Assembly (NCBI GenBank): GCA_045536525.1
Contig: JAZSNT010000004.1
Span: 6,910 to 70,909 of the forward strand
Direction of reading: 5' to 3'
From: Acutalibacteraceae bacterium
GTDB taxonomy: Bacteria > Bacillota > Clostridia > Oscillospirales > Acutalibacteraceae
DNA: 64,000 bases
Positions 1 to 64,000 of the stretch are shown in pieces. Each line of letters starts with the position of its first letter. Position 1 is the first letter of the stretch. Both the position numbers and the translations under genes were made by a program. The notes under the pieces were generated by a model, which made no database searches, was not told where the DNA came from, and was given only the letters and a program-made list of their open reading frames with translations.

Positions 1-1
1 A

Positions 2-469
2 AAGGTTATCCCTGTTTTGAGTGAAAAGGAACAGTTTATAGAACAACCTGTTGAAATTTTGGATAAAACCTTTAATATAACAGCAGTTTCCTGGGGCAAT
101 CCGCATACAGCAATGTTTGTAGATGACCTTTATTTTGACGTGCATAAGTACGGCAGGGAAATAGAGTATAAAACTGACCTTTTTCCTAACAAAACCAATG
201 TTACATTTGCGCAACTTATAAGCCGAGATTATATAAAAATACGCGAATGGGAACGCGGTACGGGTGAGACAATCGGTTGCGGTACAGGTTGTGCTACTGC
301 TGTTGTTGCAGGTGTACTTACGGGTAGATGTGACCGCAAGGTGACTGTTGAGCAAATCGGCGGTCCGCTTTATATTGAGTGGGACAAAAAAACGGGTGAT
401 ATGTTTATGACAGGTCCCAGCCATAATGTTTTTGAAGGCGATATTGACATTACGCATTTAGGAGAATAG
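2..469 (+). CDS. dapF: diaminopimelate epimerase, C-terminal part (5' end outside the window)
   Basis: The frame is open to the window edge. The GETIGCGTGCATAVVAG active-site Cys region is typical of DapF. murE starts 1 nt after its stop. Confidence 0.85.
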   Translation, partial: KVIPVLSEKEQFIEQPVEILDKTFNITAVSWGNPHTAMFVDDLYFDVHKYGREIEYKTDLFPNKTNVTFAQLISRDYIKIREWERGTGETIGCGTGCATAVVAGVLTGRCDRKVTVEQIGGPLYIEWDKKTGDMFMTGPSHNVFEGDIDITHLGE

Positions 470-470
470 T

Positions 471-1937
471 ATGAAACTTTCGCAAATTCTTGAGAATATC
501 GAATGTAGCCTAGTGCAAGGTGATATCGATGCAGAAATTTCTGATATTATATACGATTCACGCAAACTGGTAACGGGTTGCGTGTTCGTTTGTATGGTGG
601 GAGCAGTCGTAGACGGTCACACTTTTATTGACGAAGCGGTAGAAAAGGATGCAAAAGCAGTTGTTGTAGAAAAGGATGTGGAAAACATTCCCAAAAATGT
701 TACCGTTATTAAGGTGGCATCTACACGCAGGGCGTTGGCGCTTATGTCGGCGTCATTTTTCGGTAACCCCGCAAAAGAACTTACAACCGTGGGTCTTACA
801 GGTACTAAGGGCAAAACCACCACTACTTATATGATAAAAAGTGTGCTTGAAAGCGCAGGTTTTAAAACAGGTCTTATCGGTACTACGGGCGTTTTGATAG
901 GTGAAGAAAAACTGCCCACCAAAAATACTACACCCGAATCTTATGAATTGCATAAACTTTTTCGTGAGATGGTGGATAAAGGTTGCAAATATGCGGTTAT
1001 GGAGGTTTCTTCACAGGGCTTAAAACTCGACCGCACCGCAGGGATAGAGTTCGATTACGGTATTTTCACCAATCTTTCGCCCGACCATATAGGTCCGCAC
1101 GAACACGATAGTTTCGAAGAATATATCGAATATAAGAGTATGCTTTTCCGCCAATGTAAAACCGCAGTTGTTAATGCAGACGACGAGCATACAAATGAAG
1201 TATTAAAAGGACATACTTGCAAAGTGCTTACCTATTCGGCAAAAAATGATGCCGATTTAAAGGCGACTGATGTTGAATTTATAAAAGACGGCGGAAATTT
1301 AGGTATGCGCTTTAACGTAAGCGGTAAAGTTAATACCTCTGTTGTGATTTACACTCCCGGTCTTTTCTCGGTTTATAACAGCCTTGTTACAATTCTTTGT
1401 TGTGCGCTTTTAGGTGCGGAAACAGGCGCTATTTTAGAAGGTCTTTTAAAGGTTAAGGTAAAGGGCAGAGTCGAAATCGTACCGTGCAGTGACGAATTTT
1501 CGGTTATTATTGACTATGCTCACAATGAAGTCAGTACAAAGAGTGTGCTAACTACTCTTATAGAATATAAGCCCAACCGTATGATATGCGTTTTCGGCGG
1601 TGGTGGAAACCGTTCACGTATGCGCCGTTATGATATGGGCGAGGTTGCAGGCGCAATGGCAGACCTTTGTGTGCTTACCGAAGATAATCCAAGAGACGAA
1701 GATTTGCGCCAGATAAATGACGATATTAAAATCGGTCTTGCAAAAAGTAACGGTAAGTATATTGAAATCGACGACCGTAAAGAAGCCATAAAATACTGTA
1801 TTCAAAATGCTCAACCGGGCGATATGATTGTGCTTCTCGGTAAGGGTCATCAAACCTATCAGGAACGCAAAGGCATAAAATATCATTTCGATGAACGTGA
1901 AGCCGTAGCAGAAATAAAAGAAGAATTAGAGCTATAA
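471..1937 (+). CDS. murE: UDP-N-acetylmuramoyl-L-alanyl-D-glutamate--2,6-diaminopimelate ligase
   Basis: 488 aa Mur ligase. It has the P-loop GLTGTKGKTTT and a DNPR motif (LTEDNPRDED) characteristic of meso-DAP-adding MurE. Confidence 0.9.
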   Translation: MKLSQILENIECSLVQGDIDAEISDIIYDSRKLVTGCVFVCMVGAVVDGHTFIDEAVEKDAKAVVVEKDVENIPKNVTVIKVASTRRALALMSASFFGNPAKELTTVGLTGTKGKTTTTYMIKSVLESAGFKTGLIGTTGVLIGEEKLPTKNTTPESYELHKLFREMVDKGCKYAVMEVSSQGLKLDRTAGIEFDYGIFTNLSPDHIGPHEHDSFEEYIEYKSMLFRQCKTAVVNADDEHTNEVLKGHTCKVLTYSAKNDADLKATDVEFIKDGGNLGMRFNVSGKVNTSVVIYTPGLFSVYNSLVTILCCALLGAETGAILEGLLKVKVKGRVEIVPCSDEFSVIIDYAHNEVSTKSVLTTLIEYKPNRMICVFGGGGNRSRMRRYDMGEVAGAMADLCVLTEDNPRDEDLRQINDDIKIGLAKSNGKYIEIDDRKEAIKYCIQNAQPGDMIVLLGKGHQTYQERKGIKYHFDEREAVAEIKEELEL

Positions 1938-1953
1938 CAAAAAACATCCCAAC

Positions 1954-1998
1954 ATGATATACACCCCAAAAGTTAGATACTTTTGGGGTGTATATCAT
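1954..1998 (+). terminator. Perfect 20-bp stem / 5-nt loop hairpin downstream of murE
   Basis: ATGATATACACCCCAAAAGT (1954-1973) pairs perfectly with ACTTTTGGGGTGTATATCAT (1979-1998). There is no clean T-tract directly after it, so the terminator role is assumed from position only. Confidence 0.5.
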
Positions 1999-2233
1999 GT
2001 TTCCGCTTTTATATTTTCTTTACACTCAAAGTGTAAAATTCTTTGCTTTTAAAATTGAAATTCATATCTGGAATTTACTTAAAATTATAACATATTTCAG
2101 ACCTTATATAAACCTAAAAAACTTTATATCAAGTGGATAAAACTGAGATATTAATAAATTATTTTTACACTTGTAAAACACCCGTTTTACTGCTATAATT
2201 TAATTAAAATATTTTTGAAACGGTTGGAATGTT

Positions 2234-2986
2234 ATGTTTAATTTTTTCGCTGATATAAATAACAGACAGGACTCACACTATATAATAGACGGTGCCGATT
2301 ACAACCATATAAAAAACGTTCTGCGTATGGAAATCGGCGACACTTGTCTTATAAGTTGCGACGGCAGGAGTGATTTGTGCCGTATAGTTGCATTTTTAAG
2401 CGATACAGTTTCTCTGGAAATTTTAGAAGAAGACTATACCGACACCGAACTACCTGTTAAAATATATCTTTTCCAAGGCCTTCCAAAAGGCGACAAGATG
2501 GAATATATTATTCAAAAATGCGTTGAGCTTGGGATTTACGGTATAATGCCTGTGGAAATGAAGCATTGTATAGTAAAATTAGACGATAAAAAAGCCAAAT
2601 CTAAGCAATCGCGTTGGCAAAGTATTGCCGAAAGCGCCGCTAAACAAAGCAAACGCAATATTGTTCCCGAAGTTTTGGGTGTCAGTTCATTCGATAAAGC
2701 ACTCGATTTTGCAAAAACGCTTGATTTGATTTTAGTTCCTTATGAAAATAAAGAAGGTATGAATGCTACTGCCGAAGCATTATCCCAACTCAAAAACGTC
2801 AAAAGTGTTGGCATTTTCATAGGTCCCGAAGGCGGTTTTGAAAAGGCGGAAATAGAGAAAACACTTAAAGCCAATGCTAAAATAATTTCACTCGGCAAAC
2901 GAATTTTGCGTACCGAAACCGCCGCTGTAACAGCCGTGGGAATGTGTATGCTTCATACCGAAATGTTTGAAGGTAATGACGAATGA
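2234..2986 (+). CDS. rsmE: 16S rRNA (uracil1498-N3)-methyltransferase
   Basis: 250 aa of the RsmE family, with a C-terminal GPEGGF...SLGKRILRTETA motif. Its stop overlaps the next start (ATGA). Confidence 0.85.
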   Translation: MFNFFADINNRQDSHYIIDGADYNHIKNVLRMEIGDTCLISCDGRSDLCRIVAFLSDTVSLEILEEDYTDTELPVKIYLFQGLPKGDKMEYIIQKCVELGIYGIMPVEMKHCIVKLDDKKAKSKQSRWQSIAESAAKQSKRNIVPEVLGVSSFDKALDFAKTLDLILVPYENKEGMNATAEALSQLKNVKSVGIFIGPEGGFEKAEIEKTLKANAKIISLGKRILRTETAAVTAVGMCMLHTEMFEGNDE

Positions 2987-4338
2987 AACAACTACCGATT
3001 GCATACCAAAACCGAATGAAAAATTTACTGGGCGCAGATTTTGAAAGTTACCTTTTGGAACTTGAAAAACCGCCTGTAAGGGCTTTCAGGGTTAATACCG
3101 ATAAAATAAGTATAGAAGATTTTCAAAAAATAAATATCTTTGGCACAAATAAAATTCCCTACGTGGATAACGGTTTTTACCTTGATTTCGATAAAGTGGG
3201 CAACCACCCCTACCACCACGCAGGGCTTATTTATGTGCAAGAGCCTGCGGCAATGGCACCTAGCGAATGTATAGATATAGATCCCGATTGGTGCATACTT
3301 GATATGTGCGCCGCTCCCGGTGGCAAAAGCACCCAACTTAAAAATAAACTGTCTGAAAATGGTGTGCTTGTATCTAACGAGATTATCGCTTTCCGCTGCA
3401 AAATACTTACAGGTAATATAGAACGTTTGGGTCTTCAAAATGTTGTTACCACTTGTATGGATACGAGAAAACTCGCACGTACTTTCCCCGATACGTTCGA
3501 TTTGGTTATGGTTGACGCTCCCTGCTCGGGCGAAGGTATGTTCAGAAAAGAAGAAATCGCCGTTGATGAATGGAGCGAAGAAAACGTTACTATGTGCACC
3601 GCCCGTCAGGCAGAAATTTTAGAAAATGCCACAAAGGCGCTTAAAAGCGGTGGTTATATCGTGTATGCTACCTGTACTTTTTCATTACAGGAAAACGAAA
3701 TGACGGTTGATTATTTCCTGCAAAACCACCACGATTTTGAACTTGTAAAAGCAAACGAAAAAGTTTCCGAGTACACCTGCGACGGTATAAATTTTGATGG
3801 TTGCAAGTGTGAAAACATCCACTTTGCCCGTAGATTTTACCCACATAATGCAAAGGGCGAAGGTCAATTTATGGCGGTATTACACCACAAGGGTGAAAAA
3901 ATGCTCGAAAATACTGTCACCCAAAAACCACAAAAGACAGATAAAATCGTCACCGATTTTTTGAACGACACCCTTACCGACTACAACCCCGATTACATAC
4001 ACGAATATAATAAAAACCCGATATATTACAATAACCGACTGCCCATAAAAGACGGTCAGGCATTTTGTTGCAGTGTGACTATCGGCGAAATCAGAAAAAA
4101 TTATATTCTGCCCCACCACCAGTTTTTTATGGCGTTAGGTCACAAATTCAAGCGAAAAATAAATCTGTCACCCGATAGTACAGAACTTAGCAAATATCTG
4201 CACGGCGAAGAATTTGACACCGATTGCGAAAATGGTTGGGCGGTTGTAATGGTGGACGGTTTTTCCCTCGGTGGAGCAAAAGTCACAAACGGCAAAGCCA
4301 AAAACCACTACCCAAAAGGATTAAGAATGAAATACTAA
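2983..4338 (+). CDS. NOL1/NOP2/Sun family rRNA cytosine-C5 methyltransferase (RsmB/RsmF-like)
   Basis: 451 aa with SAM-MTase motifs DMCAAPGGKS, VDAPCSGEGMFRK and ATCT, plus a C-terminal extension as in RsmF-type enzymes. Confidence 0.8.
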   Translation: MKQLPIAYQNRMKNLLGADFESYLLELEKPPVRAFRVNTDKISIEDFQKINIFGTNKIPYVDNGFYLDFDKVGNHPYHHAGLIYVQEPAAMAPSECIDIDPDWCILDMCAAPGGKSTQLKNKLSENGVLVSNEIIAFRCKILTGNIERLGLQNVVTTCMDTRKLARTFPDTFDLVMVDAPCSGEGMFRKEEIAVDEWSEENVTMCTARQAEILENATKALKSGGYIVYATCTFSLQENEMTVDYFLQNHHDFELVKANEKVSEYTCDGINFDGCKCENIHFARRFYPHNAKGEGQFMAVLHHKGEKMLENTVTQKPQKTDKIVTDFLNDTLTDYNPDYIHEYNKNPIYYNNRLPIKDGQAFCCSVTIGEIRKNYILPHHQFFMALGHKFKRKINLSPDSTELSKYLHGEEFDTDCENGWAVVMVDGFSLGGAKVTNGKAKNHYPKGLRMKY

Positions 4339-4340
4339 TA

Positions 4341-4372
4341 AAGACGGTGCTACTCGGCACCGTCTTTATTTA
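4341..4372 (+). terminator. Rho-independent terminator
   Basis: AAGACGGTGC / GCACCGTCTT stem followed by a T-rich tail. Confidence 0.7.
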
Positions 4373-4454
4373 TATAAAACCCAATAATACTTGTACGCAT
4401 CAAATAAATATGATATAATTTTTACTGTAAAAATCATTCTCCGAAAGGGAAATT

Positions 4455-6119
4455 ATGAAAGTTATTATTTCTTGTCTTAATTCAAAATTTGTACACGCTT
4501 CGCTCTCTCCTTGGTGTCTGGTGGCAGGTGTGCGTGAATTTTGCAAAAAAAGTCACGACGTTAAAATTTTAGAAAGCACAATCAACGGTAACATTGAGCA
4601 GTTTGCCCAAAAAATCATAGATGAAAATGCCGAAATAGTCGCCTTTTCTTGCTATATCTGGAACATTACAAAAACCTTAGAAATTGCCTATATTATAAAG
4701 CAAAACAGCAACTGTAAAATCGTTCTCGGCGGTCCGGAAGTGGCTTACCGCCCCAAAGACGTACTAAAAAAATACCCTTGTATTGATTTTGTTCTTTCAG
4801 GCGAGGGCGAGTGGACTTTCCCCGATTTTCTCAACAATATAAACGGTGATTTGTCCCTTATCAACGGGCTCACTTACCGGCAAGACGGTAAGATTTTCTC
4901 TGTGCCTAAAAAAGTATTTACCGACACTCCCCCGTCGCCGTTCAGTGACGAATTTTTTGAAAAATTAAACGGCAGAATTGCCTATTTAGAAACCGCAAGA
5001 GGTTGTCCTTACCGCTGTGCTTTTTGTCTTTCAGGCAGATGCTCACCTCTCCGCTTTTTCGATTTGGAACAGGTTAAGAAAGATATTATAAGCCTTGCCA
5101 ATAGCGGCACACAAACAATAAAATTTGTCGACCGCACGTTTAATGCAAACGCCGAAAGGGCTGATAAAATTCTTCTTTTTATAAAAGAAAACTACGGCAA
5201 AACAATCCCCGAAAACGTGTGTTTCCATTTCGAAATTGCGGGCGATATTTTAAGGAAAAGCACACTTGAAATTTTGTCTAATATGCCCTGTGGCGCAGTA
5301 CAACTCGAAATAGGAATGCAGTCTTTTAATGAAGATGTGCTTAAAAAAATCAACCGGAAAACCAACACAAAAAAACTTATAGAAAACATAAATAAATTGA
5401 TAAGTTTTGGCAATATGCATATCCATATCGACCTTATCGCAGGACTTACGGGCGAAGATTTTGAAAGTTTTAAACAAAGCTTTAATATCGGTTATTCCCT
5501 CAAAGCGCATATGCTCCAAATGGGCTTTTTAAAGTTACTTTACGGCGCTGATATGCGTGAAAACAGCGGCAAATACCCATGTGAATTTAGCACTGAACCG
5601 CCATACGAAGTAACCTCTACCCCATGGCTTTCGGCAGAAGAAATCAAAACACTTAAAAACTGTGAAGATGCTCTCGACAGGCTTCATAACAGCGGTAGAT
5701 TTCTATTTACACTCAACTACCTGACAGAAGAAGTAGGCATTTCTCCGTTCGACATTTTCTATGATTTTGGCAACGCCGTAAACGGCAGTAAGATGAAACT
5801 TTGCGACTATGCACAAGCACTTTACAATTTTTTCAGTACAAAATGCGATAAGCAAATCCTACGTGAAAAAATTCTTTGCGATTTGCTTTGCAGTTCTTCA
5901 TCGATACAAATTCCCGACGTTTTAAAAATCAACGACCCGTTATACAAAAAAGCGAAAAAATACTTTATAGAAAACAAGAGCAAACTCACAAAAATCGCAA
6001 TTCTTTATAGCCAAAATAAGATTTTTGCAGTTGACCAAAATGCCCCTAAAAATCTTCATAACAGGTTCGAAGGCAAATTTTACAATATTTACAAATTGCA
6101 AGAATTGCTTGACGGGTAA
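4455..6119 (+). CDS. B12-binding domain radical SAM protein (DUF4080-type C-terminus)
   Basis: 554 aa with a CxxxCxxC cluster (ARGCPYRCAFCLSG) after an N-terminal B12-binding-like domain. Confidence 0.8.
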   Translation: MKVIISCLNSKFVHASLSPWCLVAGVREFCKKSHDVKILESTINGNIEQFAQKIIDENAEIVAFSCYIWNITKTLEIAYIIKQNSNCKIVLGGPEVAYRPKDVLKKYPCIDFVLSGEGEWTFPDFLNNINGDLSLINGLTYRQDGKIFSVPKKVFTDTPPSPFSDEFFEKLNGRIAYLETARGCPYRCAFCLSGRCSPLRFFDLEQVKKDIISLANSGTQTIKFVDRTFNANAERADKILLFIKENYGKTIPENVCFHFEIAGDILRKSTLEILSNMPCGAVQLEIGMQSFNEDVLKKINRKTNTKKLIENINKLISFGNMHIHIDLIAGLTGEDFESFKQSFNIGYSLKAHMLQMGFLKLLYGADMRENSGKYPCEFSTEPPYEVTSTPWLSAEEIKTLKNCEDALDRLHNSGRFLFTLNYLTEEVGISPFDIFYDFGNAVNGSKMKLCDYAQALYNFFSTKCDKQILREKILCDLLCSSSSIQIPDVLKINDPLYKKAKKYFIENKSKLTKIAILYSQNKIFAVDQNAPKNLHNRFEGKFYNIYKLQELLDG

Positions 6120-6128
6120 ATAAAAAAA

Positions 6129-6242
6129 GGCTCCCTTGTGTAAAGGGAGCTGTCAAAATTTTAATTTTGACTGAGGGATTGCTTATAAAAAACTATCCTC
6201 CCGTCAGCCTACGGCTGCCACCCTCCTTTACACAAGGAGGGC
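6129..6242. repeat. GC-rich palindromic intergenic (REP/MITE-like) unit with two opposed hairpins
   Basis: CTCCCTT-GTGTA-AAGGGAG (6131-6149) and CCTCCTT-TACAC-AAGGAGG (6222-6240) flank GACTGAGGGAT...ATCCTCCCGTCAGCCTACGGCTG. GC content is far above the surroundings. The unit sits between two convergent genes and doubles as a bidirectional terminator. Confidence 0.6.
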
Positions 6243-6244
6243 TT

Positions 6245-6487
6245 TTAATTTTCAATTTTACATTGTGTGCCATCGTGTTTGATTTCATAATTTTCTTTAT
6301 AGATTAAATCGCTTATAAATACAAATTCATACCCCTCGTCTTTAAGGCATTTGAGGATGTTGGGCAAAGCGGCAGGTGTATGGTCAGCATCATTATGAAA
6401 CAGCACGATACTACCATTTTTAACCTTGCTCGTCACACGCTGACAAATACTGTCGGGCGTGGCATTTTCTTTCCAGTCGAGAGAGTC
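6245..6487 (-). pseudogene. Polysaccharide deacetylase (NodB/PdaB-type), fragment 3 of 3 (C-terminal 80 aa)
   Basis: Reads (V)DSLDWKENATPDSICQRVTSKVKNGSIVLFHNDADHTPAALP...KIEN*. It contains NodB motifs DxxDW and LxH. The frame is open upstream of the tracked start up to the element-1 junction. Confidence 0.85.
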
Positions 6488-6541
6488 AACATTAGATACA
6501 AAAGTAAAGACTTTTTTACAAAAAGTTTAAAAAGATTACTG

Positions 6542-6570
6542 TTGCATAATATGTCGCAATATGTTAAAAT
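6542..6570 (+). promoter_or_regulatory. Sigma-A type promoter for the small peptide gene
   Basis: TTGCAT (6542-6547), a 17-nt spacer, then TAAAAT (6565-6570). Confidence 0.55.
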
Positions 6571-6675
6571 ATGTATGGTGCTTTTGCACCCCTAAGGACT
6601 ATCACAACGGTAGGCGGTTGTCCCTCATTTGAGAGGGCACACTTTTCGCCCTCTTGAATAAAGGGGGTGGTGCCA

Positions 6676-6762
6676 ATGGTTACATACGAAGAACTGTTCC
6701 TTTTAGGAACTCTTTTAGTGTCAATTATAGCACTTGTTATCAACATAACAAAAAAGAAATAA
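6676..6762 (+). CDS. 28-aa hydrophobic peptide, Hol-Tox / type I toxin-like
   Basis: MVTYEELFLLGTLLVSIIALVINITKKK has one TM segment and a KKK tail. The RBS AAGGGGGTG lies 6 nt upstream. A ~100-nt hairpin-rich leader precedes it and the terminator ACCGC...GCGGT-TAATTTCTTTT follows it. It is below the ORF-track size cut-off. Confidence 0.55.
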   Translation: MVTYEELFLLGTLLVSIIALVINITKKK

Positions 6763-7083
6763 CCGCCCTGTCTCCAAACTGTGCGGTTAATTTCTTTTAA
6801 CTAATCTATGGGACAACCGTCTGCTTGGTAGTCCTTTTGTATCTTTATTATAGCAGTTATAATGATAATTGTCAAGCACCTTATGTTAAGGTGTTTTTTG
6901 TTTTGGTGTTTATAATGTTTGCTCGTTCTCTCTGTTCTATTCTGTTCGCTCTCTACTCTCTTGTTCAGGTATGTACCTTTGTGTTCTTCTATGGTATGCC
7001 AGTTAACTCTCTTCTCTTGATGTTCCATACGGTTATGCTCTTTCTTCTCTGCCTGTTTGCAGTCTTTCCACATTCAAAGAATG

Positions 7084-7686
7084 TCATTCGCCTTTTATGT
7101 CCAATAAAATCTCATTGACATACTCTTGATACGGTTTTTCCCAATCATCATTATTACCCCTGTAAACCAATTCATCAATTATTGCAATATCTGTTTCAGT
7201 TTCTTCAAATACCCTTTGCAAATCTTCATTGCTTGGTATATTCCTTTGATTTTTAGGTGTGTAAATAACTGTAAAAGTATCGTTATCAGGGTAAAGGCTA
7301 TATGTCTTTTTTACTGTTGAAACAGTTTTTAAAACCGTGTCAGGTGGTTGTGGTGAGTTCTCTTTGTCGCTTTCTTCGGTGTCTTTGAGTTTGTGCCTAT
7401 TTATCCATTCTCTTGTCGCAGCGGCGGTCTTTTCCATATAGGTAGTGAAAAGTGTTCGGGTTGCTCTGTCTCGGTCAATGATTGTTTCAAGGTCTTTCGG
7501 TAGCGGTTGTGTGCCACCTGTCCTATCGTAAAACATAAGCGACAACAAAATTGCACCTATTTCTTCAAGGGTGTATTCTTCGTAAAAGGTGTCAAACCAT
7601 TCATAGTAGCAGAGATTACCTTGCTTTTCTGCCCATTTCTGTTTTTGCACTTTTGATAAAGTGTCATAATAATTGTTTGTTTTCAT
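7084..7686 (-). CDS. Hypothetical element-1 protein (200 aa from the ATG with an RBS)
   Basis: The ORF-track frame was trimmed to MKTNNYYDTLSKVQ..., preceded by AGGAAAA. I cannot name a family with confidence. Confidence 0.5.
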   Translation of the reverse strand: MKTNNYYDTLSKVQKQKWAEKQGNLCYYEWFDTFYEEYTLEEIGAILLSLMFYDRTGGTQPLPKDLETIIDRDRATRTLFTTYMEKTAAATREWINRHKLKDTEESDKENSPQPPDTVLKTVSTVKKTYSLYPDNDTFTVIYTPKNQRNIPSNEDLQRVFEETETDIAIIDELVYRGNNDDWEKPYQEYVNEILLDIKGE

Positions 7687-7862
7687 TTTTTCATTTTCCT
7701 TTCGTGTTATTTGCCTTGCCTTTTCGGTTTGGCAAAATAAATATGACAGATACATATAGCACACAATTTTTTCTGCATATCTTTTTTAAGTGATTTACTT
7801 TATAAGATAAATGTGATATAATCTAACCGACAAACTTGAATTTGTAGAGGAGGCTACATACT

Positions 7863-8846
7863 GTGAACAAAGAAGAATTACACGTCATTGTTGCAAATGA
7901 ACAACCTAATATATGTCAGATAGTAGCCATAAAGGACAATGAGATAGTTTATAGTGACACTTGGAATAATTATAAACCGACCGATAATGTTCATATTGCT
8001 TCTGTAACCAAAAGTGTGATGTCTATACTTATCGGAATTGCCATTGATAAAGGTATGATTGAAAGTGTCAATCAAAAAGTATTAGAGTTTTTCCCTGACT
8101 ATGTAATTAAATGAGGCGAAAAAACAATACAGGACGTCACTTTATATCATTTGCTCACAATGACTGCACCGTATAAATACAAGACAGAACCTTGGACAAA
8201 AGTATGCACAAGTGAGGATTGGACAAAGTCCGTTCTGGATTTGCTTGGTGGAAGAAACGGAATTACAGGTGAATTCAAGTATTCAACATTGGGTATTCAT
8301 ATATTAAGTGCAATAATAACAAAAGTCAGCAATATGTCAACTCTTGATTTTGCTAATAAATATCTCTTTAAACCACTTGGAATTGAAGAAAGAAAACCTT
8401 GTATTGTAAAGAACAAAGAAGAACATATCCTCTTTGTAACTTCGAAATCTCCAAAAGAAAATGGTTGGTTTTGCGATAACAAAGGAATTGTAACATCGGG
8501 CTTTGGTTTGTGCTTGTCAGCAGAAGATTTATCGAAAATCGGTCAAATGTGCCTTAATAAAGGTATGTTCGATAATAAGCAGATAGTTTCTGCCGAATGG
8601 ATAACTCAAATGACTACACCATATATCAAATGCGATGAAAAGTTTGCCTTTATGCAATACGGATTCTTATGGTGGGTTATTGATAAAGAAAAGAATATAT
8701 ACTCTGCCATAGGTGATAGTGGAAATGTGATATATGTTAATGCGGATAAAAATATTGTTATATCCGTTACGGCAACATTTAAACCATTAGTATTTGACAG
8801 AGTTCAGTTTATACAAAAATATATTGAACCATTCATTACTGAATAA
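7863..8846 (+). pseudogene. Beta-lactamase-family serine hydrolase interrupted by one in-frame TGA
   Basis: SxxK motif (ASVTKSV). Tracked ORFs 7863..8114 and 8151..8846 are in the same frame. The only stop between them is TGA at 8112-8114 (DYVIK*GEKTIQDVTLYHLLTMT). Confidence 0.75.
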
Positions 8847-8875
8847 CAAATTCCAATATATCGAATAGATAAAAA

Positions 8876-8913
8876 AGATATGAGAGAAAACAAAATCTCT
8901 CATATCTTTTTTT
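8876..8913. terminator. Hairpin terminator, copy 1 of a duplicated ~40-nt unit
   Basis: AGATATGAGAGA (8876-8887) pairs with TCTCTCATATCT (8896-8907), followed by a T-run. It is nearly identical to 10149-10187. Confidence 0.7.
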
Positions 8914-9080
8914 GTTCGCTAATTTCTTTTTGCAAGGTTTCATATAATGCTTGAATGTCTTGCTCTACCGCTTTTCTTTTTTGTTCTAAATCATAAAGTG
9001 TTTCGCTCATAACTTTTTTACTCCTTTCTCGTATCTTTAAAATAAGTATGCACAATATTTATTTTTAACGGCTGTCGGCA

Positions 9081-9219
9081 GACCTTACTGACTTGGCACA
9101 AGTCGTAGTAAGTCATATTTCTGCGAAATAAAACCTGTTTTAGCATACTGATTATGTAGGGCAGAAATATGACCTTACTTAAAAATTTCCGAAGCCTACC
9201 ACAAATTTTTAAGTAAGGT
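9081..9219 (+). promoter_or_regulatory. oriT-like inverted-repeat region upstream of the element-1 relaxase gene
   Basis: A perfect 17-bp inverted repeat joins ACCTTACTTAAAAATTT (9172-9188) and AAATTTTTAAGTAAGGT (9203-9219). An imperfect inverted repeat lies at 9081-9114. The motif GACCTTACT recurs in both. Confidence 0.5.
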
Positions 9220-9297
9220 GCAAACGGCGACACCTTTCCTTTCGTGTGTATTGCCGTTCCTTTGCTCTCGCATATTAAGAGTAAAGGAGTTTTTGAT

Positions 9298-9987
9298 ATG
9301 AGCAATTATGCAATAATGCGATTTCAAAAATACAAGTTAGGGTCTGTTGCAAATATTGAACGACACCAAAAGTATAGAGAACGACTACGAAATAGAAAAC
9401 ACCCCGAAAAAGAGCATTTGAACAGGACTTGGAAAAGGAATGATGAAACTATGACACAAACTATTAAAAAGGCAATTAAGGAACAAGAACGAGAGACAGG
9501 CAGAAAAGTGAGAAAGGATGCGAATGTGCTTTGTGAGTTCGTTTTGACTTTCTCGCCTGAAATGGAAGATAAAATCAATTTGCCTATGTGGGTACAGGCA
9601 AATTTTAACTGGATAAAAGAAACCTTTGGAAAAGGTAAACTAATAAGAGCGGATTTGAATTGTGATGAAACCACTGTGCATATACATTGTTTTGTAATAA
9701 TGAACGATGAACAAGGTCGCTTTAATTCATCAAGATTTTTTAATAAGAAAAGTCAGGTCATAGCATTACAGGACAGTTATGCGGAATCAATGGCTCAGTT
9801 CGGTCTTGTTCGTGGCGAAAGTAAAGAAATCACACAAGCAAGACACCAAACACTACACGAATGGCACAAAGCAGAAAGCGAAAGACTGGAAAAGGAATTG
9901 CAAGAAATGGCAAACAATGTTTTATCAGATGAAAAAGAAACCGCACCGAAACCTATTGAAAGCAATATTTTTGATAATTTGCGATAG
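9298..9987 (+). CDS. MobV/Pre-family relaxase (short form)
   Basis: MSNYAIMRFQKYK... N-terminus with HxxR-like (ERHQKYR) and HxDE..H.H-like (NCDETTVHIHC) motifs. The start was moved to the ATG behind the RBS AAAGGAG. Confidence 0.8.
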   Translation: MSNYAIMRFQKYKLGSVANIERHQKYRERLRNRKHPEKEHLNRTWKRNDETMTQTIKKAIKEQERETGRKVRKDANVLCEFVLTFSPEMEDKINLPMWVQANFNWIKETFGKGKLIRADLNCDETTVHIHCFVIMNDEQGRFNSSRFFNKKSQVIALQDSYAESMAQFGLVRGESKEITQARHQTLHEWHKAESERLEKELQEMANNVLSDEKETAPKPIESNIFDNLR

Positions 9988-9999
9988 GTGGTGAATGTT

Positions 10000-10167
10000 A
10001 TGAGCAAAGATTATGCTATTGAAAAACTGCACAAAATACATAATGTTGAGAAATGGAAAAAGGCACTCCGTATTGCAGAGATACGAAAAGAAACAAATTG
10101 CACCTATGAACAAGCAGAGCAGATTTATAACGATGAAAAAGCAAAAAAAGATATGAGAGAAAACTAA
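10000..10167 (+). CDS. 55-aa hypothetical protein
   Basis: ATG ORF (MSKDYAIEKLHKIHNVEKWKKALR...KDMREN) ending inside the terminator hairpin. It is below the ORF-track cut-off and has no family assignment. Confidence 0.35.
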   Translation: MSKDYAIEKLHKIHNVEKWKKALRIAEIRKETNCTYEQAEQIYNDEKAKKDMREN

Positions 10168-10187
10168 AAATCTCTCATATCTTTTTT
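10149..10187. terminator. Bidirectional hairpin terminator, copy 2 of the duplicated unit
   Basis: AGATATGAGAGA (10149-10160) pairs with TCTCTCATATCT (10171-10182), followed by a T-run. It sits between the convergent 55-aa ORF and the recombinase gene. Confidence 0.7.
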
Positions 10188-10188
10188 G

Positions 10189-11733
10189 TTATATCTTCCA
10201 AGCAATTTCAAAGGTATTTATATCATTTGTAAGATATATTTTATCTATCATAAAATCAATTATCTGCCGTTTTTCTTCGGTGGTAAGGTCTTGGTATTTA
10301 ATGCCCTTACTAATGCTTTCTTTGAGTGTTAAATTGTGCTTTAAAAAGATTTCCAAAGTGCCTGATGAACTTAATGCAACTTGTTGTCTATATTCCAATT
10401 CGTTGATTTCGGTTTGCAGTTTCTCAACCTTGTTTTTAAATGCTTTCTTTAATATTTCATTACTTTCTTTATTATCGTAAAAATCGTTGATTATTTCATC
10501 AAGTTGTGCTTGTTTAGTTTCAATTTCTTTGGTTGCCTTGTAAGCCATATCAACCCTTTCTTTCCATATTCCGTGTAGGTTGTCAAGTTGCTTTTGTATT
10601 TCTTCGCCAACCGTTTCCTGTAACACCCAAAAATTGATATTATTAAACTTTTCTTTACAAGTGTGTAAACTGCGGTTTCCGTAACAGTCAAGATACGGTC
10701 TGCCGTTTGTACTTTGACTGTAAGATTTGATTGCATAACCACAAGATTTACATTTTAATTTTCCACCAAGTTCTTCTAATAGTCCTGCGGTGTTGTTCCT
10801 TGTGAATTGTTGATTTTCTGCAAGTCGCTCTTGAACACTAACATAATTTATACTTGGTATAAAACCTTCAAAATTAGTTAAATAAACACTTTGTTCTTCC
10901 ATAGTGGTGTAAGAGCGGATGTTGGCATTACCTACTTTTTTACCAATAATGTGTGCTGTTCTTGTTCCGTTCCATTCTTCTTCACTATTCAAAAACTTGA
11001 TTTTCCGTTTTTTGAAATATGTATAAAGAACTTTATCCGCTTTAACATAGATTGGATTTTGCAAGATTTTTGATACTGTTACACTATCAAAAACCGCTCT
11101 TTTATGTGGTTTATAACCCCTTTCGTTTAAGTTTCTTGCCACTTGACCTAATGTGCATTGTTCAACACCGTAATAAAGTGCGAACATTAACTCAACCGCT
11201 TCAATTTCTTCTGGTATTGGTATTAGAGTAGGTTTATTGTCTTCATTTCTTCCATTCTTAAAACCGTATGGTGCCGGACCACCCGCCCAACTGCCTGTGG
11301 TGGCGGTGCGGTAGTAATAATTGTCCTTAACTCGTTTTTGTATGTTCTTTCTTTCAAGTTCTGCGAATAATGCTAACATACCCATTACAAATACACCCAT
11401 ACCTGTTGTGTCAAAAGGTTCAGTAGCACTTACAAAATCGCAATTATGTTTTTGCATAATTTCAAACAGTTTATAAAAGTCCGTAATACTTCTGCTTATA
11501 CGGTCCAATTTATAAACAATAACTTTACCAACCTTATCAAGTTCAATGTCGGTTATAAGTCTTTGTAATTCAGGTCTTGCGGTGTTTTTACCGCTATAAC
11601 CTTTGTCTTTATAAACGGTATATATTTCGCCTTTTCTTAATTTATTTTCGCATTGCTCAATCTGACCTTCGATGCTTAAACTTTCCTTTTTGTCCACACT
11701 CTGCCTTGTGTAAATTGCCGTTTGTTTTGTCAT
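10189..11733 (-). CDS. Large serine recombinase (TnpX-like) of element 1
   Basis: N-terminal resolvase motif AIYTRQSVDKKESLSIEGQ (catalytic Ser context), then a recombinase domain, a Cys-rich zinc ribbon (CKSCGY...CYGNRSLHTC) and a coiled-coil tail. The start was chosen at MTKQTAIY. Confidence 0.85.
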   Translation of the reverse strand: MTKQTAIYTRQSVDKKESLSIEGQIEQCENKLRKGEIYTVYKDKGYSGKNTARPELQRLITDIELDKVGKVIVYKLDRISRSITDFYKLFEIMQKHNCDFVSATEPFDTTGMGVFVMGMLALFAELERKNIQKRVKDNYYYRTATTGSWAGGPAPYGFKNGRNEDNKPTLIPIPEEIEAVELMFALYYGVEQCTLGQVARNLNERGYKPHKRAVFDSVTVSKILQNPIYVKADKVLYTYFKKRKIKFLNSEEEWNGTRTAHIIGKKVGNANIRSYTTMEEQSVYLTNFEGFIPSINYVSVQERLAENQQFTRNNTAGLLEELGGKLKCKSCGYAIKSYSQSTNGRPYLDCYGNRSLHTCKEKFNNINFWVLQETVGEEIQKQLDNLHGIWKERVDMAYKATKEIETKQAQLDEIINDFYDNKESNEILKKAFKNKVEKLQTEINELEYRQQVALSSSGTLEIFLKHNLTLKESISKGIKYQDLTTEEKRQIIDFMIDKIYLTNDINTFEIAWKI

Positions 11734-11891
11734 TGTCTTTATCCGTCCTTTTGTTGATAGATTCAAGTAATCTTATGTATAACATTATTTTTTCATCTTG
11801 AGATAGGTTTCTATATGTATGTGTTATCATACTAAACTATACTCATTATAGCACAATGATATTCATTTGTCATTACTTTTGTATCTATTGT

Positions 11892-12235
11892 ATCGACGTC
11901 CCACTGAATTGTATACATTTTAAGTTCGTTCATCGTTTCAATAAGCACATTGTCATAATCACCATACGGTGGGCGCAAAAAGGTAGGTTTTACTCCTGTT
12001 ATCGCTTTAATTTTTTCATTGCAACTCTCTATTTCATCGGTCATTTGTGCCTTTGACAATTGTGGCATGTGAGGGTGCGTATTAGAGTGATTTTGTATCT
12101 GGTGTCCTGCATCGCTGAGCGCTTTTACCGACTCAGGATACTTGTCAACCCACGCACCAACAACGAAAAAAGTAGCCGGAACGTTGTACTCTTTAAGTAT
12201 TTGTATAAGCGTCTCAGTATCGTCATTACCCCACG
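11892..12235 (-). pseudogene. Polysaccharide deacetylase, fragment 2 of 3 (middle ~110 aa)
   Basis: Reads (S)WGNDDTETLIQILKEYNVPATFFVVGAWVDKYPESVKALSDAGHQIQNHSNTHPHMPQLSKAQ...LRPPYG...YTIQWDVD. It contains NodB motifs HSxxH and RPPYG. The frame is open beyond the tracked ORF 11832..12068. Confidence 0.85.
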
Positions 12236-12299
12236 ATAAAAGTAAAAAGGTACAAAATTAACCCACAACACCGATTTCCCTTGTGTTGTGGGTTTGCTT

Positions 12300-12584
12300 T
12301 TACTTGTTTCTTAATCTATCTACCAATGACTGAATATACTGTTTATCCTTTTCGGATAGTCCCGAAATATCTATTGTTTCGCTTTTTTCTATGCCGAGTA
12401 GTTTGTCTGTACTTATATGGAGTGCTTTAGATAGCTTGATAACAACTTCTAAGGACGGTGTTCTATCTCCCACCTCATAAAAACTGATAACGCTATTTTT
12501 TACGCCTATTAGACTTGCAAGTTCTTTTTGCGTTAATTTTCTTTCTTTGCGAAGCTGTCGCAATCTGTCGCCAAATTCTACCAT
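12300..12584 (-). CDS. XRE-family helix-turn-helix transcriptional regulator
   Basis: 94 aa with an N-terminal HTH_3 signature (LRQLRKERKLTQKELASLIGVKNSVISFYEVGDRTPS). Confidence 0.85.
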   Translation of the reverse strand: MVEFGDRLRQLRKERKLTQKELASLIGVKNSVISFYEVGDRTPSLEVVIKLSKALHISTDKLLGIEKSETIDISGLSEKDKQYIQSLVDRLRNK

Positions 12585-12658
12585 TTAGTACACCTCAATT
12601 CTACTAATATTTTAACCTCTTTTAATATACAATTGGTGGATTTTTAATGTATAAAATT

Positions 12659-12698
12659 CTACTAAGTAGTTGACTTTTGCACAACTTAGTAGTATAAT
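12659..12698 (+). promoter_or_regulatory. Divergent promoter with palindromic operator
   Basis: TTGACT (12670-12675), a 17-nt spacer, then TATAAT (12693-12698). The palindrome CTACTAAGTAG (12659-12669) abuts the -35 hexamer. The half-site CTTAGTAG (12685-12692) sits in the spacer and another half-site, CTACTAAT, lies at 12601. Confidence 0.6.
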
Positions 12699-12754
12699 GT
12701 TGAAAAGTGAACTTGTGTGTCGCTAAAAATAATTAAAAGGGGTTATGAATAATC

Positions 12755-13243
12755 ATGGCTAAAAAACAAAAACAAAAGGAAAAATTATTTGAAGAAGTGC
12801 AATTTCAAGACATTGAAAGAGCAAAAAGAGAAGTTAAATTTGCAAAAATAAACCAAATCAGAATTTTGATAGGTTTTGTTTTTTCTCTTATTGCTATCGT
12901 TTTCACTGCACTTGCAATTTGGGGAAATCCTGAAAAAACAAGTATGTTTGTAGGTATCGCCGTTTTTCTTGCAATTCCATCTTACATAATTGGTGGCGGT
13001 ATTTTCAAAGCATTAAAGGTCGCTTGGAAAATTACAAAAATCGGTTGGTTTTTAATTCCTGTATTCCCTGCTGATGTTCTTATTGCCCTTGCGTGCTTCT
13101 TCTTTGCAGTCATTGGTCTTTTGTTTGTACCTGTTATATTTGTTGGCATCAACTACGTGCAACATAAAAGGACTTTAGATGCCGCAACAAGCTATTTAGC
13201 ACAGTGCGGTGCGGTTGTAGAAACAGCTACTACCGAGGAATAA
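12755..13243 (+). CDS. Hypothetical membrane protein (about 4 TM segments), element-2 cargo
   Basis: 162 aa with a charged N-terminus (KKQKQKEK) followed by four hydrophobic stretches. An RBS AAAAGGGG precedes it. No family is recognised. Confidence 0.6.
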   Translation: MAKKQKQKEKLFEEVQFQDIERAKREVKFAKINQIRILIGFVFSLIAIVFTALAIWGNPEKTSMFVGIAVFLAIPSYIIGGGIFKALKVAWKITKIGWFLIPVFPADVLIALACFFFAVIGLLFVPVIFVGINYVQHKRTLDAATSYLAQCGAVVETATTEE

Positions 13244-13256
13244 ATATTATACAATT

Positions 13257-13286
13257 AAAAAGGCTATGCTTCGGCATAGCTTTTTT
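13257..13286 (+). terminator. Rho-independent terminator
   Basis: GCTATGC-ttcg-GCATAGC stem followed by TTTTTT. Confidence 0.7.
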
Positions 13287-13323
13287 CTATATATTACAAA
13301 GTTTACCCCACTTGGCCGCCGCC

Positions 13324-13360
13324 CCCAATAACTAATGGCTCTGCCGTTAGTGATATTGGG
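13324..13360 (+). promoter_or_regulatory. oriT-like imperfect inverted repeat upstream of the element-2 relaxase gene
   Basis: CCCAATAACTAA...TTAGTGATATTGGG lies about 65 nt upstream of the mob start, followed by TTGACATTGTCAA. Confidence 0.4.
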
Positions 13361-13425
13361 TTATTGACATTGTCAAGCCCCCGTTTTAATCATCTATAAT
13401 ATCAGCAAACACGCCAAAGGGGGCA

Positions 13426-14718
13426 ATGACAATGGAAAATAACGTAACAATATCAACACACAACGGCAGCCAAGTGGCACGTCAACACAATCTGCGAAAT
13501 CCAAAGGTTATCGCAAAGGAAGACCACATTGATCCGAACGGTCATTTTGAGGTGTGGTTGGATGAAGATCCAAAAACCGCCTACGAAAGACTATTCGGGC
13601 AATCCGTCCAAGAATATAACGAACGTCAAACACGTGAAGACCGCAAGATTACCGATTATTACAAGCAAATTTGTGAAGACAAAAAGAAAAAACCCGTTTA
13701 TGAGCTTATTATCGGTATCTATGGCAAGAAAGCAGACGGCACTCCTATTTGCAGTAAAAATGACGGAAAGAGAATCCTCCGAGCATTTGTTGAGGATTGG
13801 GAAAGAAGAAACCCGCAGTTAAAACTTTGCGGTTTATACTATCATTGTGACGAGTCTGTGGGTATAAACGGCTCACAGGTCGGACACGTTCACATTGATT
13901 ATATCCCTGTTGGTGACGGATTCACTCGTGGTATGGGTATGCAAAGTTCTTTATCTCGTGCTTTAGAACAACAGGGTTTTGAATCGCAAGGATTGAATAA
14001 TACCGCCCAAATGCAATGGGAAAGCAGAGAAAATCAGTTTTTGGCAACACTTTGCGCACATGCGGGTTTTGAGGTTATTCGTGGCAACGGAAACAAAGAG
14101 CATTTAGACACCGCCACCTATAAAAAGGTTAAAGAACTTGAAGATTTACAAGAAAAACAGGCAACTTTGGTGCAGAGCTTTGCCCAAAAAGAGCAAGAAT
14201 ATCTTGAACTCCAAGATAAATTCGAAACCCTAAAGGCTCAAAAGAGCTTATCCCAAGCAGTTTTGGAAGCTTATGCCGAACCCGACTTTAAAATCGAGGT
14301 GCAACGTACCCCTGCAAAGAAAAATCCGATTACAAAGCAAGAAACCCCTGCACAAGTAACGATGGCGGAAACGGATTATCTCGTGCTGAAGGAACGAGCC
14401 GCCGCAACTACGTGGATTAAGAAAGCGATTGAAGAACTAAAATATATGGGTGCAAAGTTGACGCGTGAACTCAATCAGCGCCGTAGGGTTGCGGAGTTGC
14501 AAGAGCGAGCTAATTCAGCCGAGATAGAAGCCCGTGCCGCCGAAGTGAACCTTGCAAACGCCAAAGCCGAGATTGCCGATTTGCAACAACAAGCGTGGGA
14601 GCAACAAGAGTGGATGGAAAACCAAGTTACCCGAAACGGCAAGAGTATTTGGGAATTTTTTATGGACTTTATAACCAAACAGCACGAACGTGAATATATA
14701 GAACGTGACGAGCGATAG
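13426..14718 (+). CDS. MobV/Pre-family relaxase (long form with coiled-coil C-terminus)
   Basis: 430 aa with HNLR and HCDES...GHVHIDYIP histidine motifs in the N-terminal third, and a Q/E/A-rich coiled-coil C-terminal half. Confidence 0.75.
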   Translation: MTMENNVTISTHNGSQVARQHNLRNPKVIAKEDHIDPNGHFEVWLDEDPKTAYERLFGQSVQEYNERQTREDRKITDYYKQICEDKKKKPVYELIIGIYGKKADGTPICSKNDGKRILRAFVEDWERRNPQLKLCGLYYHCDESVGINGSQVGHVHIDYIPVGDGFTRGMGMQSSLSRALEQQGFESQGLNNTAQMQWESRENQFLATLCAHAGFEVIRGNGNKEHLDTATYKKVKELEDLQEKQATLVQSFAQKEQEYLELQDKFETLKAQKSLSQAVLEAYAEPDFKIEVQRTPAKKNPITKQETPAQVTMAETDYLVLKERAAATTWIKKAIEELKYMGAKLTRELNQRRRVAELQERANSAEIEARAAEVNLANAKAEIADLQQQAWEQQEWMENQVTRNGKSIWEFFMDFITKQHEREYIERDER

Positions 14719-14722
14719 AAAA

Positions 14723-14757
14723 ATCAGGTGTATCTCTTAAGGTACACCTGATTTTTT
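14723..14757 (+). terminator. Rho-independent terminator of mob
   Basis: ATCAGGTGTA / TACACCTGAT stem followed by TTTTTT. Confidence 0.75.
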
Positions 14758-14759
14758 AT

Positions 14760-15750
14760 GTTTTGGGACAGCTATGTGGGTTTAGGTTGGGACACGTATG
14801 TGGGATGTAAACAAAAAGGACGTCGGGCGTTTTCGGTTGAAATATCCCCCGAAACACCCACGTCCTATGTAGGAAACGGAGCTAAATGGACAGACTTCTC
14901 CCTTTGAGTGTTCAAAGGGGAGAAGTCCATAAGCTTAAGTCACGTCCTAGAGGTGAGGTTTCCGTATGCTTTTTTATTTGCCACCCTGACTTGTCAACCC
15001 ATTGCCTGATTGACGAACCATTTACGCATCTGTTCTGCGTGTTAACAGGTTCAACCCTGCACCGATACATAATTGTGCTATGCGTGTGCGATCTCTTCGC
15101 TATTGCCCTGAACCTTTTAAATATGATTACTCACTTGCATCTCATATTTTCACAATGGGGCACCGAACTGCACCGATTTAGGTTAACAGCCCGTAAGCTA
15201 ACAGCCATTATCAGCCACTGTCTATTCTTTTACTTGCTCACCAGTATTTTTCGCAATATAAACGAGTATCAAGCAACAAAACTTGTAGGAAACACAGGGT
15301 GGAGTGTCCCACACGCTTCACATTTTTTTAGGAGTGGTCGGTAGACCTGCAATTTTTAAAGAGATTTGCTCCAAAACTCTCTGTGATTCAGTTGTAATGT
15401 CCCGTGTTGCTTTAATAATGCCGCCAATTAGCACCAACCACGAAATAGATACAATTTTATTTAATATTCGGTCAATGGTTATGGTTAAGGATACTTCCTG
15501 AAAGCACCATTACAAGACAATAATAATATAGAATATTGTTTTTGGAGCTTTTGCCCCTACCACTAAAACGTCAGTCGATATAATCACTATGTAGGCTGAA
15601 ATTTACAGTTGTAAAGTTAGTCATCTACGCAGTCCTCAAACTTGCGTTAGATAGACATTTTTCCATTTCTGCCCACATACAATTTAATATCGGGTAACGT
15701 GCGAACGTTACCGCCTTAAATAATTATATCTATCGGAAAGGCGGCAAACC
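14760..15750. other. ORF-free, hairpin-rich ~1 kb segment (candidate structured RNA or decayed cargo)
   Basis: No credible ORF on either strand; the two tracked ORFs are Cys/His/Leu-rich junk. Visible structure includes tandem 18-nt repeats at 14763-14780 and 14787-14804. Long hairpins lie at 14818-14865, 14893-14927 and 15693-15712 (GCGA loop). TGTAGGAAAC and CTGCACCGAT are each repeated. Confidence 0.4.
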
Positions 15751-15751
15751 T

Positions 15752-15880
15752 ATGAAAAAGGTTACCATTGAGTTCGAAGACGTTTTCGAACAAGGTAAAA
15801 GTTTCGGAGATTGCCTTAACGATCTCCTTGATACATACTACTCTGATGAGGGTGCGGAAGCACCCTCTATTTTTTTATAA
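15752..15880 (+). CDS. 42-aa acidic hypothetical protein upstream of the recombinase
   Basis: MKKVTIEFEDVFEQGKSFGDCLNDLLDTYYSDEGAEAPSIFL. An RBS-like GAAAGGCGG precedes it. The 3' end overlaps the terminator hairpin GAGGGTGC-ggaa-GCACCCTC plus a T-run (15848-15876). Confidence 0.3.
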   Translation: MKKVTIEFEDVFEQGKSFGDCLNDLLDTYYSDEGAEAPSIFL

Positions 15881-15897
15881 CTTTTTCAAACTAAAGG

Positions 15898-15926
15898 TTG
15901 ATTTTGTACCCTACTTTTGATATAAT
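15898..15926 (+). promoter_or_regulatory. Sigma-A type promoter of the element-2 recombinase
   Basis: TTGATT (15898-15903), a 17-nt spacer, then TATAAT (15921-15926). The spacer contains TTTGTACC, the same core as the element's terminal inverted repeats. Confidence 0.55.
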
Positions 15927-15963
15927 GCTAAAGAAGATACAAAACAATTTTAAGGAGTTCATT

Positions 15964-24379: not shown

Positions 24380-25657
24380 ATGCCAAAAGTTTTGGTTGTT
24401 GGTATAAATCCTTGGATTGACAACACGGGAATCAACACTCTTATAAACTTTTTCGACGGTTGGAATAAAAATTCTCTTGCCCACCTCTATACTCGTGCCA
24501 AACTGCCCAATACCAAAATTTGCGATAAATTTTTCCGCATAAGCGAACCTTGCGTTGTACAAAGCGTTTTAAAACGCAGTATCAAAACAGGCGAAGAGGT
24601 AGAAAACTCCAATAACTCCGAGGCAGAACAAGCCGCCGAAAATAAAATTTATAGCAAAAAGCACAGCGAGCTTATGACGTTCGCACGCGAGATGGTTTGG
24701 AAACTCGGAAAATGGAAAACCAAAGAACTTAAAAGATTCCTCGACGAATTGGATGCCGACGTTTTGTTCTTCCCCGTATATCCTTGCACCTATATGAACA
24801 GGCTTCAAAATTTTATACAAAAATATACCGGCAAACCTTCGGTTTTGTATATTTCGGATGATAATTTTTCTTACAAATCAGTTTCCAAGAATCCCATTTC
24901 ACTCCTTTGCAGATTTTGGCTGAGGCATCAAGAGAAAAAACTCTTCAAAAATGCGAGTGAAATTATGGTCATAAGCCCCAAGCAAAAAGAAGAATACGGC
25001 AGTCTTTTCAAAAAAGACTGCAAAATTTTGACAAAGGGTATAGACTTCTCAAACATCACTTATACTCAAAAACCGCTCTCAAATCCCATCAAAATGGTTT
25101 ACACCGGCAAGCTTATCATAGGCAGATGGCTATCTCTTGCCAAAATTGCCGAATCACTGGGTGAAATAAATAAAGACGGCGTAAAAATGGAGCTTGATAT
25201 ATACACTACCGATTCTCTTACTTCCGAGCAGAACCTCAAGCTCAATCGTAACGGTTGTAAGGTGAAAGGTGCACTGACTTTAGAGCAGGTACAAGAGGTG
25301 CAAAAAAATGCCGATATTCTGGTTTTTGTAGAAAGTCTTGAAAAAAAATATAAATATACTGCACGACTTTCCTTTTCAACTAAAATTACCGACTATTTAA
25401 AAAACGGCAAATGCATTTTCGCTATAGGCGACAAGAGTATAGCACCCATGGATTATTTTACTCGTCACGACAGTGCCGTTACCGCCACCTCTTATGAAGA
25501 AATCGCAGAAAAATTAAAAATGCTTTCCAAAAATCAAAGCCTTATTGCCGAATTCGGCAAAAAAGCGTTTGAATGCGGAAAACAAAACCACGATAAACAA
25601 CAGCAAAAACAAATTTTAACAAACACTATAAAGGCGGCAATAAATGATGACCGATAA
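24380..25657 (+). CDS. GT-B-like putative glycosyltransferase (start uncertain)
   Basis: About 425 aa. The N-terminus MPKVLVVGINPW and a C-terminal Rossmann-like half resemble GT4-like EPS proteins, but no canonical EX7E motif was recognised. Alternative starts lie at 24332 and 24365. Confidence 0.5.
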   Translation: MPKVLVVGINPWIDNTGINTLINFFDGWNKNSLAHLYTRAKLPNTKICDKFFRISEPCVVQSVLKRSIKTGEEVENSNNSEAEQAAENKIYSKKHSELMTFAREMVWKLGKWKTKELKRFLDELDADVLFFPVYPCTYMNRLQNFIQKYTGKPSVLYISDDNFSYKSVSKNPISLLCRFWLRHQEKKLFKNASEIMVISPKQKEEYGSLFKKDCKILTKGIDFSNITYTQKPLSNPIKMVYTGKLIIGRWLSLAKIAESLGEINKDGVKMELDIYTTDSLTSEQNLKLNRNGCKVKGALTLEQVQEVQKNADILVFVESLEKKYKYTARLSFSTKITDYLKNGKCIFAIGDKSIAPMDYFTRHDSAVTATSYEEIAEKLKMLSKNQSLIAEFGKKAFECGKQNHDKQQQKQILTNTIKAAINDDR

Positions 25658-26666
25658 TAAATACAGGCTATCAATAATTATCCCCACCTTCAACGTTGAA
25701 GACTACATACAAGAAACACTAACTTCTTGTCTTAATCAAGATATTTCGCAAGAAGAATATGAGATTATTTGTATTGACGACGGTTCAAGTGATGCCACCG
25801 TCTCAAAAATAGAAGAAATTGCTTCTGCAAATAAAAACATAAAGCTTTTCACTCAGAAGAATTCAGGCGTATCAGCCACTCGTAACCGCGGTATCGAATT
25901 GGCAAACGGCAATTATATTTGGTTTGTAGACAGCGACGACCTTATTGCGCCCAACTGTATTAATACTTTGTTAACAGAAGCCGAAAAATACGATGCTGAA
26001 AAATTACTTTTCGGTATGGAACATTTCACTACTAGGCCAAAAATCCAAAATAAATCTGTGGATTTTAACTTTTGTAATGAAAACAGTAAAATATATGATT
26101 TTGTATTTTCACATAACGGCGGTGGGGTTTGGCGCAACTTTTACAAAACCAAGTTTCTAAAGCAAAACAAAATCAAGTTTAAAACTCAACTTTCCTTTTC
26201 CGAAGATGTACTATTTGATTTTACCGTTCTCACAAATTGCCAAAAATGTTTAAAAACAAAAAACGTTTTTTATTTTTACAGACAACGTACCGGTTCTGTA
26301 ATGCATTCAAACAATTTTGATAAACACATAGTCTCTATGCATCTATTGGCAAAAGAGTACCTTTCACTCAAAAAGAAAAACATACCAAGCTCTTGGAAAG
26401 AGCTTTCAAAAAGAAAAAGCCATTTTGCAATAAAAGCATTGCTTTTTAGTTTAGTCCAAAAAGGGGACGTACAATTAGCAAAGAGCTATATCGAAAAACT
26501 AAAGTCCGAAAAATTATACCCTTATCCATTCTTCAATATTCTTTTCGCCAACAAAACCTTTAAGGAAAACGTCATTAATTGGACATCTTTCCTTTTTCCT
26601 TTAAAATGGTATTTTATATTATGTGTAAGACTAAGCTCACTCAAAAATAAAATTTTTAAAAAATAA
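25644..26666 (+). CDS. GT2-family glycosyltransferase
   Basis: Motifs LSIIIPTFNVEDYI, IDDGSSD and FVDSDD. Confidence 0.85.
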   Translation: MMTDNKYRLSIIIPTFNVEDYIQETLTSCLNQDISQEEYEIICIDDGSSDATVSKIEEIASANKNIKLFTQKNSGVSATRNRGIELANGNYIWFVDSDDLIAPNCINTLLTEAEKYDAEKLLFGMEHFTTRPKIQNKSVDFNFCNENSKIYDFVFSHNGGGVWRNFYKTKFLKQNKIKFKTQLSFSEDVLFDFTVLTNCQKCLKTKNVFYFYRQRTGSVMHSNNFDKHIVSMHLLAKEYLSLKKKNIPSSWKELSKRKSHFAIKALLFSLVQKGDVQLAKSYIEKLKSEKLYPYPFFNILFANKTFKENVINWTSFLFPLKWYFILCVRLSSLKNKIFKK

Positions 26667-26679
26667 AATTGGAGTAATT

Positions 26680-27939
26680 ATGCGTATTTTATGGATTGTT
26701 AACATGGTATTGCCACCTTTGGCAAAACATTTAAATATAAACGTCGGAAACAGCGGCACATGGATGTTCGACATAGCTAACCGCTTGTCACAAGACGCTA
26801 CTGTACAACTTGCAGTTGCTTGTGTACACGGCAAAGAATTCAAAAAGCATATTGTCGAAAATACCATTTATTACTGTCTGCCCGGCAACGGCAAGGATAT
26901 GCTCTTCTACCGCAGGGGCTTTAAAAAATACTGGAAACAAATAATAGAAGACTTTAACCCGGATATTGTAAATATTCACGGCACAGAATACTGCCACGCA
27001 CTTTCCTTTGTGCGCGAATATCCAAATATTAAAACAGTCGTATCGCTCCAAGGCGTACTAACAAAACTTAAAGATAAAGACCTTGGTGGTCTTAGCATTT
27101 GGCAAACCTTTAAATACCGAACACTTCACGAGTGGTTGCGTTTTAACGGCATGTTTGAAAACCACTTAATACACATTAAAAACTCAAAATCAGAACAAGA
27201 AATTCTTAAAACAGCCGGTTACTGTATGGCGGTTGATTCGTGGCACGAATCTATGGCAAAACTTATAAATCCGGATATTAAGGTTTTTAAAGTAGATTAT
27301 AACCTACGTGAGAATTTTTATAAAAGCCGAAAATGGGATATTCGCAATATTAACCGCCATACCATCTCTTCCAACCCTGGTGGCACTGCACTTAAAGGCA
27401 TACATATGCTATTAAAAGCCGTTGCTCTTGTAAAACCGTTTTATCCCGACATAAAAGTCAGAGTCCCGGGCATGAAAGCAAACGAAAACGGACTTATAGT
27501 CACTAACGGATACTCAAAATATTTAAAACAGCTTCTCCAAAGGCTTAATTTACAAAATAACGTAGAATTTTTAGGCTCGCAAACAGAGGAACAAATGATT
27601 AACAATATGCTTTCCGCTCATATTCAGGTCGTTCCTTCTTGCATCGAAGGCCCCTCACTCATTCTTCGAGAAGGTATGCATCTCGGTGTACCGACTATCG
27701 TTTCCTTCCGCGGAGGTATGGCAGATTTTGTAGATGATAAAGAAAACGGTTTTCTTTATGACTTTGACGAATATCAATATTTAGCTCTTCGCATTATGCA
27801 AATTTTCGAAGACGACGATTTAGCTCAAAAACTTTCGACTAATGCTATAAAAAAAGCAGAAAAAGCGCATAATGCAGAAAAAAATCATTACGATTATTTA
27901 TCAATGTACCATTCTATTTTAGGAGATACTTCATGCTAA
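26680..27939 (+). CDS. GT4-family glycosyltransferase
   Basis: 419 aa GT-B fold with a C-terminal PSCIEGPSLILREGMHLGVP motif. Confidence 0.75.
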   Translation: MRILWIVNMVLPPLAKHLNINVGNSGTWMFDIANRLSQDATVQLAVACVHGKEFKKHIVENTIYYCLPGNGKDMLFYRRGFKKYWKQIIEDFNPDIVNIHGTEYCHALSFVREYPNIKTVVSLQGVLTKLKDKDLGGLSIWQTFKYRTLHEWLRFNGMFENHLIHIKNSKSEQEILKTAGYCMAVDSWHESMAKLINPDIKVFKVDYNLRENFYKSRKWDIRNINRHTISSNPGGTALKGIHMLLKAVALVKPFYPDIKVRVPGMKANENGLIVTNGYSKYLKQLLQRLNLQNNVEFLGSQTEEQMINNMLSAHIQVVPSCIEGPSLILREGMHLGVPTIVSFRGGMADFVDDKENGFLYDFDEYQYLALRIMQIFEDDDLAQKLSTNAIKKAEKAHNAEKNHYDYLSMYHSILGDTSC

Positions 27940-28997
27940 CTTATGCAATCTTTTTGCTGGTGATTTTTGGTGGTATGTTACTTTTTGAAGTAAGGCCCAC
28001 CAAAAACACCGCACGCAACCAGCTTATTTTTGCATGGCTCGTGATTGTTCTATTTTGGGGTAGCGTAGATGCGCTCGACTTCGGAACAGATATTATGAAC
28101 TATTACCATAACGCAAACATCGCATTACATAAAAGTTACTCACAATACATAGTCAGTTGCGCTTTCGAAAAAGGCTATGCTACTTTTATCTGGATATGCT
28201 CAAACATCTTTAAAACGCCGCAAGCACTTTTATTTGTTCAATACGGATTTGTAACGTTTTCAGTATTTCGGTTTATATACCGCAACTCAAAAGATGTTTT
28301 TCTAAGCATAATAGCTTATCTTTGTTTAGGTTGCTTCGGCCTATATTTATACGCATTCAGGCAAGCCTTTGCTATAGCCGTTTGCCTTTTTGCTTTAGAA
28401 TTTATACAAAAAAGAAAATATTTTTGGGCGGTTATTTTAATCTTATTTGCTTCACTTTTCCACCAAACCGCAATTATTTTTCTTCCTGTCATTTTCCTGA
28501 ATGAAAAAAAACTAAATCAAAAAAACATCACTATTTTTTCGGTCATTATGCTTATAATAGCATTCACTCTTAATTACACTCTACCACAAGCTAACGAGCT
28601 ATTTGAGATGAATTATGGACAAACAGGTTCTGCTTCGTCCTTGGGTGGTATCATTTCAATCATAATATACACTTTAGCATTCGTATTACTGTTGGCAAAA
28701 TACCGCAAAGCTCCATTAGAAATAAAAACTAACGAGTTAAATCAAATAAGCTTTATAGTTTTATTATCAATAACTGCATTCGTAATATATATTTGCCGTT
28801 TTTACGTATTAGCACTAGAACGTGTTGCCTACTATTTTCTTCCCGCTTTTTGTATATTATTCGCCGAAGGACTTACTAATCATAACAAAAAGCGAATACC
28901 GGATTTCACATTCTTTTTCGTTATATTAGCAACTGTTTTATTCCTATATCGAAGTTCCTCTTCGTTAGGGCTTTACCATCCTATTTGGAAATTCTGA
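27933..28997 (+). CDS. EpsG-family polysaccharide polymerase (Wzy-like), paralog 1
   Basis: 354 aa polytopic membrane protein with the EpsG-type block YAFRQAFAIAVCLFALEF...LFHQTAIIFLPV. Confidence 0.75.
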   Translation: MLTYAIFLLVIFGGMLLFEVRPTKNTARNQLIFAWLVIVLFWGSVDALDFGTDIMNYYHNANIALHKSYSQYIVSCAFEKGYATFIWICSNIFKTPQALLFVQYGFVTFSVFRFIYRNSKDVFLSIIAYLCLGCFGLYLYAFRQAFAIAVCLFALEFIQKRKYFWAVILILFASLFHQTAIIFLPVIFLNEKKLNQKNITIFSVIMLIIAFTLNYTLPQANELFEMNYGQTGSASSLGGIISIIIYTLAFVLLLAKYRKAPLEIKTNELNQISFIVLLSITAFVIYICRFYVLALERVAYYFLPAFCILFAEGLTNHNKKRIPDFTFFFVILATVLFLYRSSSSLGLYHPIWKF

Positions 28998-29025
28998 TTT
29001 TATAAACAAAACTCAGGAGTTTATA

Positions 29026-30090
29026 ATGTTATCATATGCCATTCTGCTATTAATCTTATTTGGAGGTATGTTTTTAATAGATACCACCAACAATAAAAAT
29101 AAAATACGCAATCAACTAATTTATGCCGGTATAGTAATCACACTATTTTGGGGCAGCGTAGATGCCGTTAAATTTTCAACAGATGTTTTCAATTATTATC
29201 GCAATGCTTCCAACGCCATTGGAACCAATTTTGAATCCTATATAATAAACAGTCCTTTTGAGGTTGGTTATGCTGCGTTTATTTGGATAGTTACAAACAC
29301 TTTCAAAACCCCACAAGCATTGTTATTTGTTCAAACGGCTTTTGTAACCTTTTCTGTATTCAGATTTTTTTACAGGAACTCAAAAGACGTCTTTACAAGT
29401 GTAATCGCTTATATTTGTCTGGGTTGCTTCGGAATGTTTTCTTATGCCTACAGACAAGCATTTGCCATAGCTATTTGCCTTTTTGCGTTAGAAGCAATAC
29501 AAAGGAAAAAGCATCTGCTATCGATTCTTCTTATCCTCTTTGCAACACTTTTTCACCAAACTGCAATTATTTTCCTGCCGGTAATTTTCATACAAAATAT
29601 AAAATCATCCAAAAGAAACATTTTGCTGTTTTCTGCATTTATGATATCAATAGCGCTAATGCTGGATACATTACTGCCAAAAGCTAACGAATTTTTTGAA
29701 ATGAATTACGGCAAAAACGAATCCGAATTTTCTAATATTGGCGGTATTATAAACATAATAATATTTCTTATTGGATTTTTCTTCATATATACAAAATACC
29801 GTCATTCGCCGGCAGACGTCAAAGATAGCGAGTTTAAAAAGCTAAGCCCAATAATACTTTTATGCATTATAGGTTTTGTTCTGTACGCTTGTAGATTCTA
29901 TACCCTTGCAATGGAACGCGTAGCTTACTATTTCCTACCCGCTTTCTGTATTCTGTATGCAGAAGGTCTTACGAGCCATAACAAAAAACGCATTCCAGAT
30001 TTATTCGTACTGTTTATGTTTCTATCCATTTCCTTATTTCTCTACCGCAGTAACACTTCACTCAATATTTATTCTTCAATTTGGTGGTGA
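29026..30090 (+). CDS. EpsG-family polysaccharide polymerase (Wzy-like), paralog 2
   Basis: 354 aa, collinear without gaps with paralog 1 and sharing the same conserved blocks. Confidence 0.75.
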   Translation: MLSYAILLLILFGGMFLIDTTNNKNKIRNQLIYAGIVITLFWGSVDAVKFSTDVFNYYRNASNAIGTNFESYIINSPFEVGYAAFIWIVTNTFKTPQALLFVQTAFVTFSVFRFFYRNSKDVFTSVIAYICLGCFGMFSYAYRQAFAIAICLFALEAIQRKKHLLSILLILFATLFHQTAIIFLPVIFIQNIKSSKRNILLFSAFMISIALMLDTLLPKANEFFEMNYGKNESEFSNIGGIINIIIFLIGFFFIYTKYRHSPADVKDSEFKKLSPIILLCIIGFVLYACRFYTLAMERVAYYFLPAFCILYAEGLTSHNKKRIPDLFVLFMFLSISLFLYRSNTSLNIYSSIWW

Positions 30091-30094
30091 TTTT

Positions 30095-31201
30095 ATGAAA
30101 ATTGCATTAGTATCAGGCTTTTTAAACGAGCACCTGCTTCCTATATGTGAAGAACTTAATAAACGATGTGAATTTCATTTCATCGCAACCCAAGATTTAA
30201 CCCAAAACCCACAACAATATAAAGCTGAACTAACCAAACCCTACGTCATAAAATCCTACATAGATAAGCAAAAATCCGAAGACGTTGTGCTCGAATGTGA
30301 TGTCGTCATTTTTGGAGGTAGCAGTTCCGAACTATTAAGCATTCGAAAAAATGCAAATAAACTTTCTTTTATTTATACCGAATGTTTCTTCAAAAAAGGC
30401 AGTTGGCGAAGATTTATACCCTCAACTGCAAAAATATTAAAAAATCAGTTTATACGTAATAGCCAAAACTTATACGTTCTTTGCTCAGGCTCTTTTGTTT
30501 CAAAAGATTTGGCTTTAATAGGTTTTGACACTAATAAGTGTTTCAAATTCGGTTATTTCCCCAAAGTTGAAAAGCTTCCTTTTGAAGAACTTTTAGAAAA
30601 GAAAAACAATGATAAACTAAAATTCCTGTTTGTTGGCAGACTTCTAAAGTTGAAACGTGCCATAGACACCCTCAAATGCTGTAAAAAATTAAAAGACAAC
30701 GGGATTGATTTTGAATTGAACATTATCGGTGATGGACCAGAACGTGATAATTTAAAAAAGTATGTCCAAAAGCACAAGCTTGATTGCGTCAATTTTTTAG
30801 GTGGTCAAACCAGAGAAAACGTTTTAAAATACATGCAGCAAAGTCATCTTTGCTTTATTAACAGCAACCGTTTAGAAGGTTGGGCAGCAGTTGCCAACGA
30901 AAGTTTAAGTCAAGCCTGTCCTGTTATAATCAGTGATACCTGCGGTGCCACGGCATATATGATTAAAGATGCTTATAACGGATTCAGCTATACTGTTGCC
31001 GACGTTAACAAACTTTATGAAAAAACCTTGCAATTCGTAAAAACCAAAAACAAAAATACATTTTACGAAAATGCATATAACACTATTTGGAATGAATGGA
31101 ATTCGGAAATAGCAGCACAAAGATTTATTGCATTAACCCAAAGCTTAATATTGAACCAAAACATCTGCACGTATAATGACGGACCCATAAGCAAGGAGTA
31201 A
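30095..31201 (+). CDS. GT4-family glycosyltransferase
   Basis: The start was moved to MKIALVSGF, 5 nt after the upstream stop; the tracked 29957 start overlaps epsG-2. C-terminal motif NSNRLEGWAAVANESLSQACPV. Confidence 0.75.
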   Translation: MKIALVSGFLNEHLLPICEELNKRCEFHFIATQDLTQNPQQYKAELTKPYVIKSYIDKQKSEDVVLECDVVIFGGSSSELLSIRKNANKLSFIYTECFFKKGSWRRFIPSTAKILKNQFIRNSQNLYVLCSGSFVSKDLALIGFDTNKCFKFGYFPKVEKLPFEELLEKKNNDKLKFLFVGRLLKLKRAIDTLKCCKKLKDNGIDFELNIIGDGPERDNLKKYVQKHKLDCVNFLGGQTRENVLKYMQQSHLCFINSNRLEGWAAVANESLSQACPVIISDTCGATAYMIKDAYNGFSYTVADVNKLYEKTLQFVKTKNKNTFYENAYNTIWNEWNSEIAAQRFIALTQSLILNQNICTYNDGPISKE

Positions 31202-31205
31202 CAAT

Positions 31206-32159
31206 ATGTTTTTATCAGTTATCATTCCAGTTCATAACATACAAGAATATGTAGAAGAATGTATAAAAAGTGTACTCAATCAAAATGATGATGATTATGA
31301 AATTATATTAATCGAAAATGTTTCAAATGATAATAGCTTAACTATCTGTAAAAAATATGAAAATCATCCAAAAATTTCATTATTTTCCCTACAAGAAAGT
31401 GGTGTATCATATGCGAGAAATTTCGGCATAGATAATGCTAAAGGAAAATATATTTGGTTCGTAGATGGTGATGATATAATTGCACCGGACTCTATCAAAT
31501 CTATAAAAAACAGTTTAAAAATATTTTCTTATCCCGATGCTTTATTGTTTGGATATAGTGAACTTATAGGCGATAAAAAAATTGATAGAAAAGCTTATCC
31601 GTATAACGGACCAATAGATAAAAACACCGCAATAAACGGACTTTTTGATTCAAATTTATGGAGTGGATTTATTTGGAACAAAATCATTAAAAATTCTTCC
31701 GGAGTACTCACAACGCTAAAATTCCCGACAGAAATACACATGATAGAAGATTTGACTTTTTTAACCAAATGTTTCAAACAATTTAATACTTTTGGAGTCT
31801 TAAATAAAAACCTATACTTTTACCGAAAACGTAAAGGAAGTATAAGTAATGTTTTTAGCGAAAAAAAACTATCCGCTTTTAATGCCTATGAAATAATATT
31901 AGAAGAACTCAAAGCTTCAAAGGATTTCGATTTTGCACGAAAAGTAATATACAACGCAAAAGTAGATTTTTCACGTCAGATTTTAACTCATTACTATTTT
32001 AATGACTTTAAATCCTATAAAGCCAAAAGAAACAAATACAGAAAAATTATATTAAAAAATTTTAAACATATTACTCATTTAAAAGCAAAAGTTGCAGCCT
32101 TAATTACAATTATTTCTCCAAAAATATCACAAAAAATAAGGAAACATTATGAAAAGTGA
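31206..32159 (+). CDS. GT2-family glycosyltransferase
   Basis: Motifs LSVIIPVHNIQEYV and FVDGDD. Confidence 0.8.
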   Translation: MFLSVIIPVHNIQEYVEECIKSVLNQNDDDYEIILIENVSNDNSLTICKKYENHPKISLFSLQESGVSYARNFGIDNAKGKYIWFVDGDDIIAPDSIKSIKNSLKIFSYPDALLFGYSELIGDKKIDRKAYPYNGPIDKNTAINGLFDSNLWSGFIWNKIIKNSSGVLTTLKFPTEIHMIEDLTFLTKCFKQFNTFGVLNKNLYFYRKRKGSISNVFSEKKLSAFNAYEIILEELKASKDFDFARKVIYNAKVDFSRQILTHYYFNDFKSYKAKRNKYRKIILKNFKHITHLKAKVAALITIISPKISQKIRKHYEK

Positions 32160-33138
32160 TTTAATTTCAATAATTATTCCCATTTATAACAACGAGCCAT
32201 ATCTCGCGCGTTGCATAAACTCACTCTTAAATCAAACATACAAAAATACCGAAATACTACTTATAGACGACGGCTCCTACGACAACTCCCTTTCCATATG
32301 TAAAAAATACGCAAAAAAAGACAGTCGTATCAAAGTTTGGCACCAAGAGTATCTTGGGGTCTCAGAAGCTCGCAACAAAGGTGTTGAGCTGGCTACAGGT
32401 GAATTTATAATTTTTCTTGACGGTGACGACGAAGCGCACCCAGACTACGTTCAAAAATTGTATGACACATTGGTCGAAAACAATTTGGATATCGCCGCAG
32501 CTTGCCTATTAAGAGTCAAAAACGGAAAACCTGTAAATCAAGGTGAAGTAACTGATAGGCTTCAGTTGTTTGACGGAACAAACATTCAGATGAAAACTTT
32601 TGAGCGCAACCGTTATTTTTATATGGTTGTTTGCGGCAAGCTTTTTAAGAAAAAATTATTCGAAGGCTTAAAATTCCCAAAAGGCAGAATAAATGAGGAT
32701 GAATCACTTATATATCAACTCTATTGGAAATCGAAAAAAATCGGTTTTATAGACGATTATTTATATCTATACCACTACAACGGCGATAGCATAACAGAAA
32801 AGAAATACAACATTCACCGTCTTGACGGTTTCTATATGCTTGAAGAAAAATTTGCTTTTTACAAGTCTCAAAAGTTAGAAAGCTTTGCAAATAAAACCGC
32901 CAGTGAATATTTCAGCCAAATCAGTGCTGTACTAACTCATAAAAAAAATGAAATAACCGAATATAAAGCGGTTATGAAAAAAGCAAAAGAATTTTACATA
33001 AAAGACAGAAAAGAAATATTAAACAACGCCAAACTTCCAAAATCAAAACGTATTTTCGTTATTCTTTCTTACGCTTCTTTCAAATTTGTAAAACTGTACG
33101 GTTTATTATTAAAATTTGCCTTAAAATTAAAAAAATAA
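32149..33138 (+). CDS. GT2-family glycosyltransferase
   Basis: Motifs ISIIIPIYNNEPYL, IDDGSYD and FLDGDD. Confidence 0.85.
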   Translation: MKSDLISIIIPIYNNEPYLARCINSLLNQTYKNTEILLIDDGSYDNSLSICKKYAKKDSRIKVWHQEYLGVSEARNKGVELATGEFIIFLDGDDEAHPDYVQKLYDTLVENNLDIAAACLLRVKNGKPVNQGEVTDRLQLFDGTNIQMKTFERNRYFYMVVCGKLFKKKLFEGLKFPKGRINEDESLIYQLYWKSKKIGFIDDYLYLYHYNGDSITEKKYNIHRLDGFYMLEEKFAFYKSQKLESFANKTASEYFSQISAVLTHKKNEITEYKAVMKKAKEFYIKDRKEILNNAKLPKSKRIFVILSYASFKFVKLYGLLLKFALKLKK

Positions 33139-33153
33139 TTAAGGAGTCGGGAT

Positions 33154-34914
33154 ATGTTTCAAAACGTATGGTTCAATAAAAAAATTTACACAAAAACCAA
33201 CTGTGTAAATCCAAAATCCTGCCAATCAGATTTCATAACTTCCGATAAAATCAAATATGTATGTCCTTTATTTTATGATGAACACTGTTTAGAGTGTTCA
33301 GCGCCCGCTTGCTACAAATCTTGCAAACATTATAAAAGCAGAAAAGATACCGCTTGCGTCCGTTTGGATTATGGCATAAAGCATCTTCCGCACAATAATC
33401 TTTTATGGAACGTAAAGCTGAAGTTTCGCGACTGGGGAAAATTGGAATCCAGAATAAATAAAGGCTCCATTTCGGTAAAAGAAATTCATTCGCTAGATAG
33501 AAAAGACCGTCTCATTTCCATAATATTTAAAATCTTTTGTTCCATATTCCAATCCAAGACCTATTCTTTCAGCCAAAAATTAGACGGTCTTAGGAGAAAA
33601 AAATACGCCTCATTAAATTCTAAAACTCCTTTTGCTACAGACTTTTTATTTCAATACCATTATAACGGAACAAACAATTTTAACCTCATATTTGAAATAA
33701 CCGATAAAACCAACTCCACTATTTATAAAAATGTTTTTAATGTGACAAACGGCTTTGGACAAGAGTTGTTAAAACTTCCGTTTTCGCTGCCCGAAGGAGG
33801 TCTTGTAAGGCTTTTCCCCGAAAACAATCTAACTGAAGAACTGCAAATTTTTGCAGCCGACTTTATCGAACTAAAAGACAGTATTCCTCAAACACCTAAT
33901 AAAAAAATCAAATGTGTAGCATGGGATTTAGATAACACTATATGGAATGGAATACTTATTGAATCTGACCCCAAAACCTTAAAACTAAAAGAAAACGTTC
34001 TTGATACAATTAAGAATTTTGACCAACGCGGCATTATTCAAATAATAGTAAGTAAAAATGACCTAGAAAACGTCTTACCGGTACTTGAACAGCTTGGTAT
34101 TAAAGATTATTTTGTTTATGTTTTCGCTAACTGGAATCCCAAAAGTAGCAACATATACTTTGCCGCTAAGAATTTAAATATAAATATAGATACTTTCGCC
34201 TTGATTGACGACTCTGATTTTGAGCGAGGCGAGGTATCCTCTGCGCTGCCATATGTCCGCACATATAAAGAAACTGATTTGGAATCCCTTTTAACATTAC
34301 CCGAATTTAACCTTCCAATAACCGAGAAAAGCACTAACCGAAGGCTCAGCTACATCCAAGAAGCAAAGCGCCGGAAAATCCAAACCGAGTTTTCGGGAGA
34401 CAATTCCGAATTTATCAAAAAATGCAATTTGCAAATTGTATTGACCGAAATCAAAAATCAATTACAGTTTGATCGCAGTCTTGAACTTATAACCAGAACA
34501 AATCAATTAAACCTTTCGGCGCACCGCTACACAAAAACCGAATTCGAAGAATTATTAAAAGATGGCTCTTCACAAAACCTCATTCTTTATGCCAAAGATA
34601 AATTTGGTGATTACGGACAAGTTGCCTTCATACACCTTACCGAAAATAAAGATAATATTATAATCACAGAATTTGCAATGTCCTGCCGTGTGGCTGCAAA
34701 ATACGTGGAAAATGCCTTATTTGCATTTTTATTAAGTAAATACAAAAAAGATATCATTCTGTCTGGTGTTAAAACAGAAAGAAACGTTGTACTAATATCT
34801 TCTTTCTTAAAAGCAGGATTTACCGATAACTGTGACGAAAAAAATATCCGACTCACTCATTCTGCTAACGAATCTATCAGGCACTCGGACATTGTTACAA
34901 TTTTATATAAATAA
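33154..34914 (+). CDS. FkbH-like HAD-IIIC family protein with a Cys-rich N-terminal domain
   Basis: 586 aa with the HAD motif I VAWDLDNTIWNG (DxDxT) in the middle. The N-terminal ~230 aa carry CPLFYDEHCLECSAPACYKSCKHY. The C-terminal third is as in FkbH-family proteins. Confidence 0.65.
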   Translation: MFQNVWFNKKIYTKTNCVNPKSCQSDFITSDKIKYVCPLFYDEHCLECSAPACYKSCKHYKSRKDTACVRLDYGIKHLPHNNLLWNVKLKFRDWGKLESRINKGSISVKEIHSLDRKDRLISIIFKIFCSIFQSKTYSFSQKLDGLRRKKYASLNSKTPFATDFLFQYHYNGTNNFNLIFEITDKTNSTIYKNVFNVTNGFGQELLKLPFSLPEGGLVRLFPENNLTEELQIFAADFIELKDSIPQTPNKKIKCVAWDLDNTIWNGILIESDPKTLKLKENVLDTIKNFDQRGIIQIIVSKNDLENVLPVLEQLGIKDYFVYVFANWNPKSSNIYFAAKNLNINIDTFALIDDSDFERGEVSSALPYVRTYKETDLESLLTLPEFNLPITEKSTNRRLSYIQEAKRRKIQTEFSGDNSEFIKKCNLQIVLTEIKNQLQFDRSLELITRTNQLNLSAHRYTKTEFEELLKDGSSQNLILYAKDKFGDYGQVAFIHLTENKDNIIITEFAMSCRVAAKYVENALFAFLLSKYKKDIILSGVKTERNVVLISSFLKAGFTDNCDEKNIRLTHSANESIRHSDIVTILYK

Positions 34915-34937
34915 CAATTTTATTTAAGGGAATAATT

Positions 34938-35570
34938 ATGAGCATTTTAAAAAACGCATACAAAAAATTTTTAGTTTTTTAAAAACGATTAAAACTTAAA
35001 AACCATAACTTCACAATAATTTCAAACAACTGCTGCGGGGGAATTATGTACAATAGTCTTGGAGAAAGATTTAACTCTCCAACTATAAATTTATTTATAA
35101 AAACGGAACACTACTTAGACTTTTTAGAAAACCTACAAATCTATTTAAACGCTCCTGTTTTTGATATTTCTAATATTTCTGAAGTAAAATATCCCGTAGG
35201 TCAAATTAAAATATCCGAAAATCAGTTCGTAAATCTTCACTTTGTCCATTATAAAAGTTTTGATGAAGCAAGAAAAAAGTGGGAAGAGCGTAAGCGGAGA
35301 ATTAAATGGACTAATTTATTCGTTTTTATGGAAGCCGGAATTGAAACAACTGATGAGCTCGTAAAAAAATTTGAAGCATTACCGTTTAAAAACAAAGTAA
35401 TTATAACCAATAAACCTTATCCTCAATATCCGAGTTCTTTTTTTATTGATATCTATAACAAAAACTTTTATTGGGGAAAATTAATTTCGCATATTCCAAA
35501 AACCTTATATTCAAAGCGGCATCTCGATAAATTCAATTATGTTAAATGGCTTAATAAAAAGGAAGTTTGA
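34938..35570 (+). pseudogene. DUF1919-family EPS protein interrupted by an in-frame TAA at codon 15
   Basis: The family-typical N-terminal block KRLKLKNHNFTIISNNCCGG lies upstream of the tracked ATG (35046) in the same frame. It is separated from an RBS-preceded ATG (34938) only by TAA at 34980-34982. Confidence 0.65.
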
Positions 35571-36238
35571 TTTTTTTGAAAACACTACTAAGAAAACTTT
35601 ATAATTCTCTAAACCATATTAATATCATTATGGTTCATCACGTAACTGATGACACACCATTAGTTTATTCATGTATCATATCAAAAAACAACTTTTTTTC
35701 CTATATTAAAAACCGAAACTTCGTTTCTTTTGACGAAGGCATCAAAAACTTTAAAAGACACAACGACCTCTGTATCTTAACCATAGATGATGCACTCGAC
35801 AATCTCTATACAACCATTTTCCCTATTTGCAAAGAAAACAATATACCCTTTACCGCTTTTATCAGCGCAGAATTATTGGACAAGCCCGGATATATCACTA
35901 CTAATCAGTTGATAGAAATGTCGCAAAATCCACTTGTAACTATCGGTTCTCATGGTTGCAATCATATAAAACTTAATGAATGCGATAAACAAACTGCACG
36001 TTACGAAATTTTTGCTTCCAAAGAAAAATTAGAAAAGCTTATCGGCAAAAAAATTGAATTATTTTCCTACCCAAATGGTGCAGTTAACAAAAATATTCTA
36101 AAATTAACCAAAAAAGCCGGTTACCGTTACGCAACAGGGGTAACACCCAGACACTGCAACATACTTTCTAAACTCTCAAACAAATACCTATTACCTCGAT
36201 ACAACCTCACAAACGATACCGTAGACACACTTAACTAA
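35567..36238 (+). CDS. Polysaccharide deacetylase (NodB-homology) family protein
   Basis: 223 aa with LTIDDALDN, GSHGCNH and FSYPNG motifs. The TTG start overlaps the previous stop. Confidence 0.7.
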   Translation: MIFLKTLLRKLYNSLNHINIIMVHHVTDDTPLVYSCIISKNNFFSYIKNRNFVSFDEGIKNFKRHNDLCILTIDDALDNLYTTIFPICKENNIPFTAFISAELLDKPGYITTNQLIEMSQNPLVTIGSHGCNHIKLNECDKQTARYEIFASKEKLEKLIGKKIELFSYPNGAVNKNILKLTKKAGYRYATGVTPRHCNILSKLSNKYLLPRYNLTNDTVDTLN

Positions 36239-36248
36239 AGGAGAAACC

Positions 36249-37808
36249 ATGGCAAGTAGCAGAACCTCAAACAGTTTAAAAAATATTGCTTCAAACTTAG
36301 GCCTTAAATTTTTAATGTTAGGGCTTCAATTTGCTACGCGCACTTTATTTATACACAACCTTGGTACAACTTACAACGGTATTAACAGTCTAATTACAAG
36401 TATTTTGTCATTTCTAAATATAGCCGAACTTGGCATAGGTGCTGCTATAGTATACGCTATGTACAAGCCGGTTGCAGATGAAAATGAAGAGAAAACTCTT
36501 CAATATCTTGAATACTATAAAAAAATATATCACATATTAGGTTACGTGGTTTTGGCTATTGGTGTAGCTTTAGCGCCCTTCCTTCCGCTTATGATGAAGG
36601 ACGTAGATGGCGTTATCAAATTACGCGATTTATATTTAATTTATGCCCTATACCTCACTCAATCAGTTTCTTCTTTCTTTGTTTACTCTTATCGCGGCGG
36701 CTTTTTAACGGCCAATCAGAAAGATTACAAACTAACCCCTATAAATTACACCGCCTCAATTCTAACACCTGTTTTGCAAGGTGTTGCACTTATTATATTT
36801 AAAGGAATTTTAGGCTTTTGCATATATACCGCTATTCCAATTTTTATAAGCATCACGCGTAACCTTTTGAATGGTATCTTTATAGCAAAATGGTTCCCAT
36901 ATATAAAACAAAAGCCAAAAGAAACACTTAGTGCAGAAGAAAAAAAGGCCATTTTCAAAAACACCTACGGTTTAGCTATTGCTAAAATTTGTACTATTAT
37001 CAACAACGCTATTGACAGTATACTAATTTCTGCTATGATAGGCGTTGAAATTCTTGGAAAATATTATAATTACCAGACCTTGATTTTAATGGTGACCGGC
37101 TTTGTGGAAATTCTTTTTTCATCTATCCGTCCAAGCATCGGCAACCTTGATGCCAAAGGCACATTAGAAGATAAGAAAAGAGTTTTCGGCATTATAAACT
37201 TTTCCGCCTTTACAATTTACGGATTCTGCAGTATTTGCTATTTCACGGTAGTACAACCATTTATAACAATATGGATAGGTGCCGAAAATATATTACATAT
37301 AGATATCGTTTTTATAATAGCCCTGAACTTCTTAACAAGCGGATTGACTGCTGCAATAAATAACTTTAGAGAAAGTTGCGGTCTTTATTATCAAGGAAGA
37401 TACCGCCCAGTATTCACTACTTTTTTTAATAGTGTTTTCTCGATTATTTTAGGCAAATTCTTTGGTATACCAGGTATTATATCTGCAACAATATTGAGTC
37501 GTTTTATTACTATTTGGTGGTTTGATGCTTATATCGTATTTAAGTATATATTTAAAGAAAAACCCACTAAATATCTTTGCTCTTATCTTATAAAACTCTT
37601 TGTTATATTGGCTTGTGGTGGCCTTATTTCATGGATCTGCTCTATGCACAATTTTACGGGTATTTTTGCAATTGCAACCAATTTACTTATTACATTCATC
37701 TTATTTTCAGCCTTAATTATACTTCTTTTTTCGCAAACCAAAGAATATTGTCATACCAAGACTTTTGTTTGTAATATTTTATACAATTTAAACAAGAAGA
37801 AAAAATAG
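36249..37808 (+). CDS. wzx: MOP-superfamily oligosaccharide flippase
   Basis: 519 aa with about 12-14 hydrophobic segments and an N-terminus (SLKNIASNLGLKFLMLGLQF) typical of Wzx/polysaccharide biosynthesis proteins. Confidence 0.75.
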   Translation: MASSRTSNSLKNIASNLGLKFLMLGLQFATRTLFIHNLGTTYNGINSLITSILSFLNIAELGIGAAIVYAMYKPVADENEEKTLQYLEYYKKIYHILGYVVLAIGVALAPFLPLMMKDVDGVIKLRDLYLIYALYLTQSVSSFFVYSYRGGFLTANQKDYKLTPINYTASILTPVLQGVALIIFKGILGFCIYTAIPIFISITRNLLNGIFIAKWFPYIKQKPKETLSAEEKKAIFKNTYGLAIAKICTIINNAIDSILISAMIGVEILGKYYNYQTLILMVTGFVEILFSSIRPSIGNLDAKGTLEDKKRVFGIINFSAFTIYGFCSICYFTVVQPFITIWIGAENILHIDIVFIIALNFLTSGLTAAINNFRESCGLYYQGRYRPVFTTFFNSVFSIILGKFFGIPGIISATILSRFITIWWFDAYIVFKYIFKEKPTKYLCSYLIKLFVILACGGLISWICSMHNFTGIFAIATNLLITFILFSALIILLFSQTKEYCHTKTFVCNILYNLNKKKK

Positions 37809-37834
37809 TTTTATTTACAGAAAGGAAAAATAAA

Positions 37835-38848
37835 TTGAAAACTCCAAAAATCAGTGTGATTATCCCAGTATATAATGTAGAACCATTTTTAGATTCCTGT
37901 ATTAACAGTATACTTAATCAAACCTACGACAATTTGGAAATCATATTAGTAGATGACGGTTCTACAGACAGCAGTGGTATTATTTGTGATAAATATGCAA
38001 AAAGTCACAAAAAAATCACTATTATACACAAGGAAAACGCCGGTATCTCTGTGGCAAGAAATACCGCTTTAGATATCGCAACCGGTGAATTAATCGCCTT
38101 TATTGACTCAGATGATAGGATAGAATCGAACTATTTTGAAATCTTATTAAACAGCCTTATAGAATATGATGCTGATATAAGTACATGTGGATATAAAAAA
38201 CTAAACAAACACTGTTTTTGCTCTGGTGAAAAACCCATAGAAGTTTTTCAAAATGAAGAAATAGCAGAACAAATATACCGAAAAAAAAATATTGGTCTTG
38301 CCCCCTGGTCTAAGCTGATTCGTCGTGAAATTATCGGAGATTTGCGCTTTATGGTTGGACGCATAAATCAAGATGATCTTTTCAGCTTGCAAATTTTTCA
38401 ACGTTCAAACAAGATAATCAAAAATAATCTTCCATTATATTTATATACGGTAAATACATCTGGCGTAACTTATAATAAATACGGAACACGCAAAATAGAT
38501 ATCTTGCCCATTTCATTTGCAAAGCTTCAAATTGTTGAAAACACATGGATTGACTATTTACCTGATGCTCTATATTCTGCTGCATGCTCATTTATTGACG
38601 TACATATCGAGTACGCACGGCGAAAGCTTTATAATGACGACATATTTAAAAACAAATTATTAAAAGATCGCGAGGATTTGTACCAATTTTTTCATACCCA
38701 CGAGCACCTTCTTTCTGATTTAATAAAGAAAAAAATAAACTTTTATTATAATAACACCGGTAAAATTATGCTCTGCGACCGAATCAGATTTGCCCAAAAA
38801 AGCCTCAGATGCTTCGCAAGAAAAATCATAAAAGGAGCCAAAATATGA
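37835..38848 (+). CDS. GT2-family glycosyltransferase
   Basis: Motifs ISVIIPVYNVEPFL, VDDGSTD and FIDSDD. It uses a TTG start. Confidence 0.85.
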   Translation: MKTPKISVIIPVYNVEPFLDSCINSILNQTYDNLEIILVDDGSTDSSGIICDKYAKSHKKITIIHKENAGISVARNTALDIATGELIAFIDSDDRIESNYFEILLNSLIEYDADISTCGYKKLNKHCFCSGEKPIEVFQNEEIAEQIYRKKNIGLAPWSKLIRREIIGDLRFMVGRINQDDLFSLQIFQRSNKIIKNNLPLYLYTVNTSGVTYNKYGTRKIDILPISFAKLQIVENTWIDYLPDALYSAACSFIDVHIEYARRKLYNDDIFKNKLLKDREDLYQFFHTHEHLLSDLIKKKINFYYNNTGKIMLCDRIRFAQKSLRCFARKIIKGAKI

Positions 38849-39648
38849 AAAATATATTTTATAAAGACTGCACACTACTGGTAAATAGTTGCGATTCATA
38901 TTGCGATTGCTGGGACGGATTTTTCCAACTTCTCAAAATACAGTGGCCGGATTTCGATATGAATATAGTCTTGAACACCGAATCCAAGACCTATTCATTC
39001 GCGGATTTAAAAATTCAAACCTTCCAAATGTATAAAAACAAAAACACATCTTGGGGCAAACGAATGATTGAAACTCTAAAAAGAATCAAAACCAAATATA
39101 TTCTTTTTACTCTTGAAGATTTTTATATCGAATCCCCTGTAAACACTGAAGAACTACTTAAATGCTACGATTATATGGAAAATAACCCAAACATTGCATA
39201 TTTCTCGTTCTTCCCAACCAAAGATGTCAACAATATCAAATCCGAAAAATATCCGGGATTTGAAAAGCGCTCACAAAAGGGCGAATACCGCCTCAACTGC
39301 CAAATTGCACTATGGAACAGGGAAAAATTAATCTCATATATCCGTACTCACGAAAGTCCATGGGAATGGGAACTGTACGGAAGCAAGCGCTCATCGAGGT
39401 ACAAGGAAGAATTCTATAGCATTTGCAAAGATACCCCAAAAATATTTGATTATCAAAACGGTAGTATAATAATGCGCGGCAGATGGTATATGGAAAGAAT
39501 CATTCCACTCAAAGAAAAATATCGTTTGAATATAGATTTTTCGAAGCGCGGAACATATGAAGATTTTATCGCTTTTCCGCAAAATCACCAACGAAACCTT
39601 TGGCGTGGAATCAAAAATCGTATAAATGAATTAAAATCACTAATCTAA
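38845..39648 (+). CDS. Hypothetical polysaccharide-locus protein
   Basis: The start was moved to [19 protein letters not shown] (ATGA overlap with the previous gene). No family is assigned with confidence. Confidence 0.5.
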
Positions 39649-39679
39649 AATAGTGCTTTACTTTTTAAAGGAGTCTGAA

Positions 39680-40918
39680 ATGAAAATAACAGTTGCAGGA
39701 ACCGGGTATGTTGGACTTTCACTCGCCGTTCTTTTATCACAACAAAATAATGTTACCGCAATAGATATTTGTGAAGAAAAAGTAAATAAAATCAATAACC
39801 GAATATCACCTATAAAAGACGAAAAAATTGAAGAATTTTTTCGTTCAAAAAAATTAAACCTTTTTGCCACCACCGATAGCGAAGTTGCTTATAAAAATGC
39901 AGACTTTATAATTATAGCGGCCCCAACAAACTATGATCCAAAAGAAAACTTTTTTGATACTTCCGCTGTGGAAAATGTGTTGAATACTGTGCTTAAATAT
40001 AATAAGAACGCTTGTATTGTCATTAAGTCAACTGTTCCTGTAGGTTACACTAAAAGTATATCAGAAAAAATGAATTATAAAAACATTCTGTTTAGTCCGG
40101 AGTTTTTACGAGAAGGTCAAGCACTCTATGATAATCTTTATCCCTCACGAATCATTGTGGGGACAGATATTTCCGACAAAAACCTCCTCATTGCAGCCCA
40201 AACCTTTGCCAAATTATTAAAAGAAAGTTCTTTAAAAGAGAATGTTGATATTTTACTTATCGACCACACTGAGGCGGAAGCGGTAAAGCTTTTCGCAAAC
40301 ACATATTTAGCACTCAGAATATCATTCTTCAACGAGCTTGACACTTATGCAGAATTGAAGGAACTCAACACACAAAATATTATTAATGGTATTTGTTTAG
40401 ATCCCAGAATCGGCGCTCATTATAACAATCCTTCCTTCGGTTACGGTGGATACTGTCTCCCAAAAGACACAAAACAGTTATTAGCCAACTATAAAGATGT
40501 TCCGGAAAACCTAATAGAAGCAATCGTGGAATCTAACAAAACCAGAAAAGATTTTATTGCTAATCAAGTATTAAAAAGCGCTAACTATTACGACTATTGT
40601 GAAAACGGAGAATTTGACCAATCCAAAGAATTCACTTGCACTATCGGAGTTTATCGCCTAACTATGAAACACAACTCTGATAATTTTAGACAAAGTGCCG
40701 TACAGGGTATAATAAAGCGCCTCAAGGCCAAGGGTGCCCACATAATAATATATGAACCCACTTTAGAAAACGGCAGCACCTTCTTCGGTTCTCCGGTTGT
40801 TAACGATTTGGCAAAGTTCAAAGAAAAATGTCAAATTATTATTGCTAACCGTTTTAATTCATGTTTAAATGATGTCAAATCAAAAGTTTATACCCGAGAC
40901 ATCTTCGAACGTGATTAA
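39680..40918 (+). CDS. ugd: UDP-glucose 6-dehydrogenase
   Basis: [14 protein letters not shown] Rossmann start behind the RBS AAAGGAG, with the catalytic [10 protein letters not shown] motif. Confidence 0.9.
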
Positions 40919-40990
40919 TTCTCCCAACCATTGAAAAGACCGTATTATGTCAAATTTAAAAACAAAAATACTATATACTTTGGTGATTCA

Positions 40991-42025
40991 ATGAATAATT
41001 CTTCTATCTTATCAGGTCAAAAAACTGAATATCCATTTATCGATATTTTGAAATTTATCGGTGCATTGCTTGTCGTTGCAATTCATACTGCGCCATTTCA
41101 CGATATAAATTCCTTGCTTAATCACGGTGTCAATAATTTAATTGCACGAATAGCAGTTCCTTTATTTTTTATTTCAAACGGTTATTTCTTATTTAAAAAA
41201 ACATCTTTTTATGAATTCAATTTTGCAATACCTTTTAATTATTGCAAAAAGGTTTTACGCCTATACGTTATTTGGACTTTAATATATTTACCCTTGATAA
41301 TTCGCTGGATTCTAACACAAAATAGCTTTATCCCTTTTTTGCAAAATCTGATTTTTAGTGGAACATATGACCATTTGTGGTATCTTGGAGGAACAGTTGT
41401 CGGCATTTTATTGCTTTCTTTACTTATTAAATGTAAAATTAAAATGAAAACCACAATTGCCATCTCGCTTGTTTTGTACTCCTTTGGTTTAATTCTACAA
41501 ACATATGGTTCCTTGTTTAATATGATATTACCCTTTAATGTAAACAATATTTTTTCGCCTATCCTTGATTTAATAATCACTCCTCGAAACGGTATTCTTT
41601 TTGCATTCCCGTTTATACTTCTAGGCGCTCTATTTGCTTTTAAAAATATAACTATTAAACCTTTATTTGCTATAACCGGATTATCTATATCCTTTGGTCT
41701 TTTACTATTAGAAGCTTTTGTGGTGCAATACTTACATTGGGCAAAAGATTATAATATGTATATCTTCTTGATTCCTGCAACATTTTTCATTTTCTTCTTT
41801 GGTTTAAACATCAAATTGAAACCACATATAATCTATCATAACTTACGCGTCACAGGGATTTTAATATATTTTATACACCCCATTTTTATTTTTATTTTGG
41901 GTGGTGTGCAAAACTCCCTTATAAAATATATTTTGGTTGTTGTTTTTTCAATTACCTTTGCCGAAGGCATATACTTTTTAAAACGCTTCAAACCATTTAA
42001 TTGGCTCAGCAAATTATACTCATAA
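40991..42025 (+). CDS. Acyltransferase-3 family membrane O-acyltransferase (start uncertain)
   Basis: Polytopic membrane protein with FIDILKFIGALLVVAIHTAPF (conserved His) near the N-terminus. The tracked TTG start at 40931 is also possible. Confidence 0.65.
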   Translation: MNNSSILSGQKTEYPFIDILKFIGALLVVAIHTAPFHDINSLLNHGVNNLIARIAVPLFFISNGYFLFKKTSFYEFNFAIPFNYCKKVLRLYVIWTLIYLPLIIRWILTQNSFIPFLQNLIFSGTYDHLWYLGGTVVGILLLSLLIKCKIKMKTTIAISLVLYSFGLILQTYGSLFNMILPFNVNNIFSPILDLIITPRNGILFAFPFILLGALFAFKNITIKPLFAITGLSISFGLLLLEAFVVQYLHWAKDYNMYIFLIPATFFIFFFGLNIKLKPHIIYHNLRVTGILIYFIHPIFIFILGGVQNSLIKYILVVVFSITFAEGIYFLKRFKPFNWLSKLYS

Positions 42026-42051
42026 TTCCAAATAATTTCGGAGATGATATT

Positions 42052-43098
42052 ATGTCAAATTTTAAAAACAAAACACTTTTAATAACCGGCGGTACCGGTA
42101 GCTTTGGTAATGCTGTACTTAACCGTTTTTTGGCTACAGATATCGGTGAAATACGAATTTTGTCGCGCGATGAGAAAAAGCAGGATGATATGCGTCACGA
42201 ATTTCAGGCGAAAATGCCTGAAGTTGCTGAAAAAATCACCTTCTACATCGGTGATGTGCGAGATTTAGCCTCGGTTAAAAATGCTATGCACGGGGTTGAT
42301 TACATCTTCCATGCTGCCGCACTAAAACAAGTACCTTCTTGCGAATTTTTCCCGATAGAAGCGGTTAAAACCAACGTTTTAGGCACCGAAAACGTGCTTA
42401 CTGCTGCTATTGAAGCCGGTGTTCAAAATATTGTGTGCCTTTCTACCGATAAGGCAGCATACCCCGTAAACGCTATGGGTACTTCTAAAGCTATGATGGA
42501 AAAGGTTATTGTGGCAAAATCTCGCACAGTAAGTCCTGATAAAACCAAAATCTGCTGTACCCGTTACGGCAACGTTATGTGTAGCCGCGGCAGCGTTATT
42601 CCGCTTTGGATAGAACAGATTAAGGCAGGCAAGGATATTACCATCACAGAGCCCTCTATGACACGATTTATAATGTCGCTTGACGAAGCAGTTGACCTTG
42701 TGCTTTTCGCCTTTAAAAACGGCAAATCGGGTGATATATTGGTTCAAAAGGCACCAGCTTGCACCATTGAAACCTTGGCAAAAGCCGTTACCGAACTCTT
42801 TAATCCTGATACTAAAATTAAGGTTATCGGTATCCGCCACGGCGAAAAGATGTACGAAACCCTTCTTACAAACGAAGAATGTGCAAACGCCACCGATATG
42901 GGTGACTTTTACCGCGTACCTTGTGATAACCGCGGTCTTAACTATGATAAATACTTTAAAAACGGCGATGTAGAGCGCAATCCTTTGACTGAATTTAACT
43001 CGAATAACACCGACTTACTTAATGTAGAACAGGTTAAAGAAAAACTTTTAAGCCTTGCGTACATACGCGATGAACTCGCCGCTTTGGAGAACAAATAA
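42052..43098 (+). CDS. fnlA: UDP-N-acetylglucosamine 4,6-dehydratase (inverting), CapE/FnlA-type
   Basis: MSNFKNKTLLITGGTGSFGNAVL start behind the RBS GGAG, with SDR motifs and a MGTSK catalytic block. Confidence 0.85.
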   Translation: MSNFKNKTLLITGGTGSFGNAVLNRFLATDIGEIRILSRDEKKQDDMRHEFQAKMPEVAEKITFYIGDVRDLASVKNAMHGVDYIFHAAALKQVPSCEFFPIEAVKTNVLGTENVLTAAIEAGVQNIVCLSTDKAAYPVNAMGTSKAMMEKVIVAKSRTVSPDKTKICCTRYGNVMCSRGSVIPLWIEQIKAGKDITITEPSMTRFIMSLDEAVDLVLFAFKNGKSGDILVQKAPACTIETLAKAVTELFNPDTKIKVIGIRHGEKMYETLLTNEECANATDMGDFYRVPCDNRGLNYDKYFKNGDVERNPLTEFNSNNTDLLNVEQVKEKLLSLAYIRDELAALENK

Positions 43099-44258
43099 TG
43101 AATATTTTAATTACAGGTGCTAAAGGTTTTGTTGGTAAAAACCTAACCGAAGCACTTAAAAACATTCGCGACGGCAAAGACCGTACCCGTCCCGAATTGC
43201 AAATAGACGAAATTTATCTTTACGATATTGACTCCTCTTCCGAAGAGCTTGACAAATATTGTAAAGAAGCAGACTTTGTATTTAACCTTGCAGGGGTTAA
43301 CCGTCCGCAAAACTCGGACGAGTTTATGCAAGGTAATTTTGGATTTGCGTCTTCATTATTAGAAGCCCTTAAAAAGCACAACAATACATGCCCCGTTATG
43401 CTTTCTTCTTCAATTCAAGCAACGCTTGAAGGCCGTTACGACAACGATTACGGAAGAAGCAAAAGAGCAGGCGAAGACTTGTTTTTTGACTATGCCAAAA
43501 CCAGTGGTGCGAGTGTGCTTATCTACCGTTTCCCAAACCTTTTTGGTAAATGGTGTCGCCCAAATTATAACAGTGTTATAGCCACTTGGTGCCATAACAT
43601 TGCAAACGATTTAGAAATCACAATAAATGACCGCAACGCACAGTTAGAACTGCTTTACATAGACGATTTAATTGACGAAATGCTTTTGTGTCTTAGCGGC
43701 GAACCGCACAAAGATGGTGATTTTTGTATTTGCCCCGTTACCCACAAAGTAACTTTAGGTGAAATCGCAGACCTTTTATATTCCTTTAAATCGCAACCAC
43801 AAACGCTTATAATACCGGAAATTCCGCCAAGTAGTTTCGCAAAAAAACTCTATTCCACATTTCTTTCATATTTACCAAAAGAAAAGGTGAGTTTTCCGCT
43901 TAAAATGAATGTGGACAACCGTGGCAGTTTTACTGAACTTTTAAAAACCGCAAACTGCGGACAATTTTCTGTAAACATATCCAAACCCGGTATTACAAAA
44001 GGCCAACATTGGCATAATACCAAATGGGAATTCTTTATTGTGGTTAGCGGCAAAGGACTTATTGAGCAACGTAAAATCGGCTCAGATGAAGTTTTACGTT
44101 TCGAAGTTTCTGGTGAAAAAATCGAAGCTGTACACATGCTTCCCGGTTACACCCACAATATTATAAATCTTAGTGAGACAGATGATTTAGTAACACTTAT
44201 GTGGGCTAACGAACAGTTTGACACCAATCATCCCGATACATTTTTCGAAGAGGTATAA
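43098..44258 (+). CDS. fnlB: CapF/FnlB-type bifunctional reductase/epimerase
   Basis: 386 aa with an N-terminal SDR (ILITGAKGFVGKNL) and a C-terminal cupin-like domain (GQHWHNTKWEFFIVVSG). Confidence 0.8.
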   Translation: MNILITGAKGFVGKNLTEALKNIRDGKDRTRPELQIDEIYLYDIDSSSEELDKYCKEADFVFNLAGVNRPQNSDEFMQGNFGFASSLLEALKKHNNTCPVMLSSSIQATLEGRYDNDYGRSKRAGEDLFFDYAKTSGASVLIYRFPNLFGKWCRPNYNSVIATWCHNIANDLEITINDRNAQLELLYIDDLIDEMLLCLSGEPHKDGDFCICPVTHKVTLGEIADLLYSFKSQPQTLIIPEIPPSSFAKKLYSTFLSYLPKEKVSFPLKMNVDNRGSFTELLKTANCGQFSVNISKPGITKGQHWHNTKWEFFIVVSGKGLIEQRKIGSDEVLRFEVSGEKIEAVHMLPGYTHNIINLSETDDLVTLMWANEQFDTNHPDTFFEEV

Positions 44259-44261
44259 ACT

Positions 44262-45464
44262 ATGCTAAACTATCAGCAAAAAGCACTGCTGGCACTCTTA
44301 CAACCCAATAGTGAATTCGATTTTTCGGTGCTTTCAGCTGACGATTGGCAAAAAGTTTTAGAGGAAAGCATAAAACAAGCCGTTATATTACAGGCTTTTG
44401 ATTACACCGGGAAATGCAAAACGCATATCCCACAAGACGTTTATCAATCATGGTTTGATTTATGTATGAAGTACCTGCTAAATAATTCTAAGGTATTGTC
44501 AGCACAAAACAACCTGATAAATATCTTAAATAAAAACGATTTTTCCTACATTATATTAAAAGGGCTTTCTTCCGCGTCTTTTTATCCGGATTACCATAAA
44601 CGGCTTTTAGGTGATGTAGATTTTCTTATTTGTCCCGAACAACAAGAAGCCGTAGAAAACGCACTGATTGACGCAGGTTATAAAAAAGAACTCGATGAAC
44701 ATATATGTCACCGAGTATTTAAAAAGAAAAATGAGCATTTAGAAATGCATTTTGAGGTTGCAGGGATTCCATATGGAAAATCAGGCGAATATTTCCGCGA
44801 ATATTTAAAAAACGCCACACAAGAGTATGAAGAAAACGAAAACCCACACTTCAAAAAACCGTCACCCCAAACCCACGGTGTAATAATTTTTCTGCACACC
44901 ATACACCATTTATTAGGTGAAGGATTGGGTCTTCGCCACCTTTACGACTGGGCGTATTTTGTAGACAAAACCCTAAACTATTCATTTTGGGTTACTGATT
45001 TATTACCGCTTCTTGAAAAAAGCGGCACGCTATATTTCGCCAAAATTATAACCAGAACCGCTCATATATATTTGGGTACTGCCTGTCCCGACTGGGCAGA
45101 AGATATTGAAGATTCACTATGTGCTGCTCTTATCGGTGATATTTTCGCCTCGGGTAATCTTGGCAAAAATGATAAAGACCGAGCTGGCAGCAGTAAAATG
45201 ATTTCCCAAAACGGAAAAAGCGGTACGAATAACGGAAAATTTAAAAACCAATTTTTGACACTAAAAAACTCGATGTACTATTTGTACCCATTTTTGCACA
45301 AATGGAAAATTCTTTATCCATTTATATTTATATGGCGAATAATACGCTATTTAATACTAATGCTTTTTGGCAAACGACCGTCTCTTATAAAAGCTAATGC
45401 CCATGCAAATAAGCGTTTGGCACTATATAAACAGTTCAAACTCTATGAAAATACGGAGGAATAA
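44262..45464 (+). CDS. Uncharacterised nucleotidyltransferase-family protein (NTP_transf_5-like)
   Basis: 400 aa. The block LKGLSSASFYPDYHKRLLGDVDFLI resembles the GxS...DxD core of that family. The assignment is from memory. Confidence 0.5.
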   Translation: MLNYQQKALLALLQPNSEFDFSVLSADDWQKVLEESIKQAVILQAFDYTGKCKTHIPQDVYQSWFDLCMKYLLNNSKVLSAQNNLINILNKNDFSYIILKGLSSASFYPDYHKRLLGDVDFLICPEQQEAVENALIDAGYKKELDEHICHRVFKKKNEHLEMHFEVAGIPYGKSGEYFREYLKNATQEYEENENPHFKKPSPQTHGVIIFLHTIHHLLGEGLGLRHLYDWAYFVDKTLNYSFWVTDLLPLLEKSGTLYFAKIITRTAHIYLGTACPDWAEDIEDSLCAALIGDIFASGNLGKNDKDRAGSSKMISQNGKSGTNNGKFKNQFLTLKNSMYYLYPFLHKWKILYPFIFIWRIIRYLILMLFGKRPSLIKANAHANKRLALYKQFKLYENTEE

Positions 45465-45466
45465 TA

Positions 45467-46609
45467 ATGCCTAAACTTAAACTTATGACCATTGTCGGTA
45501 CTCGTCCCGAGATTATACGTCTGGCGGCAGTTATCAAAAAATGTGACAAGTATTTTGAGCATATACTGGTACATACCGGTCAGAACTACGACTATACACT
45601 TAACCAAATATTCTTTGAAGATTTAGGGCTTAGAAATCCTGACCACTACCTCAATGCTGTCGGTAATGACCTCGGTGAAACGATAGGAAATATTATCGCA
45701 AAATCTTACAAACTGATGAATGAATTAAAGCCAGACGCTTTACTTATTTTAGGAGATACCAATTCCTGCCTTTCGGCAATTTCGGCAAAACGTCTTCATA
45801 TACCGATTTTCCATATGGAAGCTGGAAACCGTTGCAAAGACGAATGTTTACCCGAAGAAACCAACCGCCGTATTGTTGATATTATAAGCGACGTAAATTT
45901 AGCTTATTCGGAGCACGCACGTAAATATTTACACGAATGCGGTCTTCCTAAGGAACGCGTTTACGTTACCGGCTCTCCGATGGCAGAAGTTTTACGTGAA
46001 AATCTTTCAAAAATTGATGCTTCAAATATACACAAAAAACTCGGTATAGAAAAAGGAAAATATATTTTACTTTCAGCACATCGAGAAGAAAATATCGACA
46101 CCGAAAAGAATTTCTTATCGCTCTTTGGCGCAATAAATACAATCGCCAAAAAATACGATATGCCCATTCTTTATTCTTGCCACCCACGTTCTAAAAAGCG
46201 CATAGAGAAAAGCGGTTTCAAACTTGACGAACGTATTATCCGGCACGAGCCTTTGGGCTTCCACGACTATAATTGTTTACAGAAAAATGCTTTTGCTGTA
46301 ATCTCTGATAGCGGTACGTTGCCAGAAGAATCAAGTTTCTTCACAAGTGTCGGCTCCCCGTTCCCTGCCGTTTGTATACGCACCTCTACCGAACGCCCCG
46401 AAGCACTTGACAAGGCTTGCTTCGTACTTGCTGGTATAGACGAAAACAACCTTTTACAAGCGGTAGAAACGGCGATAGAAATGAATACAAACGGTGACTT
46501 TGGTATACCGGTACCTGATTATACTGATGAAATCGTATCTACCAAGGTAGTAAAACTTATTCAAAGTTATACCGGTGTAGTAAATAAAATGGTTTGGCGC
46601 AAATTTTAA
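45467..46609 (+). CDS. fnlC: UDP-N-acetylglucosamine 2-epimerase (non-hydrolysing), CapG/FnlC-type
   Basis: KLMTIVGTRPEIIRL N-terminus, then HTGQNYD and GDTNS motifs. Confidence 0.85.
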   Translation: MPKLKLMTIVGTRPEIIRLAAVIKKCDKYFEHILVHTGQNYDYTLNQIFFEDLGLRNPDHYLNAVGNDLGETIGNIIAKSYKLMNELKPDALLILGDTNSCLSAISAKRLHIPIFHMEAGNRCKDECLPEETNRRIVDIISDVNLAYSEHARKYLHECGLPKERVYVTGSPMAEVLRENLSKIDASNIHKKLGIEKGKYILLSAHREENIDTEKNFLSLFGAINTIAKKYDMPILYSCHPRSKKRIEKSGFKLDERIIRHEPLGFHDYNCLQKNAFAVISDSGTLPEESSFFTSVGSPFPAVCIRTSTERPEALDKACFVLAGIDENNLLQAVETAIEMNTNGDFGIPVPDYTDEIVSTKVVKLIQSYTGVVNKMVWRKF

Positions 46610-46620
46610 GACATAAAAAT

Positions 46621-46648
46621 AACCCGCTCTTACGAGCGGGTTAAATTT
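46621..46648. terminator. Bidirectional terminator closing the polysaccharide locus
   Basis: AACCCGCTC-ttac-GAGCGGGTT stem flanked by A/T runs, between convergent genes. Confidence 0.75.
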
Positions 46649-47887
46649 TTAATATCCAATATAAGATGCAGGGTTGATTTGTTTGCCGCCTTTGAGAATT
46701 TCAAAATGTAAGTGCGGACCTGTTGAACGACCGGTATTGCCAAGTTTAGCAATCTGCTGACCCTGACTTACGGTAGCGCCTTTTTTAACACAGAGTGCAC
46801 TGTTATGTGCATAACGTGTCTGATAGCCGTTGCCGTGGTCTATTACAACTGCGTAACCATAGTTACCGTCCCAACCCGAGAAAGTAACCTTACCGCCTTT
46901 TGCTGCGAAAATCGGAGAACCGGTATCACCTGCAAGGTCGATACCCTTATGACCTCTTCCGTCTCCCCAATATGCAGTAACGAGTTTTACATCACCCTTA
47001 TTCATAGGACGGATAAAACCTGCCGACTTAGCATTTGCTTTGCTTGTAGCAGTTGCAACAGGAACTGCCGTACCCTTCAAAACAACCTTTTCAACGGGTT
47101 TTTTAACGACTTCTTTTTCAAGAACGGTTTTTGCAACCTGCTTACCGTTTACTGTTTCCACAACATAAGTTTCAGTTTCAAGGCCTTGTTCACCTTTGGT
47201 TTGTACCTTTTCATAGGTGCGGTCTTGCTTATCTGTATATAAAGTCTTGGTGGTATACTTTATAGCGGTTTCGGTAGTAACGGTTGATACCGTTTTAACC
47301 TCTAATGCGCCTACCATTGATTCAATATCTTCGTAAGACTTGATATCGGCTTTCAAACAACAACCTTCGATAATTTGGACATCATCAGTAAAGGTTGATG
47401 TATTCTGCGCACCCTTTACGTAATACTTACAAAGAGCAGTATCTACTATTTTATCAAGTTCAGTTCTGTCTCCGTAAGCTAAAACCTTTCCGTTTACAGT
47501 AAGTGCCGATGAAAAACTGATTTCTTCGGTGTTATCAATAATGGCATCTGCAAGATTCTCTTCACAACAAATGTTATTGATTGTAGTTACCGTCAAAGAA
47601 AAATCCGGTTTTTCGATTACGCTTTCTTTATCTTCTGAATCAATATTCGCAAGAACTGTCTTTTTAGCCTTCTCAAAAACATCGGTACTGCTTACAACCG
47701 CAATATTCTTACCGTTATACTCAACATTAAAACCAATAGTAATGCCACAAGCAACAATGCTTAAAACTAAACCGATTACAGCCACCATAGCAAAAGCGGT
47801 AAATCTAACTAATATTCTGTTTTTCTTTACGAATTTGGAAAATTTGTTGAACGCTTCAACGGTCAAATCCTTAAAAATAACAGCCAC
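46649..47887 (-). CDS. M23-family peptidoglycan metalloendopeptidase with an N-terminal membrane anchor
   Basis: 412 aa with HKGIDLAG and GPHLHFEI zinc motifs at the C-terminus and a TM segment near residues 30-50. Confidence 0.85.
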   Translation of the reverse strand: MAVIFKDLTVEAFNKFSKFVKKNRILVRFTAFAMVAVIGLVLSIVACGITIGFNVEYNGKNIAVVSSTDVFEKAKKTVLANIDSEDKESVIEKPDFSLTVTTINNICCEENLADAIIDNTEEISFSSALTVNGKVLAYGDRTELDKIVDTALCKYYVKGAQNTSTFTDDVQIIEGCCLKADIKSYEDIESMVGALEVKTVSTVTTETAIKYTTKTLYTDKQDRTYEKVQTKGEQGLETETYVVETVNGKQVAKTVLEKEVVKKPVEKVVLKGTAVPVATATSKANAKSAGFIRPMNKGDVKLVTAYWGDGRGHKGIDLAGDTGSPIFAAKGGKVTFSGWDGNYGYAVVIDHGNGYQTRYAHNSALCVKKGATVSQGQQIAKLGNTGRSTGPHLHFEILKGGKQINPASYIGY

Positions 47888-48212
47888 ATCCTTACCAAAA
47901 ATTACAATTTGTAATATTCACAAGTATTATTATAACAAAAAGGTTACAAAATTGCAACCTTTTTTTAATATTTTTTTAACTTTTTTAAATTTTATACAAA
48001 AATTCCTAATAAGGATGCTTTTTATAGAGACTACATATATAATATATATAAATAACATTGTATAAGGAAACGATTTTTATACTATGTTTTACTGTAAAAT
48101 CTGTTAAAATATTTACATTTTTTGAATATGGGAAATCGCCTGCAAAATGATGTCGAATTTACTCGAAATGATTTACATAATTATTATATTGTCATTATAT
48201 ACAAAATGCTAT

Positions 48213-48310
48213 TTATCCAACTTATCCACATAGTTTTCCACTATTTTTGTGTGGAAAACCTTATTTTAATGTGGTACAAGCCCTAAAACTGTTAAAATCT
48301 CTGTGGATAA
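48213..48310. promoter_or_regulatory. DnaA-box cluster in an AT-rich spacer
   Basis: Perfect boxes are TTATCCACA (48222-48230) and TGTGGATAA (48302-48310). TGTGGAAAA (48250-48258) has one mismatch. TTATCCAAC (48213-48221) and TTTTCCACT (48234-48242) have two mismatches each. Confidence 0.6.
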
Positions 48311-48381
48311 GTTGAAAAACTTTTACGGTTGTTTTAGTTTACATAACAACAAAATATGTAAAATTTCGGTCACTTTTTTCA

Positions 48382-49593
48382 TTATTTTTTAAGTAAAATA
48401 TCCATCACTTTCGGGCCGTGTTCTATAAAGACGTCAGTTGCCTTTGCATTGGCTTCGGTAAAGGATTCTACACCCTTTTGCTCCTCTTTACTGTCATAAA
48501 TCATAAAGGGAACAGGCTCTCGCGAGTGGGTCATAGTATCAAGCGGAGTCGGATGGTCGGGCATTACAAGAATTCTGTAATCCTCTTTGCAGGCATTCAA
48601 ATATGTAAGTATCTGCTTTAAAGTACGCTCTTCTATAAGTTCTATTGCTTTAACCTTATTTTGCGCTTCACCGCGGTGACCGCATTCGTCAGGTGCTTCG
48701 ATATGCACATACACAAGGTCGCAATCGTTTTGGAACGCTTCTATCGCCGCAGCCGCTTTACCCTCAAAATTTGTATCCAAATATCCTGTTGCGTTGGGGA
48801 CCTCAGGAGTTTGCATATTGGCGCAAATACCAATACCTTTCAAAAGGTCAACAGCGCTTACAACTGCACCCTTGACACCATTCTTTTCGTAGAAATCTTG
48901 CAAAGCAGGTTTTCTGCCTTCACCCCAAAGCCAAATAGAGTTGGCTTCATTAAGTCCTTTTTTGCGACGTTCAATATTAACGGGATGGTCTTTTAAGATA
49001 TCGTAACTTTTTTTCATAAGTTCGATAAGAGGCTTGGCATTTTCGGAATCACTTAAATAACCGCCAATAACCTTATCGCTTATATCGTGCGGCGGAGTCA
49101 TTTCGCCCAAATCGGTTGTACCATTTTGCCACACAAGACAATGCCGGTAACTTACTCCCCCGTAGAATTTATAAATTTCGTCACCCAAGTTTTCTTCCAC
49201 GGTTTTAATAATCTCGTGTGCTTCTTTGGTAGAAATATCGCCTGCGCAATAATCCACCATTTTTTTATCCGCATAATTTTCTTCATTTGACAAAGTTACA
49301 ATATTGCAACGAAGTGTTACATCAGTATCTTTTAAATCAATACCAATGGATGCGGCTTCCAAAGGTGAACGGCCTGTGTAATAAACCATAGGGTCATAAC
49401 CCATAACCGAAAGGTTTGCAACGTCACTGCCCGGTTTAAGCCCTGCGCCTACTGTACGGCACATACCCACAAGCGAGGTTTTTGCCAATTTATCTATAAG
49501 CGGTTTTTTTGCGAGTTCCATAGGGGTTTTACCGCCGAGTGCGTTATGGGGTATATCCGCCATACCGTCACATAAAAGTACCAAATATTTCAT
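48382..49593 (-). CDS. apgM: Cofactor-independent phosphoglycerate mutase, archaeal-type
   Basis: 403 aa with the MKYLVLLCDGMAD N-terminus and the metal-site block VHIEAPDECGHRG. Confidence 0.8.
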   Translation of the reverse strand: MKYLVLLCDGMADIPHNALGGKTPMELAKKPLIDKLAKTSLVGMCRTVGAGLKPGSDVANLSVMGYDPMVYYTGRSPLEAASIGIDLKDTDVTLRCNIVTLSNEENYADKKMVDYCAGDISTKEAHEIIKTVEENLGDEIYKFYGGVSYRHCLVWQNGTTDLGEMTPPHDISDKVIGGYLSDSENAKPLIELMKKSYDILKDHPVNIERRKKGLNEANSIWLWGEGRKPALQDFYEKNGVKGAVVSAVDLLKGIGICANMQTPEVPNATGYLDTNFEGKAAAAIEAFQNDCDLVYVHIEAPDECGHRGEAQNKVKAIELIEERTLKQILTYLNACKEDYRILVMPDHPTPLDTMTHSREPVPFMIYDSKEEQKGVESFTEANAKATDVFIEHGPKVMDILLKK

Positions 49594-49710
49594 ATTATCA
49601 TTCCTTTAAAAATTGCTAAGTCTATTATACCAACAATATTTCGTATTGTAAAGAAAAAAGGCTTTTCTTTTCAAACAATATAATGTAATATATTATTAGA
49701 GGTGAAAACG

Positions 49711-51768
49711 ATGCTTGAAAATCAAAAAGGTGAAATTCTATCCCCCGTAGGTTCTAAGGAGATGCTTTATGCCGCCGTACGCAGCGGTGCTGACGCCGTA
49801 TACCTTGGCGCAAAAGATTTTTCAGCAAGACGAAATGCTGAAAATTTTGATGCGTTTGAACTTTCAGACGTCGTTAAATACTGCCACATTAGAAACGTCA
49901 AGGTTTATCTCACTCTTAATATTCTTATAAAAGACGGTGAATTCAGTGATGCAGTAGCCCTTGCTACCAACGCATACAATGCCGGGGTAGACGGTGTTAT
50001 CGTGCAAGATTTAGGTCTTGCCGAATTTCTTCACAACGCACTCCCCGATTTGCCGTTACACGCCTCTACTCAAATGAGCATACATTCACCTGCCAGTCTT
50101 CCCTTGCTTAAAGAACTCGGCTTTAAACAAGTAGTAGTCGCCCGTGAAATGCCTTTTGAAGATTTAAAAAACTTTTGCCGTGAAGCCGAGCGCTTTGACA
50201 TTACAGTAGAAGTTTTCGTACACGGCGCTTTGTGTATGAGCGTTTCGGGACAATGCCTTTTATCCGCGTTTTTAGGTTCCAGAAGCGGCAACCGCGGTCT
50301 TTGCGCAGGTCCCTGCCGATTACCCTTTAAAACAGAAAACGGCACAGGTTATGATTTAAGTCTTAAAGACCTTTCTTTAATAGATTATATTCCGCAACTT
50401 TATAAAATAGGTGTACGCTCCTTTAAAATAGAAGGCAGAATGAAACGTCCCGAGTATGTTGCAGCCGCCACAAAAGCGTGTAAAGATGCGCTTATAAATG
50501 GTGTTATAGATACCGAATTAAAACAAACTCTCGGCAATGTTTTTTCACGCTCAGGCTTTACAGCAGGTTATTTAGAAAATAAACTCGGACGGGAAATGTT
50601 TGGCATACGCACCAAAGCAGACGTGGTTTCTGCCGATAAAGCGTTTCCTATTTTACACGAACTCTACCGAAGAGAAAACCAAAATGTCAAAGTGAGTGTA
50701 ACTGCAAAAATAAAAGAAAACCAACCTATCACCCTTACTTTATCCGACGGGCAACACACCGCCACCGCAACGGACGATATCCCCCAAAAAGCACAGAAAA
50801 AAGCTTTAACTTATGATGACGCACTTATAAATCTCACAAAATTCGGCGATACACCTTATTTCGCCGACGACACCGAAATTTCTATTGATGACGGTTTGTT
50901 TGTACCTGTGAGTGTGCTTAATAATTTGCGTCGCTCGGCTTGTGAATTATTAGACACAAAGCGTGCGGCAATAACACGTCAAAAAGCGGAAATCCCTTTT
51001 ATACCGTCACTTTTGCCGCAAGATAAAACAAAAACACCCGATATTGTAATCCGTTTAGAACATCACCGCCAGATACCGACCGATTTAAGCGGTATAAAAT
51101 CAGTTATAGTTCCGCTCGAAAAAGATTTCGAAAAAATAGACGGGATTATAAACATTGTGGATATCCCACGTGGGATAATAAGCGAAAAACAAATAGAAAA
51201 CCGCCTTATTACCTATAAACAAAAAGGATTTGATTCTTGCCTTTGCGGTACTCTTTCGGCAGTAGAAATTGCTAAAAAAACAGGTTTTAATATAATTGCC
51301 GATACGGGACTTAACATTCACAATTCATGCTCGGCAAAGGTTATAAAAGAACTCGGTGCAAAAGCAGTTATTTTATCATCGGAACTTACCGTTGATGCAA
51401 TTAAAAACCTTGCTTCCCCAATTCCGAAAGGAATTATTACCTACGGTAATATTCCGCTTATGTTATTCAAAAACTGCCCGATTAAAAACGGAAAATCTTG
51501 TAGCGAGTGCAACCAAACAGGTTTTTTAACCGACCGACTCGGCATAAAATTCCCCGTAAGATGTCGTATGGGTTACAGCGAACTGTTAAATTCCGTACCC
51601 TTGTGGCTTGGCGATAAACAAAATGACCTTTCATCGCTCGATTTTCAGGTTTTATATTTTACTAATGAAACCGCCGAGCAAATAAGCCACGTAATTGCTC
51701 GTTTTAAAAACAGTAAACCTTCTGCACTAAAATACACCCGTGGACTTTATTATAAAGGAACATTATAA
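49711..51768 (+). CDS. U32-family peptidase-like protein
   Basis: Motifs GADAVYLGAKDFSARRNAENF and E..VHGALCMSVSGQCLLS. The start was moved to the ATG behind the RBS AGAGGTGA. Confidence 0.8.
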   Translation: MLENQKGEILSPVGSKEMLYAAVRSGADAVYLGAKDFSARRNAENFDAFELSDVVKYCHIRNVKVYLTLNILIKDGEFSDAVALATNAYNAGVDGVIVQDLGLAEFLHNALPDLPLHASTQMSIHSPASLPLLKELGFKQVVVAREMPFEDLKNFCREAERFDITVEVFVHGALCMSVSGQCLLSAFLGSRSGNRGLCAGPCRLPFKTENGTGYDLSLKDLSLIDYIPQLYKIGVRSFKIEGRMKRPEYVAAATKACKDALINGVIDTELKQTLGNVFSRSGFTAGYLENKLGREMFGIRTKADVVSADKAFPILHELYRRENQNVKVSVTAKIKENQPITLTLSDGQHTATATDDIPQKAQKKALTYDDALINLTKFGDTPYFADDTEISIDDGLFVPVSVLNNLRRSACELLDTKRAAITRQKAEIPFIPSLLPQDKTKTPDIVIRLEHHRQIPTDLSGIKSVIVPLEKDFEKIDGIINIVDIPRGIISEKQIENRLITYKQKGFDSCLCGTLSAVEIAKKTGFNIIADTGLNIHNSCSAKVIKELGAKAVILSSELTVDAIKNLASPIPKGIITYGNIPLMLFKNCPIKNGKSCSECNQTGFLTDRLGIKFPVRCRMGYSELLNSVPLWLGDKQNDLSSLDFQVLYFTNETAEQISHVIARFKNSKPSALKYTRGLYYKGTL

Positions 51769-51777
51769 TAAAAAATC

Positions 51778-51807
51778 AAGCGGTAAAGTGACGTCACTTT
51801 ACCGCTT
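51778..51807. terminator. Perfect 30-nt palindrome, bidirectional terminator
   Basis: AAGCGGTAAAGTGAC / GTCACTTTACCGCTT followed by a T-run. Confidence 0.7.
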
Positions 51808-52068
51808 TTTATTATACGTCTACAATAGGTTGATTTTGATATTTTCTTTTTAAAAATTTTACAAGTATAAAAAATCCTATAAACAGCATAGCAAATATTG
51901 CCGTCAAGAAAACGGCGGTTATGATTTTTTCGGTGCTTACCGAAATTGCCGATTCTATAACCTGTGTACTAAAACCGGACATACTATGCGCCGTAAATGA
52001 TACTAAACCGCTTTTGCTAAATGCAATAACTATTCAAAAAATTACAGTCACTATTGCAAAATCCATAC

Positions 52069-52716
52069 CTATCCAAAAAAACTGTTGCTACGCATGAGTA
52101 CAATTATAGCCGCTATAATTATAAATGCTATTACCACCAATATCAAAGCGCCCCAAAGGGTAAGCGAATTTTTTATAACCAATGAAGTGTGTACCGTAGT
52201 AACAACGTCTTTTGCAGTTTTAATCAGAGTTATACTTTCCTCTATTTCCGCCTCGTTTTCCACGAAAAAATCATCTATACTTTTCTTTGCTTCTTCACTT
52301 TTGATTTTTCCGTCTGTGCTTTTTTGTGTAATATCTGCAATCTTCCCGCTCTTAACAGTAAAAGTCTCTCTTAAATCATCGGCATCAAACGTCTTATCCT
52401 CAGGCATTTCTAAAAATATTTTTGTAATCTCGTCAGCATAAACTTCAACAATGTCACCCGTTTGTTTGCTCTTCATTATCTTATCGGCTTCTTCGGGAGT
52501 AATATCGTATTTCTGAAGTGCTCGCTTGATTGACGGACTTTGCTCGACAACCTGCTCATAGTCCACTTTCCTCATAACCATAGCTATCGTTTCGGGCCGG
52601 GTAAGCGAGGTGATTGAATAATAAAACGGAACAAACGTAACACCTATCACTAAAATAACATTAAGTAAAACACACACAGTTATTTTAAGTATTTTTAACG
52701 CCGATTTTTTGCGCAT
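52069..52716 (-). CDS. Hypothetical membrane protein (coordinates as in the ORF track; 3' end uncertain)
   Basis: 215 aa with an N-terminal TM segment, a charged soluble middle and a C-terminal TM segment. The ORF ends at an A/T homopolymer. See the finding on possible fragmentation. Confidence 0.55.
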   Translation of the reverse strand: MRKKSALKILKITVCVLLNVILVIGVTFVPFYYSITSLTRPETIAMVMRKVDYEQVVEQSPSIKRALQKYDITPEEADKIMKSKQTGDIVEVYADEITKIFLEMPEDKTFDADDLRETFTVKSGKIADITQKSTDGKIKSEEAKKSIDDFFVENEAEIEESITLIKTAKDVVTTVHTSLVIKNSLTLWGALILVVIAFIIIAAIIVLMRSNSFFG

Positions 52717-52843
52717 ATTATTGCCACCTCTATTCTGTTTCTTATTCTACCACGAAAGAACATTTCAGACAACAAGCGTTTTTTATCAAATTTAAAATTT
52801 ATTTTATCTCTTTTTAAACCTTCCTTTAAATTTACTATATTTC

Positions 52844-53713
52844 TTACAAATTCTTTGCCAATTCTTTAATATATTCTTTTAATTCGTCCTTGGTTTCGGG
52901 ATGTGTAAGACCTACATCAATATTTGCCTTTAAAATGCCGAATTTATTACCCATATCATAACGTATACCGCTAAAGCCAACGCCTGTCATACCTTTGGTT
53001 TTGGCAATAACTTTCATAGCATCCGTAAGTTGCAACTCATTACCTGCACCAAGCGGTGTTTCTTCCAAGATATCAAAAATCTCTGGTTCTAAAACGCATC
53101 TGCCAAGTATTGAAAAATTAGAAAACTTTTCTTCTACTTTTGGTTTTTCCACCATATCGCTGACTGCATAAGTCTTATCGCCTGTTTTTTCCACTTTTAA
53201 TGAAGAATATTTAACAATTAAATTATCTGGTACTTCTTTGATGCCTACAACGCTCTTGCCAAACGATTCGTATGCCTCTATCAATTCTCCGATTGCAGGA
53301 ATTTCACCAATAATAACATCATCACCGTATAATACAGCAAACGGCTCGTTTCCGACAAACTTACGGGCACGAAGCACAGCGTCACCAAGACCCCGTGTTT
53401 CCTTTTGACGTAGATAGTAAATATTCGCCAAATTAGCCAAAGCGTCAAGTTCTTGCAAAGTATCTTGTCTGCCTCGCTTTAAAAGCATATTTTCGAGTTC
53501 TATCGAATGGTCAAAATGGTCTTCAATAATACCTTTTCCACGGTTTGTAATAATAAGTATATCGGTAATACCTGCTTTTACAGCCTCTTCAACTATGTAC
53601 TGTATAGCCGGTTTATCGACTATGGGAAGCATTTCCTTTGGCATAGATTTGGAAATAGGCAAAACCCTTGTTCCAAGCCCTGCAGCAGGGATGATTGCTT
53701 TTCTGATTTTCAT
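52844..53713 (-). CDS. galU: UTP--glucose-1-phosphate uridylyltransferase
   Basis: The start was moved to MKIRKAIIPAAGLGTRVLP behind the RBS GGAGGG. It has the typical GalU motifs LGDAV and VEKP. Confidence 0.9.
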   Translation of the reverse strand: MKIRKAIIPAAGLGTRVLPISKSMPKEMLPIVDKPAIQYIVEEAVKAGITDILIITNRGKGIIEDHFDHSIELENMLLKRGRQDTLQELDALANLANIYYLRQKETRGLGDAVLRARKFVGNEPFAVLYGDDVIIGEIPAIGELIEAYESFGKSVVGIKEVPDNLIVKYSSLKVEKTGDKTYAVSDMVEKPKVEEKFSNFSILGRCVLEPEIFDILEETPLGAGNELQLTDAMKVIAKTKGMTGVGFSGIRYDMGNKFGILKANIDVGLTHPETKDELKEYIKELAKNL

Positions 53714-53724
53714 AAAACCCTCCG

Positions 53725-54567
53725 TTAAATAAACATTACAATAAACATTGCCGCGTATTGTACAGCCATCCAACCCACAAGGAATAAAAAGATATTTACA
53801 CCGCCGCGTTTACGATAATCGGTTTCCGTATCCTCACTGTTTTCTTTAATATCCTTAACACTTTGTATAACGTGTTTGCGATAAATCCAATCGCCGAAAA
53901 TACCTGTTAAAACACGTAATGCAATTGCCAGCGAAGACCCTATTAGTCCTAAAAACAAAATATTAGGTTCTACATCTTTCAACATATCATTCATCGCCTG
54001 CGGCGTAAAAGCCATACCCTCGCCGCCATAAATCATATTTGTAAACGGTATGCTGAAAAGATTAGCAATTAAATCGATAACTCCCGCTATAATACCGTAT
54101 TTATACATCTTACGCGATAAAAACCAACCACAAGGTGAAATAAAGCCCAAAAAGTTCCACGAAGGCTTTCTGCCGCGTACAAACTTTGGAATATAGCGCA
54201 TAGTATTGGACACAACAAACTTAGCCGCCTCTTTGGCGGTGACACCGTCTTCAATAACTGTTTCAGGCTTTACACCGCCCAAAAAATCAATCGTGGCGAA
54301 CTGACCAAAGGGAGCCTGTGTAAACGGTGGCTGTTCTTCTTTTGTTGCTTGTTCCTCCTGTTTTGGCGGTTCTTCTTTTGGCTCATCCTGTTTTAATTTA
54401 TCATACTGATTTTCCGTGCCGTGCGCATCTGCCAAACCGCATTTTCCAATACTGTTATAGCATTCTCTGTGATGCGGTGCGCCACACTCGGGACAATATA
54501 CCACGTCATCCTCTTCAAAAAGATAAGAATGGCATACCACGCAACTTTGTTTTTTATCGTCAATCAT
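53725..54567 (-). CDS. Zinc-ribbon membrane protein, function unknown
   Basis: N-terminal CxxC...CPECG...HRECY zinc ribbon, a low-complexity E/P/Q linker and a C-terminal multi-TM region. Confidence 0.6.
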   Translation of the reverse strand: MIDDKKQSCVVCHSYLFEEDDVVYCPECGAPHHRECYNSIGKCGLADAHGTENQYDKLKQDEPKEEPPKQEEQATKEEQPPFTQAPFGQFATIDFLGGVKPETVIEDGVTAKEAAKFVVSNTMRYIPKFVRGRKPSWNFLGFISPCGWFLSRKMYKYGIIAGVIDLIANLFSIPFTNMIYGGEGMAFTPQAMNDMLKDVEPNILFLGLIGSSLAIALRVLTGIFGDWIYRKHVIQSVKDIKENSEDTETDYRKRGGVNIFLFLVGWMAVQYAAMFIVMFI

Positions 54568-55088
54568 ACTGTAACTCCTTTATTTGCATCAATAGCATTA
54601 AAAACACGGTCGAAATATTCTTTACCGTAATTATGGAAAAGACCGTCCTTTATCATTTTCTCTAATTCGGATTTAGAAACCCAACGGGCTTCCGCAACCT
54701 CGGATTTTTGCAATTTTAAATTTTCTACCGCAACATCACTGGTTATCATCCATACATCAAGCAAAGAATTGCGTCTTTTAAGACTTAAAATAGGTTTTAA
54801 GGTTTGCTCATTTGAAACAATGCCCAATTCTTCAAAAAGTTCACGGTTAGCGGCAGTATAAGAGCTTTCCCCTGCAACAGCAGCACCGCCCGTAGCCGCC
54901 CATTCGCCCGGCATAAGCTTCTTTTGGTCACTACGGCGTTGCAATAAAAACTTACCGTCATTCGATACAATCCAAATATGAACTACCAAGTGATATTCAC
55001 CGGGCTTTAAAAAACAGCGTCCACGTGCGACAGTTTTACCCGTAAGATTTCCGTCACTATCGAAAACGTCCCAGATTTCATTCCTCAT
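54564..55088 (-). CDS. NUDIX hydrolase
   Basis: Nudix box GEWAATGGAAVAGESSYTAANRELFEELGI. The start was moved to MRNEIWDVF behind the RBS GGAG. Confidence 0.8.
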   Translation of the reverse strand: MRNEIWDVFDSDGNLTGKTVARGRCFLKPGEYHLVVHIWIVSNDGKFLLQRRSDQKKLMPGEWAATGGAAVAGESSYTAANRELFEELGIVSNEQTLKPILSLKRRNSLLDVWMITSDVAVENLKLQKSEVAEARWVSKSELEKMIKDGLFHNYGKEYFDRVFNAIDANKGVTV

Positions 55089-55205
55089 ATTTAAAAATCT
55101 CCATAAAAATTCAACATACATTTATATTATATCAACATTATAAAAAAATTTCAATAATTTATATGTTACCTATTGTAAAATTTGAAAATTTGTGGTAAAA
55201 TAACA

Positions 55206-55360
55206 GTTGCAAAGTGCATTGCGTATCGGAATGTGCGAATGGGCGGGTCCTGTGCGACGGAATGCTACGAACCATGTCAGGCGGGGAACCGAGCAGCATT
55301 AAGTAGATTATTCTGTGCGCCGCAGTAAATCGGCTCATTCGTGCATTCGGGTACGCAACT
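55206..55360 (+). ncRNA. ffs: Signal recognition particle RNA (4.5S/scRNA)
   Basis: Domain IV signature GTCAGG (55276-55281)...GGAA...AGCAGC (55292-55297). The 5' arm GCGTATCGGAATGTGCGAATGGGC pairs with the 3' arm GGCTCATTCGTGCATTCGGGTACGC. The promoter is TTGTAA-17-TAAAAT (55173-55201), a T-run follows, and the position just upstream of dnaX is conserved. The ends are approximate. Confidence 0.8.
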
Positions 55361-55389
55361 TTTTTAATTTTTTTAAAAGGGGTGTAAAT

Positions 55390-57012
55390 ATGGCATATCA
55401 GGCTTTATACCGCAAATACCGTCCTAAAACTTTTTCGGACGTTTACGGTCAGGAGCATATAACCGAAACTTTAAAAAACGAAATACTTATAGGTACTACC
55501 GTACACGCTTACCTTTTCACAGGTACACGTGGTACAGGTAAAACCACCTGCGCTAAAATTTTGGCAAATGCGGTAAACTGTACCGATTTGCAAGACGGAA
55601 ACCCTTGTTTAGAATGTGAAAGTTGTAAATCTTCTATAAACGGCGAAAATACGGATATTGTTGAAATTGACGCCGCTTCAAACAACAGCGTTGAAGATAT
55701 ACGTCTTTTGCGTGAGCGCATAAATTTCGCACCTGCTTCTTCAAAATACCGTGTGTATATTATAGACGAGGTTCATATGTTATCCCTGAGTGCATTTAAT
55801 GCACTTCTTAAAACTTTGGAAGAACCGCCTGCACACGTTATCTTTATTTTGGCAACCACCGAAGTGCACAAACTCCCTGCAACGATTTTATCCCGTTGCC
55901 AACGTTTTGATTTTCGCCGTATAGACCCACAAAAAATTTGTGAAAGATTACAGTTTATAGCAAAGGAAGAAGATTTAACCCTTGACACCTCTGCCGCAAC
56001 GCTTATAGCCAGCGCCGCAGACGGAGGCATGCGCGACGCATTATCTATTCTTGACCTTTGTGCTTCAAGCAGTAAAAACATCGACGAAGCGGTTGTTGAA
56101 AGCGTTTGTGCTATGGCAGGTAACGACTATCTTTGCGAACTTGCTGATTTTATAAAACAAAAAAACACCGAAAATGCACTTTTAATGCTTGACCGTCTTC
56201 ACAATTCATCGGTAGATATGTTAAGACTTTTGTCCGAACTTATCTCCCACTACCGCGATTTGATGATTATAAAAACCTTAAAACAGGGCAACCGTCCTAT
56301 CGTTTGTTCTTCTTCACGCCTTAAAGCACTTGAAGAGCAAGCGAATGATTACGATATTAAAGATATTATGTTCACTTTAAGCGTTTTGCAAAATTCAACC
56401 GCTCTTATGCAAAGCGGCAACCGCAAATGCGAGCTTGAAATGGCGCTTATAAAACTATGCAATCCCGAAATTGCGGTAGATATAGAATCTTTGGAAAGAC
56501 GTATTTCAGCTTTGGAAAACGGTGCTGTCAAACCTGTTAAATCAGTTGTTTCGGCACCCGTCACACCTGAAATCACAAAACCCGAAGAAATATCAGAAGA
56601 TATTGCCGACGACGAAATTCCGTTGCCCGAACCACCGGCAGAAAGTGATGAGCCTGTAACCCCTGTACCACAGCCACAAAAAAACGTTGCCAACGGGGAT
56701 GTTACTCTTGTAGATAATTGGGATGAGATTTTAACAATTCTCAAAACCACCTGTCCTCTTATTGCAGGTGTTTTAGGTGATTCTAAGGCGTATATAAAAG
56801 GTGAATATCTTTTGATAGATGCCAAAAATTCACAGTTCCGCACCCTTATAAAATCAGCCAACGGAATGTACAAAGACCACATTCGCAAGGCGGCAGAACA
56901 GGTTTTAGGCACAACTTATAAATTAGGTCCTTACAGCGCCGAAAAACAATCCCGTGCGCAAGACCCACTATTATCCCTTGCCGACAAACTTAAAAATTTA
57001 GATATTAACTAA
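55390..57012 (+). CDS. dnaX: DNA polymerase III subunits gamma/tau
   Basis: MAYQALYRKYRPKTFSDVYGQEHI with Walker A GTRGTGKTT and the zinc module CLECESC. The tracked start at 55315 lies inside the SRP RNA and is rejected. Confidence 0.9.
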   Translation: MAYQALYRKYRPKTFSDVYGQEHITETLKNEILIGTTVHAYLFTGTRGTGKTTCAKILANAVNCTDLQDGNPCLECESCKSSINGENTDIVEIDAASNNSVEDIRLLRERINFAPASSKYRVYIIDEVHMLSLSAFNALLKTLEEPPAHVIFILATTEVHKLPATILSRCQRFDFRRIDPQKICERLQFIAKEEDLTLDTSAATLIASAADGGMRDALSILDLCASSSKNIDEAVVESVCAMAGNDYLCELADFIKQKNTENALLMLDRLHNSSVDMLRLLSELISHYRDLMIIKTLKQGNRPIVCSSSRLKALEEQANDYDIKDIMFTLSVLQNSTALMQSGNRKCELEMALIKLCNPEIAVDIESLERRISALENGAVKPVKSVVSAPVTPEITKPEEISEDIADDEIPLPEPPAESDEPVTPVPQPQKNVANGDVTLVDNWDEILTILKTTCPLIAGVLGDSKAYIKGEYLLIDAKNSQFRTLIKSANGMYKDHIRKAAEQVLGTTYKLGPYSAEKQSRAQDPLLSLADKLKNLDIN

Positions 57013-57028
57013 TCAAAGGAGAATAATT

Positions 57029-57367
57029 ATGAAAGTAAGACTTCCAAACAACGGCGGCGGTAATATGAACCAAATGCTCAAACAAGCACAAAAAATGCAA
57101 GAAGATATGCAAAATCTTCAAGAAGACCTTGAACAAAGGGAATATACCGCTACTTCAGGGGGCGGTATGGTGGAAGTTACCGTGGACGGCAAACACCTTA
57201 TTAAGAGTATAAAAATAAGCCCCGATGCTGTTGACCCCGATGACAGCGAAATGCTTGAAGACCTTGTTACTGTTGCTATAAACGAAGCAATTTCTAACGC
57301 TATTAAGGCAAGTGAAGAAGAAATGTCAGCTATCACAGGCGGACTCAATCTTCCCGGTATGTTTTAA
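57029..57367 (+). CDS. ybaB: YbaB/EbfC family nucleoid-associated protein
   Basis: 112 aa with NMNQMLKQAQKMQEDMQ and conserved dnaX-ybaB-recR synteny. Confidence 0.85.
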   Translation: MKVRLPNNGGGNMNQMLKQAQKMQEDMQNLQEDLEQREYTATSGGGMVEVTVDGKHLIKSIKISPDAVDPDDSEMLEDLVTVAINEAISNAIKASEEEMSAITGGLNLPGMF

Positions 57368-57369
57368 TT

Positions 57370-57972
57370 ATGGCTAATTATAATATAGTTCCTTTAAACG
57401 AACTCATAGCTCAATTTGAGCGGTTGCCCGGTATCGGCAAAAAAACTGCTCAACGTCTGGCTTACAATATTTTGGAACAACCGCCCGAAAGGGCAGAAAA
57501 ATTTGCCGAAGCTCTCCTGAATGCACGTAAGAAAATTCATTTTTGTAACGAATGTCAAGGTTTTACCGATATGGAAACCTGCGCTATTTGCGGCGACAAT
57601 ACCCGTGACCGCTCGGTAATTTGCGTAATAGCAGAGCCAAAAGACGTTATGGCGTTTGAACGCACACGTGAATTTTCAGGTCTTTACCATGTGCTCCATG
57701 GTGTGATTTCTCCTATGGACGGCATAGGTCCTGATAATTTAAAAATAAAAGAACTTATGGCTCGCCTTTCTAACAATGATATTAAAGAAATTATTATGGC
57801 GACAAACCCCACAGTAGAGGGTGAAGCAACCGCAAGTTATATTTCACGCCTTGTAAAACCAATGGGTGTTAAGGTTACCCGCTTGGCTTACGGTATACCC
57901 GTGGGCGGCGACCTCGAATATGCTGATGAGTTTACATTAGCCCGTGCATTAGAAGGCAGAAACGAAATCTAA
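57370..57972 (+). CDS. recR: Recombination protein RecR
   Basis: 200 aa with HhH LPGIGKKTAQRLA, a Cys4 zinc finger (CNECQGF...CAIC) and a Toprim domain. Confidence 0.9.
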   Translation: MANYNIVPLNELIAQFERLPGIGKKTAQRLAYNILEQPPERAEKFAEALLNARKKIHFCNECQGFTDMETCAICGDNTRDRSVICVIAEPKDVMAFERTREFSGLYHVLHGVISPMDGIGPDNLKIKELMARLSNNDIKEIIMATNPTVEGEATASYISRLVKPMGVKVTRLAYGIPVGGDLEYADEFTLARALEGRNEI

Positions 57973-58003
57973 GAAAAACACTTTTTAGAACAGGAATTTT
58001 GAT

Positions 58004-58222
58004 ATGACACAAGAAAAAATTGACCGCATAAATGCCCTTGCGCGCAAGCAAAAGGTAGAAGGTCTTACCGAAGAAGAAAAAAAGGAACAGTATACACTCC
58101 GGCGTGAGTATATTGATTCTTTTAAGCAAAGCCTCATCGGTCAACTTGAAAACACCTATGTCGTAGAGCCCGACGGCACAAAGCGAAAGGTAAAGGCAAA
58201 AGATGAAAATACTGATAACTGA
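58004..58222 (+). CDS. DUF896 (YnzC-like) family protein
   Basis: 72 aa with MTQEKIDRINALARKQKVEGLTEEEKKEQ..LRREYI, typical of UPF0291/DUF896. Confidence 0.7.
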   Translation: MTQEKIDRINALARKQKVEGLTEEEKKEQYTLRREYIDSFKQSLIGQLENTYVVEPDGTKRKVKAKDENTDN

Positions 58223-59153
58223 TAGTGCAACCGTAAAGTCAAATAATGATTTGTCCTTAAATATTTTAAAAAATTTTGGTGATGTTTTTGAATTCGAAGC
58301 CATAACCAAAGCCGAACTTTTAGAACAAATTATTGATACCGATATTTTATTATGCAATAAAACCCTTATCACTAAAGATATAATGGACAAAAGCCCGACA
58401 CTTAAATACATCGGGCTTTTTGCAACTGGTTATAACAACATCGATATAGATTATGCAAAAGAAAAAGGTATTGTGGTATGTAACGCGGGCAGTTATTCCA
58501 CCAACGCCGTAGCACAACAGGTTATAGGTTATATTTTAAATCATTACTGCCGCCTTTCAGAATATGACCGTTTTGTAAAAGACGGCGGATGGAAGCGTTC
58601 CCCTGTTTTTTCACCACTCGTGTTTTCTACCGACGAAGTTTACGGTAAAACCTTAGGTATTATAGGTTATGGGAATATTGCAAAAGCCGTGGAAAAAGCT
58701 GCAAATGCGCTCGGTATGAATGTTATAGTATACACCCGTACCATGCGTGAAAATGACCCTAAATTTGTTGATTTTGATACCCTTTTAAATGAGAGTGATA
58801 TCATTTCGGTTCATTGCCCCTTAAACGAGCAAAGCCGTGAAATGTTTAATAAAGATACATTTAAAAAATTTAAAGACGGTGCTTATTTTATCAATACCGC
58901 ACGCGGCGGTGTAGTAAATGAACAAGCCCTTTTTAACGCTCTAGAGAGCGATAAACTTTCCGGCGCAGCAATTGATGTATTGACCTTTGAGCCAATGAAA
59001 GAAGACTGCGTATTATTCGGCGCCAAAAACATCACCATAACTCCCCACACGGCGTGGGCGCCGCTCACAACACGCAAACGCCTTTTGGATATCGTTTGCG
59101 ATAATATAAAAGCCTTTTTAGACGGTAATTCACAAAACAACGTAGCAAAGTAG
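58203..59153 (+). CDS. D-2-hydroxyacid (glycerate-type) dehydrogenase
   Basis: 316 aa with the NAD motif LGIIGYGNIAKAV and the catalytic block NTARGGVV...ITPHTAW. Confidence 0.8.
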   Translation: MKILITDSATVKSNNDLSLNILKNFGDVFEFEAITKAELLEQIIDTDILLCNKTLITKDIMDKSPTLKYIGLFATGYNNIDIDYAKEKGIVVCNAGSYSTNAVAQQVIGYILNHYCRLSEYDRFVKDGGWKRSPVFSPLVFSTDEVYGKTLGIIGYGNIAKAVEKAANALGMNVIVYTRTMRENDPKFVDFDTLLNESDIISVHCPLNEQSREMFNKDTFKKFKDGAYFINTARGGVVNEQALFNALESDKLSGAAIDVLTFEPMKEDCVLFGAKNITITPHTAWAPLTTRKRLLDIVCDNIKAFLDGNSQNNVAK

Positions 59154-60686
59154 GTGACAAAATTGTTTTCAAGAACACAAAGTGTAGGTGTCTTCGGTTT
59201 TCAGACCTATATGATACAGATAGAAGCCGATATTTCCAACGGGCTTCCTGCTTTTGATATTGTAGGTCTTCCTGATGCGGCGGTCAAGGAATCACGCGAC
59301 CGTGTTCGTGCCGCTATTAAAAACTGTGGTTTTAAATTCCCCATTTCACGTATTACCGTAAACTTAGCACCTGCCGACCGCAAAAAAGAAGGTTCTTTTT
59401 ACGATTTGCCCGTTTTACTTGCTATTTTAAAAGCGTCAGACCAATTAAAAGCAGATTTATCAAACAGCGTCACTGTCGGTGAAGTAGCGCTCGACGGTAT
59501 TTTGCGTGGTGTCAACGGCATTTTGGCTATGACCATTACCGCCAAAGAAAACGGTATAGAAAATATTTTTGTGCCCAAAGATAACGCCATAGAAGCGGCT
59601 GTTGTCGAAGGTATAAATGTTTACCCTGTTGAAAATATAAAACAAATTATTGACCACCTGAGCGGTGAAAAACAAATAGAAAAACAACCCGTTACCCCCA
59701 CCGCCACGGTGGATACTATAAAGGTACCAGATTTTAGCGACGTTAAAGGTCAAATAGCGGCAAAAAAAGCGCTTGAAATTGCGGCTGCCGGAAACCATAA
59801 TATTGTTTTGGTGGGTCCACCCGGCTCGGGTAAAAGTATGTTGGCAAAAAGACTCCCGGGCATTTTACCCGATATGACCTTTGAAGAATCGATTGAAACT
59901 ACAAAAATTCATTCAATCGCAGGTATTCTTGATAATAAAAATCCGTTTGTTTCGGTGCGTCCTTTCCGCTCTCCCCACCACACAGTATCTGTAGCAGGTA
60001 TTTCGGGCGGCGCTGTTCCAAAACCGGGTGAAATATCTTTGGCGCACAACGGCGTACTGTTTTTGGACGAATTCCCCGAATTCCGCCGTGATGTTATGGA
60101 AGCGCTTCGCCAACCCATTGAAGATGGAAAGGTAACCATTTCACGTGTGGCAGGTACACTCACGTACCCAAGTAATATAATGCTTGTGGCAGCTATGAAC
60201 CCTTGCCCTTGCGGTTTTTACGGCCACCCGACGAAACACTGTACCTGTTCACCACAGGCGGTGCATAAATATCTCTCAAAAGTTTCAGGTCCTATGCTTG
60301 ACCGTATAGATTTGCACGTAGAAGTTCCGCCTGTTGATTACACAGCGCTCAGTTCTACCGCACACGAAGAATCTTCTGCCGATATAAAGAAGCGTGTAAA
60401 CAAAGCAAGGCAAATTCAACTTGAACGTTACAAAGGCACAGGTATTACCTGTAATGCGGCACTTACCCCTGCGCTTATGAAAAAGTTTTGCCGTATGAGT
60501 GACGACGCTTCAAAGTATCTGGAATTATCTTTCGAGCGGCTCGGTATGTCCGCACGTGCGTATGACCGCATTTTAAAGGTGGCGCGTACAATAGCCGACC
60601 TTGACAGCAGTAAAATCATCGAAAAATCACATATCTTCTCGGCAATTTCTTTCCGCAGCCTTGACAGAAAATATTGGAATACATAG
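59154..60686 (+). CDS. comM: YifB/ComM family Mg-chelatase-like AAA ATPase
   Basis: 510 aa with an N-terminal Lon-protease-like domain, Walker A GPPGSGKSM, Walker B GVLFLDEFPEF and a Cys cluster CPCGFYGHPTKHCTC. Confidence 0.9.
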   Translation: MTKLFSRTQSVGVFGFQTYMIQIEADISNGLPAFDIVGLPDAAVKESRDRVRAAIKNCGFKFPISRITVNLAPADRKKEGSFYDLPVLLAILKASDQLKADLSNSVTVGEVALDGILRGVNGILAMTITAKENGIENIFVPKDNAIEAAVVEGINVYPVENIKQIIDHLSGEKQIEKQPVTPTATVDTIKVPDFSDVKGQIAAKKALEIAAAGNHNIVLVGPPGSGKSMLAKRLPGILPDMTFEESIETTKIHSIAGILDNKNPFVSVRPFRSPHHTVSVAGISGGAVPKPGEISLAHNGVLFLDEFPEFRRDVMEALRQPIEDGKVTISRVAGTLTYPSNIMLVAAMNPCPCGFYGHPTKHCTCSPQAVHKYLSKVSGPMLDRIDLHVEVPPVDYTALSSTAHEESSADIKKRVNKARQIQLERYKGTGITCNAALTPALMKKFCRMSDDASKYLELSFERLGMSARAYDRILKVARTIADLDSSKIIEKSHIFSAISFRSLDRKYWNT

Positions 60687-60886
60687 AAAAACTCCCGTTG
60701 CTAATGCGCGGGGTTGCTAAGGACAGTTTATAAAAACAGTCAATAGATACCGTGCATTGCAGAAGGAAAAGAAATAACCAAGAGAGAGTAAAATCTTTCT
60801 TGGTTTTTTTTATTAATATTTGCACATTCGACAAATCTTTCTTTAATTTGTACAATGAAAGTACAAAATTTAAAGGAGGACTTTTT

Positions 60887-61252
60887 ATGTCAAATCAAAA
60901 CTCAATCCAATATCGTCAGGTTGGTGATTATTTAATCCCGAACCTCGTTTTACCACCCGAAGAAGCTAATATTAGCCTCGGCAAGTGGGGGATGTTACAC
61001 AAAGATTATCTTTTCAAATACAAGAAGGTACTGTTTGCAACTCTGCTTACAGAAGGTAAACTATATCAGTACTGTGCTGATATAGAAAAACAGGCTCAGC
61101 AGATGTTTGATACTCTGGTTGAACAAATGAAAGCAACTGAAGGTGTAACCGAGCAACTAAAAGAAGAAAATCAGATTGAATGGCTATGCCGTATGCAGAA
61201 TATTGAATCAAGAGTAAGAGAAACAATATGCAAGGAGTTTATATATATATGA
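60887..61252 (+). CDS. tnpV: TnpV-family transposon-associated protein
   Basis: The start was moved to MSNQNSIQYRQVGDYLIPNLVLPPEE..GKWGMLHKDYL behind the RBS AAAGGAGG. The pattern matches the TnpV family of Tn4451-like elements (from memory). Confidence 0.65.
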   Translation: MSNQNSIQYRQVGDYLIPNLVLPPEEANISLGKWGMLHKDYLFKYKKVLFATLLTEGKLYQYCADIEKQAQQMFDTLVEQMKATEGVTEQLKEENQIEWLCRMQNIESRVRETICKEFIYI

Positions 61253-61554
61253 CAGCAAAACAGAATATTGCGGCATCAAATAAATTCTTTGCTGAATTTT
61301 GAAAAAAATAACAAAAAAATTCGATATTATTACAAGAAAACAACATTCTGTTGATAGAGAAAAACTATACATAAATGGAAAAATTATAAAAACAAAATCA
61401 AATAGCATAAGTAGTTAGTTTTATACACAATGTTATTATATGTTCATAAATTCCCCGTTGTGGCAAACACTTGCTACAACGGGAGCAAATTTCTATAGAA
61501 AGACTATAGCTAAACTGACCTCGCATAGAGAACAGATTAAGACACTATGCGATA

Positions 61555-62064
61555 TTACATTTCTTTTTGAAATACAAACATACCTTCTCCTCCGTCACCG
61601 ACGAAATCTTCGGGAGCACCGGATGAAGGATTGTTTTCACATTGAAACTCAACAATATGAAACTTGCATTTATTCACATAAAAATGTATATTTCTTTTTT
61701 CAAAGTACGGTGTACAGGTTTCCCACACCTTTGTTTCGGGGTATAGCTTTTCAATAGTACTCCATATTGCAAAGCCTATACCTTTAGTCTGTGTACCGTA
61801 TTTTACATAAAGCAAATCAAGATGATTATGCTGTGTCTTTTCGTCTATTACAACTACTGCACCGCCAACTATTTCGCCGTCAACGACAGCCTTGTATGCT
61901 GCTGAACCGTCAGCATTGAGTGAACGGTCAATATCTTTTTCGGGAAGAATGATATCGTCAGTTTTCCCATACACATCCTCAAAGCCTTTCTGAAAAGCTT
62001 CCTGAATATCAGATTTGAAAGCAGGCAAATCCGCTTCAGTCATAGGTAAAAGTTCAAAATTCAT
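61555..62064 (-). CDS. GNAT-family N-acetyltransferase
   Basis: About 169 aa from MNFELLPMTEADL behind the RBS GAGGTG, with the acetyl-CoA-binding-like block VKYGTQTKGIGFAIW. Confidence 0.7.
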   Translation of the reverse strand: MNFELLPMTEADLPAFKSDIQEAFQKGFEDVYGKTDDIILPEKDIDRSLNADGSAAYKAVVDGEIVGGAVVVIDEKTQHNHLDLLYVKYGTQTKGIGFAIWSTIEKLYPETKVWETCTPYFEKRNIHFYVNKCKFHIVEFQCENNPSSGAPEDFVGDGGEGMFVFQKEM

Positions 62065-62086
62065 TGTACACCTCATTTGTAGTATG

Positions 62087-64000
62087 TTATTTGAAATAAA
62101 AATCTATAATTTCATCCATTTCCTTGCTGTTATTATATGTCCTTATAAAATCAAGAACCTCTTTGGTTGTTACAGTTTTCATATAAAAAGTTTCATAATA
62201 ACTTCTTAACATATCCTTGAATGCATCATCTCCTATCAGCAAGCGTACCTCCTGTAAAAAAGCATAGCTTCCGTTGTATTCTGCATCACCGTAGAATCTT
62301 TCTTCAGAAAAATCATAAGGCGGAATATTCAGATAAAAGCCCTTATAACCCTCACGGGCATATTCAATAAGCTCTGTTCTGATTTGCTCTTTCTGCTCAA
62401 GGTCGGGATAACTCTCCTCAAGTTCAGCTACAACTTTGTGTGCCTTACAGTCAGCGAGACCGAAAACATCTTTTTCCAGAAGTGTAGCAAAGCCCTCGTC
62501 AATCCAAGCCTCAAGGTATTCGTTATTACCAACAACGCCATAGAACCACTGATGTGCAATTTCATGTGAAATCTTCTCTTCATGAGATATTGCATCAAAG
62601 AAGGAATTATCAAAAAAGCCTGAAGCATTTGCCATTACCAAACCGGGATACTCCATACCACCGTAACCGTAGCCTAAAAGACAAGGTGCGATATCTAATT
62701 CCTTATAAGGGTAAGCACCGATTTCTTCTATGAAAATTCTTAAGCTGTCTTCAGCTACAGCGTTTGTTATTTTTCGGTATTCGTCGGTGAATTTTCCGTC
62801 GAGATAATAACTGTTAACTGTAATGCCGTTAACATCGAAGGTATCTTTTTTCATAAAGTTGCATACAACTACTGCAAAATCACGGGCTGATTCTAACTTA
62901 ACAGTTGAGGTGCCGTTTTCAGTTTGTTCGACACCTGCCATTGCTACTGTATAGCTTTCGGGAGCGTGTAATGTTACAGAGTAATCTGCCAGGTCGTAGC
63001 TTCTGTTTTCTCCATCATCAAAGTACGGATAGGTTTCCCATTTACCGTTTTCGTTATCGGCAAGATAGGGATAGCAGAATGAAAGGCAATAAATCTTCCC
63101 TTCTTCGGTTTTTCTGAAGCCGAAACGGTCACCTCTGTGCGGAAGATCGGTTTCCATAGAGACAGTTATTGTCTGTCTCTGTCCCACTTCTATTTTGTCA
63201 TCTTCACCTAAAGACACATAAATAACAGTTTTATCATCACCGAATTTATATTCAAGAGGAGTTGTACTATCCTTTAGTGTTATTGAATTGATTTGACTTT
63301 TCAGGTCTTTGTTGTCCGAAGAATAGTTTTCTTCCGCAAACTTAAGGGCAGAGGGAGTCATATCACGCAGACACAGCTCTGTGAGAGGTGCATCGGTTTT
63401 ATTTTCAATTTCTATATGCACTTTTTCGTTGAGGGTATTCTTTTTGGTGTCAAGAGTAAGCTCCATATCATATGAAATCGCATCTGCAAACTTTTTCTCG
63501 TTTTCAGCAGTAATGCTCTTGTATCCCTCAAGCAGCTTATCGTTTTCCATTATGAACGGAGCTGCTGTCGGCTGGTCAAAAGCCACATCGTATTTTGTCA
63601 TAAGATAGTCATTAAGCTGACTGCGGTTTTCAAACTCTGTTAACTGATAAGGCTCCTGAAATGCAAGCTTCTCTAAAAAATAAAGCTTATCGTTATAGTC
63701 AAAAAGAACACCCGTATGACCGATAAAAAGATAGCTGTCATTTTCGTCAACAGCTTCGTGAAATACAACGCTGATAAGACTTGCTTTTTCATTATCAAGG
63801 AATTTTATTCCTCTTTCATTCCAATCCTTCTGAAGAGCTTTGATATGGATTTCTGTATCTTTTGTAAGAATAGTGGGTACCGTTGAGTAAAGTACAGAGA
63901 AAGCCTTTTTATCATCGGACTTGATAAATGCTGATGAATCTTCGCTTAATGCATACAAATCAAGAACAATCATTTCATCTCTGATTTCACTATCCACAGA
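62087..64000 (-). CDS. M1-family (gluzincin) metallopeptidase, N-terminus outside the window
   Basis: HEIAHQWFYG...NEYLEAWIDEGFAT (HExxH-18-E). The frame is still open at the window edge, so the tracked GTG start is probably not the true start. Confidence 0.75.
   Translation of the reverse strand, partial: SVDSEIRDEMIVLDLYALSEDSSAFIKSDDKKAFSVLYSTVPTILTKDTEIHIKALQKDWNERGIKFLDNEKASLISVVFHEAVDENDSYLFIGHTGVLFDYNDKLYFLEKLAFQEPYQLTEFENRSQLNDYLMTKYDVAFDQPTAAPFIMENDKLLEGYKSITAENEKKFADAISYDMELTLDTKKNTLNEKVHIEIENKTDAPLTELCLRDMTPSALKFAEENYSSDNKDLKSQINSITLKDSTTPLEYKFGDDKTVIYVSLGEDDKIEVGQRQTITVSMETDLPHRGDRFGFRKTEEGKIYCLSFCYPYLADNENGKWETYPYFDDGENRSYDLADYSVTLHAPESYTVAMAGVEQTENGTSTVKLESARDFAVVVCNFMKKDTFDVNGITVNSYYLDGKFTDEYRKITNAVAEDSLRIFIEEIGAYPYKELDIAPCLLGYGYGGMEYPGLVMANASGFFDNSFFDAISHEEKISHEIAHQWFYGVVGNNEYLEAWIDEGFATLLEKDVFGLADCKAHKVVAELEESYPDLEQKEQIRTELIEYAREGYKGFYLNIPPYDFSEERFYGDAEYNGSYAFLQEVRLLIGDDAFKDMLRSYYETFYMKTVTTKEVLDFIRTYNNSKEMDEIIDFYFK

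Follow-up and report, generated by a model that had tools for sequence, protein, structure and literature searches.

The gap of about 1 kb that follows the MobV relaxase gene of element 2, in the 64,000-nucleotide stretch of DNA analysed here (the window), seems, with a probability that we place a little above even, to be the gene of a discrete structured non-coding RNA (ncRNA) of about 710 nt, which would run from 15518 to about 14810 on the minus strand and converge with the relaxase gene. In relatives, the predicted RNA would be 0.7–0.9 kb long. The stretch shows conserved base pairing, a folding bias towards the minus strand and conserved ends; the folded molecule is presumably RNA, and presumably expressed. 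At that same slight preference, the RNA gene would form with oriT and the relaxase gene a conserved oriT-relaxase-RNA module. The module occurs in integrative mobilizable elements of gut Oscillospirales whose integrases and cargo vary.

The predicted transcription unit and its setting

The source genome is metagenome-assembled (1.6 Mb), and its relatives are, according to record titles, ruminant and other gut Oscillospirales. Element 2 comprises, from left to right, an XRE regulator, a 162-aa ORF without Pfam match, the MobV relaxase gene, the gap, a 42-codon ORF and the gene of a large serine recombinase. Polysaccharide deacetylase fragments are present around the element. A bacterial small SRP RNA of the ordinary kind is encoded elsewhere in the window (55241–55339, plus strand).

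An earlier note, made from the letters of the sequence, had described the gap as gene-free, rich in repeats and hairpins, and more GC-rich than its surroundings. It is indeed gene-free: Pfam matches no frame from the relaxase stop at 14718 to the 42-codon ORF at 15752. The sole long ORF (14886–15344, 152 aa) is rich in Cys, His and Leu and is fragmented in the related loci L018 and L019, and Pfam gave no match for any of the longer frames of the gap in types A and B of the stretch (defined below). The 18-nt direct repeats are real (14763–14780 and 14787–14804, 16 of 18 positions identical, 24-nt period); allowing at most three mismatches, their pattern matches four times in the window versus 0.37 expected. 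The three hairpins that the note had claimed (14818–14865, 14893–14927 and 15693–15712) are all present, far beyond shuffled expectation, the last one with a GCGA loop at −12 kcal/mol (z −2.9). Dispersed exact repeats (8–10 nt) exist as well, but they are few. The GC content (0.43–0.47 at 14650–15250) is higher than on the recombinase side (0.31–0.37) but not than in the 3′ half of the relaxase gene (0.42–0.50), so that the claim of GC enrichment is right on one side only. The note was also right that there is no group II intron, since no Rfam match is seen even at E ≤ 10, and the Rfam comparison that it had recommended matches the stretch to no known RNA class. It had overlooked the terminator hairpin of the relaxase gene, and it had identified neither the minus strand, nor the promoter and terminator, nor the fact that the stretch goes with the relaxase and not with the recombinase. 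The features are collected in Table 1.

Table 1. Features of the relaxase module and of the gap behind it (positions in the window; +, plus strand; −, minus strand)
Feature	Position	Strand	Basis or remark
oriT-like hairpin upstream of the relaxase gene	13325–13360	+	Arms covary in the alignment
MobV (Mob_Pre) relaxase gene	13426–14718	+	Pfam PF01076; the gap module is linked to the relaxase
Relaxase-gene terminator hairpin	14718–14757		18 pairs, with an A-run and a T-run at its flanks; z −8.0
Two direct repeats TTGGGACAnnTATGTGGG	14763–14804		Between two convergent terminators
Predicted intrinsic terminator of the minus-strand transcript	14808–14865	−	Hairpin 1 (14818–14865), then UUUUUGUUU
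Predicted ncRNA transcription unit, type A, about 710 nt	14808–15518	−	Minus strand folds better than plus; predicted start near 15518, end at the U-run after the terminator hairpin
Hairpin 2, 15 bp	14893–14927	−	Common to types A, B and C
Type-A core, multi-hairpin region	14940–15398	−	Identity and predicted helices
Conserved motif UACAACUGAAU	15386–15396	−	Invariant in type A
5′ hairpin P1	15399–15518	−	RNAalifold columns 29–64 paired with 109–150
−10-like box TATATT within motif TTCTATATTATT	15525–15530	−	Hexamer TAnnnT conserved across loci
Rest of the gap: DNA upstream of the putative ncRNA promoter and leader of the small ORF	15531–15751		Includes the GCGA-loop hairpin 15693–15712

The upstream end of the predicted unit is marked by a −10-like box. 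Of the 17 loci checked, 16 have on the minus strand, at a distance of 800–935 nt from the relaxase stop, the hexamer TAnnnT within the motif TC(G)TCTATnnT (15 by motif scan and L044 by eye; L036 was not resolved). The relaxase promoter has the same motif as its −10 region. A canonical −35 is lacking at the box, and a generic promoter scan gave no call at this site. P1, the first predicted helix of type A, begins at 15518, 7 nt past the box; it shows compensatory changes at six pairs between the window and L018/L019, and in the window sequence by itself its fold is of low stability (z −1.2). The motif UACAACUGAAU comes directly after the −10 box in types B and C.

Two strong hairpins lie at the other end. 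Hairpin 2 (−23.8 kcal/mol, z −5.5 on the minus strand) has compensatory changes within type A and between types. Hairpin 1 reaches −31.3 kcal/mol on the minus strand (z −5.9) versus −24.1 kcal/mol on the plus strand. The equivalent of the terminator in subtype Bi and in type C is also a hairpin followed by a U-run, and the stem in Bi is fully paired on the minus strand only, by means of U·G pairs. Subtype Bii (L009, L011, L025) has no U-run after hairpin 1, and its ncRNA would end at the shared relaxase terminator. The latter probably works in both directions, and would serve the ncRNA as a back-up terminator, or as the main one in Bii.

In most types, the direct repeats lie between two convergent terminators, that of the relaxase gene and the predicted one of the ncRNA. 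The repeat motif is confined to the first ~115 nt past the relaxase stop (34 loci, a number that includes duplicate fetches of the same places). The repeats may be DNA sites, although an RNA motif may equally be considered. Read on the minus strand, the second of them is CCCACA-YNCG-UGUCCC, with UACG, UUCG, UCCG, CCCG or CUCG as loop. A motif of 6–9 nt is duplicated on either side of hairpin 2 (14930–14950 and 14858–14868), and its two copies vary in concert from type to type: UAGGACGUG in A, AGGACGGA in C, CUCAA(A)GACC in Bi and GGGGC in Bii. Alternative helices are suggested, since hairpin 1 uses the second copy as its 5′ arm in A, C and Bii.

Taken together as a mechanism, transcription would start on the minus strand about 7 nt past the −10 box (15530–15525), the RNA would fold into the 5′ hairpin, a multi-helix core and the conserved 15-bp hairpin, and the transcript would end at the strong hairpin and U-run (14865–14808), with the relaxase terminator behind it as a back-up.

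The DNA upstream of the putative ncRNA promoter (15531–15751) is poorly conserved, even in the alignment of the closest relatives. It contains on the plus strand, at 15693–15747, two overlapping hairpins upstream of the 42-codon ORF (15752–15880, plus strand). The first one is GGTAACGT-GCGA-ACGTTACC; the second one, TTACCGCCTT...AAGGCGGCAA, covers the ribosome-binding site. The pair may be a switch for the small ORF and the recombinase. The L006-8 loci have a different hairpin at the equivalent position. The 3′ end of the 42-codon ORF coincides with a terminator-like hairpin and T-run (15848–15876), and the recombinase has its own promoter, TTGATT-17-TATAAT, at 15898–15926. Element 1 carries a 28-codon hydrophobic ORF, MVTYEELFLLGTLLVSIIALVINITKKK, at 6676–6762 (plus strand) with a leader from about 6570, which we take to resemble a type I toxin of the Hol-Tox type. 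The leader block GGTGCTTTTGCACC of this ORF recurs as GGAGCTTTTGCCCC at 15544–15557, just upstream of the −10 box of the predicted ncRNA.

Related loci, conservation and folding

By a relaxase scan, 19 loci were obtained from species-representative genomes and 11 from metagenomes, and look-ups by protein identity gave 14 more; about 20 of the related elements in this comparative set are distinct, from Oscillospirales of ruminant and other guts. The relaxase clade itself is common, with 407 related clusters of proteins (E ≤ 1e-30). A gap of about 1.0–1.2 kb without a called gene is seen at every locus that extends far enough and whose relaxase is at least 72% identical, and public gene callers place no gene in the gap in 14 loci. 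The gap is kept whether the next gene is a serine recombinase gene or a Mom-like gene followed by a tyrosine integrase gene. In one genus, 8 of the 401 sampled genomes have the relaxase, and all 8 have the module. Loci with relaxases 45–49% identical lack the module; their contigs are small and plasmid-like and have iterons or Rep genes. The stretch therefore belongs to the relaxase and not to the recombinase, since it is constant across integrases and absent with the distant relaxases. The versions with a tyrosine integrase (L018, L019, L036-40, L044-45) have a Mom-family gene (PF25680, 194–206 aa) just beyond the putative ncRNA promoter. In the related locus L013, a Gut-1 RNA motif lies upstream of the relaxase module (3094–3168, minus strand).

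The stretch exists in three types: A (the window, L006-8, L017-19 and L047-49, in all of which the unit is kept), B (L009-16, L024-25, L036-43) and C (L044-45). On the relaxase side, all three have the terminator, the direct repeats, hairpin 1 and hairpin 2 in common, and at the far end a short motif. The cores (about 450–600 nt) of A, B and C are not alignable, and nhmmer and shared k-mers found no homology between them, so that the sequence common to the types is limited to the first ~200 nt past the relaxase stop and to the promoter end. The types do not track the relaxase phylogeny: type A occurs with relaxases 72–100% identical to that of the window, and type B with relaxases 82–88% identical. 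Other searches gave no DNA similarity to the stretch in a plasmid collection, neither exact core patterns nor the relaxase in viral contigs, no further copies in the source genome, only chance-level matches in 400 genomes of the window's own family and, at genus level, no loci beyond those already in the set.

The nucleotide sequence of the core is under selection, and it is non-coding. The core is more conserved than the relaxase gene in 55 of 55 same-type pairs (e.g., 0.92 vs 0.73 for the window and L018, and 0.86 vs 0.73 for L010 and L009), and part of this high identity could reflect a recent exchange of cassettes rather than constraint. The type-A core is 91–100% identical between loci, versus 71–93% for their relaxase genes. 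In type B, 35% of the core columns vary, versus 87% of the third codon positions of the relaxase gene. The variable sites of the core are distributed evenly by position modulo 3 (55/59/68, p 0.48), those of the relaxase gene are not (144/91/376), and the type-B core has 25 indel runs, mostly of 1–2 nt. A protein-coding gene or pseudogene was considered and rejected on the grounds of this lack of codon periodicity, the mostly 1–2-nt indels and the absence of any Pfam match.

The minus strand folds better than the plus strand. RNAalifold applied to nine type-B sequences predicts 195 pairs on the minus strand, of which 41 have compensatory changes, at −207.8 kcal/mol, and 172 pairs at −159.1 kcal/mol on the plus strand. 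The z-scores of the single-sequence minimum free energies are −3.6 (minus) and −1.7 (plus) for type A, −2.2 and −1.8 for type B, and −4.2 and −3.2 for type C. In a subdomain of 220 columns, 98.9% of the cells are paired, and nine pairs change on both sides, compared to 3.1 in shuffles (none of 500 reaches the observed value) and 0–3 in slid controls. Two helices of this subdomain have four covarying pairs each, and 8 of its 57 pairs are invariant G·U pairs. Loops alternate between sequences, GAGA with GAAA and GAAA with GCAA.

In a held-out test (six training sequences, five held out), 14 compensatory cells were counted, compared to 1–7 in the controls, together with 72 broken cells, which means that parts of the structure model are wrong or poorly aligned. 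The structures are partly derived from the alignments that were also used to test them, a large number of the predicted pairs do not vary at all or fail to form in the held-out sequences, and structures predicted from single sequences give noisy covariation counts on both strands. The power of the covariation analysis is modest because the set consists of about 20 distinct sequences in three types with unalignable cores. We therefore hold with moderate confidence that base pairing is conserved above controls, in 10–11 distinct type-B sequences.

At the Rfam gathering thresholds, the stretch has no match in the window or in 11 related loci. When the 4227 models of Rfam 15 were compared with types A, B and C at E ≤ 5–10, the best in-stretch E values were about 0.4–6, far below threshold; this comparison took in ROOL, GOLLD, OLE, HEARO, raiA and the group I and II introns. 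A limited full-text search of the literature found no description of this element.

Transfer origin and entering strand

The arms of the oriT-like hairpin exist in several variants: CTAATGG/CCGTTAG, CTTTTGG/CCGAAAG or CCAAAAG, and CCAATGA/TCATTGG. Two of the four have a T·G wobble on the plus strand, which on the minus strand would read as an A·C mismatch. The elements share conserved sequence from about 115 bp before the relaxase start onwards, and the onset of homology, at 13307–13313, is abrupt. The −35 of the relaxase promoter is overlapped by a palindrome beside the hairpin, TTGACATTGTCAA in the window and TTGCCATTGGCAA in relatives (13307–13425).

In pMV158, the prototype of the MobV family, oriT precedes mobM, and it is the coding strand that is transferred (PMC5863519). 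This precedent, and the wobbles that pair only on the plus strand, suggest that the relaxase-coding (plus) strand is the transferred one. In that case the relaxase gene would enter the recipient first and the gap second, a structure selected on the minus strand could not be a classical single-strand origin, and the RNA gene would belong to the leading region and be templated by the entering strand. Genes of the leading region are reported to have this same orientation (PMC11541004). An RNA gene so placed may act early in the recipient, in the establishment of the element. No hairpin that would make the putative ncRNA promoter double-stranded, as Frpo does, was seen by eye around the −10 box, and early transcription from single-stranded DNA thus remains speculation. 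A role of the RNA in transfer or establishment is a guess, which is based on the strict linkage to the relaxase, the position and the orientation.

Competing explanations and comparison with known systems

The main rival, which we consider rather unlikely, is that the stretch is a single-strand origin (sso) or another element active as single-stranded DNA, the folded molecule being the transferred or displaced DNA strand. Such an element would recruit RNA polymerase or primase for complementary-strand synthesis in the recipient, as ssoA, ssoU and sso1 do. It would be the better reading if the minus strand were the transferred one. Ssos exist as several interchangeable types among related plasmids, as types A, B and C do here. 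Like the stretch, ssoA and ssoU of pMV158 and sso1 of ICEBs1 are structured, non-coding, orientation-specific and beside a relaxase gene: in pMV158, the mob cassette lies between ssoU and ssoA (PMC5737340), and sso1, about 200 bp long, directly follows nicK (PMC4595007). An integrating element must moreover be double-stranded before it integrates (PMC4595007). On the contrary, the conserved structure favours the minus strand, the complement of the strand that the oriT wobbles and the pMV158 precedent indicate to be transferred; at about 700 nt, the stretch is three to four times longer than the 200 bp or so of sso1 (PMC4595007); a −10 box with a terminator 700 nt away agrees better with a transcript; and no intrastrand promoter hairpin was seen by eye. 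The last point also separates the stretch from Frpo/ssi elements, which it resembles, as it does the leading-region genes of conjugative plasmids, by a presumed leading-region position with the entering strand as template (PMC11541004). The predicted product here is an RNA and not an anti-defence protein, and the carrier is a MobV mobilizable element of Firmicutes and not a conjugative plasmid.

A role in double-stranded DNA, as binding sites for the relaxase, a regulator or host factors and with no function for a folded strand, is improbable for the stretch as a whole. It would account for the direct repeats, which are kept in all types, between two terminators in most, and are present nowhere else in the loci, and the TC(G)TCTATnnT motif of both promoters could be a common operator. 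It leaves unexplained about 600 nt of conserved sequence, the compensatory and one-sided, G·U-type changes and the strand bias of folding. The array of accessory sites envisaged in the earlier note may thus still hold for the two direct repeats only. Less probable again is an RNA-primed origin, in which the transcript would be a pre-primer like RNA II of ColE1 and the excised circle would replicate without a Rep protein. The likeness lies in a long structured RNA that adjoins the mobilization region, no rep gene being seen in element 2, and in a 5′ hairpin that diverges fast while its pairing is kept, as in the fast-evolving 5′ stem-loops of RNA II and in incompatibility determinants generally. 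The predicted RNA differs in that it stops at a strong intrinsic terminator instead of entering an origin; no conserved antisense promoter and terminator pair, comparable to RNA I, was identified in the 5′ hairpin; and the elements integrate via recombinases, a life style, and a phylum, different from those of ColE1. No ColE1-type origin is known from Firmicutes. The last explanation, a decaying remnant of a cargo gene or a neutral spacer, is already contradicted by the evidence and hardly deserves belief, even if the window contains an ORF of 152 codons and the region differs between lineages of the element (types A, B and C). That ORF is broken in L018 and L019, the indels break the frame, no frame tested has a Pfam match, no gene is called in the 14 loci mentioned above, and a core that is in all 55 pairs more conserved than the adjacent coding sequence, without codon periodicity, is not that of the gene wreck which the earlier note had listed among its options. 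The large structured ncRNA, another of these options, is the one that the evidence favours.

As a structured ncRNA, the product would resemble ROOL, GOLLD and OLE, which have several hundred nucleotides, many helices and no known protein partner. Large ncRNAs of the ROOL and GOLLD type are carried by mobile or phage DNA; ROOL and GOLLD themselves are found beside tRNA genes in prophage regions, whereas the context here is the relaxase module of integrative mobilizable elements. Unlike these RNAs, types A, B and C match no model of Rfam 15. ROOL was first found in rumen samples (named in PMC12286853).

A wider proposal, which we advance tentatively and regard as rather less than an even chance, is that the stretch encodes a previously undescribed class of large (0.7–0.9 kb) ornate RNA, which would be a working part of the MobV module, with its gene in the leading region and the transferred strand as template. 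The RNA would act in the establishment of the element in the recipient, for example by priming the complementary strand or by countering defence, and its core would exist in at least three interchangeable versions. Very few classes of large, highly structured bacterial RNA are known, and they repeatedly prove to be biologically unusual. If the stretch is instead an element that works at the DNA level, the MobV cassette would have in it an accessory of unusual size and conservation, of a kind undescribed for integrative mobilizable elements. If the RNA reading is true, an RNA tied to the relaxase module, and encoded in the first DNA that enters the recipient, would provide a testable link between structured RNA and horizontal transfer in gut bacteria.
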